In this document: piece by piece, positions 1-64,000 of the stretch
How positions within the stretch are numbered: the stretch's first letter is position 1
How the letters are laid out: each line of letters opens with the position of its first letter
Origin: Parcubacteria group bacterium Gr01-1014_31
GTDB taxonomy: Bacteria; Patescibacteriota; Patescibacteriia; Buchananbacterales; GWA2-38-13
Length of the DNA: 64,000 nt
Reading direction: 5' to 3'
Assembly (NCBI GenBank): GCA_007376135.1
Contig: VMFR01000001.1
Span: 142,554-206,553, forward strand
Translations under genes and position numbers: made by a program
The notes under the pieces: model-generated
What the model was told of the DNA's origin: nothing
Database searches by the model: none
What the model saw: only the letters and a program-made list of their open reading frames with translations

Positions 1-1
1 G

Positions 2-181
2 TCGCACGCCGTCACGCGCCGGGGAAAATCGGTCTGGGAAGTGCTCCTGCGGGCAGCTATTCGTCCCGCGGACTCGCATTTCCCGCCCGCACCGCTCTCC
101 CCGGCCGGAGTACCGTGGGCGCAACTGCTGTCAGAGGTTCCGTCGTCGTGGGTCGTCGATGTGGACCCCGAGGAGATCTGA
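2..181 (+). CDS. priA: Primosomal protein N' (PriA), C-terminal end (partial)
   Basis: Frame ends ...WVVDVDPEEI*, the typical PriA C-terminal W-x-x-D-V-D-P motif; lies upstream of def-fmt, a common synteny. Confidence 0.7.
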   Translation, partial: SHAVTRRGKSVWEVLLRAAIRPADSHFPPAPLSPAGVPWAQLLSEVPSSWVVDVDPEEI

Positions 182-216
182 TGCGCCGAATTGTCCACAC
201 CCGGGTCATACCGCCA

Positions 217-245
217 TTGACGTACCCCGCATTTGCGTCTATACT
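217..245 (+). promoter_or_regulatory. Sigma70-type promoter TTGACG-N17-TATACT
   Basis: Near-consensus -35 and -10 with 17-nt spacer. Confidence 0.65.
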
Positions 246-346
246 AGGACATCAGCCGTAGCTTGCAGTCCCCTGCCCGGGGGATTTTCGTTTCCCGCGG
301 GCGTCGTTTCGGCAATTGGTGCGGCGGTAAGTGGTCAATTGACAAT

Positions 347-496
347 ATGCCGCAGGGAAATTCTAAGCGGTCCTCTATCAGTCGGCTCAAAACCTACGTC
401 GCATTGCAACTCCAGGCATACTACAGCGGCGACTGGGAGGTGTACGACCGGCTGGAGCAGAAGATCCGCAGTCTCGAGGAAAAAATAATCCAGTAG
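347..496 (+). CDS. Small hypothetical protein (49 aa)
   Basis: ATG at 347, MPQGNSKRSS...EEKIIQ, helical charged pattern; downstream of the promoter. Confidence 0.45.
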   Translation: MPQGNSKRSSISRLKTYVALQLQAYYSGDWEVYDRLEQKIRSLEEKIIQ

Positions 497-588
497 GCGG
501 ACGTTCGTAGCGCCGGTATCCTTTACTTGATCCAGCGGCAAATGAGGTTGGCTTCCAGCGTATCATATAGTATCGTATACGTATCTCT

Positions 589-1089
589 ATGGCAGCAATT
601 CCCCTGCGGTATTATCCGGCCAAGGTGCTGCGAACCGTTGCCGCACCGGTGAAGGCTTCGCGGGCTGCTGAGTTCCGGCAGCTCTTTTTCGACATGGCAG
701 AAACGATGGCCGGTGCTAACGGCATCGGACTGGCGGCCCCGCAGGTTGGCACGTTGAAGCGCGTAATCGTCGTGAGCACCAGCGATGGGCCACTGGGGCT
801 GCTCAACCCGGAAATTGCGGACGCTTCCACTCGGTGGGATTCCGGCGAGGAAGGTTGTTTGAGCATTCCCGGGGTGTTCGGACTGGTCAAGCGCGCACAT
901 CAGGTCAAGATCAAGGCGCTCTCCATTGACGGAGAACCTTTGGATTTTTCGGCCTCAGGGCTGTTCGCCCGCGTGTTGCAGCATGAGATCGACCATTTGA
1001 ACGGCATTCTCTTTATTGACCGGATGCATAAATTAACCAGCGGCGCGGACCGTTTGCGCGAGCTGTGGCGGGCCGGCACGGCCTTGTAG
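589..1089 (+). CDS. def: Peptide deformylase
   Basis: GIGLAAPQVG, EGCLS and QHEIDHLNG motifs. Confidence 0.97.
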   Translation: MAAIPLRYYPAKVLRTVAAPVKASRAAEFRQLFFDMAETMAGANGIGLAAPQVGTLKRVIVVSTSDGPLGLLNPEIADASTRWDSGEEGCLSIPGVFGLVKRAHQVKIKALSIDGEPLDFSASGLFARVLQHEIDHLNGILFIDRMHKLTSGADRLRELWRAGTAL

Positions 1090-1090
1090 C

Positions 1091-2083
1091 ATGGATATAC
1101 CGCGAACAAAGCTGGTTTTTTTTGGCACACCGGCGTTCGCGGCGGGCACTCTTGAGGCGCTGGTCGGCGCTGGCTATCCGGTGGTGGCGGTGGTTACCGC
1201 CCCTGACCGCCCCCGTGGCAGAAGTGGGGCACCAGTCGCCCCGCCGGTGAAGTTGGCGGCCGAGCGTCTCGGCATCCCCGTACTGCAGCCTGGCAAACTG
1301 TCGACGCTGCCGGATCTCGTGCGTCCTCAGGAACCCTTGCTGGGGGTTCTTTTCGCCTACGGCCGGATCCTGCCGCCGCAGGTGCTCCAGATGTTCCCGC
1401 ACGGTATCCTCAATATTCACCCATCGCTTTTGCCTCGCCACCGCGGCCCGGCCCCGGTCGTGGGGGCGATCTTGGATGGGTCCGCGACGACCGGGGTCAC
1501 CATCATGATCCTGGATGACCAGATGGACCACGGGCCCATCCTTGGGCAGCAGCGCGTGACCATTGCACCCGAGGAAACGGCACAACAGCTGACGTCCCGA
1601 TTGGCTGAAGTTGGGACCACGCTGCTGCTCTCGCTGCTTCCCCGGTATGTGTCCGGCGCACTGCACCCGCACCCGCAACCCGCTGCCGGCGCGACCGTGA
1701 CGCGTGAATTGCGCCGGGAAGATGGAGCGATCGTCTGGGAACGAAGCGCCCGCGATTTATACAACCAGTACCGGGCGTGTGATCCGTGGCCCGGTTTTTA
1801 TACGTGGCTGGGCAGCCGCCGGTTGAAACTTTTAGACGTCGGACTTGACGATGCGGTATCGCCGGTCCGAAAGCCGGGGATTCTCCAGGCAGCAGACGGG
1901 AAAGTGGTTATTTCTGCCGCTGCAGGGGCTTTGGTCATCGGCCGTTTGCAACTTGAGGGTGGGGTACCGATCGAGGCGTCCGCATGGCTCCGCGGCCATC
2001 CTGACGCGCGAGGAGCGCGGCTGCGCACGCCCCAACCACCAGCACCCACCCGATCCCCAGCGGATGATTCAGGTACGGCGTGA
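1091..2083 (+). CDS. fmt: Methionyl-tRNA formyltransferase
   Basis: FFGTPAFA, NIHPSLLPRHRGPAP and MDHGPI motifs; follows def. Confidence 0.96.
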   Translation: MDIPRTKLVFFGTPAFAAGTLEALVGAGYPVVAVVTAPDRPRGRSGAPVAPPVKLAAERLGIPVLQPGKLSTLPDLVRPQEPLLGVLFAYGRILPPQVLQMFPHGILNIHPSLLPRHRGPAPVVGAILDGSATTGVTIMILDDQMDHGPILGQQRVTIAPEETAQQLTSRLAEVGTTLLLSLLPRYVSGALHPHPQPAAGATVTRELRREDGAIVWERSARDLYNQYRACDPWPGFYTWLGSRRLKLLDVGLDDAVSPVRKPGILQAADGKVVISAAAGALVIGRLQLEGGVPIEASAWLRGHPDARGARLRTPQPPAPTRSPADDSGTA

Positions 2084-3443
2084 AAATATTGGCGACGGCG
2101 ACGGCTGCCAGCGCCATCGCAAAGCTTTCTGAGATCCCGGCTATGCCGGGATCTCTTTTGCGGGCCAGGAAAGGTGTGAGTATCAGGGTCGTCAGCCATG
2201 CCGCGTAGATCAGAGCTCCGAGCATCCCCAGTTTAAGCGCGATATCAAGGTACCCCCACTCGAAGGCGAACGTCGTATACCACCCATCGGGCTGTTGGCG
2301 GAGAATGCGGGGGTCCTGCGTGCGGTAGGAAACGGTTCGGCCAAAACCGCTGCCCAGCAGCGGGTGTTGCCCAATGGCTGCGGTCAGGGGTGCCAGTTGG
2401 CTGCGCCGTGTCGACGCCGCTGGTTCCCGCTCTAGTCCGGAGATGCGCTGCAGCAGCACGCCGCTGCCGTAGTTGCCAGAAACCAGTGCAACCAGAGACT
2501 GCTGGGTGAATACGACAAAGGCGAGCAGGAACAAGATCAGCAGGGCGCGCCAACGCAAGGCGTAGTGGAAAGCAGCTACGGCGAGCACCAAGAGGGAACC
2601 GACCGCCGCGGCCACCCAGAAGCTGCGTGATTGACTCACCACGATCGTCGCTGCAGCAGTGTACCAAACCACGCCAGCCGTGATCGTATCGGTAATGCCG
2701 GCAAAAGCACGGCGGCACAGCAAGGCTAAGAAAACCATTGCGCCGGCCAGCGCGTAGAGGTGCGATTGGAAAAAAACTCTGACGAGCGTTCCGCTGACGG
2801 GTGTGATCTCGCCCATGCCGCTGTCGCGGATGAGCTGGTACCAGGGGCCAAGGATTGACGCGGGCAGGTGCCCGAATGCCCAGAGTGTCAGCAATGTCGC
2901 CGTGCCGAGGACCAGCGTTCCGGCCGCCAGCAGCTGCAATACCCGGTGGAAGTCTTTTGGCGTTGCCAGCGCTTTAATGACCGCCGGCAGCAGAAAAAAA
3001 TATAACCATGCGTTGGCGTCCAAAAAAACGTTATTGAACGGGTGATGGATCAGCCCGTTCAGTGCGGCGTACCCGGCGGCGACCGCCAGGAGCGCCGCCA
3101 GCCGATCCCGGATCCCACGAGGGGGTAAAATGCCCTTGCGTTCCCGTGCCCGGCGGGCGAACCATACCGCCATGACGATGATGAAGATGATCATGCGCAG
3201 CGGCAGGCGGTCGCTCCCGAGCGGTACACTGAACCAATACCCTTTGCCCGCGAGCAGCAGATCAGCGAACGCCGCATAGACTCCCCAGCGCAGGTCCCGC
3301 AGCGTCGCGATCAGTACGAGTGCAGCGATGGCCAGTGTGGCTAGTGTATGGAGTCCCGGGCGGAAAAAAGTGGCCGCAAATAATATCAGGGCCCCAAAGG
3401 AGCCCGTTAACGACCAGCCGAAGAATTTATCAACGAGACGCAT
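1935..3443 (-). CDS. O-antigen ligase/Wzy-like multipass membrane protein
   Basis: Many TM helices, SQSRSFW and HPLLGSGFG...EWGYLD motifs; last gene of the GT/flippase operon; likely ATG at 3443. Confidence 0.8.
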   Translation of the reverse strand: MRLVDKFFGWSLTGSFGALILFAATFFRPGLHTLATLAIAALVLIATLRDLRWGVYAAFADLLLAGKGYWFSVPLGSDRLPLRMIIFIIVMAVWFARRARERKGILPPRGIRDRLAALLAVAAGYAALNGLIHHPFNNVFLDANAWLYFFLLPAVIKALATPKDFHRVLQLLAAGTLVLGTATLLTLWAFGHLPASILGPWYQLIRDSGMGEITPVSGTLVRVFFQSHLYALAGAMVFLALLCRRAFAGITDTITAGVVWYTAAATIVVSQSRSFWVAAAVGSLLVLAVAAFHYALRWRALLILFLLAFVVFTQQSLVALVSGNYGSGVLLQRISGLEREPAASTRRSQLAPLTAAIGQHPLLGSGFGRTVSYRTQDPRILRQQPDGWYTTFAFEWGYLDIALKLGMLGALIYAAWLTTLILTPFLARKRDPGIAGISESFAMALAAVAVANIFTPYLNHPLGIGWVLVVGACAAALLARQDGRGAMRTPRSVPHPQVANGR

Positions 3444-3448
3444 ATGTG

Positions 3449-4324
3449 CTAGCGTCGTTGACCCGGGTGCAATATTTGGCTGACCCCTGCTAAAAGCAGG
3501 CTGAGCGGGAAAAGAGCCACGGCACATCCTGCCGCAAGTATTCCGTGGTGTTTCCGCAGATAGCGCACCAGGGAACGGTTGAATATCCATTGCCGTCGCA
3601 CCGATCGGATCTGCCCGAAACTCTGCCCTCCATGGTGGTTGACGCCGGCTTTGGCGCAGTACCATACCGGCAGCCCCTGGTCGTGTGCGCGCTTGCACCA
3701 GTCCACTTCCTCGAACCAAACGTGGAAATGCCCGTCCATTGGTCCAAGTTGCTGGAACGCCTTGCGGGTGATGAGAAAACAGGACCCGGCGACCTGCGGC
3801 GCTGGCTGGGTGGCCGAGTAGTCGAAATCCGCGGCGAAATAACGGGTGAACGTCGGCAGGCGCGGCAGCACGTGGTGGATCTTTGCCAGCAAAAGCAGCA
3901 GCGCCGGAACGGTCGGCAGTCCGCGAACGGATGGTTGTGGTCTGCCATCCAAGTGGTAATGCCGGGCGCCGACGATCGCAGCGCCGTGTTCACCAGCGCA
4001 ATCAACGAGAGTCGAAATGGCGAGCGGTTTCAACACCGTATCCGGGTTCAGGAGCAGCAGGTAGTCGCCGCGCGCTTGCTCGAACGCCAAATTATTGGCC
4101 CTGGCAAAACCCAGATTGTCGCCGGCAGCGATGACCCGCAGGTCAGTGATCTCGGAACGCAGGCGGTTGGCTATTTGCAAACTGCCATCTCCCGACGCAT
4201 TATCGACCACGATGATCTGGTCGCGGCAGTGTCCCAGCGCGCCGTTGATCGAGCGCAAACAGGCCTCCAGCACGCCGGCGCTGTTCCAGCTGACAATGAC
4301 GATGGTGACCAGCGGCCGTTCCAT
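3449..4324 (-). CDS. Glycosyltransferase family 2 (WbbL/rhamnosyltransferase-like)
   Basis: IVIVSWNS, VVDNASGDGS, NLGFARANN, LLLNPDT, EEVDWC. Confidence 0.9.
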   Translation of the reverse strand: MERPLVTIVIVSWNSAGVLEACLRSINGALGHCRDQIIVVDNASGDGSLQIANRLRSEITDLRVIAAGDNLGFARANNLAFEQARGDYLLLLNPDTVLKPLAISTLVDCAGEHGAAIVGARHYHLDGRPQPSVRGLPTVPALLLLLAKIHHVLPRLPTFTRYFAADFDYSATQPAPQVAGSCFLITRKAFQQLGPMDGHFHVWFEEVDWCKRAHDQGLPVWYCAKAGVNHHGGQSFGQIRSVRRQWIFNRSLVRYLRKHHGILAAGCAVALFPLSLLLAGVSQILHPGQRR

Positions 4325-4328
4325 AAGA

Positions 4329-5012
4329 CTAGACCGGAAAATCGTGCTTGCAGGCGATGATCTTTCGCGCCGTGCGATAGCGGCGGACTTCCGGAAGCCA
4401 CGGTAGCCACCGGTAGGCAAAACGTGGCAGCCAGACGCTCATGGTGCCGCCGGGACGGACCCGGAAGAGCGCTTCATCGATCCACACACCGATCTTGCCG
4501 CGTCCCGAAAGGGTGAGAAAGAGGTCCCAATCCTGAAAACGCCTCAGCGTTTCATCAAACCCGGGAAAATCGGCTCGTCGCAAGAGCGACGTCGTATGAA
4601 TGTAGGGTTCCTGGCGCAGGCGAGCAGGATCATATGGCCAAAGACGGAACAATTTATGGCCGAAAAAGAACGAAGAATACGCAAAGGCAGCGGATGGTGA
4701 AGCCGCGAGAGTTTGGTAAAAGGTTTCGATTGCGTTGGATTTAAGTTTTATATCAGCGTCGCAAAACAGAATATAGGGCGCACTCCCCTCCCATGCTCCC
4801 CTATTTCTAGCGGTTGACGCTCCTCTATTCTCCTGCCGGACTATTCGTATCGGCAGTCCAACGCCAATCGACGCATCAAGCGGAATCGACGAACCATCGT
4901 CAACGATGATGACTGAAAAATCGCCGAACGTTTGCTGACGCAGGCTTTGCAGGCACTCCGCGAGATCCTTGGCCTGGTCAAAAACCGGGATAATGACATC
5001 GATCTGCGGCAT
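4329..5012 (-). CDS. Glycosyltransferase family 2
   Basis: VIIPVF, IVDDGS, GASTARNRG, FCDAD, QDWDL. Confidence 0.9.
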   Translation of the reverse strand: MPQIDVIIPVFDQAKDLAECLQSLRQQTFGDFSVIIVDDGSSIPLDASIGVGLPIRIVRQENRGASTARNRGAWEGSAPYILFCDADIKLKSNAIETFYQTLAASPSAAFAYSSFFFGHKLFRLWPYDPARLRQEPYIHTTSLLRRADFPGFDETLRRFQDWDLFLTLSGRGKIGVWIDEALFRVRPGGTMSVWLPRFAYRWLPWLPEVRRYRTARKIIACKHDFPV

Positions 5013-5014
5013 GG

Positions 5015-6142
5015 TTACGAAAATATCTCACGAAATTGCGCCGTGCGGCTTTCCCACTGGAATTTTCGAGATACCAGGTCCTGGCCCTGGGTGCCGATGC
5101 GGTGGGCGAATGACGGGTCGCTCAGGTAGCGATGCAACGCCCGCGCCAACGCGTCAACATCATTCGGCGGAACGAGAACCCCGCTCACGTTGTGAATTAC
5201 GGCTTCCCGCACCCCTGGAATATCGCTGCCGATGACCGGCTTGCCGAAACTCGCCGCTTCCAGGTACACCATGCCAAAGCCCTCGCGATCGCCGTCCAGG
5301 TCAGCGAGGGGAGTAGAGACGACGAGATCGCACGCTTCATACCAAGCGGAAAGCTCTTGGTCGTCGACCTGCCCGGTAAAAACGACTCGGGGCGTTAGCT
5401 TCCGACGCTTGACTTCGCGTTCCAGCACCCCGCGTTCCGGACCGTCGCCAACAATGGCGTAACGTAGCGCCGGAATGACCGAAAAACGCTGGAGTAGCTC
5501 AAGCATTACCCGGTGATTCTTTCTCGGTACAATGCGCCCGACGGTAATTGCCAACTTGGCGTTGACGAGCCCGTAGCGCTGGCGTAATCGGTCGACGACG
5601 GTCTGGGGAACGCGATGCGGCGCAGACACACCCGGGGTAATGACTGATATCTGTTCCTTCGCCAGCCGGTAACGGGTTCGCGCGAACTCTTGCGTCGCGT
5701 GACTGTTGGCAACGATACGCTGTGCACCCCGGAGGATGCGCCCGGCGAGCCAACGGCGCCTTCCCCGAGGGATTGCAATGTCCATCCCATGAATACTCAC
5801 GACATAGGGTATCCTTTCTCGGCGCTGCAGGAGCCACGCCACCGTACCGTAGGGCAATACCTGTCCGACCCACAGCACCTCGGGTCGGACCGTCGGCATC
5901 AGATTTTTCAGTGTTTGCAGTGTTTTTTTCCAGCGCGGCCATTGCAACGTGCCCGTGGAAAGTAGCGGCTGACGAATGATGCGGTAACGTTGCTCGCGGT
6001 CGAACTCCGGAGCGTTCACCTGGGGTATGGTCAACACGGTCAGGGCATCCGCCGGAAGCCGGCGGCAAATCTCCCGGTAATACGAAGCGACGCCGCCGAC
6101 AGCGGGCGCAAAATCGTCCGAGATGAGGAGCGTACGTTTCAT
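5015..6142 (-). CDS. Glycosyltransferase family 4
   Basis: MKRTLLISDDFAPAVGG start, VGRIVPRKN, EGFGMVYLEAA. Confidence 0.9.
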   Translation of the reverse strand: MKRTLLISDDFAPAVGGVASYYREICRRLPADALTVLTIPQVNAPEFDREQRYRIIRQPLLSTGTLQWPRWKKTLQTLKNLMPTVRPEVLWVGQVLPYGTVAWLLQRRERIPYVVSIHGMDIAIPRGRRRWLAGRILRGAQRIVANSHATQEFARTRYRLAKEQISVITPGVSAPHRVPQTVVDRLRQRYGLVNAKLAITVGRIVPRKNHRVMLELLQRFSVIPALRYAIVGDGPERGVLEREVKRRKLTPRVVFTGQVDDQELSAWYEACDLVVSTPLADLDGDREGFGMVYLEAASFGKPVIGSDIPGVREAVIHNVSGVLVPPNDVDALARALHRYLSDPSFAHRIGTQGQDLVSRKFQWESRTAQFREIFS

Positions 6143-7560
6143 GTGCTGGCAGGTAGAGGACGCGGCAGGCGCCAAACCCGTAACAATGCGCAAATCCCCA
6201 GGTACGCCAGCCCGCCAAGTGTGGCGGTCGCAAAGACGCCAAAACGGACGCGCAACATGCCGATCGTCATAAGCATTCCGGCAGAAGCAACGATGATCTT
6301 GGCGGCGAGCGGCAAAAAGTCCTGCCATCGCACGTTCAGCACCTGACGCACGGCATACCAGTCCAGGCCCAAAAGCACCACGTTGGTCGCCGTGAACACT
6401 GCGGCGGATGCAAAATACCCGAACTGCGGTATCAGCATGATATTCCCGATCACCGCCAGCCCCATCACGATACCTCGATTTAAGGTCGTTTTCGCTTGCC
6501 GGTCGGTGGCGTTCAGCAGGTAACCGGAGGGGAAGGCCAGGAACATGAACGGCAGCGCGGCGGCCATCACGGCGAACGCCGGTGCAACTTCGCGGTACGA
6601 CGGCCATACCCGGTCGAGAATATCGGGCGCGAGTTTTGCCAGTCCCACCGCCATGGGAATACTGAGAATCGCCAGGTAGGCGCAGGCGCGGGTGAAGAGC
6701 TGCAACAAGCGCGGACCGCCGGCCCGGTACGCCTGGGCGAATACCGGGAACAGTACAGCGGCAAAGGTTGCTGGGATAACCTGCTGCAGCGATGTCACCA
6801 CCTTTGCGGGTATGGCGTAGTTCGCCACCGCCTCACTATCAGACAGATAGCCCAGCAGCACCGTGTCAACGACGTTATAGATCTTCACGAACAGTAATGA
6901 CAGCGCGAATGCAGGCACAAGTCGCAGCAGGGTGGCAACCGTGACCATATCCAACGATGGCAGCAGACGGAAGCCAAGAACCCGCCGTAACAAGACCAGC
7001 GCCAGCAAAAAATTCACCAAACTCGCGGCAACCAGCGTAAAGACAAGATGCAGGGTCGAGTGCGACGTTTGCACGACGATCGCGCCTCCGGCCAAAATGA
7101 CCAACTGCACCAGAACGGTCGCGATACTCTCGTAGCGAAAATTCCGCGCAGCTTTGAAGATACCCCAGAAACTCAGCGTGAAGGCGTCCAAAAAAACGAT
7201 ACCCAGCGCTGCGTACACCAAATACCGCACTTCCGGCGGACGTCCGGAAAGGCTGATTATGCCAGCTGCAACGGCGACGGTCAGCACGCTCAGCACGAGC
7301 TTCATGCTGACAATGGCGCGCAGGTACCGATTCCCCTCCTCCGGATGGCGCGCCGCTTCGCGGATCAGCACGGGCGTGATGCCCAGGTCAGTGGCGCTGC
7401 CGAACAGCGTGGCGAACGACAGGGCGAACAAATACGCTCCCAGGTCGGTTTTTGGAAGGTTTGCCGTCAGGTACCAAAAGTAGCCGAACGAGAGGATTTT
7501 CTGAACGACCGACGCGCCGGTCAGGAGTAATGTGTTGCTAGAGACGCTCAATGAGCGCAT
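6139..7560 (-). CDS. Polysaccharide flippase (Wzx/MATE-like)
   Basis: About 12-14 TM segments, TDLGI...REAAR, IYNVVDTVLLG; within the GT cluster. Confidence 0.88.
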   Translation of the reverse strand: MRSLSVSSNTLLLTGASVVQKILSFGYFWYLTANLPKTDLGAYLFALSFATLFGSATDLGITPVLIREAARHPEEGNRYLRAIVSMKLVLSVLTVAVAAGIISLSGRPPEVRYLVYAALGIVFLDAFTLSFWGIFKAARNFRYESIATVLVQLVILAGGAIVVQTSHSTLHLVFTLVAASLVNFLLALVLLRRVLGFRLLPSLDMVTVATLLRLVPAFALSLLFVKIYNVVDTVLLGYLSDSEAVANYAIPAKVVTSLQQVIPATFAAVLFPVFAQAYRAGGPRLLQLFTRACAYLAILSIPMAVGLAKLAPDILDRVWPSYREVAPAFAVMAAALPFMFLAFPSGYLLNATDRQAKTTLNRGIVMGLAVIGNIMLIPQFGYFASAAVFTATNVVLLGLDWYAVRQVLNVRWQDFLPLAAKIIVASAGMLMTIGMLRVRFGVFATATLGGLAYLGICALLRVWRLPRPLPAST

Positions 7561-7563
7561 ACC

Positions 7564-9690
7564 TCAACGCCCAAAACAATCAATTAAATCTTCGGTGCCG
7601 TCGTACCCGTTAATCGGCGGTGGAAGTGGTACTCCTCGCGGGTCGTAAAGAGACCGGATAGCGAACACGACATCGGCGATGTTGACACCACCATCGTCAT
7701 TCGTATCAGCAGCGTCGAGACAGGGAGGTCGAGCATCTGACAAGAAAAGGAATCTCAAGGTGAAGAGATAATCCGAACCGTCGAAATTGGAGTCGCCGTC
7801 GCTATCACCCCGAGTGAAGGGACCATTGCCTGCATAATAGTTGTTCATTATCGCGCGCAACTCCCCGGGGCGTGTTCGTGCAAAATCCTCGATACCCGAT
7901 GTTGAGACTCGCACGAAACCGTTCGCGTCAGACTCTTCGCGTATTTTCGTTTTCAGATTCTCAACCGCGAATATCACCCTTTCCGGTGCGAACGTCGTCG
8001 CAAGATGTTGTTCGAAAGCTGACATGAATCGGGAGCGAAACTCGTTGTTCTTGCTGAGATCAGTCCAAAAATCGAACTGCTCGAGAATCGAAATTGTATT
8101 CCACTCTCGAGCTCGTTCCTTATAGAAGCCCCAGTCGGAATCAAAAAGAACCCAGCGCCACTTACCGTCGGGGCGACCTCTCCAGATAGCAATGTTGTGC
8201 CTAAGCCAATCAATTCGATTGAGATATACATTCGTAATAACGTAATCCAGATAACTGTCCAGATCTATCCTGCTGGTTACATAGTTGTAATATTCCTCTT
8301 GCGACAAATCGTGCGTCGCGGCATAGTTGAGCAAAGTACGGTATTCTGCGTCGTCGCCATGTCGGACCTGCAGTTCATAATTTGACCACTCGAGCAAATC
8401 AATGTCTTCTAGGTTAAGATCATAGTGTGCTGCCAAAAAATGTTCATTCATCTTCTCGCGCAACCAATACGCACTAGTATTTATTGTCCCGTTAACGAGA
8501 TAGGCGCGGACTAGGAGATACGCCTGTGAATCAAAATCCATATTTGACGTCAGTTCGCGCGCGAGAGCATCCCGCAGGGGAAAATATATCGGCGTTTCCG
8601 ACCCGTAACGCAACAGCAACCCCTCGTATGAGGTGAACGGCTGGTCCGGAAAAACCTGATATAAAATTTCACCACTCCCATACCGCCTCCGTGCATATAG
8701 AGCGAGCGACGGGTGGTCGATATTGTGTCCATGCACCTCAACTCCGACATCTTGAGAAATAACATGGTTGCCATTAGGCAAGAAATAGTCGAGATGCGCT
8801 GGCAGCTCTTGGTACGGGGTTTGTGCATAGGACAAGGCAATCACCCCAGTACCGGTTTTTTCACGATCCAGAATGTAGGTAAATGTTTCAACCGGACTCG
8901 CAATCAGATTTGGTGCATATGTTCTCGCACGAACCATGACTGTTCCCCCAAGCTCCATCGGATTTGTGTACCCAGTCGACTGTCTGGTGGGTGTAGTGCC
9001 ATTGGTCGTGATGAAAATCGAGGCACCCTGGGTAGTGCTCATCAGAGTCAGCCTCTGTGGGCTTGGATAGAAACCACTAGGTATTGATGGCCCTGGCTTC
9101 CCTGCAACGCCATCGTACGCGGTCGAAATATTAGCGCCCCCAGGGGTTGGTACATCAAAAAAGCGCAAGGCGACCCAGCCATCAGGTTGACGGCCATAGC
9201 TTATGTCGTCTATTAGCTGCGGCACCTGAACCTCGTCAATCATCTCACGTTGCGGGGAAAATAACGAAATAGATTCGCCGTCGGCGTCAATACGAAAATT
9301 TGCGTGCAAGGCACCCGTACTTAGGCCGGTGCCGTCGGCGAATACGATTGCATACCCACGAGCCGGGATCTCAACCGACGGAAACGGCCATCTTGTTCGG
9401 CCCGAATCATCTGACAGGGAATATCCTCCTAGACCGACCGGAAACTGGTTTTGATTGTAAATTTCAATCCAATCGCTGCGATTATTTTCGTCGTCAAGCA
9501 AGCCATTCGCATTTCCCGAGACGACCTCATTAATACGCAACGGCAAAACCTCTGCGGGTCCGAGTGCAATTCGAACCGATACGTACACGATGCTCCCGGA
9601 GACTATTCCGGCCATTACGAACGTTCTCGCGAGTCGCTGGAAAGTGCGAATCTTGACCGCTGCAAGTTGTCTTTCTCCGTGTACTGCCAT
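7564..9690 (-). CDS. Secreted CotH-kinase family protein with lamin-tail, chitobiase/FN3-associated and C-terminal dockerin-like domains
   Basis: RINEVV...SDWIEIYN (LTD), FITTNGTTPT, DWLRHN...KWRWVLFDSDWGF (CotH), FTRGDSDGD...PPCLDAADTNDDG (dockerin). Confidence 0.82.
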   Translation of the reverse strand: MAVHGERQLAAVKIRTFQRLARTFVMAGIVSGSIVYVSVRIALGPAEVLPLRINEVVSGNANGLLDDENNRSDWIEIYNQNQFPVGLGGYSLSDDSGRTRWPFPSVEIPARGYAIVFADGTGLSTGALHANFRIDADGESISLFSPQREMIDEVQVPQLIDDISYGRQPDGWVALRFFDVPTPGGANISTAYDGVAGKPGPSIPSGFYPSPQRLTLMSTTQGASIFITTNGTTPTRQSTGYTNPMELGGTVMVRARTYAPNLIASPVETFTYILDREKTGTGVIALSYAQTPYQELPAHLDYFLPNGNHVISQDVGVEVHGHNIDHPSLALYARRRYGSGEILYQVFPDQPFTSYEGLLLRYGSETPIYFPLRDALARELTSNMDFDSQAYLLVRAYLVNGTINTSAYWLREKMNEHFLAAHYDLNLEDIDLLEWSNYELQVRHGDDAEYRTLLNYAATHDLSQEEYYNYVTSRIDLDSYLDYVITNVYLNRIDWLRHNIAIWRGRPDGKWRWVLFDSDWGFYKERAREWNTISILEQFDFWTDLSKNNEFRSRFMSAFEQHLATTFAPERVIFAVENLKTKIREESDANGFVRVSTSGIEDFARTRPGELRAIMNNYYAGNGPFTRGDSDGDSNFDGSDYLFTLRFLFLSDARPPCLDAADTNDDGGVNIADVVFAIRSLYDPRGVPLPPPINGYDGTEDLIDCFGR

Positions 9691-9717
9691 GCCAACATTG
9701 TACCGTATTTCCGTAAA

Positions 9718-9744
9718 AAAAGAACGCCACCCGGGCGTTCTTTT
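9718..9744. terminator. Intrinsic terminator after rpsI
   Basis: AAAAGAACGCC-acccg-GGCGTTCTTTT hairpin with T-tracts on both strands. Confidence 0.75.
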
Positions 9745-9763
9745 CAGTGTAGGTAGTGATATT

Positions 9764-10267
9764 TTACCGCTTGCTCCACTGCGGAGCGCGGCGAGCGCGC
9801 TTGAGACCCGGCTTCTTGCGCTCTTTCATCCGGGAATCACGGGTCAGATAGCCATGGGGTTTCAACGTCGGGCGCAGTCCCGCATCCAGGAGCAACAAGC
9901 AGCGCGAAATGCCGTGGCGGACCGCTTCTGCTTGTCCGTGGTATCCGCCACCGCTGACCTTGACCGAACACCCGTGGTCGGCATCCTTACCGACCAGTTT
10001 CAGGGGCGCCATGATCAATTCCTGCAAGTCCGCCTGCGGGAAGTACTGCAGGAGCGGCTTGCCATTGACGGTGAACTCAATGGAACCTGGTATCAGTCGG
10101 ACCCGCGCTACCGCGGTCTTGCGCCGGCCGACCGCCGCCACATAGGTGTTTTTAGCGCGCGGCTTGGGGCTTACCGCCCTCACCGCGGTTTTGACGCGGG
10201 GGTGTGTTGCCTTGGCCGCTTTGGCGTGCGGCTTGGCTGCTGCTTTCTTTGTGGTCGTAGGGGTCAT
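9764..10267 (-). CDS. rpsI: 30S ribosomal protein S9 with Lys/Ala-rich N-terminal extension
   Basis: GRRKTAVARV...ERKKPGLKRARRAPQWSKR. Confidence 0.97.
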   Translation of the reverse strand: MTPTTTKKAAAKPHAKAAKATHPRVKTAVRAVSPKPRAKNTYVAAVGRRKTAVARVRLIPGSIEFTVNGKPLLQYFPQADLQELIMAPLKLVGKDADHGCSVKVSGGGYHGQAEAVRHGISRCLLLLDAGLRPTLKPHGYLTRDSRMKERKKPGLKRARRAPQWSKR

Positions 10268-10277
10268 GGCAGACAGT

Positions 10278-10652
10278 TTAGCGGGTGATGCGCAGGCGCT
10301 TCATCCGGGCGTTACGGAGGCGGTTTTTCGGCAGCATGTAATACACCGTGCGTCGCACCACTTCGCCGGGATTGCGCGGCAACATCTCGCTGATGCGCCG
10401 AGTACGGATACCGCCGGGGTAGCCGGACATGTCGTGGTACACATGCTGCTGAAGTTTTCTGCCGGTCAGGCGGATCTTATCCGCATGGGTGATCGTGACG
10501 AAGTCGCCGCAATCACGGCTCGGATCGAAACTTGGCTTGTGTTTCCCCATCAATAGGCGCGCCGCATTGGACGCCAAGCGACCCAGCGTCAACTCCCGGG
10601 CATCAAGCTCAAGATTGGCACGAACCACCGGTTGACGAACAGTCTTTGCCAT
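10278..10652 (-). CDS. rplM: 50S ribosomal protein L13 (short form)
   Basis: LGRLAS...LMGKHKPSF...GYPGG...MLPKNRL. Confidence 0.96.
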   Translation of the reverse strand: MAKTVRQPVVRANLELDARELTLGRLASNAARLLMGKHKPSFDPSRDCGDFVTITHADKIRLTGRKLQQHVYHDMSGYPGGIRTRRISEMLPRNPGEVVRRTVYYMLPKNRLRNARMKRLRITR

Positions 10653-10655
10653 ACC

Positions 10656-11009
10656 TTAGACGACAAATTCGATCTGGACCTCGGATGCGCCGTCGCCCGG
10701 CCGCTGGCCCAGCTTGGTTATGCGCAGATAACCGCCTTTACGGTCGCGGTAGCGCGGGCCCAGCACCTCGATGACCTTTTTGGTCGCATTTTTTACCGGC
10801 AGGTAGGCCAGCAGCCGCCGCCGGGTCGCCAGATCATTGGAACGCCCCAGCGTTACAAGCCGCTCGACGATCGGCCGGATCGCCCGTGCGCGGGCATCCG
10901 TGGTACGCACCTTCTCGTACAGGATCACGCTGACCGCAAGATTCCGCAGCAAGCTCCGCCGCCCAGCGGCGGTACGATCAAGGGTAACTTTACGTTTGCG
11001 GTGGCGCAT
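10656..11009 (-). CDS. rplQ: 50S ribosomal protein L17
   Basis: MRHRKRK...RKGGYLRITKLGQRPGDGA. Confidence 0.97.
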   Translation of the reverse strand: MRHRKRKVTLDRTAAGRRSLLRNLAVSVILYEKVRTTDARARAIRPIVERLVTLGRSNDLATRRRLLAYLPVKNATKKVIEVLGPRYRDRKGGYLRITKLGQRPGDGASEVQIEFVV

Positions 11010-11014
11010 ACGTT

Positions 11015-11848
11015 CTACTCAGACTTCTTGGATTTCTTCTTAGGCTTCTTTGGTTCACCGTCGGCAGCTGCTCCTTCGGAGCCCTCGGTTGCTTCAGCCA
11101 CCGGCTCCTCGGCCGTCTTTGTCTCTGCGGCCGCCTCGGTTTCCTGCAATGCCGCTTCGCCGACCTTATCAACGACAAAAGTGAAATGCTCGATCAGGTA
11201 TTTACCGGACTCAAGCAGGGCATCCTTGGGGGAAATAGTGCCGTCGGTCTCGATCTGTAGTACCAGCTTATCCCAGTTGGTCATCTGACCCACGCGAACG
11301 CTCTCGATCTGAAAACCGACCTTACGGACCGGACTAAACAGGGCATCTAGGGCGATCATGCCGACCTCCAGCTCCTCTTTTTCGCGAGCCTCGGTCGGCT
11401 CATAACCGCGTCCCTGCTTGGCGATGACTTCGATCTCCAGGCTCGCGCTCTTGTCCGTCAGCGTCGCGATAACCAAATCCTTATTGATAACTTCGGCCTC
11501 GCTGGTGCCGGTAATATCGCCTGCCGTGACCTTCATCTCGCCGTGAGCCGCTAACTTCAAACGCACCGGTTCTGCCGAATGTACTTTCAGGCGCACCTGC
11601 TTCAGATTCAAGGCAATCTCCACGAAGTCTTCCTTGATGCCGGGCAAGGCCGAGAATTCATGCTGTACGCCCTTCACGTTGAAGGAGGTGATGGCGGCAC
11701 CCGGCAAAGATGACAGAAGCACCCGCCGCAACGAGTTGCCGACCGTCGTTCCGTAGCCAGGGAAGAATGGTTCGATCGCGACGGTCGCCACGCGTTCGTT
11801 GTCGCCTGCAACGATGGTGACGGTCGTCGGCAGCGGGATGTGCTCCAT
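11015..11848 (-). CDS. rpoA: RNA polymerase alpha subunit, NTD only plus acidic/basic tail
   Basis: EPFFPGYGTTVGNSLRRVLLSSLPGAAIT, DALFSPV, IETDGTISP; position in the alpha operon. Confidence 0.95.
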   Translation of the reverse strand: MEHIPLPTTVTIVAGDNERVATVAIEPFFPGYGTTVGNSLRRVLLSSLPGAAITSFNVKGVQHEFSALPGIKEDFVEIALNLKQVRLKVHSAEPVRLKLAAHGEMKVTAGDITGTSEAEVINKDLVIATLTDKSASLEIEVIAKQGRGYEPTEAREKEELEVGMIALDALFSPVRKVGFQIESVRVGQMTNWDKLVLQIETDGTISPKDALLESGKYLIEHFTFVVDKVGEAALQETEAAAETKTAEEPVAEATEGSEGAAADGEPKKPKKKSKKSE

Positions 11849-11890
11849 ACGGGTTGTAGTGATTTAAATACGGTGACGAAATTCGCTCGT

Positions 11891-12505
11891 TTAGCGCGAA
11901 TAGAGCTCAACGACGGCCTGAGCATTGAACAGCCCCTTGAGCAACTCGGGTTCAGGCTGGCCGATCACCTTGGCCTGGAAGCCATCGGTTTCAACGTTCA
12001 GCCACTCCGGAATGCCCTGCTTCTCGGCAGGCCGTCCCGCTTTGTCAGAAAAAAGTTTCTTCCCTCGTTTATTCTCTTTGATGGCGATGACGTCCTTGAG
12101 CCGTACCTGGTAGGACGGCACATCAACGCGCTTCCCGTTCACCTGCACGAAACCATGCCCGACGAGCTGCCGCGCTTGCGGCCTAGTCAGCGCCCAGTGG
12201 AGCCGGTACACGACATTGTCCAAGCGCATCTCCAGCATGCGGGCCAAATGTACGCCCGAGTCACCCTTCTCGCTGACGGCAGCGTGATAGTAATTGCTGA
12301 ATTGGCGCTCGGTCAGACCGTAGGTCCGCCGTGCGCGCTGTTTTTCGCGGAATTGCTGCCCATACGGCGTCAGGCGCACACGAGCATTGGGCCCATGCAT
12401 GCCCGGCGGATAGTTACGACGCATCAGCGGGCACTTAGCCGCATCACAAACCTTCACGCCTAGGCGGCGGCAGAGTTTATGTTTCGGACCCAAATAGCGG
12501 GACAT
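11891..12505 (-). CDS. rpsD: 30S ribosomal protein S4
   Basis: MSRYLGPKHKLCRR, LEMRLDNVVYR, VVELYSR. Confidence 0.97.
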   Translation of the reverse strand: MSRYLGPKHKLCRRLGVKVCDAAKCPLMRRNYPPGMHGPNARVRLTPYGQQFREKQRARRTYGLTERQFSNYYHAAVSEKGDSGVHLARMLEMRLDNVVYRLHWALTRPQARQLVGHGFVQVNGKRVDVPSYQVRLKDVIAIKENKRGKKLFSDKAGRPAEKQGIPEWLNVETDGFQAKVIGQPEPELLKGLFNAQAVVELYSR

Positions 12506-12513
12506 AGGTATCG

Positions 12514-12999
12514 TTAAATGCGGCGCGGCTTCTTCGGCCGGCACCCGTTATGCGGCAACGGAGACACATCCTTGATGCTCAAGACATTGATGCCATTGGC
12601 GTTGATCGCGCGGATGGCCGCTTCACGTCCGGAACCAAAGCCCTTGACGAAGACCGAGACCTCGCGCAGGCCGTACTCATGGGCTTTCGTTGCCGCCTGG
12701 CGAACGATCATGCCCGCGGCGTACGGTGTCGACTTCTTCGGGCCGCGGAATCCGGTCCGGCCGGCCGAAGCCTGTCCGATCACATTTCCCTGAGGATCCG
12801 TAAAAGTCACGATGGTGTTGTTGTACGTCGCCTGAATGTAGGCACGGCCCGTCGGAACCTGGCGTTTGGCCTTTTTACCGCTGGCGGCACGCACCGGCTT
12901 GGATTCCGACGCCGCTTCGTTCGCGGCGATGAGAGCTTCCGGTGCAGCGATGGCCGGCGTTTCTGGCTTCGTTTGCGGTGTGGTGGTCTCCGGGATCAT
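12514..12999 (-). CDS. rpsK: 30S ribosomal protein S11 with N-terminal extension
   Basis: [30 protein letters not shown]. Confidence 0.97.
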
Positions 13000-13005
13000 A
13001 GGCAA

Positions 13006-13395
13006 TTAGGTCTTCTGTGCGGTGGTCTTGCGTCCCGAACCCATCGTGCGACGAACGTTCCCGCGCACAGTGCGTGAGTTGGTTTTGGTCCGCTGGCCGC
13101 GCACCGGCAACCGTTTGAGGTGACGCACGCCGCGGTAGCAGCCGATCTCTTTCAGGCGCTTAACGTTCATCATAACCTCGCGGCGCAGTTCGCCCTCCAC
13201 CTGAAAACGCTTTTCAATGATCTCGCGCAGCGCGTTCACCTCGCGCTCGGAAAGATCCTTGACCCGCGTATTCGGGTTGACTTTGGCTTGCTGCAGGATC
13301 GAGATCGAACGGCTGCGGCCGATACCATACAGATACATCAGGCCGATCTCGACGCGCTTTTGCGGAGGCAGAGTAATGCCGCTGATGCGAGCCAT
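13006..13395 (-). CDS. rpsM: 30S ribosomal protein S13
   Basis: [25 protein letters not shown]. Confidence 0.97.
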
Positions 13396-13410
13396 AAGAA
13401 AATGAAGTGC

Positions 13411-13524
13411 CTAGCCTTGACGCTGGCGGTGCTTGGGCGTGATACAAATCACGTGCAGCCGCTTCTTGCGGCGCACCATCTTACAATCCTTACAAATCGC
13501 TTTGACCGATGCGCGAACCTTCAT
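13411..13524 (-). CDS. rpmJ: 50S ribosomal protein L36 (not in the ORF track)
   Basis: Translated by hand: [37 protein letters not shown]. Confidence 0.97.
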
Positions 13525-13530
13525 GGTGAT

Positions 13531-13767
13531 CTAATAACGGAATACGATACGTCCCTTGGTTAGATCGTAAGGGCTGATCTGCACCTTGACCCGGTCACCG
13601 GGAAGGAGCTTGATGCGATTCATCCGCATCCGCCCCGACAAGTGCCCCAAAATCTCGGTCCCATTCTCCAGTTTGATCCGGAAATTCGCCGCCGGAAGAA
13701 GCTCAGTAACTTCCCCAACCGCCTCAAGAAAATCCTTGCTTGCTGAGGTGGGCGTCGATGTGGGCAT
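13531..13767 (-). CDS. infA: Translation initiation factor IF-1
   Basis: [37 protein letters not shown]. Confidence 0.97.
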
Positions 13768-14046
13768 GTGGTAAAGATTTTGGCAGTCTTTCTGGGCGAC
13801 GGAAACTAAAAATTCGCAGTCCGCCTAAGGCGGACTCGAATCACGTAGCCGCGGGCACTAACGTTTTGCCATTCATCCGCACGTGTATTTCAACTAGCGC
13901 TCGTTTGGCCGCGGAATGCCCAATTTCGCTTTCGTAAGCAAAATTTTGCCGCTTGTGAAGACTGGTTGAAAGGGTAGCCGAATTTAACGATTTTGTCAAA
14001 CCCACGCTGAAGATACATGGAATACTGATAATTTGGCTCCACCAAG

Positions 14047-15822
14047 CTACGTTTGCACTTCCTTTGCTGGCCGAACCACGGCCTTGATCCTGCGGATACC
14101 CGCTGAGGATGCCTCCTCTTTCAGTATGTGGAACGACCCCAATTCCGAGGTGTTGTGCACATGAGGTCCGGTGCAGATCTCTTTGCTGAAATCTCCCATT
14201 GTGTAGACCGAGATCTTGCCCGTATATTTGTGCCCAAAGAATCCCAGCGCGCCGTCCCGCGTTGCCTCAGCGGGCGACATTTCGTCGCGGCTCACCAGCA
14301 GCGCGCGCTTGATCTGCTCGTTGACCACATCCTCTACCCGCTTAAGCTCTTCGGCCGTCAATTTCGACTGGTACGAGAAGTCGAAACGCAGACGCTCCGG
14401 GGTGATATTACTTCCCTTCTGCTGGACATGCTCCCCCAGTACCTTCCGCAACGCGGCGTGTAAAAGATGGGTGGCCGTATGAAGCTTTGTGGTTTCCACC
14501 GACGTGTCTGCGAGCCCGGAGCGGAAACGACCGGCCGCTGCGGTCCTTGAGAGCTCCTGGTGCTGGCGGAATGCCGTAGTAAAACTCTCCCGTTCGACCG
14601 TCCAGCCGCGCTCCCGCAAAATCTCCTCGGTCAACTCGATCGGGAAGCCGTAGGTCTGCAGAAGATCGAACGCCTCGATTCCCGGCAAAACCTTGTCACC
14701 GCTGTTCTCCAGGCGTCGTTCAAGCTTTCTTGTCCCGCGCTCGATAGTCCCCGAGAAACGCTCTTCTTCGGCGCTGAACTGCTCGCGAATGAATCCAGCG
14801 TTTCTTTTCAGCCACGGATAGCGACCCTGGAACGTCGGAACGAACAATGCACCAACCTCGGCCGTGAACATCCCGGGAATGCCAAGTAAGCGACCGTAAC
14901 GAATGGCGCGGCGGATCAATCGGCGTACGACGTACCCGCGCTCGACGTTCGATGGTACCACGCCGGCCGGGTCACCCAGGATCATGGTGGCGGCGCGGAG
15001 ATGGTCAACGACGATGCGCAACGCCCGTTCGTCGCGCTTGGCTATCCGCGACTCCAGCAGTTCGAATGCCGGCACGAAGGTATCGGTCGAGTAGACGTTC
15101 GTCTGGCGGTTTAGGACGGCCACGGTGCGTTCCACCCCCATACCGGTGTCCACGTTTTGCTGGGTCAGTGGTTCAAAGCTGCCGGTTTCTGTTTTCCGGT
15201 ATTGCATGAACACGTCATTCCAGATCTCCACCCAGCGTTTGTCCGCCGGATCGAACACCTGCGGCGGTGCGCTTTGCCCTGTCCAGTAGAACATTTCGGT
15301 GTCGGGGCCGCACGGGCCGGTTTGTCCCGCCGGACCCCACCAATTGTCGGCTTTCGACAGTGCCCGAATGCGCTGTTCCGGGATACCCAATCTCCGCCAA
15401 GCCGCTTTTGATTCTTCGTCCAGGGCCGCGTCCTGGTCACCGGCAAAAACGCTGACTGAAATGAGCTCCCGAGGTATGGCTAGCCATTCCGGTGCGGTGA
15501 GAAATTCCCAGCTCCACTTGATCGCCTCGTCCTTGAAATAGTCGCCCAGCGACCAGTTACCGAGCATTTCAAAAAAGGTCAGGTGGGTATCGTCGCCGAC
15601 CTCATTGATGTCGCCGGTGCGCACGCACTGCTGCACGTCAGCCAGCCGGCGTCCTTGCGGATGCGGCTGCCCGAGCAGATGCGGCACCAACGGATGCATT
15701 CCCGCCGTGGTGAACAGCACCGACGGGTCATTGTCGGGCACGAGCGACGCCGACGGAATCACCGCATGCTGCCGCTGGCGGAAAAAGTTGAGGTATTTTT
15801 CGATGAGTTCCTGGGTGGTCAT
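14047..15822 (-). CDS. alaS: Alanyl-tRNA synthetase (short form, no C-Ala domain)
   Basis: LFTTAGM, TFFEMLGNWS, DTGMGVER, HTATHLL, CTGPH. Confidence 0.96.
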   Translation of the reverse strand: MTTQELIEKYLNFFRQRQHAVIPSASLVPDNDPSVLFTTAGMHPLVPHLLGQPHPQGRRLADVQQCVRTGDINEVGDDTHLTFFEMLGNWSLGDYFKDEAIKWSWEFLTAPEWLAIPRELISVSVFAGDQDAALDEESKAAWRRLGIPEQRIRALSKADNWWGPAGQTGPCGPDTEMFYWTGQSAPPQVFDPADKRWVEIWNDVFMQYRKTETGSFEPLTQQNVDTGMGVERTVAVLNRQTNVYSTDTFVPAFELLESRIAKRDERALRIVVDHLRAATMILGDPAGVVPSNVERGYVVRRLIRRAIRYGRLLGIPGMFTAEVGALFVPTFQGRYPWLKRNAGFIREQFSAEEERFSGTIERGTRKLERRLENSGDKVLPGIEAFDLLQTYGFPIELTEEILRERGWTVERESFTTAFRQHQELSRTAAAGRFRSGLADTSVETTKLHTATHLLHAALRKVLGEHVQQKGSNITPERLRFDFSYQSKLTAEELKRVEDVVNEQIKRALLVSRDEMSPAEATRDGALGFFGHKYTGKISVYTMGDFSKEICTGPHVHNTSELGSFHILKEEASSAGIRRIKAVVRPAKEVQT

Positions 15823-15825
15823 AGA

Positions 15826-16899
15826 TCACGTCACAATAGTCCCGCCGCCAAGGACGTAGCTGCCGGAGTACAATACTGCGGACTGACCCGAGGTGACCGC
15901 GAATTGCGGGCGATCGAACACCAGGGTAACGCCGCGGGCAGATCGCGCCACGCTGCAGCGCTGCGAAGGCTGCTGGTAGCGCAGTTTTGCCGTGCACCGC
16001 AGCGGCAGGTCCGGGCGTCCATTGATCCAGTGCACGGACCTCACCTCGACGCGCTGTCGGTAGAGCGCGGGATGGCGCCGGCCGGCAGCCACAACCAGCG
16101 TATTGGTACGCACGTTCTTTTGTCCCACATACCAGGGCGTACCGCCGCCGATGCCGAGCCCATGCCGCTGGCCAATCGTATAATACCAGACTCCCGGGTG
16201 GCGACCAACCACGTTCCCGTCCGTATCCTTCACCTGCCCGGTCCGAGAACGAATGCGTTGCTGTAAAAAATCCCGCAAATCCACCTGCCCAACGAAGCAG
16301 ATGCCCTGCGAATCCTTCTTTTCCGCCGTCGGCAGATTCAGGCGACGCGCCGCCGCGCGGACATCCGTTTTTATCATCGCGCCGATCGGAAACAGTGTGT
16401 GCCCAAGCTGCGCGGCCGTCAACGCGTACAAGAAGTAGGATTGGTCTTTACGCGGGTCGACACCGCGGTACAGCCGGCCGTGCTTGGTGCGCGCGTAGTG
16501 TCCGGTCGCCATCATCGAACAACCCATGCTCTTCGCGTGCCGCCAGAAGAGATCGAATTTGATCTCGCGGTTGCATACCACGTCGGGATTGGGTGTGCGC
16601 CCTGCGCGGTACTCGCGGAAAAAATATCGAATGACCGAGCGCTCGTACTCGCGCTCAAAATTCACGCTCGAAAACGGGATACGCAGCTTCCGGCACACTG
16701 CTTGGGCGTCATGCTGGTCCTGCTCCCACGGACAGTCTTTGGCCAGCACCCCCGCCCAACCTTCAGAAGAAAAATTCTTCATAAAAATACCGACCACGTC
16801 AAATCCCTGCCGCACCAGCAGGGCAGCGGACAGCGAAGAGTCGACGCCGCCGGACATCGCCACGGCAATCCGCATTTTTTTTACCGGCATCGCGCGCAT
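15826..16899 (-). CDS. mnmA: tRNA 2-thiouridylase MnmA
   Basis: SGGVDS, PNPDVVCN, ATGHYA, KDQSYFL, DSQGICF. Confidence 0.96.
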   Translation of the reverse strand: MRAMPVKKMRIAVAMSGGVDSSLSAALLVRQGFDVVGIFMKNFSSEGWAGVLAKDCPWEQDQHDAQAVCRKLRIPFSSVNFEREYERSVIRYFFREYRAGRTPNPDVVCNREIKFDLFWRHAKSMGCSMMATGHYARTKHGRLYRGVDPRKDQSYFLYALTAAQLGHTLFPIGAMIKTDVRAAARRLNLPTAEKKDSQGICFVGQVDLRDFLQQRIRSRTGQVKDTDGNVVGRHPGVWYYTIGQRHGLGIGGGTPWYVGQKNVRTNTLVVAAGRRHPALYRQRVEVRSVHWINGRPDLPLRCTAKLRYQQPSQRCSVARSARGVTLVFDRPQFAVTSGQSAVLYSGSYVLGGGTIVT

Positions 16900-16990
16900 A
16901 GGGTGCGCTCACCGTACGAAAATTCTCTTGAAACGTCAAACCGCGCAGCCGTTTCGCTGCGCGGTTTGACAAGTTCGCAGACCGTGCGAA

Positions 16991-19600
16991 CTACTTTTTA
17001 ACGCCGATGATGACTTTCCCCTTTTGTTCGTCGATCGTGACGGTGTTGCCGGCCTTGACCTTGCCTGAGACGATCTCAAGCGCCAGCGGATCCAGTACCG
17101 CGCTCTGAAGCACGCGCTTCAGCGGGCGCGCCCCATACGTCGGGTCGTAGCCGCGCTTCGCCACCCAGGCCAGCGCCTTCTCGCTGAACTTCAGCCGGAT
17201 GCTCTGTTTGTCCAGACGCCGGATCGCGAGCTGTACCTGCAGATCAACGATCTTTCGGATATCCTGCGGCGAAAGCGAATGGAACGTGATGATGGCGTCC
17301 AGCCGGTTAAGAAACTCCGGTTTGAACGACTTGCGCAGCACTTCCTGAAGGCGTTCTTCCATGGCATGCTGATCGACCGCCTCGCTTCTGCGCTGAGTCG
17401 TGAACCCCAGGCTGTAATCGTGGATGATGTCCGAACCAAGGTTAGACGTCATGACGATGACCGTATTTTTAAAGTTCACCGTTCTTCCTTTGGCATCGGT
17501 GACGCGTCCCTCGTCAAGGATCTGCAGCAGCAGGTTGAAAACGTCGGGGTGCGCCTTTTCGACCTCATCGAGCAGCATCACGGCGTATGGGCGTCGGCGG
17601 ATGATCTCGGTCAATTGCCCGCCCTCTTCGTAGCCGACGTAGCCGGGCGGCGAACCGATGATCTTGGAAACGGAGTGGCGCTCCATGTACTCGGACATAT
17701 CCAATCGGACCAACGCGTGCTCATCATCGAACATGAACTCCGCCAGGGCCTTGGCCAGCTCGGTCTTCCCTACTCCGGTCGGACCAAGGAACAGAAAAGT
17801 CCCGATGGGGCGATGTTCCTCGCCGATGCCGGCCCGCGAACGCCGTACGGCATTGGCGACTGCGGTAATGGCCTGCAGCTGCCCGACCACCCTGCGGCCA
17901 AGCCCTTCCTCCATCCGCGCCAGCTTTGAGGATTCGCTCTCAAGCATCCGCGCCACCGGCACGCCGGTCCAGCGGGACACCACGCCGGCAATATCCTCCT
18001 CGCTCACGGTTTCCTTGATGATCTGACGGTCGCGCTGTAAACGATTGAGCTTGCTGGTCAGTTCCGTCATCTTCTTTTCCAGCGCCGGCATGGTCGCGTA
18101 TTTGATCTCCGCCACCCGCTGCAGTTCACCGCTGCGCTCAAAGCGCTCGGCTTGAAGCTTTAGCTTCTCGGTCTCCTCGCGGGCCTGCTTGATCTGATTG
18201 ATAAGGTCTTTTTCTCCGCGCCAGTGGATCTCTATCTCGTTGGCCACCTCCTCCGCGTCGGCAAGCTTTCGGTTCACCTCCTCCAGAGGTGAACCGGGGA
18301 TGCCCTCTTTCTTCAACGCCTCTTTTTCGACTTTCAGCTGCAGGATCTTGCGCTTCAGGACATCCAGCTCGTCAGGCATGGAATCGATCTCCATCCGCAA
18401 CCCGGAGGCGGCCTCGTCGATGAGATCGATGGCTTTGTCGGGCAAAAAACGATCGGTAATGTAGCGCTGCGAAAGATTGGCCGCCGCCACCAACGCCCCG
18501 TCCGTGATCTTAATGCCATGGTGCAGCTCGTACCGCTCCTTGATGCCGCGTAAAATGGCGATGGTGTCCTCCAACGACGGCTCGCCGATAAGTATCGGCT
18601 GAAAACGGCGCTCCAAGGCCGCATCCTTCTCCACATGCTTTTGATATTCCTTCAAGGTGGTAGCGCCGATCATCCGTAGCGTACCCCGCGCCAGTGCGGG
18701 CTTCAAAAGGTTGGCGGCATCGATGGCGCCCTCGGCGCCGCCTGCCCCCACAATGACGTGCAACTCGTCGACGAACAAAATGAAGCGGTCGGGCTCGTTC
18801 TCCAGTTCCTTCAGCACGGCCTTCAGGCGGTCCTCAAATTCACCGCGAAACTTCGAGCCGGCCAGCAACGCGCCCATGTCCAAGACCATCAGTTCTTTGT
18901 CCTTGAGGCTGTCGGGGACGTCGCCGTTGACGATCCGCTGCGCCAACCCTTCGACCACGGCCGTTTTCCCGGTACCGGGCTCGCCGATCAAGACGGGATT
19001 GTTCTTTTTCTTGCGCGAGAGAACCTGCATGACGCGCCGGATCTCGCGGTCACGGCCGACCACCGGATCCAGCTTGCCGCTGCGCGCCTGTTCGACCAGA
19101 TCGGCCGCGTACTTGCGCAAGGCCTGATATTTGCTCTCCGGCTCCTGGTCGACGACGCGCTGCGTGCCCCGCACCGATTTCAACACCGTCAGCACCTTAT
19201 CGTAGGTGATCCCAAGCTCTTCCAGGATGAATTTCGCTTCCGAGTTGACCTCGGTCAGCGCCAGCAGCAGATGTTCGGTGCTGACGTATTCGTCATGAAG
19301 TTGGTTGGCGATGCGTTCGCTGCGTGCCAAAACCACGTTAAACTCCGTCGTCAAGTGCGGCGCCACGACCAGTCCGGACACGACGGGAACTTTCTTTTCG
19401 ACCGCCGCGATGCGGGCGCGCAGCCGCGCGAGGTCGATTTCAAGTTTTTTGAATACCGAGAGTACCACGCTCTCCGGCTGCTCGATCAATGCCGAAAGCA
19501 GATGCGGCACCGTGATCTGCTGGTGCCCCAATTCCGCGGCATGTTGCACGGTCCGCTGCAACGCGTCTTGCGCTTTATAGGTGAATTTAGATGGGTCCAT
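16991..19600 (-). CDS. clpB: Chaperone ClpB
   Basis: Two AAA modules ([17 protein letters not shown]), coiled-coil M domain and Clp-N domain. Confidence 0.96.
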
Positions 19601-19613
19601 GGTGAAAGATAAT

Positions 19614-19640
19614 TTAGCACTCAGTCGATATGAGTGCTAA
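19614..19640. promoter_or_regulatory. CIRCE element (HrcA operator) upstream of clpB
   Basis: Exact TTAGCACTC-agtcgatat-GAGTGCTAA. Confidence 0.95.
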
Positions 19641-19666
19641 TACCATACTATGCGCCGATCGTCCTG

Positions 19667-20815
19667 TCAATGTCGCAGCCACTCCACGGTGAGGCTGCCC
19701 AATTCTGCCGCTATTCCTGCCGCCAGCAACGCCGGAAACAGGGCGTCCATGAATTTCGGAACAGCGGTAATTATCCGCGGTTGTCCGCGAAGGCGACGAT
19801 ACACGCGAAGGATCAAATAAGCGTCGACTCCGAGTGCCAGCGCACCCGTGAGCCCAATAACGGCAATGAACGCCGTCGGCGGGGCGAATATGAACACCGC
19901 GGGTACCGCGGCCACCGCGGCCAGCGCCATCCGCTTGGTCCGTTTCAGGTCGAACCAAAAGACTTTTTGCAGCAGAGCGCCAAGACTGATGAATGAGGTG
20001 AACGTCGTGATCAACCCAAAAGCATACAGCGCCGCCACGCCCGTCGAGGTAAGCCGTACGCGCAGTCCAGCGACGCTCTCGGGGGAGGTTTGCGCGCCGC
20101 TGACGCCCAGGACCACCGCCGTGAACAGGATATAGGTCAGAGCCGCCAGCACCGTACTGGCGGCAAGCACCCACGGCAGCCGGCGGCGGTAGCGGGCACC
20201 AACCTCATCGACGACATCCGGAACGATGGATACTCCCCAGATCGAGAATAATGCGACCCCATACGGAAGCAGCAGGCTCCCCCACCCCACCCCGCCCCAT
20301 TGCTCCCACCGCACGAAGGGGGAAAGACGCGCAACCAGCCAGGCCATGATCAAAAAGAATACCAGCAGCAACGCGACCTCCATGCCAACGACCGTCCGCT
20401 GTCCAGCCCAGATGACCGCCATACCGATCACGTAATATGCTCCGACGTAGAGCCAAGCCGGCCCGCCGAATACCGGCTGCAGCATCCCCGCGAGGAAATT
20501 CCCGCCCACCATCACGTACGCCGCCAGCGCGCCGAACAGTCCGACCGTATTCGAAAAGATCGCCAGCCTGCGCCAATGCGGCCCCAAACTGGCGCCGACA
20601 TACCCCGGCAGACGCATCCGCTGCGGGTAAGTGGCAACCACCTCGGCGTACATCGCGGCCGACAGGAATCCGACGCCGGACAGCACTAGGATGTGCATGA
20701 CCGTCGGCAAAAATCCGGCGCGGGCGGCAACGTAGGGCAATCCGAACAGCCCGACGCCGATAACGGTGCCGGTCATCAGGCACACGCCGTTAATGCTCCG
20801 CCGAATCCCCTCCAT
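19667..20815 (-). CDS. Aromatic amino acid permease family transporter
   Basis: GTVIGVGLFGLPY, LPYGVALFS, multipass membrane. Confidence 0.85.
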   Translation of the reverse strand: MEGIRRSINGVCLMTGTVIGVGLFGLPYVAARAGFLPTVMHILVLSGVGFLSAAMYAEVVATYPQRMRLPGYVGASLGPHWRRLAIFSNTVGLFGALAAYVMVGGNFLAGMLQPVFGGPAWLYVGAYYVIGMAVIWAGQRTVVGMEVALLLVFFLIMAWLVARLSPFVRWEQWGGVGWGSLLLPYGVALFSIWGVSIVPDVVDEVGARYRRRLPWVLAASTVLAALTYILFTAVVLGVSGAQTSPESVAGLRVRLTSTGVAALYAFGLITTFTSFISLGALLQKVFWFDLKRTKRMALAAVAAVPAVFIFAPPTAFIAVIGLTGALALGVDAYLILRVYRRLRGQPRIITAVPKFMDALFPALLAAGIAAELGSLTVEWLRH

Positions 20816-20823
20816 CGCGAAAC

Positions 20824-22164
20824 TTATTGAGTAGTCGCCCGGCCAACGCCGTAATACGTGAATCCTGCGCCCTGTGCCGCCGCGCGATCGATAATATTGC
20901 GTCCATCGAAAATGATCGGTGTGGCAACGGCTTTCCGTAGCCGCGCGAGATCCATGGTTGCGAATTCGTCCCATTCGGTGCATACCACCAGCGCCTCGGC
21001 GCCGTCCGCCGCCGCATACACGTCCGCACAGTACCGTACGTTCGGCAATACGCGCTTGGCCTTGCTCGTTGCCTGCGGATCGTACGCCGTCACGATCGCG
21101 CCGGATTTCCCGAGCGCAGCCATCAAGCGAATGGCGGGAGCATTCCGGATGTCGTCGGTATTCGCCTTGAAAGCGATGCCAAGGATCGCGATCCGTTTCC
21201 CATCAAGCACCCAGAGCTCGCGCTCAATGCGCTGCAAAAACCGCTGATAGGCGTGATCGTTGATGCGCTCCACCGCCGTGATAAGCGAAGCGTCGGCGCC
21301 CAATGTTTCCAGAGTATGCCGGAACGCCGCGATATCTTTCGGAAAACAACTGCCGCCGAATCCGATGCCCGGGCGCAGGAACTCGCGGCCGATTCGGCGG
21401 TCCAAACCGATGCCGTGCAGCACCTCATGGGCGTCGGCGCCGCCGGCTTCGCAGGCCTCCGCCATCAGGTTCGCGAACGAGATCTTGGTTGCCAGCAATG
21501 AATTGGCGCCGTGCTTGATGAGTTCGGCGCTGCGGATGGATACCTCGCACAGTTCCGCCGAAGTCCGCGACAGGATCGGGGCATAGACCCGACGCATCAG
21601 CGTGCGCGCACGGTCCGTGGAGGCGCCGACGACGATCCTCTCGGGATTCAGCGTGTCCTGGACCGCGGAGCCCTCGCGGAGGAATTCGGGGTTGGAAACC
21701 ACGTCGAATTCCTTTGCTCTGGGGTTGTAGCGGCGAATGGTATCGGCCACCTTCTCCGCCGTACGGACCGGCACCGTGCTTTTGTCGACAATGACCCGGT
21801 AATCCGCGGGTAGGGCGCGGGCGATCTCTTTTGCCACCTGCTCCACGTAGCGGAGGTCAGCCTGGCCATCGGCTTTGGGCGGCGTGTTCACGCAAATAAA
21901 AATAGCCTCGCTCTCGCGCACGGCCTCATCGATACGGTCGGTGAAACGCAGGGTGCCTGCCGCCAGATTGCGTTGCATCATCGCTTCCAGACCCGGCTCA
22001 AAAATCGTCGGGGTCCCGCGGCGCAGGAGCGCCAATTTTTCGGGATCGTTGTCCACGCAAATGACGCGATGGCCCAGCTCGCCCAAGCAGACGCCGGTCG
22101 TCAATCCAACGTAACCGGCGCCAATGATACCGACGGTAACGGGTTGCGGCGTGGAAGTGGTCAT
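20824..22164 (-). CDS. ugd: UDP-glucose/GDP-mannose dehydrogenase
   Basis: GAGYVG, SNPEFLREG, GFGGSCFPKD, AFKANTDDIR. Confidence 0.93.
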   Translation of the reverse strand: MTTSTPQPVTVGIIGAGYVGLTTGVCLGELGHRVICVDNDPEKLALLRRGTPTIFEPGLEAMMQRNLAAGTLRFTDRIDEAVRESEAIFICVNTPPKADGQADLRYVEQVAKEIARALPADYRVIVDKSTVPVRTAEKVADTIRRYNPRAKEFDVVSNPEFLREGSAVQDTLNPERIVVGASTDRARTLMRRVYAPILSRTSAELCEVSIRSAELIKHGANSLLATKISFANLMAEACEAGGADAHEVLHGIGLDRRIGREFLRPGIGFGGSCFPKDIAAFRHTLETLGADASLITAVERINDHAYQRFLQRIERELWVLDGKRIAILGIAFKANTDDIRNAPAIRLMAALGKSGAIVTAYDPQATSKAKRVLPNVRYCADVYAAADGAEALVVCTEWDEFATMDLARLRKAVATPIIFDGRNIIDRAAAQGAGFTYYGVGRATTQ

Positions 22165-22208
22165 GGGGCGCATTGTACGTTCGACGTTGCCATAGTGTCA
22201 AACCGACA

Positions 22209-24047
22209 TCAGCTGAAGCGGATCACGCGGCCAGGCGCCAGCGGCTGCGGTCCGCTGGTCGGCGGGGTGGGAGGTTGCGGACGGACCGGCACAGCCGGGG
22301 ACGGCTCGGTCGAAAGTACGCGCTTGGGCGACTCTGGGGTGGTTAACGGCCGCTCGTTGGCTTCCGGCTTGCGCCGGCGCCCGGAGAACGAAACGGGTTC
22401 GGCGCGCAGCGCTTCCGCCAAGCTGATCTCCTGGATGGGCTGCGGCACCACTTCCTGAGCCTCGCCGCTCTGGAGCGCGTTTTCGCGCTGAAGTTTGAAA
22501 CATTTCTTGCAATACACTGGGCGGATGCCGTCGGGTTTGAAACCGACCTCGACCGGAGTGCCGCATTCATAGCAATCCACCATGAAGCGCGGTTTTACCG
22601 GCACGGCGGGCGCAGCCGCAGGTTCGGTATTTACCCGCGGACGCGCCGTTGTCCGTTCGACGGGCGCCTCCGCCGAAACCGGAGTTCTGACGGCGCGGAT
22701 GACCGGGACAGCCGGGGCAGCCTCGACCCTCTCTCCCTCCTCGTCGTCCGCGACCATGCCGCTCCAACGCGCGATCTTGTCCTCGACGATCTCGCGCGGT
22801 TTACCGTACCGTTCTCGAGTGGCATGGATGATCTTATCGACGTTCCCGGCCTCCTTGGCCCAGTGTTCCAGTGGCGGCAAGGTGGTCGCGGAGAACGGAT
22901 TAGACGCGACCCCGTCGATCATGAGTTTCAGGTAAATGTCGTACTTAGCGAGGTTGACCAAATCCTCCTCATCGAAATAGGGAGCAAATTCCGTGGCCAT
23001 GAACTCCGCATCACCGGCGCCAACGCGGAACGACATGATCGTGCCGACGTTACCGAACACCGCCGCCTGGATCTCTTCCTCGACCTGCTCGACGTACTGG
23101 TGCGCAATGATGAGATTTAACCGGTATTTGCGCGCTTCGGACAAAATGTTCGCAAAACTTTCCGTAGCGAAATTTTGGAATTCGTCGACGTAGAGATAAA
23201 AATCCTTGCGTTCGCGTTCGGGAATGTCGATGCGGCTCATCGCCGCCAGCTGGATCTTGGTGATCATCATCGCCCCCATCAAAGCGGAGGCGTCTTCGCC
23301 CAGGCGGCCCTTGGAAAGGTTCATGATGAGGATCTTCTGGTTATCCATCACCTCGCGGATGTCAAAACTCGTGCGTACCTGCCCGACAATGTTGCGAATG
23401 AGTGCGGTCGACAAGAACTGCCCGACCTTGTTCTGAATGGGGGCAATGGCCTCGGCCTGGAAACGGTCAGGGTATTTAGAATACTCGTCGACCCAGAATG
23501 AGCGCACCACCGGGTCCTTGATCTTGGCGATGACCTTCTTGCGGTAATTCTTGTCTACCAGAATGCGCAGCACGCCCAGCAGCGTGCTGCCGGGGTAATC
23601 AAGGAGCGCCAGGATCGCGTTGCGCAGCACGTACTCGAGCCGCGGCCCCCAGGAGTCGGCCCACAATTTTTTGAACACACCAACCAGGCCAGAGGCGGTA
23701 AGATGTTTATGCTGTTCATTCGCTGACTCCATCACGTTCAGCGAGATGGGAAAATCCATGTCAGCGGGGTTGAAGTAAACGACATCGTTGATGCGGCTGG
23801 TCGGTATGTATTTGATGATCTTCTCCGCAAAATCACCGTGCGGATCCACCACTGCGACACCCTCCCCATTGATGATGTCCTGCACCACCATGTTCTCCAA
23901 TACCGTTGATTTCCCCATGCCGGTCTTTCCGATCAGGTACATATGCCGCCGGCGGTCGTCTTTCTTGATACCAAACTTCAACTTCTGGTTACGGAAGTTG
24001 GTCATCCCGAAGTACACGATACGCTGTTCAGATGGAAGGGGGTTCAT
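22209..24047 (-). CDS. TraD/VirD4-like (HerA-FtsK superfamily) ATPase with C-terminal CxxC-x17-CxxC Zn finger
   Basis: GKTGMGKS, DPHGD, YVDEFQNF, EARKYRL; CYEC...PVYCKKCF. Confidence 0.85.
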   Translation of the reverse strand: MNPLPSEQRIVYFGMTNFRNQKLKFGIKKDDRRRHMYLIGKTGMGKSTVLENMVVQDIINGEGVAVVDPHGDFAEKIIKYIPTSRINDVVYFNPADMDFPISLNVMESANEQHKHLTASGLVGVFKKLWADSWGPRLEYVLRNAILALLDYPGSTLLGVLRILVDKNYRKKVIAKIKDPVVRSFWVDEYSKYPDRFQAEAIAPIQNKVGQFLSTALIRNIVGQVRTSFDIREVMDNQKILIMNLSKGRLGEDASALMGAMMITKIQLAAMSRIDIPERERKDFYLYVDEFQNFATESFANILSEARKYRLNLIIAHQYVEQVEEEIQAAVFGNVGTIMSFRVGAGDAEFMATEFAPYFDEEDLVNLAKYDIYLKLMIDGVASNPFSATTLPPLEHWAKEAGNVDKIIHATRERYGKPREIVEDKIARWSGMVADDEEGERVEAAPAVPVIRAVRTPVSAEAPVERTTARPRVNTEPAAAPAVPVKPRFMVDCYECGTPVEVGFKPDGIRPVYCKKCFKLQRENALQSGEAQEVVPQPIQEISLAEALRAEPVSFSGRRRKPEANERPLTTPESPKRVLSTEPSPAVPVRPQPPTPPTSGPQPLAPGRVIRFS

Positions 24048-25393
24048 ACCGTAGGCCCGGAAGGCGGGCCGGAGGGGGGTTCAAATGGCGCCACCGGTAA
24101 GCCTATCGGCGGTTCCGCACGCTTGGCCTCAGTGCGCTTGACCTGGGGAGTTTTGACGGTTATGGCTGGAAAGTGCCAAATGGTCGCGAGCTCCTCGGTA
24201 TTGAGGATCTCACCGTAGTAGCCTGGGGCATACTGACGAGCGCGTAGGCGATACCACCGCATCAGTTTATTCTTGCGCGCGTTTACCCGTTGGGTCTTAA
24301 ATAACCCATAGGCCTTGGTCATTTTTTTCTTATTAGGTTTGAAGCCGTTCATCTCGAGCGTGTTGAACTGCTTGATGGCCCCAAACAGGGCACTTCCCCG
24401 GGTGGCCTTACTGAAAGCGTATGTGCGGGCAATGTAGATCAGCCTGATTCGAGTATGAAAACCGATTTTACCTATCTTGTGCTCGATCGATTCTACGACG
24501 GAACGCTTTCCTGGTGGAAGATGAAGCATTTGGCTCGCCGGGATCAAGGTTTTTACCTTGCCGTCCGTTTGGCCACCTGTGCTTAACCCGCTAGCGACGG
24601 TACCGATGAGCTCCATGGGGAGGGTCAATAGTTTTTCCCACCACCGTTTGGGTGCTTCGTACCGAGCACCGATCAACTTGGCAACCAACGCCTGACCCGG
24701 ATGGCCCCAGTCGTTATTGGCTGGGGTAATGACAATTTGCAACCACGCCTGCTCATCAGGGTTAAGCTTGGCAAAAATTTCCAAAATGCTGGCCATGGGG
24801 TCCTTGAACTCACCGGAAACGGAGTCTTCGAACTCGCGATAGGTTCTGATCGGGTAGTACTGCTTATTTGTGAGTTTCAGTTCAGCCCCCCACATGTTGT
24901 AGCGGTCATTGGGAAACTTTATCCCACGCCAGCGCATCGCATAATCCTCAACCTCGGTAATCTCAGCTTCCGGGTATTGGGCGTAGACGGCCGCTTCGAC
25001 CAAATCGCGGAATTGTTCTGGCACGTGCATAAGGAATTGCACATACCCGCCGAAACTGACGATTTCCAACCCGATGGATTCTTCCATCTCACCAGCGATC
25101 CATTTATCCTCACGCTTTGGGTCGTTGTGCATGCCAGAAAAATGAGAAAAAATCTGCTCAACCGCCCGTGGTGTTTGCTCGGTGCTGCGAGGCACGTCGA
25201 ATGCCAACACGACATATTTCCTTTTGGCATCGTAGATGCCGCGCCGCCACTCGAGCCACATTGCCGCCCCGATGAACCCGGCCCAGGGCAACAGAAAAAC
25301 CCAGCCCCCATGGCCGAGCACCCACAGTGCCGCCGAGACTGGGTTTTCCGCCGCTGCGGCGGCAAACCCGGCAAAATCGATCGTGAAATTCAT
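24044..25393 (-). CDS. Membrane-anchored partner of the TraD-like ATPase (conserved CPR hypothetical)
   Basis: N-terminal TM, VEAAVYAQYPEAEITEVEDY, ILNTEELATIWHFP; translationally coupled to the ATPase. Confidence 0.7.
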   Translation of the reverse strand: MNFTIDFAGFAAAAAENPVSAALWVLGHGGWVFLLPWAGFIGAAMWLEWRRGIYDAKRKYVVLAFDVPRSTEQTPRAVEQIFSHFSGMHNDPKREDKWIAGEMEESIGLEIVSFGGYVQFLMHVPEQFRDLVEAAVYAQYPEAEITEVEDYAMRWRGIKFPNDRYNMWGAELKLTNKQYYPIRTYREFEDSVSGEFKDPMASILEIFAKLNPDEQAWLQIVITPANNDWGHPGQALVAKLIGARYEAPKRWWEKLLTLPMELIGTVASGLSTGGQTDGKVKTLIPASQMLHLPPGKRSVVESIEHKIGKIGFHTRIRLIYIARTYAFSKATRGSALFGAIKQFNTLEMNGFKPNKKKMTKAYGLFKTQRVNARKNKLMRWYRLRARQYAPGYYGEILNTEELATIWHFPAITVKTPQVKRTEAKRAEPPIGLPVAPFEPPSGPPSGPTV

Positions 25394-25464
25394 AGCCGGT
25401 GGCGGCACGCACGCCCACCCATGTTCGGCGGCGCGCCGACTTTTGCGTTTGTTTTTTATTACGG

Positions 25465-26628
25465 TTAGGCCTTGCCCGTTTTGAGCTGGTAGCGGTCGCC
25501 AACTTTGATGAAACGATCTTTGTTCGTCAATGCCAGATAAATCGTGCTTTTGCGCACCAAGCGACGCTTGCCGACCTCGCCGACGACCTCGTCGCGCGTC
25601 AGCGGGCGCTGGGCATCAGTGAGTACTTGGGCGACCACGTCGCTGACCGTGCCGGGCTGGTACCCCCACTCTTTGAGGGCGTAGATACCGCGGCCGACCA
25701 ATACGTACCGCTCATCCAGGATCAGCTCGTTGTGAATGGTCGCGGGGTACGCGACCTTATGGTCAAATTTCGCCTGATTGATCTGGTTGGTGATCTCGGT
25801 GAAATGCAGCGGCTTACCGCCCTGCTTGAGAATCAAGTAAATCTTATCACCCATTCGCCGCGGCCGCACGGTCGCCCAATGCGCAAGTCCCCATTCTCCC
25901 AGAAGGTTTTGCTCAATGCGGCGGCTGATGGTGAGGTAGGAATGCAAGATCCTATCCAGCGCCTCTTCCTCATCGTCGACGGCAACGGCTCCGACCGGCA
26001 AGAACCGCTGCCGGTTCTCCTTGAAAAAATCATGCTGCTTGAAAGAGGAGATCAACTCTTCCAGGCGGAAAACGCGCTGCTGCTCTTCAATAATGCGAGC
26101 GAATACCTCCAGGACTTGATGCACGAACTCGACATCAAGCAAGCGAAGCTTCCAGCCCGGGTACAAATGGTCGCTGGACCGGACGCGGTCGACGTGGTCG
26201 GTCAGCAGCTGGGACAAAACAAACCCCGTGGACTGCTGGTGCTGGCTGCCGTTCCCCAAATGCGACAAAAGTTCGTCGTACAGCTGCGAACCCTCGATGA
26301 TGCCTCCGTACTCGTGTAAAAGCCTGGTCACCGTATGCTGGAGGATGTCCAGTTTCTCTTTTGCCTGTGCCAGCGTGCGGATCTTGCGAACCGCAGCGCT
26401 CTGGATCTGACGGATACGCTCCCGGGTGATCTGAAAATTTTTGCCGATCTCTTCCAGTGTTTGAACCGGGGTGCCATCCAAACCGAACCGGCGCGAAACG
26501 ACTTCGCGCTCTTTGGGGCTCAACTCTTTGAGCAGCTCGGAAATGATCTCAGAAGGGTTGAAAAGGCTGGCCTCCTGAATATTCCGACTCTCGATGATTT
26601 GGTCCAGAATTGACTTTGGCGGGTTCAT
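25465..26628 (-). CDS. Sigma70 region-4 HTH protein with C-terminal winged-helix (HARE-HTH/RNAP delta-like) domains
   Basis: RRFGL..QTLEEIGKNFQITRERIRQI; GKPLHFTEI...TIHNELILDERYVLVGRGIYALKEWGY. Confidence 0.8.
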   Translation of the reverse strand: MNPPKSILDQIIESRNIQEASLFNPSEIISELLKELSPKEREVVSRRFGLDGTPVQTLEEIGKNFQITRERIRQIQSAAVRKIRTLAQAKEKLDILQHTVTRLLHEYGGIIEGSQLYDELLSHLGNGSQHQQSTGFVLSQLLTDHVDRVRSSDHLYPGWKLRLLDVEFVHQVLEVFARIIEEQQRVFRLEELISSFKQHDFFKENRQRFLPVGAVAVDDEEEALDRILHSYLTISRRIEQNLLGEWGLAHWATVRPRRMGDKIYLILKQGGKPLHFTEITNQINQAKFDHKVAYPATIHNELILDERYVLVGRGIYALKEWGYQPGTVSDVVAQVLTDAQRPLTRDEVVGEVGKRRLVRKSTIYLALTNKDRFIKVGDRYQLKTGKA

Positions 26629-26682
26629 ACTAAAAATTGCTCTATCAAGCGAAAAATACTACTATAATGATTTTATGGTGTA

Positions 26683-26711
26683 AATATAGCATAAAGTTGA
26701 TTATTAGTCAA
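26683..26711 (-). promoter_or_regulatory. Promoter TTGACT-N17-TATATT (extended -10) for the sigma-HTH gene
   Basis: Near-consensus elements in an AT-rich intergenic region. Confidence 0.55.
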
Positions 26712-26722
26712 GAAATCAGTTT

Positions 26723-26758
26723 AAAAAATCTTCCGGAATTTTTTTCCGGAAGATTTTT
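26723..26758. terminator. Bidirectional terminator after secF
   Basis: AAAAATCTTCCGGAA-ttttt-TTCCGGAAGATTTTT palindrome. Confidence 0.75.
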
Positions 26759-26773
26759 ATTCAATGTTTGAAT

Positions 26774-27673
26774 TTAATGTTTGCGGTGATGCCGAAGACG
26801 CTGGGCTTCAACCAACAGCGGGCAGGCAACGAAGATCGACGAGTAGGTGCCAATGACAATCCCGATGATCAGGGCGAGGGCGAAATCGCGGATCGTTTCA
26901 CCGCCGAACGTGAGAATAACCAGCAGCGTCAGCAGCGTGGGCAGTGCCGTATTGGTCGAACGGACGATCGTCTGCCGAATGCTGGTTTCCACCAATTCGT
27001 CGAAATTCGCCGCCGGGTGATGCAGTAGATTGTCGCGTACGCGGTCAAAAACAACGATGGTGTCGTTTACCGAGTACCCAAACACCGTCAGCAGCGCCGC
27101 AACGAACGGAGCATTCACCTCAAGTCCGTAGAAGTAGCCAAGGGCTGCGAAAATGCCAATGGTGATGACGAGGTCGTGGACCAGGGCCAGAATTGCAATG
27201 GAGCCGTACTGCCATGATGGCACGGGGCGGTGGACTTTCCGGAACGCCAAACTGATGTAGGTGATCATACCGACGACCGCCAGCACGACGGCCCATAATG
27301 TTTTCCGCCGCAGTTCATCGCCGATCGTCGGACCGACCGCATCAAAACGCTGTTCCTCGGCTCCCGGGAAATCCTTGGCCAAACGATCGAAAAGCTGCTG
27401 GTGGACGGCTTGGGTGACGTGTGGGAAGCGCACCATTATCCCCTGTTCACCGATGGGCTGCACCGTCACGCTGACCTCGCCGGAGACCTCCTGCACGATC
27501 TGCCGCACATCCGCGACGCTCGGGCGCTGTGGAAAAGTGACTTCCAAAAGGCTGCCCCCGGTAAAGTCGATGCCAAGGCGCAGCTGCCATCTGAGGATGG
27601 CGGCGACGCTTAACCCGACCAGCAGGACCGAGAGAATGAACCAGGCTTTCCGTTTCGCGATAATGGCAAACAT
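26774..27673 (-). CDS. secF: Protein translocase subunit SecF
   Basis: LGIDFTGGS, VGPTIG, GYSVNDTIVVFDRVR. Confidence 0.96.
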   Translation of the reverse strand: MFAIIAKRKAWFILSVLLVGLSVAAILRWQLRLGIDFTGGSLLEVTFPQRPSVADVRQIVQEVSGEVSVTVQPIGEQGIMVRFPHVTQAVHQQLFDRLAKDFPGAEEQRFDAVGPTIGDELRRKTLWAVVLAVVGMITYISLAFRKVHRPVPSWQYGSIAILALVHDLVITIGIFAALGYFYGLEVNAPFVAALLTVFGYSVNDTIVVFDRVRDNLLHHPAANFDELVETSIRQTIVRSTNTALPTLLTLLVILTFGGETIRDFALALIIGIVIGTYSSIFVACPLLVEAQRLRHHRKH

Positions 27674-27676
27674 ACA

Positions 27677-29323
27677 CTAGGCGTGAGGCAACGAGCGCGT
27701 GTTCACCCCATACAACCAAAAGAAACGGCGGGGGTTCCGACGCGGCTGGAACAACTGCAGCAGCACGTGAGATACGACCATCGCCGTGAAAATGTTCACA
27801 AAGATACCGAGCGCCAGGGTGATAGCGAAGCCCTTGACGATGCTGGTAGAGAACCACATCAGAATCAGGCTGGTCAGCAACGTGGAGGCGTTCGAGTCGC
27901 GAATCGACGGCCAGGCGCGGGAATACCCGATCGCAATGGCCTTCTCCAAAGCGTTGCCCGCGCGTAATTCTTCCTTGAGGCGCTCGAAAGTCAGGATGTT
28001 GGCATCCACCGCCATGCCCAGGCTCAGCACGAACCCGGCGATACCGGCCAAGGTCATCGTCACCGGGATAAATTTGAACAAGGCCAGAAGCAGCAGCCCG
28101 TATAACACCAGCGACAAGCTCGCCAACACGCCCGGCCAGCGATAGACCAGGACCAGGTAGACAATCACCAGCAATAAACCGAACGCGCCGGCGTTCAGGC
28201 TTTTAGTCACCGCCACCTGCCCAAGCGTCGCCCCGACCGCCTGCTGGGAAATAATGGTGATCGGCACCGGCAGCGCGCCGGCGTTCAGGCGCTCTTTCAG
28301 CTGTTTGGCCTCGGCGATCGTAAAATTACCGGAAATTACGGCACTCCCGGACGAAATGACGTCGCGTACGACCGGGCTGCTGATCTCCACTCCATCCAAG
28401 AAAATACCGACGGGGCGCCCAAGGTTCTTGCGGGTGATCTCGGCAAACAGTTTGCCGCCTTCGCTATTGAATTGCAACGACACCTGCGGTTCTCCCGTCT
28501 GCGGGTCAAAGGTGACCGTCGAACGCTGCAAGTGAGCTCCGCCCAGTTCAGTATTCACCCACGGCGTGCCCGAGGATGATGGCGCGGTCTGATACAAAAT
28601 GTGACTGCAGTGGGCTTCCAGCTGGTCCCCGCTGTCGCGGCGCTCGAGCACCTTGATGATGTGGTAGCCGAACTGCGACCGTACCAGCGTTGGATACACG
28701 GCGTTGACCTTTCCGGTCCGAAAACAAACATCCTCGAATTCCGGGACGAATACTCCCAGCTGCACCCAGCCCAGATCGCCGCCCTGCTCGGCGGAACCGT
28801 CGTCCGACTGTTCACGCGCCAGCGCGGCGAAATCCGCACCGGGCTTGATCGCCGCCGTCAAACCGGCGGTCGCGCGAGATTTCACCGTTTCATCCTCCGC
28901 CGCCGGGGTAGCCGTTGCGCTGCCCACCTCCTTAAATTCCAACCGAGGCGTTTCGTCGATCAGATCGATGGCGGCCGCTACATCCGTCACGCCCGGCAAT
29001 TCCACGATGACGCGCCACTCCTGGCCGCTGCGGGCAGTCTGCACGACCGCTTCGGAAACGCCAAAAATATTCACCCGCCGCTCGATCACGTCGCGCACAC
29101 CCTCCAGGGCACCGCTCGCCTCGCCGGCGGGCACCTTGGAAATGTCCGCGGTGTAGATCAGCTGCACGCCGCCCTGCAAGTCCAAGCCCAGGCGGTAGGG
29201 TTTCACCAGGCTTGCCGGGAGCGCGCGTCCACCCGGCAGTTGCGGAAAATCCAACAACGCCGCCAGGATCGCTAAAATAAAAATGCCCAGGCACCCCAGG
29301 CGAATTTTGGTTCGGCTGCTCAT
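27677..29323 (-). CDS. secD: Protein translocase subunit SecD with inserted parvulin PPIase domain
   Basis: LGLDLQGG, IERRVN.FGVSE, GMAVDANIL.FER; insert FAALAREQSDD...GGDLGW...SQFGYHIIKV. Confidence 0.95.
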   Translation of the reverse strand: MSSRTKIRLGCLGIFILAILAALLDFPQLPGGRALPASLVKPYRLGLDLQGGVQLIYTADISKVPAGEASGALEGVRDVIERRVNIFGVSEAVVQTARSGQEWRVIVELPGVTDVAAAIDLIDETPRLEFKEVGSATATPAAEDETVKSRATAGLTAAIKPGADFAALAREQSDDGSAEQGGDLGWVQLGVFVPEFEDVCFRTGKVNAVYPTLVRSQFGYHIIKVLERRDSGDQLEAHCSHILYQTAPSSSGTPWVNTELGGAHLQRSTVTFDPQTGEPQVSLQFNSEGGKLFAEITRKNLGRPVGIFLDGVEISSPVVRDVISSGSAVISGNFTIAEAKQLKERLNAGALPVPITIISQQAVGATLGQVAVTKSLNAGAFGLLLVIVYLVLVYRWPGVLASLSLVLYGLLLLALFKFIPVTMTLAGIAGFVLSLGMAVDANILTFERLKEELRAGNALEKAIAIGYSRAWPSIRDSNASTLLTSLILMWFSTSIVKGFAITLALGIFVNIFTAMVVSHVLLQLFQPRRNPRRFFWLYGVNTRSLPHA

Positions 29324-29422
29324 GCGCTTAACAGTGCTTCGTGAGTTAAAAATCAGCGCCGCATGACGCTCTCCATTGGTCGCTATGCTAGCAAGATGTG
29401 CGCAGTTTGACAAGCCCCCGCC

Positions 29423-31150
29423 TTACTCGCGGGTGCCGACCGTCCCCGGCGGCGGGAAATCCAATTCGCGATCCCAATTGACCCGCCAGATCTTGAGTAG
29501 CGGACGACCGTCCGCCGCCGCAACGATCTGTGGGAAAACGTTCTGCCGTTGCGCCAAAGCGGAAAAGAATAAGTGGGTCACGCGAGTTTGTTCGTCGAAT
29601 GCGCCCTTGCTGTCCATCGCGGCCGGACCGACCTCCACATACCAGAGGGGCCGGCCCTTTCTCGCTTCAAAGACATTTTGCCAATTCAAGTAGGCAAAAA
29701 TTCCGGCGTTCACGAATGTTGCCTGGTCGGCGTACCACCCGTAGCGAAAGAGATACCAGTTGATCGGGAACCAGCTGATGCGGTTATCCAGCACGACGAA
29801 TTCTTGTTCCGGATTGGCGGCGTCCGCGATCTGCCGCTGGAACCAACTGAGCAACGAAGGATAATGCCGCGGCGTCAACGTGGTTGGGATGCGCTGCTGC
29901 CGCCATGATTCCCAGGCGGAAAATCCGACCGGTGCCGCCCAGAACGTTTGCACCAGCTGCGGTATCGGCTTGACCGCGGAGAGCGTGGGAAAACAGGCGG
30001 CCGCGGCAATAGCGATCGCCAACCCGGCAAGCGGGAAAGAATACTTTTTTGGCAGTAGCGAGATTCCGGCCCCGAAAGCCAAAGCGTAGAATGGCAACAG
30101 TACCGCACTGCGTCCAAAATCGTTCAACGTCACCAGGGCAAGGACCGCCCCGACCACCCCGGTCCCGATGCTGAATACCACGACGGACTCATTGAGGTGT
30201 ACTCTTCGCAGCAGCGCATACAGCCAGCCCATCAGCGCGCCAACGCTTGCCACCACCGTCAACCCCCGGGCCTGATTTCCCGCGAACGTCAGAATCTGCC
30301 GCGCATCGCCCTGCCACAGCGCTTGATGGCTTGCCGGCCAATCCTTGGAAGTGTCCTGACCGAGCAGACGGGCTAATTGCAGGTCGAAATGTCCGCGGAG
30401 AAGATAGAGCTGCCAATTATAGTAGGCTAACGGCAGCAGCAGCGCGATCAGAGCTCCGGGAGCGAACCAAAAACCGCGGCGGCGAAAGCAGCGCTGGCGG
30501 ACGAACGTCCACGCCAGCGGCAGCAGAACCAACGCCGCGGAATATTTGGTCAGTAATCCGGCCGCGACCGCCGTTCCGACGGCCGCCCAGCGCAGTGTGC
30601 TGTACCGGTCATCCGCCGTTCGGACGGCGCGGTCCGCCAGGAACATGGCCAGGACGATCCAAAAAATGACGCCGGATTCTTGGATGGCCTGGCGGGAAAT
30701 GAAGATATGCCAAGGGAGTACCGACAGCAGCATCCCGGCGGCCAATGCCGCGCCGCGATAGCCCCAGCGGCGCAGTAAGAGCATCAGCAGCGCGACCGCT
30801 CCCGCGCCATAGAGCGCTGACGGCAGGCGTACGACCCACAGCTTGATACCCAGCGCCCGCACGGCCAGCCAAATGGTCGCAAAGTGCAGGGGCGGGTGGT
30901 CGTTGAAGCTCAATTGCGTCCAAGCCGGCAATCGTTCCTCATCCTGAAACCAGATCCATGGCGTCCCGAGCACCGTAGAGAACATAAAATCATTCCACCC
31001 GATCGCGCGGATGGCGTAGTTCCCTTCGTCGGTGCGGACCTCGTCGCGGTCCAAATACACCACCCGCAACGTCAGCGCCAACACCACAATGCCCGCGAAC
31101 GCGAGCAGCCACCGCCGATGAATAGCGGGACCTTGGGGTGCAGCAGGCAT
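29423..31150 (-). CDS. GT-C fold glycosyltransferase (ArnT/PMT, GT39-like)
   Basis: DE motif after TM1, DHPPLH, VRLPSAL, LLTKYS. Confidence 0.8.
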   Translation of the reverse strand: MPAAPQGPAIHRRWLLAFAGIVVLALTLRVVYLDRDEVRTDEGNYAIRAIGWNDFMFSTVLGTPWIWFQDEERLPAWTQLSFNDHPPLHFATIWLAVRALGIKLWVVRLPSALYGAGAVALLMLLLRRWGYRGAALAAGMLLSVLPWHIFISRQAIQESGVIFWIVLAMFLADRAVRTADDRYSTLRWAAVGTAVAAGLLTKYSAALVLLPLAWTFVRQRCFRRRGFWFAPGALIALLLPLAYYNWQLYLLRGHFDLQLARLLGQDTSKDWPASHQALWQGDARQILTFAGNQARGLTVVASVGALMGWLYALLRRVHLNESVVVFSIGTGVVGAVLALVTLNDFGRSAVLLPFYALAFGAGISLLPKKYSFPLAGLAIAIAAAACFPTLSAVKPIPQLVQTFWAAPVGFSAWESWRQQRIPTTLTPRHYPSLLSWFQRQIADAANPEQEFVVLDNRISWFPINWYLFRYGWYADQATFVNAGIFAYLNWQNVFEARKGRPLWYVEVGPAAMDSKGAFDEQTRVTHLFFSALAQRQNVFPQIVAAADGRPLLKIWRVNWDRELDFPPPGTVGTRE

Positions 31151-31168
31151 ACCATCATGATAGCACGC

Positions 31169-31199
31169 AAAAAACCGCCCGTATCCGCGGGCGGTTTTT
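31169..31199. terminator. Intrinsic terminator after the cyclophilin gene
   Basis: AAAAAACCGCCCG-tatccg-CGGGCGGTTTTT. Confidence 0.75.
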
Positions 31200-31214
31200 C
31201 TTCAGCGCGGACGG

Positions 31215-31820
31215 CTATTCCTGCACGGTGACGGAGCGCAGCACGACGTCTTCCGTCGGTCGGTCATTCGCGTCCGTCGCCACCTTTTCAATGGCCGCAA
31301 CCACGTCCATTCCCTCCACGACCATTCCGAAGTTCGTGTGCTTGCCGTCCAACCAATCGGTCGCCGCCTTGGTCACAATGAAGAACTGACTGCCGTTGGT
31401 ATTCGGGCCGGCGTTCGCCATCGCCAGCGACCCGCGCACTAATTTATGCTCGTTGATCTCATCCTCGAAACGGTAGTCCGGTCCGCCGGTACCCCAGCGC
31501 GATTTGGCGGCCAGATCCTTGCTCAGCGGATCGCCGCCCTGGATCATAAAATCGCTAATGACGCGGTGAAACCGCGTGCCGTCGTAAAAGCCTTCCCGGG
31601 CCAGTTTGACGAAATTGTCGACGGTCTTTGGCGCGTCCGAGCGGTAGAGCTCGACCACGATCGTCCCCTTGCTGGTAACCAATGTTGCACGCATAGTTGT
31701 GGCAATTGGCGTCGGCGTCGGAGTGGGCGTCACCGCCACCCCGCCGGCCGGCAGATTAGAATTTTTTACGCAGCCGGCGATGAGGACGGCCGCAATGAGA
31801 AGAAATGATCGTGGTCGCAT
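31215..31820 (-). CDS. Cyclophilin-type PPIase, predicted lipoprotein
   Basis: LIAGC lipobox; FHRVI.DFMIQGGDP, MANAGPNTNGSQFFI, WLDGKHT. Confidence 0.93.
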   Translation of the reverse strand: MRPRSFLLIAAVLIAGCVKNSNLPAGGVAVTPTPTPTPIATTMRATLVTSKGTIVVELYRSDAPKTVDNFVKLAREGFYDGTRFHRVISDFMIQGGDPLSKDLAAKSRWGTGGPDYRFEDEINEHKLVRGSLAMANAGPNTNGSQFFIVTKAATDWLDGKHTNFGMVVEGMDVVAAIEKVATDANDRPTEDVVLRSVTVQE

Positions 31821-32019
31821 AGTATTCTGTATTAACTATCCCCAAGCCATACACCGTTTCACCCTTGACGGGCCTCACCCTGCCCATCTCGCGTTTTTGA
31901 ACAGTGCAATATTGGGGATAAAGTAATAAACTGCCTTTTCTGACCGTCGATGCACGCGCTTTGTCCCGCTCCATCCTGGGGGGAAATCGAACCTTCATAC
32001 TGGGCTCTCCCACACATTG

Positions 32020-32090
32020 CTGGGGGGGAAGGAATCGAACCTTCATTCGCAGCTCCAAAGGCTGCTGTCCTGCCATTAGACGACCCCCCA
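32020..32090 (-). tRNA. tRNA-Gln(TTG), intact, no encoded CCA
   Basis: TGGGGGG TC GTCT AATGGC AGGAC A GCAGC CTTTGGA GCTGC GAAT GAAGG TTCGATT CCTTC CCCCCCA G. Confidence 0.95.
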
Positions 32091-32199
32091 GCAATGTGTG
32101 GGACCTTGCCCGACTCCGCGCCTGCCCCGTCGTATGACGGGGCCCTGTTTTACCCCACACCTTTCGACCTTAAATAGCAGAGCTACTTTGCTTGCCTAC

Positions 32200-32270
32200 C
32201 CGCGGGAGCAGAACTCGAATCTGGATTCACGGCTCCAAAGGCTGCTGTCCTGCCCTTAGACGATCCCGTA
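32200..32270 (-). pseudogene. Degenerate tRNA-Gln(TTG)
   Basis: Same D and anticodon loop pattern as the intact copy, but mismatches in the acceptor (A-C), anticodon (A-C) and T stems (C-C), and A53 in place of G53. Confidence 0.75.
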
Positions 32271-32359
32271 GTTATGGAAGCGATAGTACTAAAGGTCAAA
32301 AGGTGTGGAGCGAGGACGACCCCCCCCAGGACGGGACGCAACGTCCACCGGTACCGGCA

Positions 32360-32587
32360 TCAACTGAACCGCACCGCGTTATAGATCTTCCTGGCAGCAA
32401 AGTACATGACGAAGGCGAAAAAGACTCCCAGATACCCGAAGGTGCCGACCTTGAGCGGCAGCGAAATGTGTTGGCCGACGATGAAGTTGACGACTTCAAG
32501 CACTAAGAGCACGCCCATCAGGATCATCACGATGAAGATGAGCATGACCACGGTCAGAATGGTTTCCAAAAGCCGGCCGGCGTGCAT
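32360..32587 (-). CDS. Small two-TM membrane protein
   Basis: 75 aa hydrophobic ORF with a TTGACG-N17/18-TACGCT promoter-like sequence upstream (about 32602-32630). Confidence 0.65.
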   Translation of the reverse strand: MHAGRLLETILTVVMLIFIVMILMGVLLVLEVVNFIVGQHISLPLKVGTFGYLGVFFAFVMYFAARKIYNAVRFS

Positions 32588-32637
32588 AGGTACGAAGTGG
32601 TAGCGTAGCGGGCGGGGGGCGAAACGTCAATCCCGCC

Positions 32638-33552
32638 TCAAACTTTCAGGTAACGGCGCACGGCGAACACCGATCCCACCATATTTAGCGCCGACATTCC
32701 CAGCAGTTGCGAACCGAAGATGGCCACAAAGTTCTCGCGGAAATAGCCAGCCAGATCGAGCGGTACGCCGGTAAAGAAATCCTGAAGATACGGCTGCACC
32801 GCATTCAGCAACGGGAATGTGACCGCCACAGCGAGTCCGGTCGCGCACAGCGCGTACAGCACGCCCTCCAGCACGAACGGCGCGGTGATGAACGCGTTGG
32901 ACGCGCCGACCAGCTTCATAATGCCGATCTCGTCGCGGTGCGTATAGATCGCGACGCGGATGGTGTTGAACACGATCAGCGTGGCGATCAGGACGAACAG
33001 CGCCGATATCGCGATCCCCGCCTGGTTAATGCGGTCGGCGATCAGTCGGATCTCGTTGATCGTACGCTGGTGGTCCTTATAGTTCTCGTCGCTGACCAGA
33101 TCGCGGTACGGCGAATGGTTGAGCACCTGGATGATCTCCGGGTAGTCCGAGGGGTGTTGTGCGGTCACCACCAGCGTCGCTCCCAGCGGGTTGTCGCCCA
33201 GCTCCTCCAGAGTCTCCAGGATGGCAGCGTCACGGGCGTGCCGCTGGCGGAATTCTTTCATCGCATCGTCGGCGGTCACGAGCGTGATGGCGGTCACCTG
33301 TGAAAGCTTGCCCAAGTAGTCCTGCACCTCTTTGACCTTCGGCGTGTCCACCACCGGGTCAAAGTAAATGCTGACGTCGATCTTTTGCTCGAGGGAGGTA
33401 ACGGCGGAATCGGCGACGACATTGAGCGCCAGCAGCGCATTGACCGTCAACGACGCCAGCGCGATGATGCTGACGGTCACCAGCGACAGCCAGAAATTGC
33501 GCCAGAACCCTTGCCAGGCGAATTTAATGACGCGGTAGATGGTCACGAGCAT
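32638..33552 (-). CDS. ftsX: Cell division permease FtsX
   Basis: NPLGA, IVFNTIRVAIYTHRDEIGIMKLVGASNAFITAPF. Confidence 0.92.
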   Translation of the reverse strand: MLVTIYRVIKFAWQGFWRNFWLSLVTVSIIALASLTVNALLALNVVADSAVTSLEQKIDVSIYFDPVVDTPKVKEVQDYLGKLSQVTAITLVTADDAMKEFRQRHARDAAILETLEELGDNPLGATLVVTAQHPSDYPEIIQVLNHSPYRDLVSDENYKDHQRTINEIRLIADRINQAGIAISALFVLIATLIVFNTIRVAIYTHRDEIGIMKLVGASNAFITAPFVLEGVLYALCATGLAVAVTFPLLNAVQPYLQDFFTGVPLDLAGYFRENFVAIFGSQLLGMSALNMVGSVFAVRRYLKV

Positions 33553-33557
33553 ATGCT

Positions 33558-34244
33558 TCAACTCAACCGATAGCGCCCAACCGCCTCATCGGAGGTCAGT
33601 GTGCCCTGATCAAGTACCAGCACACGGCGCCGGATCTGATTAACCCTCCCCTCGTCATGGCTGACAAACAGCACGGTCGTACCGATCTGGTTGATCTTCA
33701 GCAATAACTCGATGATCTCTTGCGAGGTGGCCGTATCCAGGTTGCCGGTCGGCTCATCCGCCACCAGGATCTTGGGACCGTGGGCGAGCGCCCGTGCGAT
33801 CGCGACGCGCTGCTGCTCGCCGCCGGAAAGGTGGCGCGGGAAACGGTCGTGCTTATCGGCCAACCCGACGATCTTGAGCACCTCGGGGACGATCTTGCGG
33901 ATACGCGAGGGGCGCGCTCCGATCACCTGCATCGCGAATGCGACATTCTCAAAAACGGTCTTCTTTTGCAATAATTTGTAATCCTGGAAAACGACACCGA
34001 TCTGCCGCCGAAGGTAAGGCACTTCACGAGACCGGATGTGCGTAATGTCCCAACCGCCGACGACCACCTGCCCTTCGCTCGCCCGCTCTTCGGCGGTCAG
34101 GATCTTGACCAGCGTGGTTTTTCCGGTGCCGCTCTTGCCAACGATCGAGATGAATTCACCCGCCAAAACCTCGAAAGAAACGTTGGCCAAAGCGACCGTG
34201 CGCTCAGGGAAATAGATTTTGGATACGTTGCGGAAGATGATCAT
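33558..34244 (-). CDS. ftsE: Cell division ATP-binding protein FtsE
   Basis: [38 protein letters not shown]. Confidence 0.93.
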
Positions 34245-34267
34245 GGGTTTTGAGGAACGCGCACGGC

Positions 34268-34305
34268 TTGAAATTTCTACCCCAGCGTGCGTATACTGGT
34301 ATACT
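34268..34305 (+). promoter_or_regulatory. Probable promoter(s) of the Gly/Thr tRNA cluster
   Basis: TTGAAA-N18-TATACT and a second TGgTATACT extended -10. Confidence 0.55.
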
Positions 34306-34357
34306 GCTGTCCCAACGGCATCGGGTCAAGGGATAAGTCTATTCCCGGCCGCCACGC

Positions 34358-34548
34358 GCGGGATTAGTACCATGGTAGTACGTCGGCTTCCCTCGCCCCT
34401 CACCTTTACGATTGGCTCTCTGCGGGTGTAGTACAGTGGTAGTATGCTAGCTTCCCAAGCTAGAGATGGGAGTTCGATTCTCCTCACCCGCTCCAGGTAA
34501 AGGTGTGGGGGCAAGCAAAAGACGCGAGTTCGATTCTCGTATCCCGCT
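34358..34548 (+). pseudogene. Outer interrupted tRNA-Gly(CCC) shell (exons 34358-34392 and 34513-34548)
   Basis: GCGGGAT TA GTAC CATGGTA GTAC G TCGGC TT CCC | 120-nt insert | AA GCAAA AGAC GCGAG TTCGATT CTCGT ATCCCGC T; intact acceptor, D and T arms, mismatched anticodon stem. Confidence 0.85.
34422..34495 (+). tRNA. tRNA-Gly(CCC), intact with CCA, nested in the outer Gly shell
   Basis: GCGGGTG TA GTAC AGTGGTA GTAT G CTAGC TTCCCAA GCTAG AGAT GGGAG TTCGATT CTCCT CACCCGC T CCA. Confidence 0.95.
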
Positions 34549-34589
34549 CGCTGCCGCGGTTCGGCAGGATATTCGCGCGGTTGCCTTAG

Positions 34590-34808
34590 GCCGAAGTACT
34601 TTCACATCTTGCCTTGCCGGAGTAGCTCAGCCGGTAGAGCAGTGCTTTCGTAAAGCAAAGGTCGAGGGTTCGAGTCCCTCCTCCGGCTTGGCAAGATGTG
34701 AAAGATGCCGATCATTGTGGGTTTCCCGCCGTTCTCCTCTTTCGGTTATTGAAATATAGGGAGGAGGGACCCCGCCGACGGCGGTGGCGACTCCCACCTT
34801 CGGCTCCA
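34590..34808 (+). pseudogene. Outer decayed tRNA-Thr-like shell
   Basis: 5' GCCGAAG-TA (34590-34598) pairs perfectly with 3' CTTCGGC followed by T-CCA (34798-34808); eroded T arm GTGG-CGACT-CCCAC. Confidence 0.7.
34616..34688 (+). tRNA. tRNA-Thr(CGT), intact, no encoded CCA, nested in the outer shell
   Basis: GCCGGAG TA GCTC AGCCGGTA GAGC A GTGCT TTCGTAA AGCAA AGGTC GAGGG TTCGAGT CCCTC CTCCGGC T. Confidence 0.95.
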
Positions 34809-34884
34809 GACAACTCCGTAAATAGGAAAGATCGGCGCCCGCAGCAGCCGATTTTTCATATCCGCTGCCCTCCGGAAACTGGAA

Positions 34885-36105
34885 CTACGGCGCGTACCGG
34901 TGGATGTTCATGCTGCGCAGGATCTCCCCCAGCCGTTGTTCAAAATAGTCGACCGGGGTCACGGTGATCACGCGTAGCCGCAGCCGCAGGTCGCTCCCCT
35001 CCCCGACCGATTCCTCGCGCAACAGCAGCACATACCCTTGGGCGGTGCGCATCGGCGGCGATACCTCCCCGTCCGAAATCTTTTCCGCCGCGGCAAAGAT
35101 CTGAACATCAAGGTCGTCGCGGCCGCGATACCCCAAATCTCCGCCAATTGCACGGCTATCATCGCGATTCACCTCGCTCGCGGTCGCCGCGAAACTGCTG
35201 GCGCCCTCCGCGAGCGACTGATGGATGGATTTGAGCCGTACGGCGGCCGCTTCCCAGGCCTGCGGGTCTTCCCAGAGCTTGGCGCGGACCGCGAGCTCCA
35301 GCAGGTAGGGCCTTACCAAGCGCTCGGAAAAATCATCCAACGACCAACCATAAAAATTCTCCCGCACGCTCTGCTCAAGCCGCTCCCTCGATCCGCTCTG
35401 CGCGATCAACTGCTGCAACTGCGCGTTCACGGCGGCTGCACCGACCTGCACCTGGTACTGTTCGGCCAGGCGGTCGATCGCCGCCTGCCCGACGAAACGA
35501 GTAAATGCCTGCCGCCGCAGTTCACCGTCGCCTTGCGGTCTGCCGGTCCGCACCGATGACCGCCGCAGCATTTCCACGTCGCGCAAATAATCATCCAGCC
35601 AGTATACCCGACCGTCGGCGTCCACGGCGGGGAGCGGCAGGACCCTCGCCAGCGCCGCCACGGCCCAGTTGCTCCAGCCGAATCGGTACGCGCCGACCAG
35701 AACTACGGCGAACAACATGGTTACGAGCGCAGCAAAAATCGACACGGCCAAAAGAGGAGTCCGCCGCCGTCTCTTGGCGGTTTGTGCCGGCCGCCGCGGC
35801 GGTCGGGTCGCTCTCCTTGCTCTTCCCGGCGGCAGCGCCAAAGGAAGCCTCGGGATGATCAACTTCAGCGCACGTGGAACCGACTTTTGCGGCGGAGCGG
35901 CCGCAGCCGCTGCGGTGGTAGTCGTTTTCTTTTTTGGACGCGTCGGGCGCTTGGGTACGCTCGCCTTGACCGCCGACGGCGCGGGCTTGCCGGCAACGAT
36001 CTTGGGGCGTTGCCGGTCCCGCTCGATCCACGCCAGCACCTCACGCCGCATCGCCGACAGTTCGTTTTCGGAAAATGTTTTTCCGTTCGAGGATAGATCG
36101 GGCAT
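34885..36105 (-). CDS. SurA/PrsA-like foldase (membrane anchor, SurA-N, parvulin) with basic disordered N-terminus
   Basis: TM, LPLPAV, YGWSLDDF, SFAATA...GGDLGY...VSPPMRTAQGYVLL. Confidence 0.8.
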   Translation of the reverse strand: MPDLSSNGKTFSENELSAMRREVLAWIERDRQRPKIVAGKPAPSAVKASVPKRPTRPKKKTTTTAAAAAAPPQKSVPRALKLIIPRLPLALPPGRARRATRPPRRPAQTAKRRRRTPLLAVSIFAALVTMLFAVVLVGAYRFGWSNWAVAALARVLPLPAVDADGRVYWLDDYLRDVEMLRRSSVRTGRPQGDGELRRQAFTRFVGQAAIDRLAEQYQVQVGAAAVNAQLQQLIAQSGSRERLEQSVRENFYGWSLDDFSERLVRPYLLELAVRAKLWEDPQAWEAAAVRLKSIHQSLAEGASSFAATASEVNRDDSRAIGGDLGYRGRDDLDVQIFAAAEKISDGEVSPPMRTAQGYVLLLREESVGEGSDLRLRLRVITVTPVDYFEQRLGEILRSMNIHRYAP

Positions 36106-36111
36106 ATCACC

Positions 36112-36504
36112 TCACGGTACTTCGCGCTGGCGGCTAAAGAAATAGGACCACCAGGCGCGCCAGGGAGCCTTGTCCCGCGCATTGGCGGCCGGACTCGCCT
36201 CCGGGATGGGAGTATTGGTGGGCACGACGATCACTTTTTCGCCTGGTTTGGCGAGTCCCAACTCCAATCGGGCGCGGCTTTCGGCATACCCTTCAGAATC
36301 AAAGTATTTGATAAGTTCGCTCAACTCGACGTGCCGGGTTTGCAACGTACTGACCTCCTGACGCAAGGAAAGCAATTCGTCGTCCAGCGCCCGCGAGCGG
36401 CGATAATCCTTGACGTACGAAACCGCGACCACGCCGAGCAGCGTCAGCGAGATAAGCAGCACTGCCCAATATCCAAAACGCACGGAGAGATGTCGTGCCG
36501 GCAT
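36112..36504 (-). CDS. Septum formation initiator (FtsB/DivIC family)
   Basis: TM, coiled coil, ARLELGLAKPGEKVIVV. Confidence 0.85.
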   Translation of the reverse strand: MPARHLSVRFGYWAVLLISLTLLGVVAVSYVKDYRRSRALDDELLSLRQEVSTLQTRHVELSELIKYFDSEGYAESRARLELGLAKPGEKVIVVPTNTPIPEASPAANARDKAPWRAWWSYFFSRQREVP

Positions 36505-36536
36505 AGGAGGAATGGCTCAACCAGTATACCGTTCAA

Positions 36537-39245
36537 TCAATGGTGCGGCGAGAGCACGTTTCGCTGGAAGATCCGACGCTGCCACAGCAGATACTTCATG
36601 ATCTCGATGACGCCCAGCACCGCGAGCGCTAAAACGCCGATCATCACCCAATCGGCGGGCAGCAGCGGAACCGTGCGAAAAACTTTCTGGAAATGGGGCT
36701 CGTACACGGCCAACATCTGCAGCGCCAGTCCGAATCCCACCGAACCCAATAGCCACAAATTTCCCAGCATCGTCTGCTGGAAGATCGAATGGCGCAGGCT
36801 GCGCAAGGAAAAAACATAGATCAGCGAAACGAGCGCCAGCTGCGTGAAGATCAGCGTCCGAAGGTAATCAATGGGAAGCCCGCGCCGGTGTAACACGAAC
36901 AGCAGCGCAAACAGCGGCACGGTGATAGCGACGCTGATGACCGCGATCATCGCTTTTGCCTCATGGCTGATGACCGGCTCGCGTTTATCGCGCGGCGGCT
37001 CGTCCAACACCTCTGGTTCGCCGGGTTCCAAGGTGAGCGCCATGGCCGGCAGGCTGTCGCAAATAAGATTGATCCACAAGATTTGCGCGGGCAGCAACGG
37101 CAGCGGCAACCCGGAAAGCATCGCTGCAGTTACCAGCAGCACTTCCGCCATGCTGTCCGAAAGCAAATAAAGGACGGCCTTGCGGATATTGTCGTAGATC
37201 ACTCGCCCTTGCCGCACGACCGCGACGATGGTATTAAAATTGTTCTCCAGCAAGATGAGGTCGGCGGTTTCTTTGGCCACATCGGTCCCCGAATTCAGGG
37301 CAATGCCGATGTCGGCAGCCTTGAGCGCCGGCGCGTCGTTCACCCCATCTCCGGTCATTGCGACGACCGCGCCTCGGCGCTGCCATGCCGTCACAATGCG
37401 CAGTTTATGCTTGGGCGTGACGCGCGCGAAAATATCGATGCTGCGGATGCGCCGCGTGAGCTGCTCATCGGTCATTCCGTCCAACGCCGAACCGTCGACG
37501 GCCCGATCGGCCGTCGCGGCCATGCCCATTTCTTTGGCGATGGCAACGGCCGTCAGCCGGTGGTCGCCGGTGATCATCACCGTCCGAATGCCGGCGCGTT
37601 GCGTGAGGGAAAACGCGTTCTTGGTCTCCTCGCGGAGCGGGTCCTTCAGGCCGATAAACCCGGTAAATATCAGCCCCGACGGCGGATCACTAAAGTCATC
37701 ATCGGCGCTCAGGCGCCGATACGCCAACCCCAACAATCGCAACCCGTGCCGACTGTGCTCTTCGTACGCTGCCGTCAGTCTCCGGCGCAGCGCCGCGTCC
37801 ATCGGTTTGACCTTGCCGGCCACTTCGGCGAACGACGAGAATTGCAGCACCCGCTCCGGGGATCCCTTGCAGTACATCATGCGCGCATTCTCCACCTGGT
37901 GCAGTGTGGCCATGTATTTAGTTTCCGAACGGAACGGGATCTCATCCAGACGCGGCTCGGCACGGTTCAGCTCGTCTGGGCGCGCACCGACCTGAGCGGC
38001 CGCCAAGAGCAGCGCCGTCTCGGTCGGATTCCCCAGCACCCGCCAATGGCGGAGCTCTTCGTCGGGATTTTCGACCACCGCGTCGTTGCACAACGCGGCT
38101 ATCTTCAGCACCAGTAAGCGTTCCGCCATGCGCGGGTCCTCGACGATCCGGTGAAAATCGTAGTGGTCGTCGGCGGTGATGACGCGTGATACGCGCATCA
38201 CGCCCTCGGTGATTGTCCCGGTCTTGTCCGTACAGATGATGGAGGTGCTCCCGAGGGTTTCCGTGGCCGCCAGACGGTGCACCAGCGCCCCCTGTTTCAA
38301 GATGGCGCGCATGCCGATCGCCAAAATGACGGTCACGATGACCAACAGCCCTTCAGGGATGGCCGAGACTGCCAACGCGACGGCCATATACAGCATGCTG
38401 TCCTCCGGATGGCCATCCGGAGAGAGGAACGGACGGCCCTGCAGCATGCCGATCAACGCCACGATCGCGGCAATGACGCAGACGACGACCGTGAGTTGCT
38501 TGCCGAGTTGCTCCAATTTCAACTGCAACGGGGTCGGCGGCTCACCGGTTTCTCGGACCAACATTGCGATCTGCCCCAATTCGGTTTCGGCGCCGGTGGC
38601 GCAGACGACCGCCGTACCCTCGCCCGAAGCGATCGTCGTGCCGAGGTACAGCATATTCTCGCGGTCGGGCAGCGACGCGCCGGGCGCTAACGTGGTGACC
38701 GTCTTGGGTGACGCCGCGGATTCCCCGGTCAACGGGGCTTCCACCACCGTCAGATCGATGGACTGCAAAAGGCGCGCATCAGCCGGAACGCGATCCCCGG
38801 CGCGCACCACAACGACGTCGCCGGGCACCAGTACATCCGTCGGTACCGCGATCTCGCGTCCGCTGCGCAACACGCGAGCCTTGAAGGTCACTAGCCGTCG
38901 TAATTGCTCGAACTCCTTGGTTGCCTTCCATTCCTGCAGGAAGCCGACGACGGTGTTGATCGCGATGACCGCGCCGATGACGAAAAAATCAAGCCAGTGC
39001 CGCAACACCAAGGTCAGCGCCAGCGCAAAAAGCAAAATGCCGATGACGGGGCTGCGCAGTTGACCGAGAAGAATGACCAGGCCGCCCAAACGCTTCTCCC
39101 GCGGCAGAACGTTGGGACCATGGCGGTGCAACCGGCGGCGTGCCTCCTCGGCGCCCAGTCCGCGGGCGGTGGTATGCAATTTCCGCAGGATCGCCGATTC
39201 CGCGGCGTGATGCCACATCGAAGAATTGGCGGCGGCTGTCGACAT
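36537..39245 (-). CDS. P-type IIA cation (Ca2+)-transporting ATPase
   Basis: LTGES, IPEGL, DKTGT, KGSPE, MTGDGVNDAPAL, QILWINL. Confidence 0.93.
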   Translation of the reverse strand: MSTAAANSSMWHHAAESAILRKLHTTARGLGAEEARRRLHRHGPNVLPREKRLGGLVILLGQLRSPVIGILLFALALTLVLRHWLDFFVIGAVIAINTVVGFLQEWKATKEFEQLRRLVTFKARVLRSGREIAVPTDVLVPGDVVVVRAGDRVPADARLLQSIDLTVVEAPLTGESAASPKTVTTLAPGASLPDRENMLYLGTTIASGEGTAVVCATGAETELGQIAMLVRETGEPPTPLQLKLEQLGKQLTVVVCVIAAIVALIGMLQGRPFLSPDGHPEDSMLYMAVALAVSAIPEGLLVIVTVILAIGMRAILKQGALVHRLAATETLGSTSIICTDKTGTITEGVMRVSRVITADDHYDFHRIVEDPRMAERLLVLKIAALCNDAVVENPDEELRHWRVLGNPTETALLLAAAQVGARPDELNRAEPRLDEIPFRSETKYMATLHQVENARMMYCKGSPERVLQFSSFAEVAGKVKPMDAALRRRLTAAYEEHSRHGLRLLGLAYRRLSADDDFSDPPSGLIFTGFIGLKDPLREETKNAFSLTQRAGIRTVMITGDHRLTAVAIAKEMGMAATADRAVDGSALDGMTDEQLTRRIRSIDIFARVTPKHKLRIVTAWQRRGAVVAMTGDGVNDAPALKAADIGIALNSGTDVAKETADLILLENNFNTIVAVVRQGRVIYDNIRKAVLYLLSDSMAEVLLVTAAMLSGLPLPLLPAQILWINLICDSLPAMALTLEPGEPEVLDEPPRDKREPVISHEAKAMIAVISVAITVPLFALLFVLHRRGLPIDYLRTLIFTQLALVSLIYVFSLRSLRHSIFQQTMLGNLWLLGSVGFGLALQMLAVYEPHFQKVFRTVPLLPADWVMIGVLALAVLGVIEIMKYLLWQRRIFQRNVLSPHH

Positions 39246-39346
39246 ACGGACAGTATACCACACCACAAATTTCAGCCTTGGGACAACTGCGTCGATTGCA
39301 AATTAGGCGAAAATATGCTATGCTCAACGCAATTACGTACCACCGA

Positions 39347-39422
39347 GGGTCCATAGCTCAGTTGGTAGAGCAGCTCCCTTTTAAGGAGACGGTCGCAGGT
39401 TCGATCCCTGCTGGACCCACCA
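39347..39422 (+). tRNA. tRNA-Lys(TTT) with CCA (ordinary, not nested)
   Basis: GGGTCCA TA GCTC AGTTGGTA GAGC A GCTCC CTTTTAA GGAGA CGGTC GCAGG TTCGATC CCTGC TGGACCC A CCA. Confidence 0.95.
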
Positions 39423-39430
39423 CCAATTCT

Positions 39431-40237
39431 ATGTTCACGGCCATTTGGGACACCATCGTTTTCAAACCGCTGTTCAACTTCCTCATCTTCCTGTACCAGC
39501 GGTACACCGGCTACAACCTGGGAATTGCGGTGGTCTACATGACGCTGCTGTTGCGGATCGTTTTGCTGCCATTATCGGTCATGGCCGAACAGGGCAAAGA
39601 ATTCTACCGCCGCATTCACACCAAGATCTCGGAGGCTCAGCGCGATTTCGCCGATGACCCGGTCCGCCAGAAGCAGGCCATCCGCGAGCTCCTGAAGCGG
39701 CATAAGATCCGCCCTTGGACACGGGTGGTGGTGCTGTTGTTCCACATCCTTATTTTGATCGCCTTGTACCAGGTGTTCGTTGGTGGTCTGACCCGCCAAA
39801 AATTCGGTGCCCTCTACCCTTCGGTCGCTGCCCCGGACTTCATCAACACGAACCTGTTCTGCTTCGACTCGGTGCACAAGGTCGGCTGCCTGGATATCGC
39901 ACAGTCGAATTTGTGGTTCGCCGCGGTCGTGGCGATCGTCCTCTTCATCGAGATCACACTCTCCCAGCGCGGCTTGCGCAGCAAACTTTCCCAACCGGAG
40001 ATCGTCTACCGCTTCCTTTTTCCGGCGTTCACCTTCGTCGCGCTGGCGTTATTGCCCTCGGTGAAGTCGGTCTTCATTTTGACCTCGCTGCTGTTTTCTA
40101 TTATTATTAGTCTCGGGGGCACGGTATTTTTTTCCGCCGGACGCCGGCGCGAAGCGCAGGCGGAGATTAAAAAAACCGCGCCGCAAACCGCCGATGACCC
40201 GCTAGCGAACAACTACTATGGCCGACAGCCTCGATAA
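39431..40237 (+). CDS. yidC: YidC/Oxa1 family membrane insertase
   Basis: PLFNFLIFLY...LGIAVVYMTLLLRIVLLPL, coiled hairpin, LIALYQVF. Confidence 0.8.
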   Translation: MFTAIWDTIVFKPLFNFLIFLYQRYTGYNLGIAVVYMTLLLRIVLLPLSVMAEQGKEFYRRIHTKISEAQRDFADDPVRQKQAIRELLKRHKIRPWTRVVVLLFHILILIALYQVFVGGLTRQKFGALYPSVAAPDFINTNLFCFDSVHKVGCLDIAQSNLWFAAVVAIVLFIEITLSQRGLRSKLSQPEIVYRFLFPAFTFVALALLPSVKSVFILTSLLFSIIISLGGTVFFSAGRRREAQAEIKKTAPQTADDPLANNYYGRQPR

Positions 40238-40793
40238 GATCATGTACTCGTTCGTGGTGGAGGACGTCCTAAAGGGCTTCTTCATCCATGTGCCGCCCGG
40301 CTACGTGGCGTGCGTGTACGACCTGGGCCGCGGGGTGCTGCGCAAAGTCTACGAGCCGGGCCTGCACTTGAAGATACCTTTCTGGCAGAAGGCCAAGCTC
40401 TTCAATACCCAAACCCTTGAATACAACATCAATCGCAACTTCGACCCCAACAAGCCGCGTTTAATGGGCGACCTTCCGATCATTTGCAAATCATCCGACG
40501 CCCGTAACGTGAAGGTCGAGGGGACCATCCTGCTGCGGCTGGACATCGATCGCATCCCGGAGATCTGGCAGAGTATCGGCGAGGAATTCGTGGAAAAGAT
40601 CGTCCGACCAACCGTCCGCAGCCGTATGCGCCTGGTCGCGGCCCGCCACCCCTCCTCCGACCTCATTACTTCCAAACGGGACTCGGTCGAGATCGAGGCC
40701 CAGCAGGAACTGGAGCGGGTGTTCTACCCGCGGGGAATCCTGGTGGAAAACGTGCTTTTCTCGGATATTGAAGAGGTTTTTAAGACCTCCTAG
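40218..40793 (+). CDS. SPFH/prohibitin (band 7) domain protein
   Basis: VPPGYV, EPGLHLKIPFWQ, IVRPTVRS, RGILVENV. Confidence 0.85.
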   Translation: MADSLDKIMYSFVVEDVLKGFFIHVPPGYVACVYDLGRGVLRKVYEPGLHLKIPFWQKAKLFNTQTLEYNINRNFDPNKPRLMGDLPIICKSSDARNVKVEGTILLRLDIDRIPEIWQSIGEEFVEKIVRPTVRSRMRLVAARHPSSDLITSKRDSVEIEAQQELERVFYPRGILVENVLFSDIEEVFKTS

Positions 40794-40810
40794 CGACCCC
40801 TGACGATCTC

Positions 40811-40838
40811 AAAAACCCGCCTGCCTGGCGGGTTTTTT
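40811..40838 (+). terminator. Intrinsic terminator
   Basis: AAAAACCCGCC-tgcct-GGCGGGTTTTTT. Confidence 0.75.
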
Positions 40839-40905
40839 CGGCTTTGTAATCGGGCTTGTCGGAGGCTGGGGCGACTGCTACAATACCCCCGCTTCTTCGG
40901 CACGT

Positions 40906-42285
40906 ATGACTACCCCTGAACCGCTGCTCGGACGCGTCCCACCGCAGAATCTTGAGGCTGAAGCGTCGCTCCTGGGGGCGCTCCTCATCGACCGCGATGC
41001 CATCATCAAGGTGTCTGATTTGCTGCACCCGGAGGATTTTTATAAAGACTCCCACCGCCACATCTTCGGTACGATGCTGGAGCTGTTCGAACGCCATGAG
41101 CCCATTGATCTGCTGAACCTGAGCAACCGTTTGGAGGAACGCAAGCAGTTGGAGGGCGTCGGCGGCCGCACCTACCTCACGAGCCTGACCAACCTCGTCC
41201 CCACCGCCAGCCACGTCGTTTCCTACGCTACCATCGTCCAGCGCAAGGCCACGTTGCGGCGGCTGCTGTCGGTGTCCGGCACGATGGCGGAGCTGGCGTT
41301 CCACGAAACCGACGATGTGGTGCGCCTGCTGGACGAAGCCGAGCAGCTCCTCTTTTCGGTCACGCAGCGATACCTGCGGCGGTCGTTCACCCCCATCCGT
41401 GAGGTTCTCACCGAGGCCTTCGATCGCATCGACGAACTGCACAAAGAGAGCGGCAAGCTGCGCGGCACGCCCACCGGTTTCCGCGATCTGGACAGCAAAC
41501 TGGCGGGCCTGCAGAACTCCGACCTTATTATCCTGGCGGCGCGGCCTTCCATGGGGAAAACTACGCTGGCGCTGGACATCGCGCGCCAGGTAGCAGTCAA
41601 GGGCAAAGTCCCGGTCGGCATCTTTTCGCTGGAAATGTCCAAGGAGCAGCTGGTGGACCGCCTGCTGTGCGCCGAAGCGGGCGTGAACCTGTGGAAAATG
41701 CGCACCGGCATGCTATCCGACCAGGGCGAGAACGACGACTTTACGCGCATCGGCCATGCCTTGGGCGTGTTATCCGAGGCACCCATTTTTATCGATGATT
41801 CCGCCAGCGCCAACATTATGGAGATCCGCACCAAGGCTCGCCGTTTGCAATCCGAACATGGGCTGGGCTTGATGGTCATTGACTATCTGCAGCTGATGGA
41901 AGGGCGCGGCGCGGAAAACCGCGTCCAGGAGGTCTCCGAGATCTCCCGCAGCCTGAAGGCCATCGCCCGCGAGCTTAACATCCCAGTCATTGCGCTGTCG
42001 CAGTTGTCCCGTTCCGTGGAAGCGCGCGAGACGCACGTGCCGCGCCTGGCCGACCTGCGCGAATCTGGCTCCATCGAGCAGGACGCGGATGTCGTGATGT
42101 TCATCTACCGCGAAGCCATGTACTCGCGCGACCTGCCGCCGGACCGCAAGAATATAGCCGAGGTGTATATTGCCAAGCACCGCAACGGTCCGACCGGCAA
42201 AGTGGCGCTCTTCTTCGACGAACAGCGCGTGACCTTCAAAACGGTGGAGAAACGGATCAACGACGACGCCGGACCTTCCTTTTAA
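40906..42285 (+). CDS. dnaB: Replicative DNA helicase
   Basis: PPQNLEAE, AARPSMGKT, IDYLQLM, LSQLSR, DLRESGSIEQDAD, AKHRNGPTG; no intein. Confidence 0.97.
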   Translation: MTTPEPLLGRVPPQNLEAEASLLGALLIDRDAIIKVSDLLHPEDFYKDSHRHIFGTMLELFERHEPIDLLNLSNRLEERKQLEGVGGRTYLTSLTNLVPTASHVVSYATIVQRKATLRRLLSVSGTMAELAFHETDDVVRLLDEAEQLLFSVTQRYLRRSFTPIREVLTEAFDRIDELHKESGKLRGTPTGFRDLDSKLAGLQNSDLIILAARPSMGKTTLALDIARQVAVKGKVPVGIFSLEMSKEQLVDRLLCAEAGVNLWKMRTGMLSDQGENDDFTRIGHALGVLSEAPIFIDDSASANIMEIRTKARRLQSEHGLGLMVIDYLQLMEGRGAENRVQEVSEISRSLKAIARELNIPVIALSQLSRSVEARETHVPRLADLRESGSIEQDADVVMFIYREAMYSRDLPPDRKNIAEVYIAKHRNGPTGKVALFFDEQRVTFKTVEKRINDDAGPSF

Positions 42286-42306
42286 CTCATTCTTTACACC
42301 CCGCAT

Positions 42307-42594
42307 ATGTTTCAAAAACTGAAACAGTTCAAGGAGTTGCGCTCGGCCGCGAAGACCTTGCAGCGCGAGCTTTCGGGAGAGCACATCACCATCGAACGCA
42401 ACGGCATCACACTGGAACTGGACGGAAACCTTGATGTCCAGCGCCTGACGCTGCCGCCCGGCATGAACCAGCAGGAGCTGGAGCGCCGTCTCCCCGAGGT
42501 CATCAACCAAGCGATCGACAAAGCGCAGCGGGTCGCAGCGGATAAGATCCGTGCCCGCGGCGGACTCGAGGGGCTCGGTTTGGGCAAGAGTTAA
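42307..42594 (+). CDS. YbaB/EbfC nucleoid-associated protein
   Basis: 95 aa, characteristic pattern and position upstream of recR. Confidence 0.8.
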   Translation: MFQKLKQFKELRSAAKTLQRELSGEHITIERNGITLELDGNLDVQRLTLPPGMNQQELERRLPEVINQAIDKAQRVAADKIRARGGLEGLGLGKS

Positions 42595-42615
42595 GTCAGG
42601 GACGCGCGCCGTCCG

Positions 42616-43242
42616 TTGTCTCTCGTTGCTGTGGGTTACTACCCCCGACCAATTTTGGAGCTGATCACCCAATTCAGCCGGTTGCCGGGCATCGGCCTGA
42701 AAACCGCTGAACGCTTGGTCGTGTTTTTGGCCGGACGCACAAAAACGGAAGTGGAGCAGTTCGGACGCGCCGTGCAGGCGCTGGCGGCGAGCCTGCAGAC
42801 CTGCGGTGAGTGCGGCAACTTTTCGGAAGGCAGCCCGTGCGCCATCTGCCGCAATACCTCCCGCGACCCGCAGCTCCTCTGCGTGGTGGCAAAACCGCAG
42901 GATCTGCTTGCGATCGAACGGACCGGCCAATTCACCGGGCGCTACCACATCCTCGGCGGCACAGTCGACCCGATCGTGGGCATGACCGTCGAACAGTTGC
43001 GCTTCGACGCCCTCTTGCGGCGTATCAAGCGCGATCAGGTGCGCGAGGTGATATTGGCATTCAACCCGGACGTCCCGGGCGAGGGAACGTCACTGACGGT
43101 CAAACATCTGCTGCAGCCGTTAGTGAAGGAGGGCGGTTTACGGGTGACCAAGCTTGCCCGCGGGCTCCCGCTGGGTTCGGATGTGGAATACGCGGATGAA
43201 GTGACGCTGTCCCATGCCTTAAGCAACCGGCGCGAGGCGTAA
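42616..43242 (+). CDS. recR: Recombination protein RecR
   Basis: LPGIGLKTAERL, C4 Zn finger, LARGLPLGSDVEYADEVTL. Confidence 0.96.
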   Translation: MSLVAVGYYPRPILELITQFSRLPGIGLKTAERLVVFLAGRTKTEVEQFGRAVQALAASLQTCGECGNFSEGSPCAICRNTSRDPQLLCVVAKPQDLLAIERTGQFTGRYHILGGTVDPIVGMTVEQLRFDALLRRIKRDQVREVILAFNPDVPGEGTSLTVKHLLQPLVKEGGLRVTKLARGLPLGSDVEYADEVTLSHALSNRREA

Positions 43243-43273
43243 CTGCGTTGAAGGTATAAAAAAGGCGGGTGCC

Positions 43274-44695
43274 CTAGGGCACCCGCTTGGCGGTATGTGT
43301 GGACGGTACGAACGGCGGGTAGTCCCCCGTCATGCACGCGTCGCAAACGTCGCGGCCTGGGAACAAACGTTCGCGGAACCCGGCGATGGAAAGATGCGCG
43401 TAGCAAGACTGAAAGCCCGAGATCGAAAGATGGCGCAGGCTGTCGGCGCCGATGTGCTGGCGGGTTCCCTCGATCGTCATGCGCGCGGCGATCAATTTGT
43501 CCGTGGTCGGTGTGGCGATGCCGTAGTAGCAGGGCCCAGTGATGCGTGGCGATGCCACCGCAACATGCACCGCGCCGGAACCGACCGCTTTCATCATTCG
43601 AACGACCACCCGAAGCGTATCGCTGCGGACGATGGAATCCTCAACCAGGAAAATGTCGCGACCCCGCAGCACCTCCTGGTTAGGCATGTGTTTCTGCGCC
43701 GCCAGTCGTAGACGGTCGTCTTCGCTGTGGCCTAAAAAGGCGCGTACATCGCGGCCAAGTCGCGTCCGGTTGATGCCACTCATGACCGGCAGCCCGAGGC
43801 GGTAGGCGAACGCGTTGGCCGCATCGCGGCCGGAATCCAGCATCGCTACGACCGCGCTCACTCCGACGGGGATACCCTCACCAGCGAGTACCTCTTCGGC
43901 CAGCACGGTACCGCACGCGGTGCGGAACGGGAAAACGCCGCTGCTGCCCGGGCTCATGAGGTACACCCGCTCGAAGCTGCAGCAGTAGAGCCGCGGCGCG
44001 ACGGGACGATACTGGATCGCCTGCGGTACGAGGTCGGGCCCGATGCGTACCATCTCACCCGGTCGGATCTCCCGCACCTTCGTCCAGTCCGGAGAAAATG
44101 CGCAATCCTCAGAGGCGACCGCGTAGCCGCCGTCGGCGCTGGCCAGCCAGAGTGGGCGGAAACCCCAGGGATCGCGCATGGCGATCAGTTGTGTGTCATC
44201 GATCAGCGCCACCAGGCTCCACGCGCCTTCCACATGCCGGAAGGCTTCCTGCAGGCGTTCGACCAGGGTGTTCCCTGGCGTCTGGGCAACCAAATGCAGG
44301 AGCGTTTCGGTGTCGGATCTGGCCCGGTAGACGGTCTGCATGGTTCGGCGGTATGCGTCGACCGACTTACCGTGGATGGCCACCGTATCGCCGTTGACGG
44401 CGATCGCGATCCGCCGACCGCCGATCTCGCCCACCAACGGTTGGGCGTCTTCCAGACTCCCGGCGGTGGCGTAACGGACGTGTCCGGCGGCGGCGCGGCC
44501 CTGGAACTGATCCAGCGGCAGCCGCTGCGCCAGATGGCTGGCAGAGCCGAGGCGATTCTGGTGCCGCAGCCCCTCCGCGGTCACCGCGGCGAGCCCCGCC
44601 GAATGCGGCCCACGGCCCTCGATCTCGACCATCATTCTGAGGACCGCCGCAGCCGCATCGGGCGTCGGTCCGATGTAACCGGAAACTCCACACAT
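43274..44695 (-). CDS. purF: Amidophosphoribosyltransferase-like protein (divergent PurF)
   Basis: N-terminal MCG, GHVRYAT, RDPWGFRPL, CSFERVY, EDSIVRSDT, PCYYGI, CDACMTGDY. Confidence 0.82.
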   Translation of the reverse strand: MCGVSGYIGPTPDAAAAVLRMMVEIEGRGPHSAGLAAVTAEGLRHQNRLGSASHLAQRLPLDQFQGRAAAGHVRYATAGSLEDAQPLVGEIGGRRIAIAVNGDTVAIHGKSVDAYRRTMQTVYRARSDTETLLHLVAQTPGNTLVERLQEAFRHVEGAWSLVALIDDTQLIAMRDPWGFRPLWLASADGGYAVASEDCAFSPDWTKVREIRPGEMVRIGPDLVPQAIQYRPVAPRLYCCSFERVYLMSPGSSGVFPFRTACGTVLAEEVLAGEGIPVGVSAVVAMLDSGRDAANAFAYRLGLPVMSGINRTRLGRDVRAFLGHSEDDRLRLAAQKHMPNQEVLRGRDIFLVEDSIVRSDTLRVVVRMMKAVGSGAVHVAVASPRITGPCYYGIATPTTDKLIAARMTIEGTRQHIGADSLRHLSISGFQSCYAHLSIAGFRERLFPGRDVCDACMTGDYPPFVPSTHTAKRVP

Positions 44696-44787
44696 GAGAT
44701 ACCTCCCTTCAAGGTACGATTTGGCAAATTGACGAAGAACGAACGGCTCACCACTGTAGTCCTCCCGGACCCTGCGGTCAAGCGCGC

Positions 44788-44820
44788 AAAAAAACCGCCG
44801 TCCGAGGTGCGGACGGCGGC
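44788..44820 (-). terminator. Intrinsic terminator after rplU
   Basis: GCCGCCGTCCG-cacct-CGGACGGCGG followed by a T-run on the minus strand. Confidence 0.75.
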
Positions 44821-44839
44821 TGAAGTTCGGATTTTTGGA

Positions 44840-45145
44840 CTAGATCGAAGTGATCTCGAGCGTAGTTGCCGGGTGGCGGTACCCGTGTTTCCGTCGGTAG
44901 CGCACCTTGCGCTTGAACTTGATGACCGTAATCTTTTTCGCGCGGCCCTGCGCGGCGATCTTGGCCTTCGCCGTACCGCTCAATTCCGGTTTACCGACCG
45001 CGACCTTGTCGTCCCCTTCAAAGGTAAGCAGCACGGGGAACTCGATCGTGGCGCCCACCTCTCCGGCCACATAGTCCACGGTCAAACGGCTCCCGACATG
45101 GACGAGGTATTGTTTTCCGATGCACGTGATGACTGCCTGTTTCAT
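44840..45145 (-). CDS. rplU: 50S ribosomal protein L21
   Basis: GKQYLV...KITVIKFKRKVRYRRKHGYRHP. Confidence 0.93.
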   Translation of the reverse strand: MKQAVITCIGKQYLVHVGSRLTVDYVAGEVGATIEFPVLLTFEGDDKVAVGKPELSGTAKAKIAAQGRAKKITVIKFKRKVRYRRKHGYRHPATTLEITSI

Positions 45146-45194
45146 ATGCGGAGAATAAGGTATTGCTAGACTATAGCGGAAACCGGTCTCGCCG

Positions 45195-45668
45195 TCAAGG
45201 GATATTACCCTCTTGGACGAGGTCGCCGACGGCGAGGCCCGCGCGCTCCGCGAACCCGGCGGGCACCTCCAGGACGGCATCAACGTCCACGGCGGGACGG
45301 TACAGCGGCAACGGGCCGCTGCCGGACGGCGGCGGCACGTCGGCCGTGATCTGGACGATCTTGCCCCCGCGGATCCAAAGAAAATCCAGCGGCATGAGCA
45401 TATCTTTCATCCAAAATTGCGGACGTTGCGGCGGCACGAACGGAAAAAGCATGCCGCTCCCGTCCGCCAGGCGGGCGCGACCAGACAAACCCCGCGCCTT
45501 GCGTTCGATGGTATCGGCGATTTCCGCCTGTACCACGGCCCGCCCGATATTCAACGTGACCATAGATAATGGAGGGTCGGCCTGAGGACGCGCTCGCAGT
45601 GTGAGCCAGGCGAACGGCAGCAAAGCCACGAGCGCCGCTCCGGCGATTCCCATAGTGCGTCCCTGCAT
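45195..45668 (-). CDS. DUF192 family protein
   Basis: EIADT...RGLSGR...GMLF...FWMKDMLMPLDFLWI...VLEVPAG. Confidence 0.88.
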   Translation of the reverse strand: MQGRTMGIAGAALVALLPFAWLTLRARPQADPPLSMVTLNIGRAVVQAEIADTIERKARGLSGRARLADGSGMLFPFVPPQRPQFWMKDMLMPLDFLWIRGGKIVQITADVPPPSGSGPLPLYRPAVDVDAVLEVPAGFAERAGLAVGDLVQEGNIP

Positions 45669-45673
45669 ACGCA

Positions 45674-46705
45674 TTAGGCGCTTCGGGGTTTCCTGCTCCA
45701 GCGCAACAGCCACGTTACGAGTACCACGAGCGCTGCCAGCGCGGCAAGCTTTCCTTTCGGCGAGGCCACCAGCGCCGCCATGCCAAATCCCGCCGAAAGG
45801 GAAGAAAGCAGGGCAACCACCTGGCGCGGCGACCACCCCCGTTCGATCAAGCGGAAATGCAAATGGCGCCGGTCGCCGCGGGCGATCTTGGCGCCGTGCC
45901 GGATACGTTCCACGATCACCCAGGCGGCATCGGCCACCGGCACGCCCATGACCAGCAACGCGGTCGTGATCTTGCTGCCAGAAACTATCGCCAGCAGCCC
46001 GAGCGTGAAGCCGGTAAAGACGCTCCCCCCTTCACCCAGGAACAATCGCGCGGGACTCAAGTTATGGGGCAAAAAGCCGATACAGCTGCCCGCGAACGCC
46101 AACGCCAATACGCCGGTGGCGGCTGACGGCGCGTCCCAGGCTAGACTCACTCCAAAAATAATCAACCCCCCGACCGCGCTGATGCTGGAAACCAGCCCGT
46201 CGAGTCCGTCCAGAAGCTTGGTCGTGTACATCATCCCGACCAGCCAGACGAACGTGAGCCAACCGGAGATCCACCACGGCACAGAGAAAACTCCGCCCAA
46301 GGGGTTGGTGACCAACTCGATGCGTACGCCGCCAGCGAGCACGACCGAGGCGGCAACCAGCGGCCCGAGCAATTGCGCCGCCGGCGGTAGGCGAAAACGG
46401 TCGTCAATGAATCCGACCGCCATCAGCACGGCGCTGCCGAGTCCGGCGGCGATCAACACGCCGGCGGTACTGTGCTCGTCCGGCAGCCAGCCCGCATTCC
46501 ATAAGAATATGGCGGCGCCCAGTACGCTGCCCCACAGCGCCAATCCGCCCAGCAAGGGAACCGGCCGGGCGTGCTGTTTCCTTCCGGCATCGGGCTGGTC
46601 CACCGCGCCGACCCGCCGCGCCAATGCGCTGACAAAAAATGAAAGCGCCCACGAGGTGAGCGCCGCGCCACCGAGTACCGCCAGATAGAACCACCAACGG
46701 GACAT
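45674..46705 (-). CDS. MraY/WecA-family undecaprenyl-phosphate sugar-1-phosphate transferase
   Basis: RKQHARPVPLLGG, GFIDD, LDGLDGL, FLGEGGS, DRRHLHFRL. Confidence 0.9.
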   Translation of the reverse strand: MSRWWFYLAVLGGAALTSWALSFFVSALARRVGAVDQPDAGRKQHARPVPLLGGLALWGSVLGAAIFLWNAGWLPDEHSTAGVLIAAGLGSAVLMAVGFIDDRFRLPPAAQLLGPLVAASVVLAGGVRIELVTNPLGGVFSVPWWISGWLTFVWLVGMMYTTKLLDGLDGLVSSISAVGGLIIFGVSLAWDAPSAATGVLALAFAGSCIGFLPHNLSPARLFLGEGGSVFTGFTLGLLAIVSGSKITTALLVMGVPVADAAWVIVERIRHGAKIARGDRRHLHFRLIERGWSPRQVVALLSSLSAGFGMAALVASPKGKLAALAALVVLVTWLLRWSRKPRSA

Positions 46706-46715
46706 AGCATCCGCG

Positions 46716-49487
46716 CTAGAGTACAGCCGGTTTTTTGACCGTCACTGAACCCCCGACGTCAAGGACGATCGTATCGCGCCGCTGTAGTTCGCCGCGGAGG
46801 ATCTTGGTAGCGATCACGTCGTCTACCCGCTCCTGGATGACGCGCCGCAGCGGTCGGGCGCCGTACTGCGGGTCGAATCCCGCGGCAGCCAGCTCATCGA
46901 TCGCCGCCTCGGTTGGCTGCAGCGCGATACCCTTGGCTTCCAAATGTTCCCCGACCTCTGCCAGCATCAAACGGGTGATCTGCCGCACTTCCTTGCGGCC
47001 CAGCGGTTTGAATACGACCACGCTGTCGAAGCGATTCAAAAATTCAGGTCGAAAGTGCTGCTGCAGCTCGCCGCCCATCAGCTGCTCCTTGATCTCGGGC
47101 ACCGCTACCCCCGCACCGACCAAACGCTGGATCGTCGGCGTGCAGGCGTTCGACGTCGCAATTAAAATGACGTTGGTAAAATCGATCGTGCGGCCGACCG
47201 CGTCGGTCAAGCGCCCGTCATCCATAACTTGCAAAAAGAGGTTCAATATCTCGGGGTGGGCCTTTTCGATCTCATCCAACAGCACGAGGGCGAACGGCCG
47301 CCGCCGTACCGCCTCGGTCAGGTATCCCCCGCTCCCAGCGCCGGAAAACCCGGGCGGGGCGCCGAGCAAGCGGTTCACCGAGGACTGCTCCTGGTACTCG
47401 GACATATCCAGGCGGATCATCTCACTCCCCCGGCCGAAGTACACCGCCGCCACGGTCTTGGCCAGCTCGGTCTTCCCTACCCCGGTCGGACCGAGAAACA
47501 GCAGGTTGACGATCGGGCGCCGGGTATCCCGCAATTCGGCGCGTGCGCGGCGGATGGCTGCGGACACGACGGTCACCGCCTCCTCCTGGTCCACCACGCG
47601 CTGATGGATATCGTCTTCCAGACGAAGCAGTTTCTCGCTTTCCTGCTGGGTTACGTCGGTCAGCGGGATATTGGTTTTCTCCGAAACCGTGCGGGCGACA
47701 TCCTGCCCGCCGACGTTCGCCTGCCTCCCCTTTTCGTTCAAGACGCGTACCGCCGTCTCATCCAAAATTTCTATCGCTTTTTCCGGTAGGAACCGGTCGT
47801 GCAGGTAGCGGCTACTCAAGGCAACGGCCTGTGCCAGCGCATCATAAGTAAAGAATACCTGGTAGCGCGCCTCCAACGGCCCGGCCTTGGCCTCCAGGAT
47901 CTGGATGGCGGCGTTCGCTTCCGGTTCTTCGATGTCCACCTTCTCCATCACCTGCCCGAGCGCGTGATTCTCCAGATATCGGGCGTAGTCCGCCGGCAAG
48001 GCAGTGGCAATGACCTGCAGGCCAGTCTGCGTCATAGCTTGGGCCAGCGCCCCGGCCAGGTCGAGCGCCGCCCCCCCGCCGGAGGTAATGCCAACCATCT
48101 TGGTGATGTCGTTGAAGAAAACGATGATGTTGCCGGAACGCTGCGCTTCCGACAAACAGTGCAGCAAGCGCTCCTGGGCCTCGCTCGGGCTGACCCCGCT
48201 GATCAGGCGCGCGACGCTGATGGAAACCAGCCGTTTGTCCTGCAGCATCGGCGGCACCTCTTCGGCGACCATGCGGCGCGCGATGCCATTGATAATGGCT
48301 CGCTTGCCGATGCCGGGATTACCCACCAGCAGCACATTCTGGCGCGCACCGGCGGCCAGGACGCGGAACATCTCGGCCACCTCGCGCTCGCGATCCTGGC
48401 ACGGTTCCAGGAATCCGACTTTCGCCAGTTGGGTCAGGTCCTGGCTGAAGTGGTCCAAGAACGGCGTTGCTACCGCGGTCATCGTCCGGTTGACCCCGGT
48501 GTGTTTGGAGCGATACGCGGCCTTGCGGCTGAACTGTTGCCCATGCTCCCGCTGTTCGCGCCGTACGCGCAGCCATACCGTAACGTTGGCGATCTTGTCG
48601 CCGTCGACGTTCAGATCGTAGAGCAGTTCGCGAACCAACTCGGAGGTCTTCACGCAGGCCTCCAGCAGTTCCGGCAAGTCGACCTTCTTCTGGCGTCCGA
48701 TGAACGCCTGGGCGTAGGCGGCCAGCAGCACCTCCCGCAATTCCGCCGACATGGATAAACGATTCCCCGTCGGCACCGCGTACCGGGGAAGGAGTTTAAT
48801 GATGCGCCGCCGCAGCTGGTCGAAGGAAACCCCCAGGCGGACGAACATCTCCGCAGTGGCCGGGAAGGTTAGGATGGAGACCAGTAAGTGTAGCGGCGCG
48901 ACGACCTGATGATTTCCGCGGCGGGCCAGCAGCCACGCCTTTTCGACCGCCGCGACCGCCGGTGCGCTGTAAAACTGGGCCAAGTCGAACTGCCGTACGC
49001 GGGGCACCTTCACGGCCGCTTCCCAGCGGTCCGGCAACGGCGATGGCTCGGCCTCGCGCGCGGCGCGACGCGGCAGATGCCGGATCTTGGACAGCTCCAT
49101 CGCAAAGTGAAAGACCAGGTAGCTGTCCGACAACACCGACATCCAGAACGTCAGCATCCCGACGCTCTCGCGGCGGTAAAACTGCCACAGCGGGTAACCC
49201 GCCTGGTTCAGGCGGGAAAGCTCCCACAGCAGGCTCCCCGCCCCCAGCGCCGCGAAACACAACAGCAGCGTCAAGACCGCATGCTCCGCGATCGTGAATA
49301 CCTGGCGCTGCCGCAAGTGCCAATCATCGATAGCGCGGCCCCAATACAACAGCCAGTCTCCCTGGCGCCCGACCACGGCGCGTCCGCGGCAAGTAGAACA
49401 CCACGACTCACCGGTCACCCCCGCGCCCTCGCAGGTCGGGCAGCGGTACGCGGTCACCAGCGGCGGGTCTTTCGGCCTAGGTGCCAT
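46716..49487 (-). CDS. Membrane-anchored ClpA/B-like AAA+ protein with N-terminal Zn ribbon and 2 TMs
   Basis: CPTCEG...CSTCRG, TMs, Clp-N, degenerate first AAA module (GNPGIGKR/FFND), intact second ([18 protein letters not shown]). Confidence 0.85.
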   Translation of the reverse strand: MAPRPKDPPLVTAYRCPTCEGAGVTGESWCSTCRGRAVVGRQGDWLLYWGRAIDDWHLRQRQVFTIAEHAVLTLLLCFAALGAGSLLWELSRLNQAGYPLWQFYRRESVGMLTFWMSVLSDSYLVFHFAMELSKIRHLPRRAAREAEPSPLPDRWEAAVKVPRVRQFDLAQFYSAPAVAAVEKAWLLARRGNHQVVAPLHLLVSILTFPATAEMFVRLGVSFDQLRRRIIKLLPRYAVPTGNRLSMSAELREVLLAAYAQAFIGRQKKVDLPELLEACVKTSELVRELLYDLNVDGDKIANVTVWLRVRREQREHGQQFSRKAAYRSKHTGVNRTMTAVATPFLDHFSQDLTQLAKVGFLEPCQDREREVAEMFRVLAAGARQNVLLVGNPGIGKRAIINGIARRMVAEEVPPMLQDKRLVSISVARLISGVSPSEAQERLLHCLSEAQRSGNIIVFFNDITKMVGITSGGGAALDLAGALAQAMTQTGLQVIATALPADYARYLENHALGQVMEKVDIEEPEANAAIQILEAKAGPLEARYQVFFTYDALAQAVALSSRYLHDRFLPEKAIEILDETAVRVLNEKGRQANVGGQDVARTVSEKTNIPLTDVTQQESEKLLRLEDDIHQRVVDQEEAVTVVSAAIRRARAELRDTRRPIVNLLFLGPTGVGKTELAKTVAAVYFGRGSEMIRLDMSEYQEQSSVNRLLGAPPGFSGAGSGGYLTEAVRRRPFALVLLDEIEKAHPEILNLFLQVMDDGRLTDAVGRTIDFTNVILIATSNACTPTIQRLVGAGVAVPEIKEQLMGGELQQHFRPEFLNRFDSVVVFKPLGRKEVRQITRLMLAEVGEHLEAKGIALQPTEAAIDELAAAGFDPQYGARPLRRVIQERVDDVIATKILRGELQRRDTIVLDVGGSVTVKKPAVL

Positions 49488-49884
49488 ACGGGGCAACAAG
49501 CCAGGGAATCGTCACGAAATAGGCGAAATTACGCCAGATGAAATAGCCGGCGGCGATCGGGGCGGCGATCCACACGGCGGCAACTGCCAACACGATCAGC
49601 AGCCACAACACCAAAAGCAGCGTGCGTCCCGCACCAACGAACAACCGCATGACGAAACTGATGATCCTCCCCTCCCAGTCGTACTGGCCGTACATCGGTA
49701 CAAAGAGGTTGCGCCACCAGAGGCCGACCCCCAAGCGGTGTTCCTCCTCCAGGATGACCGAAGCGAGGCTCGTCACCAACTGCCGCAAGCCGAAGCTGTA
49801 CCACCACAGCGGCCAAAAGAGCACTCGCCCGACCAGGTCCACGGCGAATATTTTTAGCGATGAAAGCGCGACGCTGTGGCTCAT
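49477..49884 (-). CDS. Membrane protein coupled to the Clp-like ATPase
   Basis: FWPLWWYS...WWRNLFVPMYGQYDWEGRIISF; overlaps the ATPase start. Confidence 0.7.
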   Translation of the reverse strand: MSHSVALSSLKIFAVDLVGRVLFWPLWWYSFGLRQLVTSLASVILEEEHRLGVGLWWRNLFVPMYGQYDWEGRIISFVMRLFVGAGRTLLLVLWLLIVLAVAAVWIAAPIAAGYFIWRNFAYFVTIPWLVAPYGT

Positions 49885-49950
49885 ACCTTTCTGATTATAC
49901 CACAAAACTATCCCTCCCGGATGGCCCCTATGCGTCACAAATGCCGATAC

Positions 49951-51054
49951 CTACAGCGCGCCCGTCCGTATTGCCCGACGCAACCGTTCCATCAGATCGA
50001 GGTAGAACCGCAGATTGTGCAGCGTCGCCAACCGCGCCCCAAGCGGCTCACCCACCTTATACAAATGGTGGAGATATGCCAGCGTGTAGCGTCGGCACAG
50101 CAGGCAGGAGCAGCGCCGGTCAGGCGGGGCGAATCGCCGCCGGTTTCCCGCGTTCTTGATCGCCACCGTCCGGTAAAATCCTTTGGCGCGGAATGTCGGA
50201 ACGCCGCCCGACCACACGTAGAGGCGCCCGTGACGTGCCTCGCGGGTCGGTATCACGCAGTCGAACATATCCACGCCGAGCCGGACGGCAGCGACGATCT
50301 CCTCGGGCCGACCCACGCCCATCAGGTAGCGCGGCAGGCTTTCGGGCAGGAGCGGGAGCACGTTCCGCAACGTCGAGAGCATCTGCGACCGCTGCTCCCC
50401 CACCGCTAGTCCGCCGATCGCGAATCCGTCAAAAGGTAAAGCCGTGAGCTCTGCCGCAGACCGGCGGCGCAGCTCCGGATACACTCCGCCCTGCACGATA
50501 CCGAACATCAGTGGCCGCCGTTGCCCTATCGGCCGATACCGTACGGACTGGCGCGCCCACCGCGTGGTGCGGTCCACCGCAGCCGCCACTTGCTGCCGCG
50601 TTGCGCCATAGCCGACGCACTCGTCCAATACCATAATAATGTCGGCTCCCAGCTTGCGCTGGATGGAGATCGCGCGTCGGGGGGACAGCATCGAAACCGC
50701 GCCGCTGAGGGGGTCGCGGAAACGGACGCCCCGGTCGGTGATCTGCCGATAGCGCGCCAAAGAGAAGACCTGGAATCCCCCGGAATCGGTCAAAATGGGC
50801 TTCCGCCAGCCCATCATCTTGTGCAACCCGCCCGCCGCGGCAACGATCGCTTCGCCGGGACGCTGGGACAGGTGGTAGGTATTCGCCAGCACCGCATCCG
50901 CACCCATTTCTCCGACCTCCGCGGCCGTCAAGTGTTTGACGGCCCCGCGCGTGGCGATCGGCATAAAAAAAGGCCCCGGGATGGTGCCATGCGGGGTTGA
51001 CAAGCGCGTCAACCGTGCGCCAGAAATCTTAGAAACCTTCAGCAGTTTGAACAT
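49951..51054 (-). CDS. tgt: Queuine tRNA-ribosyltransferase
   Basis: ANTYHL, TDSGGFQVFSL, GIVQGG, DMFDCVIPTR, CSCLLC...HNL. Confidence 0.96.
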   Translation of the reverse strand: MFKLLKVSKISGARLTRLSTPHGTIPGPFFMPIATRGAVKHLTAAEVGEMGADAVLANTYHLSQRPGEAIVAAAGGLHKMMGWRKPILTDSGGFQVFSLARYRQITDRGVRFRDPLSGAVSMLSPRRAISIQRKLGADIIMVLDECVGYGATRQQVAAAVDRTTRWARQSVRYRPIGQRRPLMFGIVQGGVYPELRRRSAAELTALPFDGFAIGGLAVGEQRSQMLSTLRNVLPLLPESLPRYLMGVGRPEEIVAAVRLGVDMFDCVIPTREARHGRLYVWSGGVPTFRAKGFYRTVAIKNAGNRRRFAPPDRRCSCLLCRRYTLAYLHHLYKVGEPLGARLATLHNLRFYLDLMERLRRAIRTGAL

Positions 51055-51063
51055 CGGAACTCG

Positions 51064-52986
51064 TCATTGCCCGATCTCCACCACCAGGCCGCGCCCACCG
51101 CCGAACGGGTCATCCTCCAGATTGGAGGTAATGCTGCGCTTCAGGCCCACCACCGTGGAGTCCGTGACGGCGTCGTTCGCCGTCAGGCTGGTCTCGCTCG
51201 TCAGCAGTAAAAGTTTGCCTACCTGTTCTTGGGTGGGGGTCACGGCCATATCGAACCAGGCATTGACATCTTCGGCGGTCTGCTTGGCGGTGATGATGGG
51301 TATGGTCCAGGTGATACGCCGCTCCTTGGCATCGTAAGTCAGTTGGCCGGTCGTCGCCAAGAATTTCCCTTCCCAGACCACGTCCGCCGCCAATACTGTA
51401 CTGACCGTCACTTCCTTGACATCATGCAGGCTATTGCCCAGCGACCAATAGATGCGAAAACTTGTTCTCTCCCCCACCACCGGCGGTAGCGGACCGGACC
51501 CGACCGCAATGTTGTCGTCGTTAAAGTACCGACCCTCGGCTTTTAGCTCCAGCGCCGTATTCACGGAATTCGTGATGGTGCCGCTGCTCACTTCCTGTCC
51601 GGCGGAAAGACCGTTGATCGCGCCGATGACCACGCGCGCCGTGCTCACCGTCGCCAGGTCCCGCGTTTCGTCATCGATCGTTTCCGGCGCGACCAGCTGA
51701 AGACTGAAATCCAGCGTTCCTTCGGCCAGAGGTCCGAGCGCGGCCAATTCAGGTATCACATCCTTTGCCCAACGGATGGTATTATCGCTGACGGTACCGA
51801 GGTTTTTGTCGACGATGGTTTTGAGATCGACCACCGATGAATCAATGGAAGCCTCGATCAGCACATCCTCCAGGGTTTCCTGGCCCAAATTCTTATAGAC
51901 GATGCGGTAATTGAGGGTATCGCCGAGGTTGACCGGCTGGTCCGCGGACTGCCCATTGATAATGAGGTTGACCTGCAGCGACGGGCGCACCAACACGGTG
52001 GTCAGGCGCTGCTCCTGCTGCAGCGAAAACCCGCCGGTCTCATCGATCAGGCCGATGTGGGCGGTTAATACTTGTTCAGTGAAAGCCGCGTCCCCGGTCG
52101 CACCGCCGAACCCGCCCGTGATCTTGATAACGCCCTGGGCTTTGGCGCCCAGGGTCGTAAAATACCAACGGCTGTTCGGGTCCTTGCCGGTCAGACCGCT
52201 GAAATTAGCCACACTCGCCGGTGGCGATTTTGGCGCCGGCTCAGAGGTCCTGAAGATGAAGCCCGGCGGGTAATCCACCTGGATCAGCACGCCTTCGTAT
52301 GGTTTTTCCGCCGTATTTTCATAACTGATCTCGTAGCTGGACTCGCGGTCGGGCACCGCGCGTTCCGGCCCGTTGACCGACAGGTTCAGGATCGACGATG
52401 TGATCTGGAACGTTTTGGAAAAATCATCCTTGAACGTCGAACTGAAATTCTGCGGCCGGTAGTTCACGGTTCCCGCCAGCGTCTTCAGCCCCCCGACCGG
52501 ACCGACCACTTTCGCCGTCAGCTTGATCTCGCCGCCGTCGCCGGGCGCGAGCGCATTGATGCGCCAGCTGTTCGTATACTGATTGACCGGCGCGGGAACT
52601 GCGGACACGAACGTGAACCCTTCGGGGTAGCGTAGCGTCAGTTCGACCGAAGAGACCGCCACGCGGTCGGCGTTCCGATACTTCACGGTGTAGGCGACCT
52701 CTTCGCCGGAAGCGAGCTCCTTGGGCGCGACGATCTCCACGCGCACGCTGGACGGGTTCTCGCCGGCCCCAGCGCCGTCCCGGACGGTGCCGACCAGCCA
52801 TATCGAAGTAGCCGCCGTTGCCGCCACCAGCAGCGCCCAAGCCAGCAAACGCTTGGTCCAATTGATGTGGTAGATCTGCAGCCGCGACACATCGGGCACC
52901 TGCCCGTTGCCGTCGCGATAGATCTTCAGCAACTCCGGGTCGAGCCCGTCGCGCCGATTGAAGTGTTTCAAGCGTCGTCGCTCCAT
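51064..52986 (-). CDS. Large single-TM extracellular beta-sandwich (DUF11-like) protein
   Basis: N-terminal TM, repeated YTVKYRN/YEISYEN/YRIVYKN Ig-like units, GSGPLPPVVGERT. Confidence 0.7.
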   Translation of the reverse strand: MERRRLKHFNRRDGLDPELLKIYRDGNGQVPDVSRLQIYHINWTKRLLAWALLVAATAATSIWLVGTVRDGAGAGENPSSVRVEIVAPKELASGEEVAYTVKYRNADRVAVSSVELTLRYPEGFTFVSAVPAPVNQYTNSWRINALAPGDGGEIKLTAKVVGPVGGLKTLAGTVNYRPQNFSSTFKDDFSKTFQITSSILNLSVNGPERAVPDRESSYEISYENTAEKPYEGVLIQVDYPPGFIFRTSEPAPKSPPASVANFSGLTGKDPNSRWYFTTLGAKAQGVIKITGGFGGATGDAAFTEQVLTAHIGLIDETGGFSLQQEQRLTTVLVRPSLQVNLIINGQSADQPVNLGDTLNYRIVYKNLGQETLEDVLIEASIDSSVVDLKTIVDKNLGTVSDNTIRWAKDVIPELAALGPLAEGTLDFSLQLVAPETIDDETRDLATVSTARVVIGAINGLSAGQEVSSGTITNSVNTALELKAEGRYFNDDNIAVGSGPLPPVVGERTSFRIYWSLGNSLHDVKEVTVSTVLAADVVWEGKFLATTGQLTYDAKERRITWTIPIITAKQTAEDVNAWFDMAVTPTQEQVGKLLLLTSETSLTANDAVTDSTVVGLKRSITSNLEDDPFGGGRGLVVEIGQ

Positions 52987-52999
52987 AGCTGTAATGCGG

Positions 53000-55753
53000 T
53001 TACGGCGCGACCGTGATGGTGGTACCCCAGAATGCATCGGTCACCAAGCGGTCGTGGTACTGCAGTACCGAGCCCTGCTGGCTCAGCTGTTCGCCGGCCG
53101 CCGGGTACGTCGTGCGTACGGTTTGGGCTCCGCCAAGGCGCAGGATCGAGAGCAGCTCGTCGCCCAACGTCCCGGGCTGCTTCTGTGCCAGCAGCGTGTA
53201 GGCATAATTGGCTTGGGCCAGCGTGAACGGCAGCCGATACACCAGCGTCGCGGATCTTTGCTCCCCTGGTTTCACCGCCAGCCAATGGGCAAAGACCGTT
53301 TTGCCCATTTCTTCATACGTCTCAACACCGGACAACGGGTCGCGCCGATGGGAACTCTCCACCGCCAAAAGGTCGGCGTCCTGAGAAAAACCAGGCTCGT
53401 CGGGCTCAAAAACGGCTCCCTCCGGCACCGCGAATCCTTCGGCGGTCAAGAGTTCGCTGCCGCGCGGGACGTACACGCGCACCCAGCTGTTGTTCTGCAC
53501 GCCGCTGAACGGATCGCTGCGGCTCCCTTGGTGCGTACGGGTAACGGTCAGCGTCACCACGAGCTGGCCGTCGGCGCCGACCATGACATCGTGGCGCAGG
53601 CTGGTCTGCACCACCCGGTCGGTCTTGCCTCCGGCGATATTGGTATTCACGACCATCAGGTAATCGCTCAGCCCCGAGGGCACCAACCGGCCGGTCCACC
53701 CCAGGTCGTCCATGATCTGCTGGGCCTGCTCATCGGTGCTATACACCATCAGATGACGTTCCTTGACGGCCGCATACATGACCGTCAGGAGGCGCTGCCG
53801 CTGCTCCGCGGTCAATTGCTGCATGCGCTCCAGGATCTTTGGCGCCAGTTGGCCGACGAACAGTTTCGGTTGATTCAGCGTCCGGTCGTACTCGACCTCG
53901 ACGATCTGCTGTGTCTCGGCGGTGAAATTCTCCGACGTGATGGTGCGGCCGTACTCCGGCATCGGGATCGGGCCGACAACCTCCAGAATGCGCTCCAAGA
54001 CGGTGTTCGTCACGCCGATCACGCCATCAACGCTGCCGCCCCGGGACTGCTCGATGAACCACGCCGCCTTGCGCGCGCTGGTCGGAAAATCCGGCCACCA
54101 GTTAGCGTCGTGAAATTCCCAGCGCGGATTGATGAGGTGCAGCGGTTCGGGCGACCGCACCAGCGCCAGCAGCTGTCCCTGCAGATCGTAGGTACCGCCG
54201 CCCGGAATCTCCAGGTTGGTGATGCGACCGTCCTCGACGTCCATCAGCGCGAAGCTGCCGACAAACCCGCCGGTGGCGCGCAGCTCCGTGTTGTTCTGAA
54301 AGAGCAGCAGATACCGCTGCCACTGGTCGCTCCCCAGCAACCGCAACACGGAACGGGTAATGGCCGCGGTGTCCAGCAGCGTGGATTCCAGTTCCGGCAG
54401 CGCCCGTACCGCGCGTAAAAATTCATCACGGGTGCCAAGCCCAAGCGTTTGGACCCCGACGTCATCCAGCACGCTCCGCGCCTGGGCAACGGCCGGCAAG
54501 GCCACGGCAAGATTCGTGTTCAGGTCGACGATCGCATCCAATGCCGACGGCCAGTCGGACCACCCGTCGCGCTGGTCAACCGCGGCCATACTGGAAGAAA
54601 AACGCTGTCCGACCTGGGCGAGCTGCTCCCCGGCGGAAAGTAACGAAAGCCCTGCGGTGAGCGTCCGCCGGCCCTGGGGGACGATCTGCAGCAGCGCGCG
54701 AGTAAAGAAATCAAGCCCCTCGTACTCGCCTCGGGCCGACTGGAATTCACGCTCTGCGCGCTGAAAGGCATCGGCTGCGGCCGCCAGGCGGAATTCTCGC
54801 AAGTGCTCCTTGCCGGACCATAGCGCGCTCAGCGCGGAAGCGGAATATCCCATCAGCCGGTCCCGCACGTCCGACACCTCCTGGTAGTAGACCCCGATCT
54901 GGATCGGCAGCAGCATGATTACGCAGGCCGTAATGAACTGCAGCGACCAACGCGCCAATCCGGAATGCGGCAACGGGTCGCTCGTCGGCAGCCCAACGGA
55001 TGGGGCCTCGCCCGGCCGAAACACGGCCTCCGTCGGCCGCTGGTTGTAGCGCGATTGCAGCACGCGCTGCTGGCGCTTCAGCGTCCGAAGACGGAATGGC
55101 CAGTAGAGCGCGCGGATCGGCCACGTCGCGGTACGCACCACCCCGGTCACGGACAACGCATTGACCCGAGCCAGGCGCTGCGTGCCGACGGATGGCGGCA
55201 AGGGAGCTTCCGCAGGAATTTCCTCGTGGGTTGCCATTGCGGGTTGGGCAGGGATATCCTGGGCCAGGATTCGAAGCTCTGGTCGCGGCGGCAGCCGGAG
55301 ATTCCCGGCCGCATCGAACAGGTCGGCCGTCTCCACTTGGGCCGCAACGGGTATTTCAAATGTTGCGGGCAGCCCGGGCAATTCAGCCTCCGCGGGGGAT
55401 CGAACGGCCTCAACCTCCTCGTTCACGGACGGCAACGCCTGCGGCGTCTCCCTATGAACGGCCGCTGGCGGAACGGCGCCAACCTCATTCACCCATACCG
55501 CAATTGCCGGGGTGGGCGGTCCCGACGGCGCCGCCGATACTGCACCGCTGACCGCCGCCGGCGGATTGTCTCCCCGGCGTTCAACAGCAGCGGCCGCAAC
55601 CACGGCTACCGTTGCCGGTTGCAAGGACGCGGCTACGCTCTTTTTCGGCAGCATACGTTTTTTCGAAAAAACACGGCCCCGCCGAATCGCAACCTTTCGA
55701 CGGGTTGCGCGGGCCGAACGTATCGCTTTTTTTATTTTTTTTACTCGCTTCAT
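53000..55753 (-). CDS. DUF4012 domain protein
   Basis: RYLLLFQNNTELRATGGFVGS, DANWWPDFPTSA, NIAGGKTD. Confidence 0.85.
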   Translation of the reverse strand: MKRVKKIKKAIRSARATRRKVAIRRGRVFSKKRMLPKKSVAASLQPATVAVVAAAAVERRGDNPPAAVSGAVSAAPSGPPTPAIAVWVNEVGAVPPAAVHRETPQALPSVNEEVEAVRSPAEAELPGLPATFEIPVAAQVETADLFDAAGNLRLPPRPELRILAQDIPAQPAMATHEEIPAEAPLPPSVGTQRLARVNALSVTGVVRTATWPIRALYWPFRLRTLKRQQRVLQSRYNQRPTEAVFRPGEAPSVGLPTSDPLPHSGLARWSLQFITACVIMLLPIQIGVYYQEVSDVRDRLMGYSASALSALWSGKEHLREFRLAAAADAFQRAEREFQSARGEYEGLDFFTRALLQIVPQGRRTLTAGLSLLSAGEQLAQVGQRFSSSMAAVDQRDGWSDWPSALDAIVDLNTNLAVALPAVAQARSVLDDVGVQTLGLGTRDEFLRAVRALPELESTLLDTAAITRSVLRLLGSDQWQRYLLLFQNNTELRATGGFVGSFALMDVEDGRITNLEIPGGGTYDLQGQLLALVRSPEPLHLINPRWEFHDANWWPDFPTSARKAAWFIEQSRGGSVDGVIGVTNTVLERILEVVGPIPMPEYGRTITSENFTAETQQIVEVEYDRTLNQPKLFVGQLAPKILERMQQLTAEQRQRLLTVMYAAVKERHLMVYSTDEQAQQIMDDLGWTGRLVPSGLSDYLMVVNTNIAGGKTDRVVQTSLRHDVMVGADGQLVVTLTVTRTHQGSRSDPFSGVQNNSWVRVYVPRGSELLTAEGFAVPEGAVFEPDEPGFSQDADLLAVESSHRRDPLSGVETYEEMGKTVFAHWLAVKPGEQRSATLVYRLPFTLAQANYAYTLLAQKQPGTLGDELLSILRLGGAQTVRTTYPAAGEQLSQQGSVLQYHDRLVTDAFWGTTITVAP

Positions 55754-56871
55754 TTGAAAGTCATCAGGGCTTCTCGATAGATGTCCCACGTTTTCTGCGC
55801 CGTAACGTCCCACCGGTAACGGGAAACCACCGAGGACGAAATCGTTCGTACTTTCGCTCGTTCATTCTCGTCCAGCAGCAGCCGCATCACCTTGGCCATC
55901 TCCACCGGCTGGTCGGGGGGGAAGTATCGGCCCGCATCGCCGATGATCTCCGGCACGCTGGTGGTCTGCGATGCGGCAACCGGCGTTCCGCAGGCGAGCG
56001 ACTCAACGGCGATCAGCCCGAACCCCTCGGAAAATGACGGCACAACCGTCATGACCGCCCCCTGGAACAACGCGGGCAGGTCGGCATCCGGAATGAACCC
56101 CGGCGTCACGATCGATCCGGTCTCATCGTGCGCCAATGCCGCGGCGATCTTTTCGTCCTCTCCCTGGCGCGCACCGCCTAATACCAGTTGGCCGCGAAAA
56201 CCGAATGTTTTCCGCAGTTCGCCAAAGGCCGCGATCAACCCGGGCAGATTCTTGTGGTCGCGCCAGACCCCGGTGTAAAAAAGGTACGGCTGAGCGATGT
56301 GATACCGCTCCAGCGTGGCTTTGATTATACCATAATCCCTGGCCGGCTGGAACGAGGGCGCAACTCCGGGGTAGACTACCCGGATATTGGGCGCGCCGCG
56401 CGGCCAGCGCTGCGCCAGCGCCATGGCGGTAGAGCGGGAAACCGCGATCACCCGGACGGCCCGCCGGATGGCGGAACTCATGACCTGCCGGTAGGCCGCG
56501 CGGCGCCACCACCACCGCCGCTGGTTGGGGCCCGGAAAATCGAACGGCGTAAGGTCGTGGACGGTAACTACGAATTTTCCGCGAAAACGCAAAGGAATAT
56601 TGAAATTCGGAAAATGCCAGAGGTCGCACCGCTGGGCGGAAAGTATGGACGGAAGCTGCAGTTGTTCGCGCCAGCTGTACCAGGGGATATCCGACGTCAC
56701 CACTTTCACCATGTCGTGGCGCGGCAGCCGTGCCGCATCAGGCTCGCGCACCAGCACCACCAGCTCATCATTGCCGATGCTCGCCGCCAGCGCCTGCACC
56801 AGCTGTTGGACGTAGATGCCAATACCGGTCACCCCGCTGCCGAACATTCTGGCGTCAATGCCGATACGCAT
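55750..56871 (-). CDS. Glycosyltransferase family 4
   Basis: MRIGIDAR, VTVHDL, HKNL, SEGFGL. Confidence 0.9.
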   Translation of the reverse strand: MRIGIDARMFGSGVTGIGIYVQQLVQALAASIGNDELVVLVREPDAARLPRHDMVKVVTSDIPWYSWREQLQLPSILSAQRCDLWHFPNFNIPLRFRGKFVVTVHDLTPFDFPGPNQRRWWWRRAAYRQVMSSAIRRAVRVIAVSRSTAMALAQRWPRGAPNIRVVYPGVAPSFQPARDYGIIKATLERYHIAQPYLFYTGVWRDHKNLPGLIAAFGELRKTFGFRGQLVLGGARQGEDEKIAAALAHDETGSIVTPGFIPDADLPALFQGAVMTVVPSFSEGFGLIAVESLACGTPVAASQTTSVPEIIGDAGRYFPPDQPVEMAKVMRLLLDENERAKVRTISSSVVSRYRWDVTAQKTWDIYREALMTFK

Positions 56872-56873
56872 AC

Positions 56874-58040
56874 TCAAACACACAGCCGCGCGATAACCGG
56901 CGCCGTTTTACGCGCGGTTTCATCCCAAGAAAAATCCTGCGCCCGCAAACGTCCGGCCGCCGACAACCGGCGGGCGAAGCCGTCATCGCCAAGAACCGCA
57001 TCTAATCCTTCCGCGATCGACGAAATGTCATACGGATCAACCAGCACCCCGGCCGAGCCGACCACCTCCGGCAGGGAGGTTGCGCTGGATGCGATCACCG
57101 GCGTCCCGGCCGCCATCGCCTCCAGCGCCGGCAACCCGAACCCTTCATAGTACGAAGGATAGGCCAGGCACGCCGCCATCTGGTACAGCGCCGGCCGGTC
57201 CTCTCGCGCGACATACCCGAGGAAATGGATGCGTGCCGGTCGCCGTGATCCCGCCGCTTGGCGATAGAGAGTTTCGGCGCGCCAAACCGGGCGCCCGACG
57301 ATGACCAGGTCGGCGTCGGGCTGCAATCGGTCATAGGCCCGGATCAGGCTGCCAAGATTCTTCCGGGGTTCGAGATTGCCGACCGCCAGCACGAACCGGC
57401 CCGGCAAGCGGTAGCGTTGCGCGATCTCCCGCCGCCGTGGAGATGGCACCTCTTGAGCGCATGCCGGGTCATACCCGAGGTACGCCACCGTGATGCGATC
57501 TGCCGGCACGCGGTAACGGTCCTCCAGCTCGCGCCGGGTGTGCTCGGAGTTCACGACGATCTGAGACGCGCGTTGGCAAAGCCAGCGCGGATCGATGATG
57601 GCATGCCAGAACCTGGCCTTGGGTGAAAAGAACTCTGGATAACGCTCGAAGGATAGGTCCGCGATGCTGATCCCCAGCGGCGTTGCGGGACGCAGCGCCA
57701 CCGATTGGAGGCTGGGGAGAAAAACGGCGCGCGCGTTGGCCATGATGTCCAACCGCGGACGATGCAGGAACCGCACCGCCGCATTGAGCGCTTTACTGGG
57801 CGCGTTGATCTCAAAAATATCGGCGTTCGGCGCGGCCAACTCGGGCAGCCGCACCGGCCGCCGGCTGGTCCAGCACCACCGGTAGTGCAGCCGCGGCGTC
57901 AGTCGGGGCAGACGCATCAAAAGATGGTAGACATACTCGCCCACCCCCGAACGATACGACTCGGCTAAACACCGCGCATCCACGGCGACCACCGGCGCTC
58001 TACTTGACCCTGGCGTCGTTGCGCGACTAGAATGACCCAT
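56874..58040 (-). CDS. Glycosyltransferase family 4
   Basis: VGNLEPRKNL, YEGFGLPALEAMAAG. Confidence 0.9.
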   Translation of the reverse strand: MGHSSRATTPGSSRAPVVAVDARCLAESYRSGVGEYVYHLLMRLPRLTPRLHYRWCWTSRRPVRLPELAAPNADIFEINAPSKALNAAVRFLHRPRLDIMANARAVFLPSLQSVALRPATPLGISIADLSFERYPEFFSPKARFWHAIIDPRWLCQRASQIVVNSEHTRRELEDRYRVPADRITVAYLGYDPACAQEVPSPRRREIAQRYRLPGRFVLAVGNLEPRKNLGSLIRAYDRLQPDADLVIVGRPVWRAETLYRQAAGSRRPARIHFLGYVAREDRPALYQMAACLAYPSYYEGFGLPALEAMAAGTPVIASSATSLPEVVGSAGVLVDPYDISSIAEGLDAVLGDDGFARRLSAAGRLRAQDFSWDETARKTAPVIARLCV

Positions 58041-58195
58041 ACCCGGGAGTACAACGGTCGTGCATATCTTCGTTCCGATTACTTCCTAAAATTGCCCTTG
58101 GTAGCATTTCGTTGCCCGCTGGCTCGTTGTACGACTGGGCATAGCTGTTTGAAAATTCACCCAACCTTTTTCTCTTTCCCTGAAAGGAGGCTACC

Positions 58196-58810
58196 GTGCC
58201 GTACCGCATCATCCCGAACGGGCTCACGCTCTCGCGGATCATCCTCGCCCTGCCCTTCTTCTTGGTGGCCTACGCTTCGGCCGACCGCCCCTGGTGCCAT
58301 ACGCTGGCCCTTTTCCTCTTTGCCTTCATCATCCTGACCGATTTTCTGGACGGTCGACTGGCGCGGCGCTGGAACGCCGTCTCCCTGATGGGCAAGGAGC
58401 TCGATCCCATCGCCGACAAGGCAGTCGTTGCGGCGGCGTACATCGTGCTCGCTTCCTTGCACAGCAATAACTGGCTGTTGCCGGTCCTCGCCTTCGTGCT
58501 CATCTTCCGTGACTTCCTTGTCAGCCTCCTGCGCGGGTTCGCTGCCCGCTGCCAAACCGTCATTGCTGCCCGTCAAAGCGGCAAACTCCGCACCGCCCTC
58601 TCCCTCAGCCTCGCTTTTCTCCTCCTCGCCCGCATTCCCTACCGCACGACGCAGCCGCCCTGGCTGCTCCAACTCCCGAACGCCATTCCCGGGGTCATCA
58701 TTGACGCCGGACTGTGGGTTCTCCTGCTGTGGACCGTCTATTCGCTCTTCGATTACTGGCGCGCCAACCGCAACGTCGTCTGGCAAGTTCTCAATGCACC
58801 CCAAGGGTAA
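58196..58810 (+). CDS. pgsA: CDP-alcohol phosphatidyltransferase (PgsA-like)
   Basis: PNGLTLSR, TDFLDGRLARR...GKELDPIADK; AAGGAGG RBS before a GTG start. Confidence 0.88.
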   Translation: MPYRIIPNGLTLSRIILALPFFLVAYASADRPWCHTLALFLFAFIILTDFLDGRLARRWNAVSLMGKELDPIADKAVVAAAYIVLASLHSNNWLLPVLAFVLIFRDFLVSLLRGFAARCQTVIAARQSGKLRTALSLSLAFLLLARIPYRTTQPPWLLQLPNAIPGVIIDAGLWVLLLWTVYSLFDYWRANRNVVWQVLNAPQG

Positions 58811-58842
58811 CTCCCGGTACCTTCCTGCCCAGGGCTGCCACG

Positions 58843-60045
58843 TCAGCCCTGGCTCTTTTTTTTACTCTCCGCGACGGTTCCGGAGGCCGGGGCAATGACC
58901 GCACGGCCCTCGCGCAGCGCGTCGCTCACCTGATGCACGTGCGAACGCCGTTCCAGCAGCCGTTGCGCTTCCCGCTCGATGACCGCTTTGATGCGATCCC
59001 GGAAGTGCGCCGCACTGAACTGCTCGGCGTGTTTCCGGATGACGGCAGAGGAATACCGCGCGGGCTCAAAACGCATCACCGCGTCGGCCAACGACTCCCA
59101 AGACTGCTCATCGAACAGCATCCCCGTCCTGCCGGCAATGACCGTTTCCATGGAACCGCCCGCGGCAAAGGCAATGACGGGTCGGCCGGCGGCCATCGCC
59201 TCTATTGCCGTGATGCCGAAATCCTCCACCTGGGGCTGAATGAACGCCAAACACCGCGCGTAGCGGTCGGCCAGTTCCTCGTGCGGCAGCCGGCCCAGGA
59301 ACGTCACATTGGGTTTGGACATCGCGCGTAATTTCTCCGATTCCGGACCGTCGCCAAAGACCTGGAGCGGCATGCCCAGCCGGTTGAACGCGGAAACGAC
59401 CAGGTCGAACCGTTTATACGGCACCAGGCGTCCGCCCGTCAAAAAATAGCGGTCCGGCTGCGCCGCCATGTGGAATCGATCCACCTCCACGGGCGGATAG
59501 ATGACTTCCGACTCGCGCCGGTAGTACTTGGCGATGCGCTCGGCGACGTTGCGCGAATTAGCGATAAATACGTCCACGCGGTTGGCCGCGAGCTGGTCCC
59601 AGAGACGGAGGCGCGTCAGGATGCGGCGGATCTCCCACTTCACGAATCGCGGGTACGGCAGATCGTTGACGTACTGATGCGTGTCCGACCACAGATAGCG
59701 GGTTGGCGTATGGCAGTAGCACACGTGTACGGTGTTGGAACGGGTAATGACGCCCTTGGCCAGCGCCGAACATGAGGATAACACCACGTCGTACGCGCGC
59801 AGGTCATAGCTCTCGGTCGCGGTCGGCATCAACGGCAGATACCACTGCGGATGTCTCCGGGCCCAGGGAAAATGCTGGAGAAAGGAAGGGATGATGCGGT
59901 GGCCGGCAAACAGGTGACGAAGCCGCTCTTCGTTATACACCAAAGTGTAGGTCGGGGCCTGGGGCCAGATCTGCTGAAATACCTGCAGCACGCGTTCGGC
60001 GCCGCCTTCCTGCGTCAGGTGGTCGTGGACAAGCGCGAGTTTCAT
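58843..60045 (-). CDS. Glycosyltransferase family 4
   Basis: MKLALVHDHL...GGAERV, YCHTPTRYLW, EDFGITAIEAMA. Confidence 0.9.
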   Translation of the reverse strand: MKLALVHDHLTQEGGAERVLQVFQQIWPQAPTYTLVYNEERLRHLFAGHRIIPSFLQHFPWARRHPQWYLPLMPTATESYDLRAYDVVLSSCSALAKGVITRSNTVHVCYCHTPTRYLWSDTHQYVNDLPYPRFVKWEIRRILTRLRLWDQLAANRVDVFIANSRNVAERIAKYYRRESEVIYPPVEVDRFHMAAQPDRYFLTGGRLVPYKRFDLVVSAFNRLGMPLQVFGDGPESEKLRAMSKPNVTFLGRLPHEELADRYARCLAFIQPQVEDFGITAIEAMAAGRPVIAFAAGGSMETVIAGRTGMLFDEQSWESLADAVMRFEPARYSSAVIRKHAEQFSAAHFRDRIKAVIEREAQRLLERRSHVHQVSDALREGRAVIAPASGTVAESKKKSQG

Positions 60046-61451
60046 ACATTGGGCATTCGGCGGCGGCGGACGATCGCCCATGGGGTCTTGAGCAGCGTCT
60101 GCAGGTCCAGCCATGGCGACCAGTTCTGGATGTAATAGCTGTCGAGCTTGACCTCCTCGCCGAAATCCAAAGGCCAGCGGCCGCTGACCTGCGCGAGGCC
60201 CGTGATGCCCGGCCGCACGTCCAAAAGCTGCCGTTGCACCCGGCTGTAGCGGGCAACCTCCTCCAATTCGTGCGGACGCGGCCCGACCAGGCTCATGGTG
60301 CCGCGGAGCACCAAAAATAGTTGCGGTAATTCGTCCATGCTCCACCGCCGGATGAGGCGTCCGACGCGCGTCACCCGCGGGTCGTTGGCGAATTTGATCA
60401 TTGGGGTGCCCTCGCGCAAATTTTTCTGCTGCGCGGCGAACGCGGGATCATAGCGCAACTGGTGCGCGTTGTGAACCATGGAACGGAATTTAATGAAACG
60501 GAAGCGGCGGCCGCGTTCCCCCACCCGGTCGTAGCTGAAGAGCGCGGGAAGCCCGGAGTCCAGCACGACCGCCACGGCAATGACGGCCATCAGCGGCAGC
60601 AGCAGGACGATCAATGCGGCCGCAACAATGATATCGAAACCCCGTTTCCAAATTTTCCCCCACCCGTCCAGCGGCGTGCGCTTCACTTCCACCATCGGCA
60701 CGCCGGCCTGGATGATGACCTGGAAATTCGCGACCTTGGTCCCGAGCAGGTCGGCCGTATAAGTATAATCCAAATGGTGCTCCTGGGTCAGCGCCAGCAG
60801 CTCCAGCGTTTGCTGCTGGTTCAGGTTGGGACCGGCCTGCACCACTTCGTCGATCTTGTCCTCGCGCGCCAGTCCGGTGATCTCCTGCGCGACGGACGGC
60901 GCGAAATCCGGGAACTGCGCGACGATGCGGTACCCCAGCGTGGGCCGCCTGGTGAATTCGCGCCGCAGGTCGGCGGCCACGCCGTTGCCGCCGATCAGCA
61001 CGAGCCGGTGCACGCCGATCCCCCACTGGTACAACACCCGCTGCAGCGAGCGGATCGCCACCCGCACCAAAAAGACGAACAGGACCGATAGCACCCACGC
61101 GCCCAGTAAAATGAAACGCGAGTCAAAAAGATAACGGGTGAAGAACATCACCGCCATCACTCCCGCCAAACACGTCGAACAGCCGAGCGCTATCTTTGCC
61201 AGTTCGTCGAACAGCCGGCGGTTGGGCGTAATGCGGTACAGGCCGGCGATCGCGAACACCAGTATCCCCGCAGCGCTGGCCAGCGCCGCCCACGGCAAAT
61301 ACGCGCCAAGCGGCAAACTGAAAATGACCGGGCGGATGACGCGCACCTGCGGCAGAAAACGGATCTGGTACGCGACCGCAGTTGCCGCCAGCAGCGCCAG
61401 ATAATCCAGCGGAACTGCCGCCGCGGAGAAAAATAGTTCGGAACGTTTCAT
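60042..61451 (-). CDS. Priming polyprenyl-phosphate sugar transferase (WcaJ/CpsE-like)
   Basis: KRGFDI, KFRSM, DPRVTRVG, DELPQL, MSLVGPRP, PGITGLAQVSGR. Confidence 0.92.
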   Translation of the reverse strand: MKRSELFFSAAAVPLDYLALLAATAVAYQIRFLPQVRVIRPVIFSLPLGAYLPWAALASAAGILVFAIAGLYRITPNRRLFDELAKIALGCSTCLAGVMAVMFFTRYLFDSRFILLGAWVLSVLFVFLVRVAIRSLQRVLYQWGIGVHRLVLIGGNGVAADLRREFTRRPTLGYRIVAQFPDFAPSVAQEITGLAREDKIDEVVQAGPNLNQQQTLELLALTQEHHLDYTYTADLLGTKVANFQVIIQAGVPMVEVKRTPLDGWGKIWKRGFDIIVAAALIVLLLPLMAVIAVAVVLDSGLPALFSYDRVGERGRRFRFIKFRSMVHNAHQLRYDPAFAAQQKNLREGTPMIKFANDPRVTRVGRLIRRWSMDELPQLFLVLRGTMSLVGPRPHELEEVARYSRVQRQLLDVRPGITGLAQVSGRWPLDFGEEVKLDSYYIQNWSPWLDLQTLLKTPWAIVRRRRMPNV

Positions 61452-61555
61452 GGTCCTTGGTCAGTTGTATGTAAAATCGCCCAAAAACGGTCGGAAATCC
61501 GTTGTGATTCTATCAAAATTGTTGGCTAAAAGCAACCACTTTTCTTGATTTTTCC

Positions 61556-61584
61556 TTGACAAGATTTCCCGCGCGTGGTATAAT
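61556..61584 (+). promoter_or_regulatory. Consensus sigma70 promoter of rnpB
   Basis: TTGACA-N17-TATAAT with extended TG. Confidence 0.85.
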
Positions 61585-61590
61585 TTTTCC

Positions 61591-62032
61591 GCTGTGGATA
61601 GCCAGGCGGTCGCTCCGATACACAATCGGAGAGGAAAGTCCGAACACCCTGGTTGTCAATTGACAATCTGTCGCGGTAGTGGGTAACGCCCACCCGGGCC
61701 GCAGCAATGCGGCTTGAGGACCAGTTCCACAGAGACCATACTAACCCCGAAGGGGTTATCCCGAGCGACGCCCGCAAGGGCGGAGTCGAGGGATCTCCCA
61801 TTCAGGGCAAAACGTGAAAAGTGTGGCGAGGTCATTGGCTACAAGTGGGAATTCCCGGTAGCTGACGGCTACGCTACTCCGCGCCCAGCGATGGGACGCG
61901 CGTGGTAAACTCTACCTGGTGCAATGCCAAGTTTGGTCGGCAGCATGAGGCCGCCAGCAATGACGGTCCCAGAGAGATGATCGCCACCCGCCTTCGGCGG
62001 GGACAGAATTCGGCTTACCGGCTATCTGCAGC
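61591..62032 (+). ncRNA. rnpB: RNase P RNA
   Basis: GAGGAAAGTCC, CACAGA, GGTAAAC and ACAGAA-TTCGGCTTA conserved regions; P1 GCTGTGGATAGCC/GGCTATCTGCAGC. Confidence 0.93.
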
Positions 62033-62067
62033 AATAAAAAACCCCGCCTCAGCGGGATTTTTTATTG
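62032..62067. terminator. Bidirectional terminator after rnpB
   Basis: CAATAAAAAA-CCCCGC-ctca-GCGGGA-TTTTTTATTG. Confidence 0.8.
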
Positions 62068-62261
62068 CCTAAAGCGTTTGCGTCCTGGTCTTTTTTCTGT
62101 CATTCGCCGTAACGGGTCGCGACCGCGATCACATCTTTGTCATAAGCGGCACGCTCGCAATCTGCGGCGTCGCGCTCATCCTGGGCTCCCGGCCCTAGTC
62201 TGCCCGTGGCAACGAAAAATCGCCCCTCCCGGGACGATTTTTTTGACCGAAGGCAGAAAAA

Positions 62262-62657
62262 TCACGCGCCTGAGTCGATGGCCTCGTTCACCAGGCGGTC
62301 CGCTTCCTTGTTGCGCTCGCGCGGCACGTGGGCAAATTTCAAAAGTTTGAACTTCGACCGCAGATTCCATATTTTCACGAACAGCCGGCCCAGCTCCGCA
62401 TCCTTTATCTTATATTCCTGGTTCAATTGCCGCACGACGAGTTCCGAGTCAAGATAGAATTGCAATTCCTGCAGCCTGAGTTTTTCCGCTTCTTCCAGGG
62501 CCAACAGCACTGCCAGGTACTCGGCCTGGTTATTGGTCGCATGCCCGATGAATTTTTTAAAATGATGCGTCTTTCCCCCGACTTCAATAACGACGCCAAC
62601 TCCTGCGGGGCCGGGATTACCTCTCGCACCACCATCGGTGTGGATGATTGCCTGCAT
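62262..62657 (-). CDS. rnhA: Ribonuclease HI
   Basis: TDGGARGNPGPAG, TNNQAEY, DSELVV, HVPRERNKEADRL. Confidence 0.95.
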   Translation of the reverse strand: MQAIIHTDGGARGNPGPAGVGVVIEVGGKTHHFKKFIGHATNNQAEYLAVLLALEEAEKLRLQELQFYLDSELVVRQLNQEYKIKDAELGRLFVKIWNLRSKFKLLKFAHVPRERNKEADRLVNEAIDSGA

Positions 62658-62755
62658 GTAGGTTCTATGTACTATGTTCTAAGTGCTAAGTGCGAACGAT
62701 TCACGACGGATTGATAACCGTACTTAGAACTTAGTACTTAGCACGTAGTACTTAT
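62658..62755. repeat. Inverted arrays of heptamer repeats (CTAAGTN / NACTTAG)
   Basis: gtaggtt-ctatgta-ctatgtt-ctaagtg-ctaagtg ... tacttag-aacttag-tacttag-cacgtag-tacttat. Confidence 0.8.
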
Positions 62756-62757
62756 AC

Positions 62758-64000
62758 TCAATTCACCTTTTGCACATCAACTATTTTCAGTTGCAGCTCG
62801 CGGTTGCCGTTCCATTGGTTGATGTCTACTTCGAACACCACGTCAATAACGTCGCCGGTTTTCAGTGCCGGGATGCGGTCGACGATGGAAAATCCTATCA
62901 GTTTGACCACCGGACTGCCGCCGTGCTGCGTTACCATTAAGCGCAGGTGGCGGCCGGTATTGCCCACCGGCGTGACCGACTGCACCTGCAGTGCGCGCGA
63001 CACGAATCTCGGTTTAGGATTACCGGTGCCGAACGGCTCCAGTCGCTGCAGCTCCTCCTGCAGCTGAAAGGTAACTTGCGCCAGATCCAGCTCCGCGTCA
63101 ATGGGGAGTATTGCCGCCACTTCGTCATCCGTCAAGGCGGCGGCGGCCAAGTGTTCCAGGTGTTCGCGGAACGGCTTGAGCGACGCCTCATCCTTGAGCG
63201 TGAAACCGCAGGCGAAATAGTGTCCGCCGAACCGGCTGAGGTACTCGCGGCACTCGGAAAGTGCCTCGGTGATGTTGAATCCGTGGACCGAGCGGCCCGA
63301 ACCGACCCAGTTCCCCTCGCCGGTGCGGCCGACCACCACCGCGGGACGCCCGAATTCGTCCGCGATCCGCCCGGCCACCAGCCCGACCAACCCGGGCGAC
63401 CAATCCTTGCCGTGGGCGAAGAGCAGCTTGCGCTCCCCTGCCGGGATCACCTGGCCGCGCGCGGATTGCCTCATCTGCTCGGTCAGCTGCTGGCGCTTGC
63501 GGTTTTGCTCATCCAGTTCCTCCGCCAGGCGTTCCACCTCGGTCGGGTCGGTCTTGACCAGCAAGTGGTAGGCCGACGAAGCATGGTTCATTCTTCCGGC
63601 GGCGTTGAGCCGCGGCGCCAGACCGAAACCGATGGCCTGCGTGTCCACGGACTCCGGCGCGACCTTGGCGACGTCCATCAGCGCGCGCAGCCCCAGCCGT
63701 CTGGTTTTCCGCAGCACGGTCAGTCCATAATGGACCAACGTCCGATTCTCTCCGACCAGCTCGCACATATCCGCCACCGTACTGACGGCGACCAAATCAA
63801 GCAGCCACTTCTCGTAGCCGACGGGCGGGAATTTTAACTTGGGGTGCTTCGCGCGCGTCGCATCCGCCAGCAACGCCTGTACCAGCTTGAACGCCATGCC
63901 GGTGCCCGACAGGTGCGGGTACGGATACGTTTCCCCGGGGAGCTTGGGATCCAGCAGCGTGAAAGCTTGCGGGAGAACGTCGGGCGGATTATGGTGGTCG
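62758..64000 (-). CDS. recJ: ssDNA exonuclease RecJ (5'-truncated by the window edge)
   Basis: TVADM, GENR, APRLNAAGRM, GSGRS, FGGH, LEPFGTGNPKP; DHH codons at the window edge. Confidence 0.95.
   Translation of the reverse strand, partial: DHHNPPDVLPQAFTLLDPKLPGETYPYPHLSGTGMAFKLVQALLADATRAKHPKLKFPPVGYEKWLLDLVAVSTVADMCELVGENRTLVHYGLTVLRKTRRLGLRALMDVAKVAPESVDTQAIGFGLAPRLNAAGRMNHASSAYHLLVKTDPTEVERLAEELDEQNRKRQQLTEQMRQSARGQVIPAGERKLLFAHGKDWSPGLVGLVAGRIADEFGRPAVVVGRTGEGNWVGSGRSVHGFNITEALSECREYLSRFGGHYFACGFTLKDEASLKPFREHLEHLAAAALTDDEVAAILPIDAELDLAQVTFQLQEELQRLEPFGTGNPKPRFVSRALQVQSVTPVGNTGRHLRLMVTQHGGSPVVKLIGFSIVDRIPALKTGDVIDVVFEVDINQWNGNRELQLKIVDVQKVN

Follow-up and report, generated by a model that had tools for sequence, protein, structure and literature searches.

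Positions 34590–34808 of the window, the whole 64,000-nt stretch of DNA analysed here, raise the question of why an intact tRNA-Thr(CGT) gene, tightly framed by inverted arms, should lie between the two ends of a second, broken tRNA gene, and whether these outer ends (the shell) are a working RNA or the debris of an insertion. The genome carrying the window (G000; 1.34 Mb in 8 contigs) was compared with G001, from the same genus, with G022, from another family, and with G002, G003, G004, G005 and G013; the kin genomes range from 0.4 to 2.1 Mb. The coordinates of the features are collected in Table 1.

Table 1. Features of the tRNA-Thr nest and its surroundings (positions in the window).
Feature	Position	Strand	Observation
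Sigma-70-like promoter, 10 of 12	34268–34297	+	Consensus match only
Neighbouring nest: tRNA-Gly(CCC) at 34422–34495, arms at 34396–34409 and 34497–34510, Gly(CCC) shell split at the anticodon	34358–34549	+	Relatives compared
Shell 5′ piece, nt 1–9 of ancestral resident tRNA-Thr(CGT)	34590–34598	+	Same as nt 1–9 of the intact G001 gene (L006:1758–1832); upstream flank similar
Cassette left arm, 15 nt	34599–34613	+	13 bp perfect in G002
Intact inner tRNA-Thr(CGT), without encoded CCA	34616–34688	+	ARAGORN; Rfam RF00005, 68.3 bits
Cassette right arm, 15 nt	34690–34704	+	Perfect complement of the left arm over 15 bp
10-nt piece between right arm and resumed shell	34705–34714	+	Common to G002, 1 difference
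Continuation of the shell: last part of variable loop, T-stem 5′ strand (34717–34721), TT of T loop	34715–34723	+	Matches the G001 gene; altered in G002
Family B element, a double hairpin of 64 nt, at TT|CGA in the shell T loop	34724–34787	-	Minus strand is the hairpin upstream of Tyr/Ser-linked GIY-YIG genes
Shell 3′ piece: remainder of T loop, T-stem 3′ strand, acceptor 3′ strand (34798–34804), discriminator T, CCA	34788–34808	+	21/21 positions agree with the intact gene of G001 and with the shells in G002 and G003

The inner gene folds into a complete cloverleaf with a CGT anticodon and is the only tRNA-Thr(CGT) called in G000. The preliminary description of this DNA had recognised it as a functional-looking gene lacking an encoded CCA and enclosed by a perfect 15-bp stem, and had placed nucleotides 1–9 of an outer tRNA to its left and the matching 3′ end, from 34798, to its right. 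All of this is borne out: the shell strand 34590–34596 pairs 7/7 with 34798–34804, followed by T and CCA, and the shell 3′ piece is single copy in G000. The middle of the shell was read differently. The T arm, described as missing GTT, is instead split at TT|CGA by the 64-nt hairpin, with its ancestral 3′ part at 34788–34797, and the ca. 75 nt said to replace the D and anticodon arms are mostly inside the T loop. What the shell lacks is a stretch of 36 nt that began, in the ancestral gene, at nt 10 and extended to the variable loop, so the original insertion point could be anywhere in that interval; the proposed site at the start of the D arm is thus not established for this locus, although the accompanying idea that the site varies between loci does hold (see below). 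Folding with ViennaRNA favours, as had been suggested, a GTGG/CCAC mini-stem (P 0.82), but this uses the end of the 64-nt insert; the ancestral T stem (P 0.17) costs 1.8 kcal/mol and is nevertheless the preferred parse, since the ancestry is clear from the relatives.

The region folds more stably than its shuffled versions (z = -5.35), and a stem score of at least 15 was reached by 0/3000 random genomic controls and by 0.4% of mismatched tRNA flank pairs. The nest is not an assembly artefact, because the same insertion is present in the separately assembled G002. The cassette contains no ORF, and hence no GIY-YIG gene; it has the terminal inverted repeats of a MITE but not the target-site duplication. 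Among the loci compared, the 15-bp Thr arms are present only in G000 and G002, and 0 matches to both arms at tRNA spacing were found in metagenome_contigs. Judging from the consensus match, the upstream promoter would likely drive the Gly and Thr nests as a single transcript, in which case the Thr shell would be part of the precursor; a scan for terminators found none. A role of the arms in insulating the inner tRNA from its shell was considered and rejected: the pairing probability of the inner acceptor fell from 0.995 to 0.59 with the arms shuffled and to 0.50 with arms and shell shuffled, an effect that is not specific to the shell.

The relatives indicate where the shell comes from. At the orthologous site G001 has an intact tRNA-Thr(CGT) gene identical to the shell at its first 9 bases and at its last 21 and, since this genome keeps the shell allele whole and in place, the shell is very probably the relic of a resident tRNA-Thr(CGT) gene, in agreement with the Thr origin first assigned to it. 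The inner allele is identical to the G001 gene at 63/73 positions and to that of G022, from another family, at 67/73, and is set apart from the shell by compensated changes at two pairs, in the acceptor and T stems; on this comparison it was likely imported. G002 carries the same insertion, with further hairpins nested in the T-loop element and an altered T-stem 5′ strand. In G003 the outer allele is that of G000, and two different Thr(CGT) cassettes have entered it one after the other, splitting it after nt 21, which makes a nest three deep: the outer shell, a second, dead Thr(CGT) and a third, live one. The outer pairing GCCGAAG/CTTCGGC-TCCA, whose conservation in relatives had been singled out as worth checking, is unchanged in the G002 and G003 shells. 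Another multi-layer Thr nest is found in G005, and G004 has the 5′ piece only. The nests of G000/G002, G003 and G005 indicate that the Thr gene was overwritten independently several times.

Two further observations concern these loci. In G002 (locus L002; window 34705–34723), the 10-nt piece together with the changed T-stem strand makes up a short palindrome similar to the T arm found in another allele of Thr. The Gly(CCC) nests of G001 and G003 are at other sites than that of G000, and the allele that forms the shell in G000 is the inner one in G003, and vice versa.

A survey for two-sided shells, that is, cognate 5′ and 3′ fragments flanking a tRNA gene, was made with neighbouring tRNAs masked and a score of at least 13. 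For G000, 47 of 50 tRNA calls were kept, three ARAGORN calls without a T-loop motif being dropped before counting; a relaxed intron search with the same program returned only noise. Two-sided shells surround 12/47 tRNAs in G000, 7/48 in G001, 12/42 in G002, 6/27 in G003, 5/29 in G004, 2/31 in G005, 2/33 in G022 and 0/37 in G013, where the tRNA sets of the relatives are not all complete; the Thr shell itself was under the 5′ threshold of this survey. A control with the fragments in reversed order gave 0 in all eight genomes. In 40 of the 46 two-sided shells (10/12 in G000) both sides matched the cognate anticodon best, and flanking stems with a score of at least 9 accompany 23/47 tRNAs of G000, against 3.4% of mismatched flank pairs. 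These stems are unrelated sequences at many loci, so that selection or repair fits them as well as a transposon end does. A CCA is encoded by 17/84 stem-flanked tRNAs against 113/210 of the others, in related genomes that are not independent.

Across loci the insertions fall in the D, anticodon and T loops, with 0–4 bases lost and no duplication; Gly(GCC), for instance, is split by an A-type cassette in G002 and intact in G000, with the same 3′ flank. The Ile(GAT) nest, where the insertion lies at anticodon position 35/36 without loss, is what would be expected if the inserts were introns and the shell were spliced into a second tRNA. We find this hardly credible, as 36 nt including the D and anticodon arms are missing from the Thr shell, other shells lose 2–4 loop bases including TTCG, and no intron family was matched within 31000–40000 of the window.

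Several tRNA loci showed other peculiarities. The Met(CAT) shells G000:C2:69432 and G001 L040:1501 share the same A arms and site, yet each shell matches the inner allele of its own genome, which may reflect gene conversion or repeated capture. At G000:C6:139169 a sequence like a T arm comes after a hairpin where ARAGORN called nothing, possibly an orphan tRNA remnant, and at G022:C1:192129–192523 three tRNA genes with near-equal scores are spaced by ca. 161 bp, possibly by tandem amplification. In three genomes of the genus a tyrosine recombinase gene is situated a few hundred bases from a tRNA pair, Arg(TCT)/His in G000 (G000:C6:74108–74587, G002:C14:8999 and G001:C50:5377).

The preliminary description saw the shell as a chargeable or decoy tRNA-like RNA, or as a processing scaffold. 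Retention of the shell for such a function, with its tRNA-like end guiding RNase P and 3′ trimming or acting as a decoy, agrees with what is seen locally: the 9 + 21 bases at its ends are the same in G000, G002 and G003, in the latter after two nestings, and between G000 and G002 its acceptor shows 0/14 and its CCA 0/3 changes, compared with 17/74 in the flanks. Additionally, six of its seven acceptor pairs are predicted with P 0.85–1.0, a promoter-like site lies upstream and, in a gap-permissive alignment, 31/48 shells keep 7/7 acceptor pairs. The Thr shell, however, has a paired acceptor and an NCCA end but neither an intact T arm, its T loop being split by 64 nt, nor an anticodon or a mimic of it, the D and anticodon arms being absent; the anticodon arm is a main determinant for ThrRS. 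The T-stem 5′ strand is altered in G002, and G001 manages with no shell at this gene.

The wider set of nests also argues against such a function. Divergence between G000 and G002 was examined at 14 of 22 loci, not all of which need go back to a common insertion; there the acceptor sites (14/175 different, 8.0%) are not better conserved than the inserts (151/1429, 10.6%; p = 0.36) or the D/anticodon parts (46/387; p = 0.19). By a contiguous test, CCA was found in 15 of 40 scorable shells (8/48 were not scorable), 10 of the 40 with an inner gene lacking CCA, which leaves 25/40 shells without it, and G000 has a gene for a CCA-adding-type enzyme. The Thr(GGT) shell ends in TCA in G000 and in CCA in G002, and the Ile shell of G002 has lost its 3′ strand. 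A functional shell RNA is thus not supported as a general rule, and we regard it as rather improbable for this locus. Shells and inserts taken together diverge by 10%, against 17% in the flanks (p = 3e-5) and 24% at fourfold sites. This agrees with nests having passed recently from one lineage to another, or with weak selection on structure, and the reading of the nests as inserted cassettes needs one or the other, so that the low divergence counts against it.

Recurrent hairpin families were identified in the shells: the A arms, family B in T loops and hairpins in D loops. In G000, 14/14 A-arm motifs are less than 500 bp from a tRNA, a zone that makes up 3.8% of the genome. The exact A-arm 16-mer occurs in 3/401 genomes of the phylum, G000 included, and as written is thus lineage-restricted. 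A elements delete 2–4 nt at insertion. Family B has 7 copies at the identical T-loop site in G000 shells, that of Thr among them, inserted at TT|CGA without loss or duplication, and its insertion sites share the consensus YG|WAA. Read on the minus strand, the copy in the Thr shell is identical at 27/30 positions to the hairpin preceding the Tyr-linked GIY-YIG gene of G000.

Two sets of hairpins were noted apart from these counts. On the minus strand of the window, at 31978–32330, a tRNA-Gln(TTG) nest has its live gene in a perfect stem and, upstream between A-type arms, a complete but decayed copy of Gln (28.8 bits), everything within a Gln shell. Double hairpins resembling family B are also found away from called tRNAs, at G000:C3:207773, C5:15565, C2:73052 and C2:46212, two of them with the same flanks.

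The genomes yielded 34 GIY-YIG matches, five in long frames (likely UvrC) and 29 small, and 16 of the 26 small ORFs examined are less than 500 bp from a tRNA. A GIY-YIG gene lies between the shell 5′ piece and the inner tRNA at Ile(TAT) and Tyr in G000, Leu(TAA) in G001, Ser(CGA) in G002 and Ser(GGA) in G005, and at Ile(TAT) and Leu(TAA) the same hairpin is repeated on both sides of it. In G000 the Tyr-linked gene is at C3:458146 and the Ile-linked one at C5:9053. One GIY-YIG ORF is situated between A arms inside the D loop of a Val shell, and three between A-like repeats without a tRNA. The tRNA-linked products are single-domain proteins of 80–96 aa that keep the conserved Y-Y-G-R-H-E positions; their nearest solved relatives are UPF0213 proteins and Slx1, and no specific family for them was found in NCBIfam. 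In a tree of 24 genes, the 17 linked to tRNAs form their own clade (100/99).

The Tyr/Ser subclade extends this association. Among the best 80 of 156 relatives (45 labelled as CPR groups and 35 as non-CPR), 78 have a tRNA within 500 bp, and at 58 it is on the same strand and just downstream. At 43 of these 58 a cognate 5′ fragment precedes the ORF, compared with 2/58 and 1/58 in controls, and 8 have shells on both sides. Most GIY-YIG/tRNA loci therefore look like duplications of a 5′ half, and the two layouts may arise differently. The family B motif is upstream of 30 of the same best 80 of 156; alignment scores of at least 15 were obtained at 17/80 loci, versus 1 on the other strand and 0 after shuffling. 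No relative of the A4 GIY-YIG subclade was found in viral_contigs. G013, with four GIY-YIG matches yet no shell, counts against the cassette reading.

Some of the GIY-YIG loci deserve separate mention. The ORF of the Val shell, L284 (G002:C18:620–832), has an internal TAG and is likely a decayed autonomous A element. Tandem repeats of tRNA 5′ piece, hairpin and GIY-YIG gene occur at L286/L291 (G005:C60), L334 and L383, and hint at a circular intermediate or at assembly collapse. L272, L273, L276 and L279 are 95-aa GIY-YIG genes, three of them flanked by the published SRM pattern, and are likely Ssn members. Small ORFs at G000:C2:38188 and C6:114505 show a DUF559-like motif, by regular-expression match only, and could be other hairpin-linked nucleases.

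We consider it likely that the Thr nest, with the remnant of the resident gene as its shell and a different, intact allele inside, is the footprint of a non-autonomous cassette that hit its cognate gene and supplied a spare, probably mobilised in trans by a single-domain GIY-YIG protein acting on single-stranded DNA hairpins. That the tRNA-linked GIY-YIG clade moves such units is, on balance, probable. The Thr cassette is tied to the enzyme indirectly, through the secondary family B hairpin and by analogy, as it is without an ORF and no further copies of its arms were found. In the mechanism that we propose, a hairpin-ended unit with a whole tRNA gene would enter as single-stranded DNA, during transformation or replication; the sequence of its cargo would aim it at the gene with the same anticodon, or only cognate hits would survive in a single-copy gene. 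The nuclease would nick a cloverleaf loop and host repair would join the unit in; we know of no GIY-YIG protein of this type that has been shown to join DNA. The arms could then keep the inner cloverleaf closed in the precursor, with a host enzyme adding the CCA, while the dead shell would become a harmless landing site for more hairpins (here, family B) and deletions (here, 36 nt).

The same components could be assembled in two steps, if a GIY-YIG-driven empty hairpin killed the tRNA gene and a spare tRNA, duplicated or transformed, recombined into the loop, arms and tRNA never moving together. Such a rescue by the host would explain the empty A and B elements that sit in shell loops (G001 Ile, G000 Val), the Pro(CGG) A insertion that is common to G000/G002 and G001 while the stem beside the inner tRNA differs, the Met shells that track the inner allele of their own genome, and the 20/48 nests in which the inner allele is the best match to its shell. 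However, it requires a viable stage without a single-copy tRNA, the Thr inner allele is two compensated pairs off its shell and closer to the gene of another family, and GIY-YIG genes and tRNAs co-occur inside shells; we therefore deem it unlikely.

Since tRNA genes are common integration sites, the nest might also be the scar of an integrase-borne element, such as a prophage or island, that brought a tRNA-Thr of its own into tRNA-Thr and of which almost everything was later deleted. According to PMC3293823, integrative elements (phages, ICEs) that target tRNA genes leave a functional copy behind, together with fragments, and an archaeal example combines a tRNA-Thr fragment with a recombinase. 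The cassettes differ from these elements in having no integrase or att duplication and a size of ca. 110 bp, and they restore function by a complete second gene between inverted arms, with both shell halves in order. At the Thr locus there is no att-core duplication at either junction and no integrase in the cassette, and the inverted arms hug the tRNA; moreover, each genome has two tyrosine recombinases, against 12 two-sided shells, and the GIY-YIG subclade tested lacks relatives in viral_contigs. Such a scar is accordingly very improbable, and we retain the cassette insertion as the favoured explanation.

Known systems share parts of this picture. REP/REPIN sequences with their RAYT proteins and IS200/IS605 elements include short, hairpin-ended, non-autonomous units without target duplication and in nested clusters. 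Family B resembles them in its hairpin ends and in the lack of target duplication at TT|CGA; by contrast, no Y1 HUH transposase was found over the cut-off in five genomes, and here the targets are tRNA loops and the cargo is a whole cognate tRNA. In PMC11893778 (Chenal et al. 2025), where REPIN/RAYT and IS200/IS605 are also treated, SsnA is a 94-aa single-domain GIY-YIG protein that cuts single-stranded DNA beside its cognate hairpin, and the NTS-ssnA-NTS layout is likened to an insertion sequence; cutting is what is shown there, not mobility of Ssn. The Ssn/SRM system (SsnA, cd10448), so described, and the tRNA-linked proteins have in common a single-domain GIY-YIG of ca. 90 aa with its own palindromic repeat; no gene for such a protein lies in the Thr cassette. 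SRM-flanked Ssn-like genes occur in G001, G002 and G005, and SRM was found at 3/24 genes, none tRNA-linked. The tRNA-linked proteins, however, form their clade apart from these and have other hairpins, and Ssn as described carries no tRNA cargo and no nesting; the word tRNA is absent from the main text of that paper. SegB of phage T4, according to PMC2330249, is a free-standing GIY-YIG homing endonuclease among tRNA genes that recognises a conserved T-loop motif and spreads itself and neighbouring tRNA genes. It differs, on that account, in cutting both strands, in homing between phages and in leaving no split tRNA genes or hairpin arms, whereas the proteins here are chromosomal and go with non-autonomous hairpins.

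The cassette family would work like hairpin elements of the Ssn/REPIN type and falls outside each of the named families. No account of cognate tRNA nests was found in the literature searched, which missed most subscription papers, and the Thr nest would be a non-autonomous representative of a family of self-replacing tRNA cassettes that is apparently unpublished. More tentatively, and with some doubt, these may be a distinct class of mobile DNA, in which a GIY-YIG protein of 80–90 residues and host repair would insert hairpin-ended units into tRNA genes, the cargo tRNA serving as both homology guide and replacement, and repeated rounds would overwrite essential tRNA genes with imported alleles to give Russian-doll nests. 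If true, insertion would here be guided by the cargo, with no transposase, integrase or reverse transcriptase involved, and carried out by enzymes among the smallest targeting enzymes known. If the cassette reading is right, the large, unstudied UPF0213-like GIY-YIG branch beside the Ssn family would have a testable job, and the defined hairpin substrates and insertion sites (YG|WAA, family B) might provide a minimal tool for single-strand insertion. Nested debris at tRNA loci could likewise mislead annotation into false split or intron calls. Selfish cassettes would, finally, repeatedly replace essential single-copy tRNA genes of small-genome bacteria, and tRNA alleles would move sideways among them.
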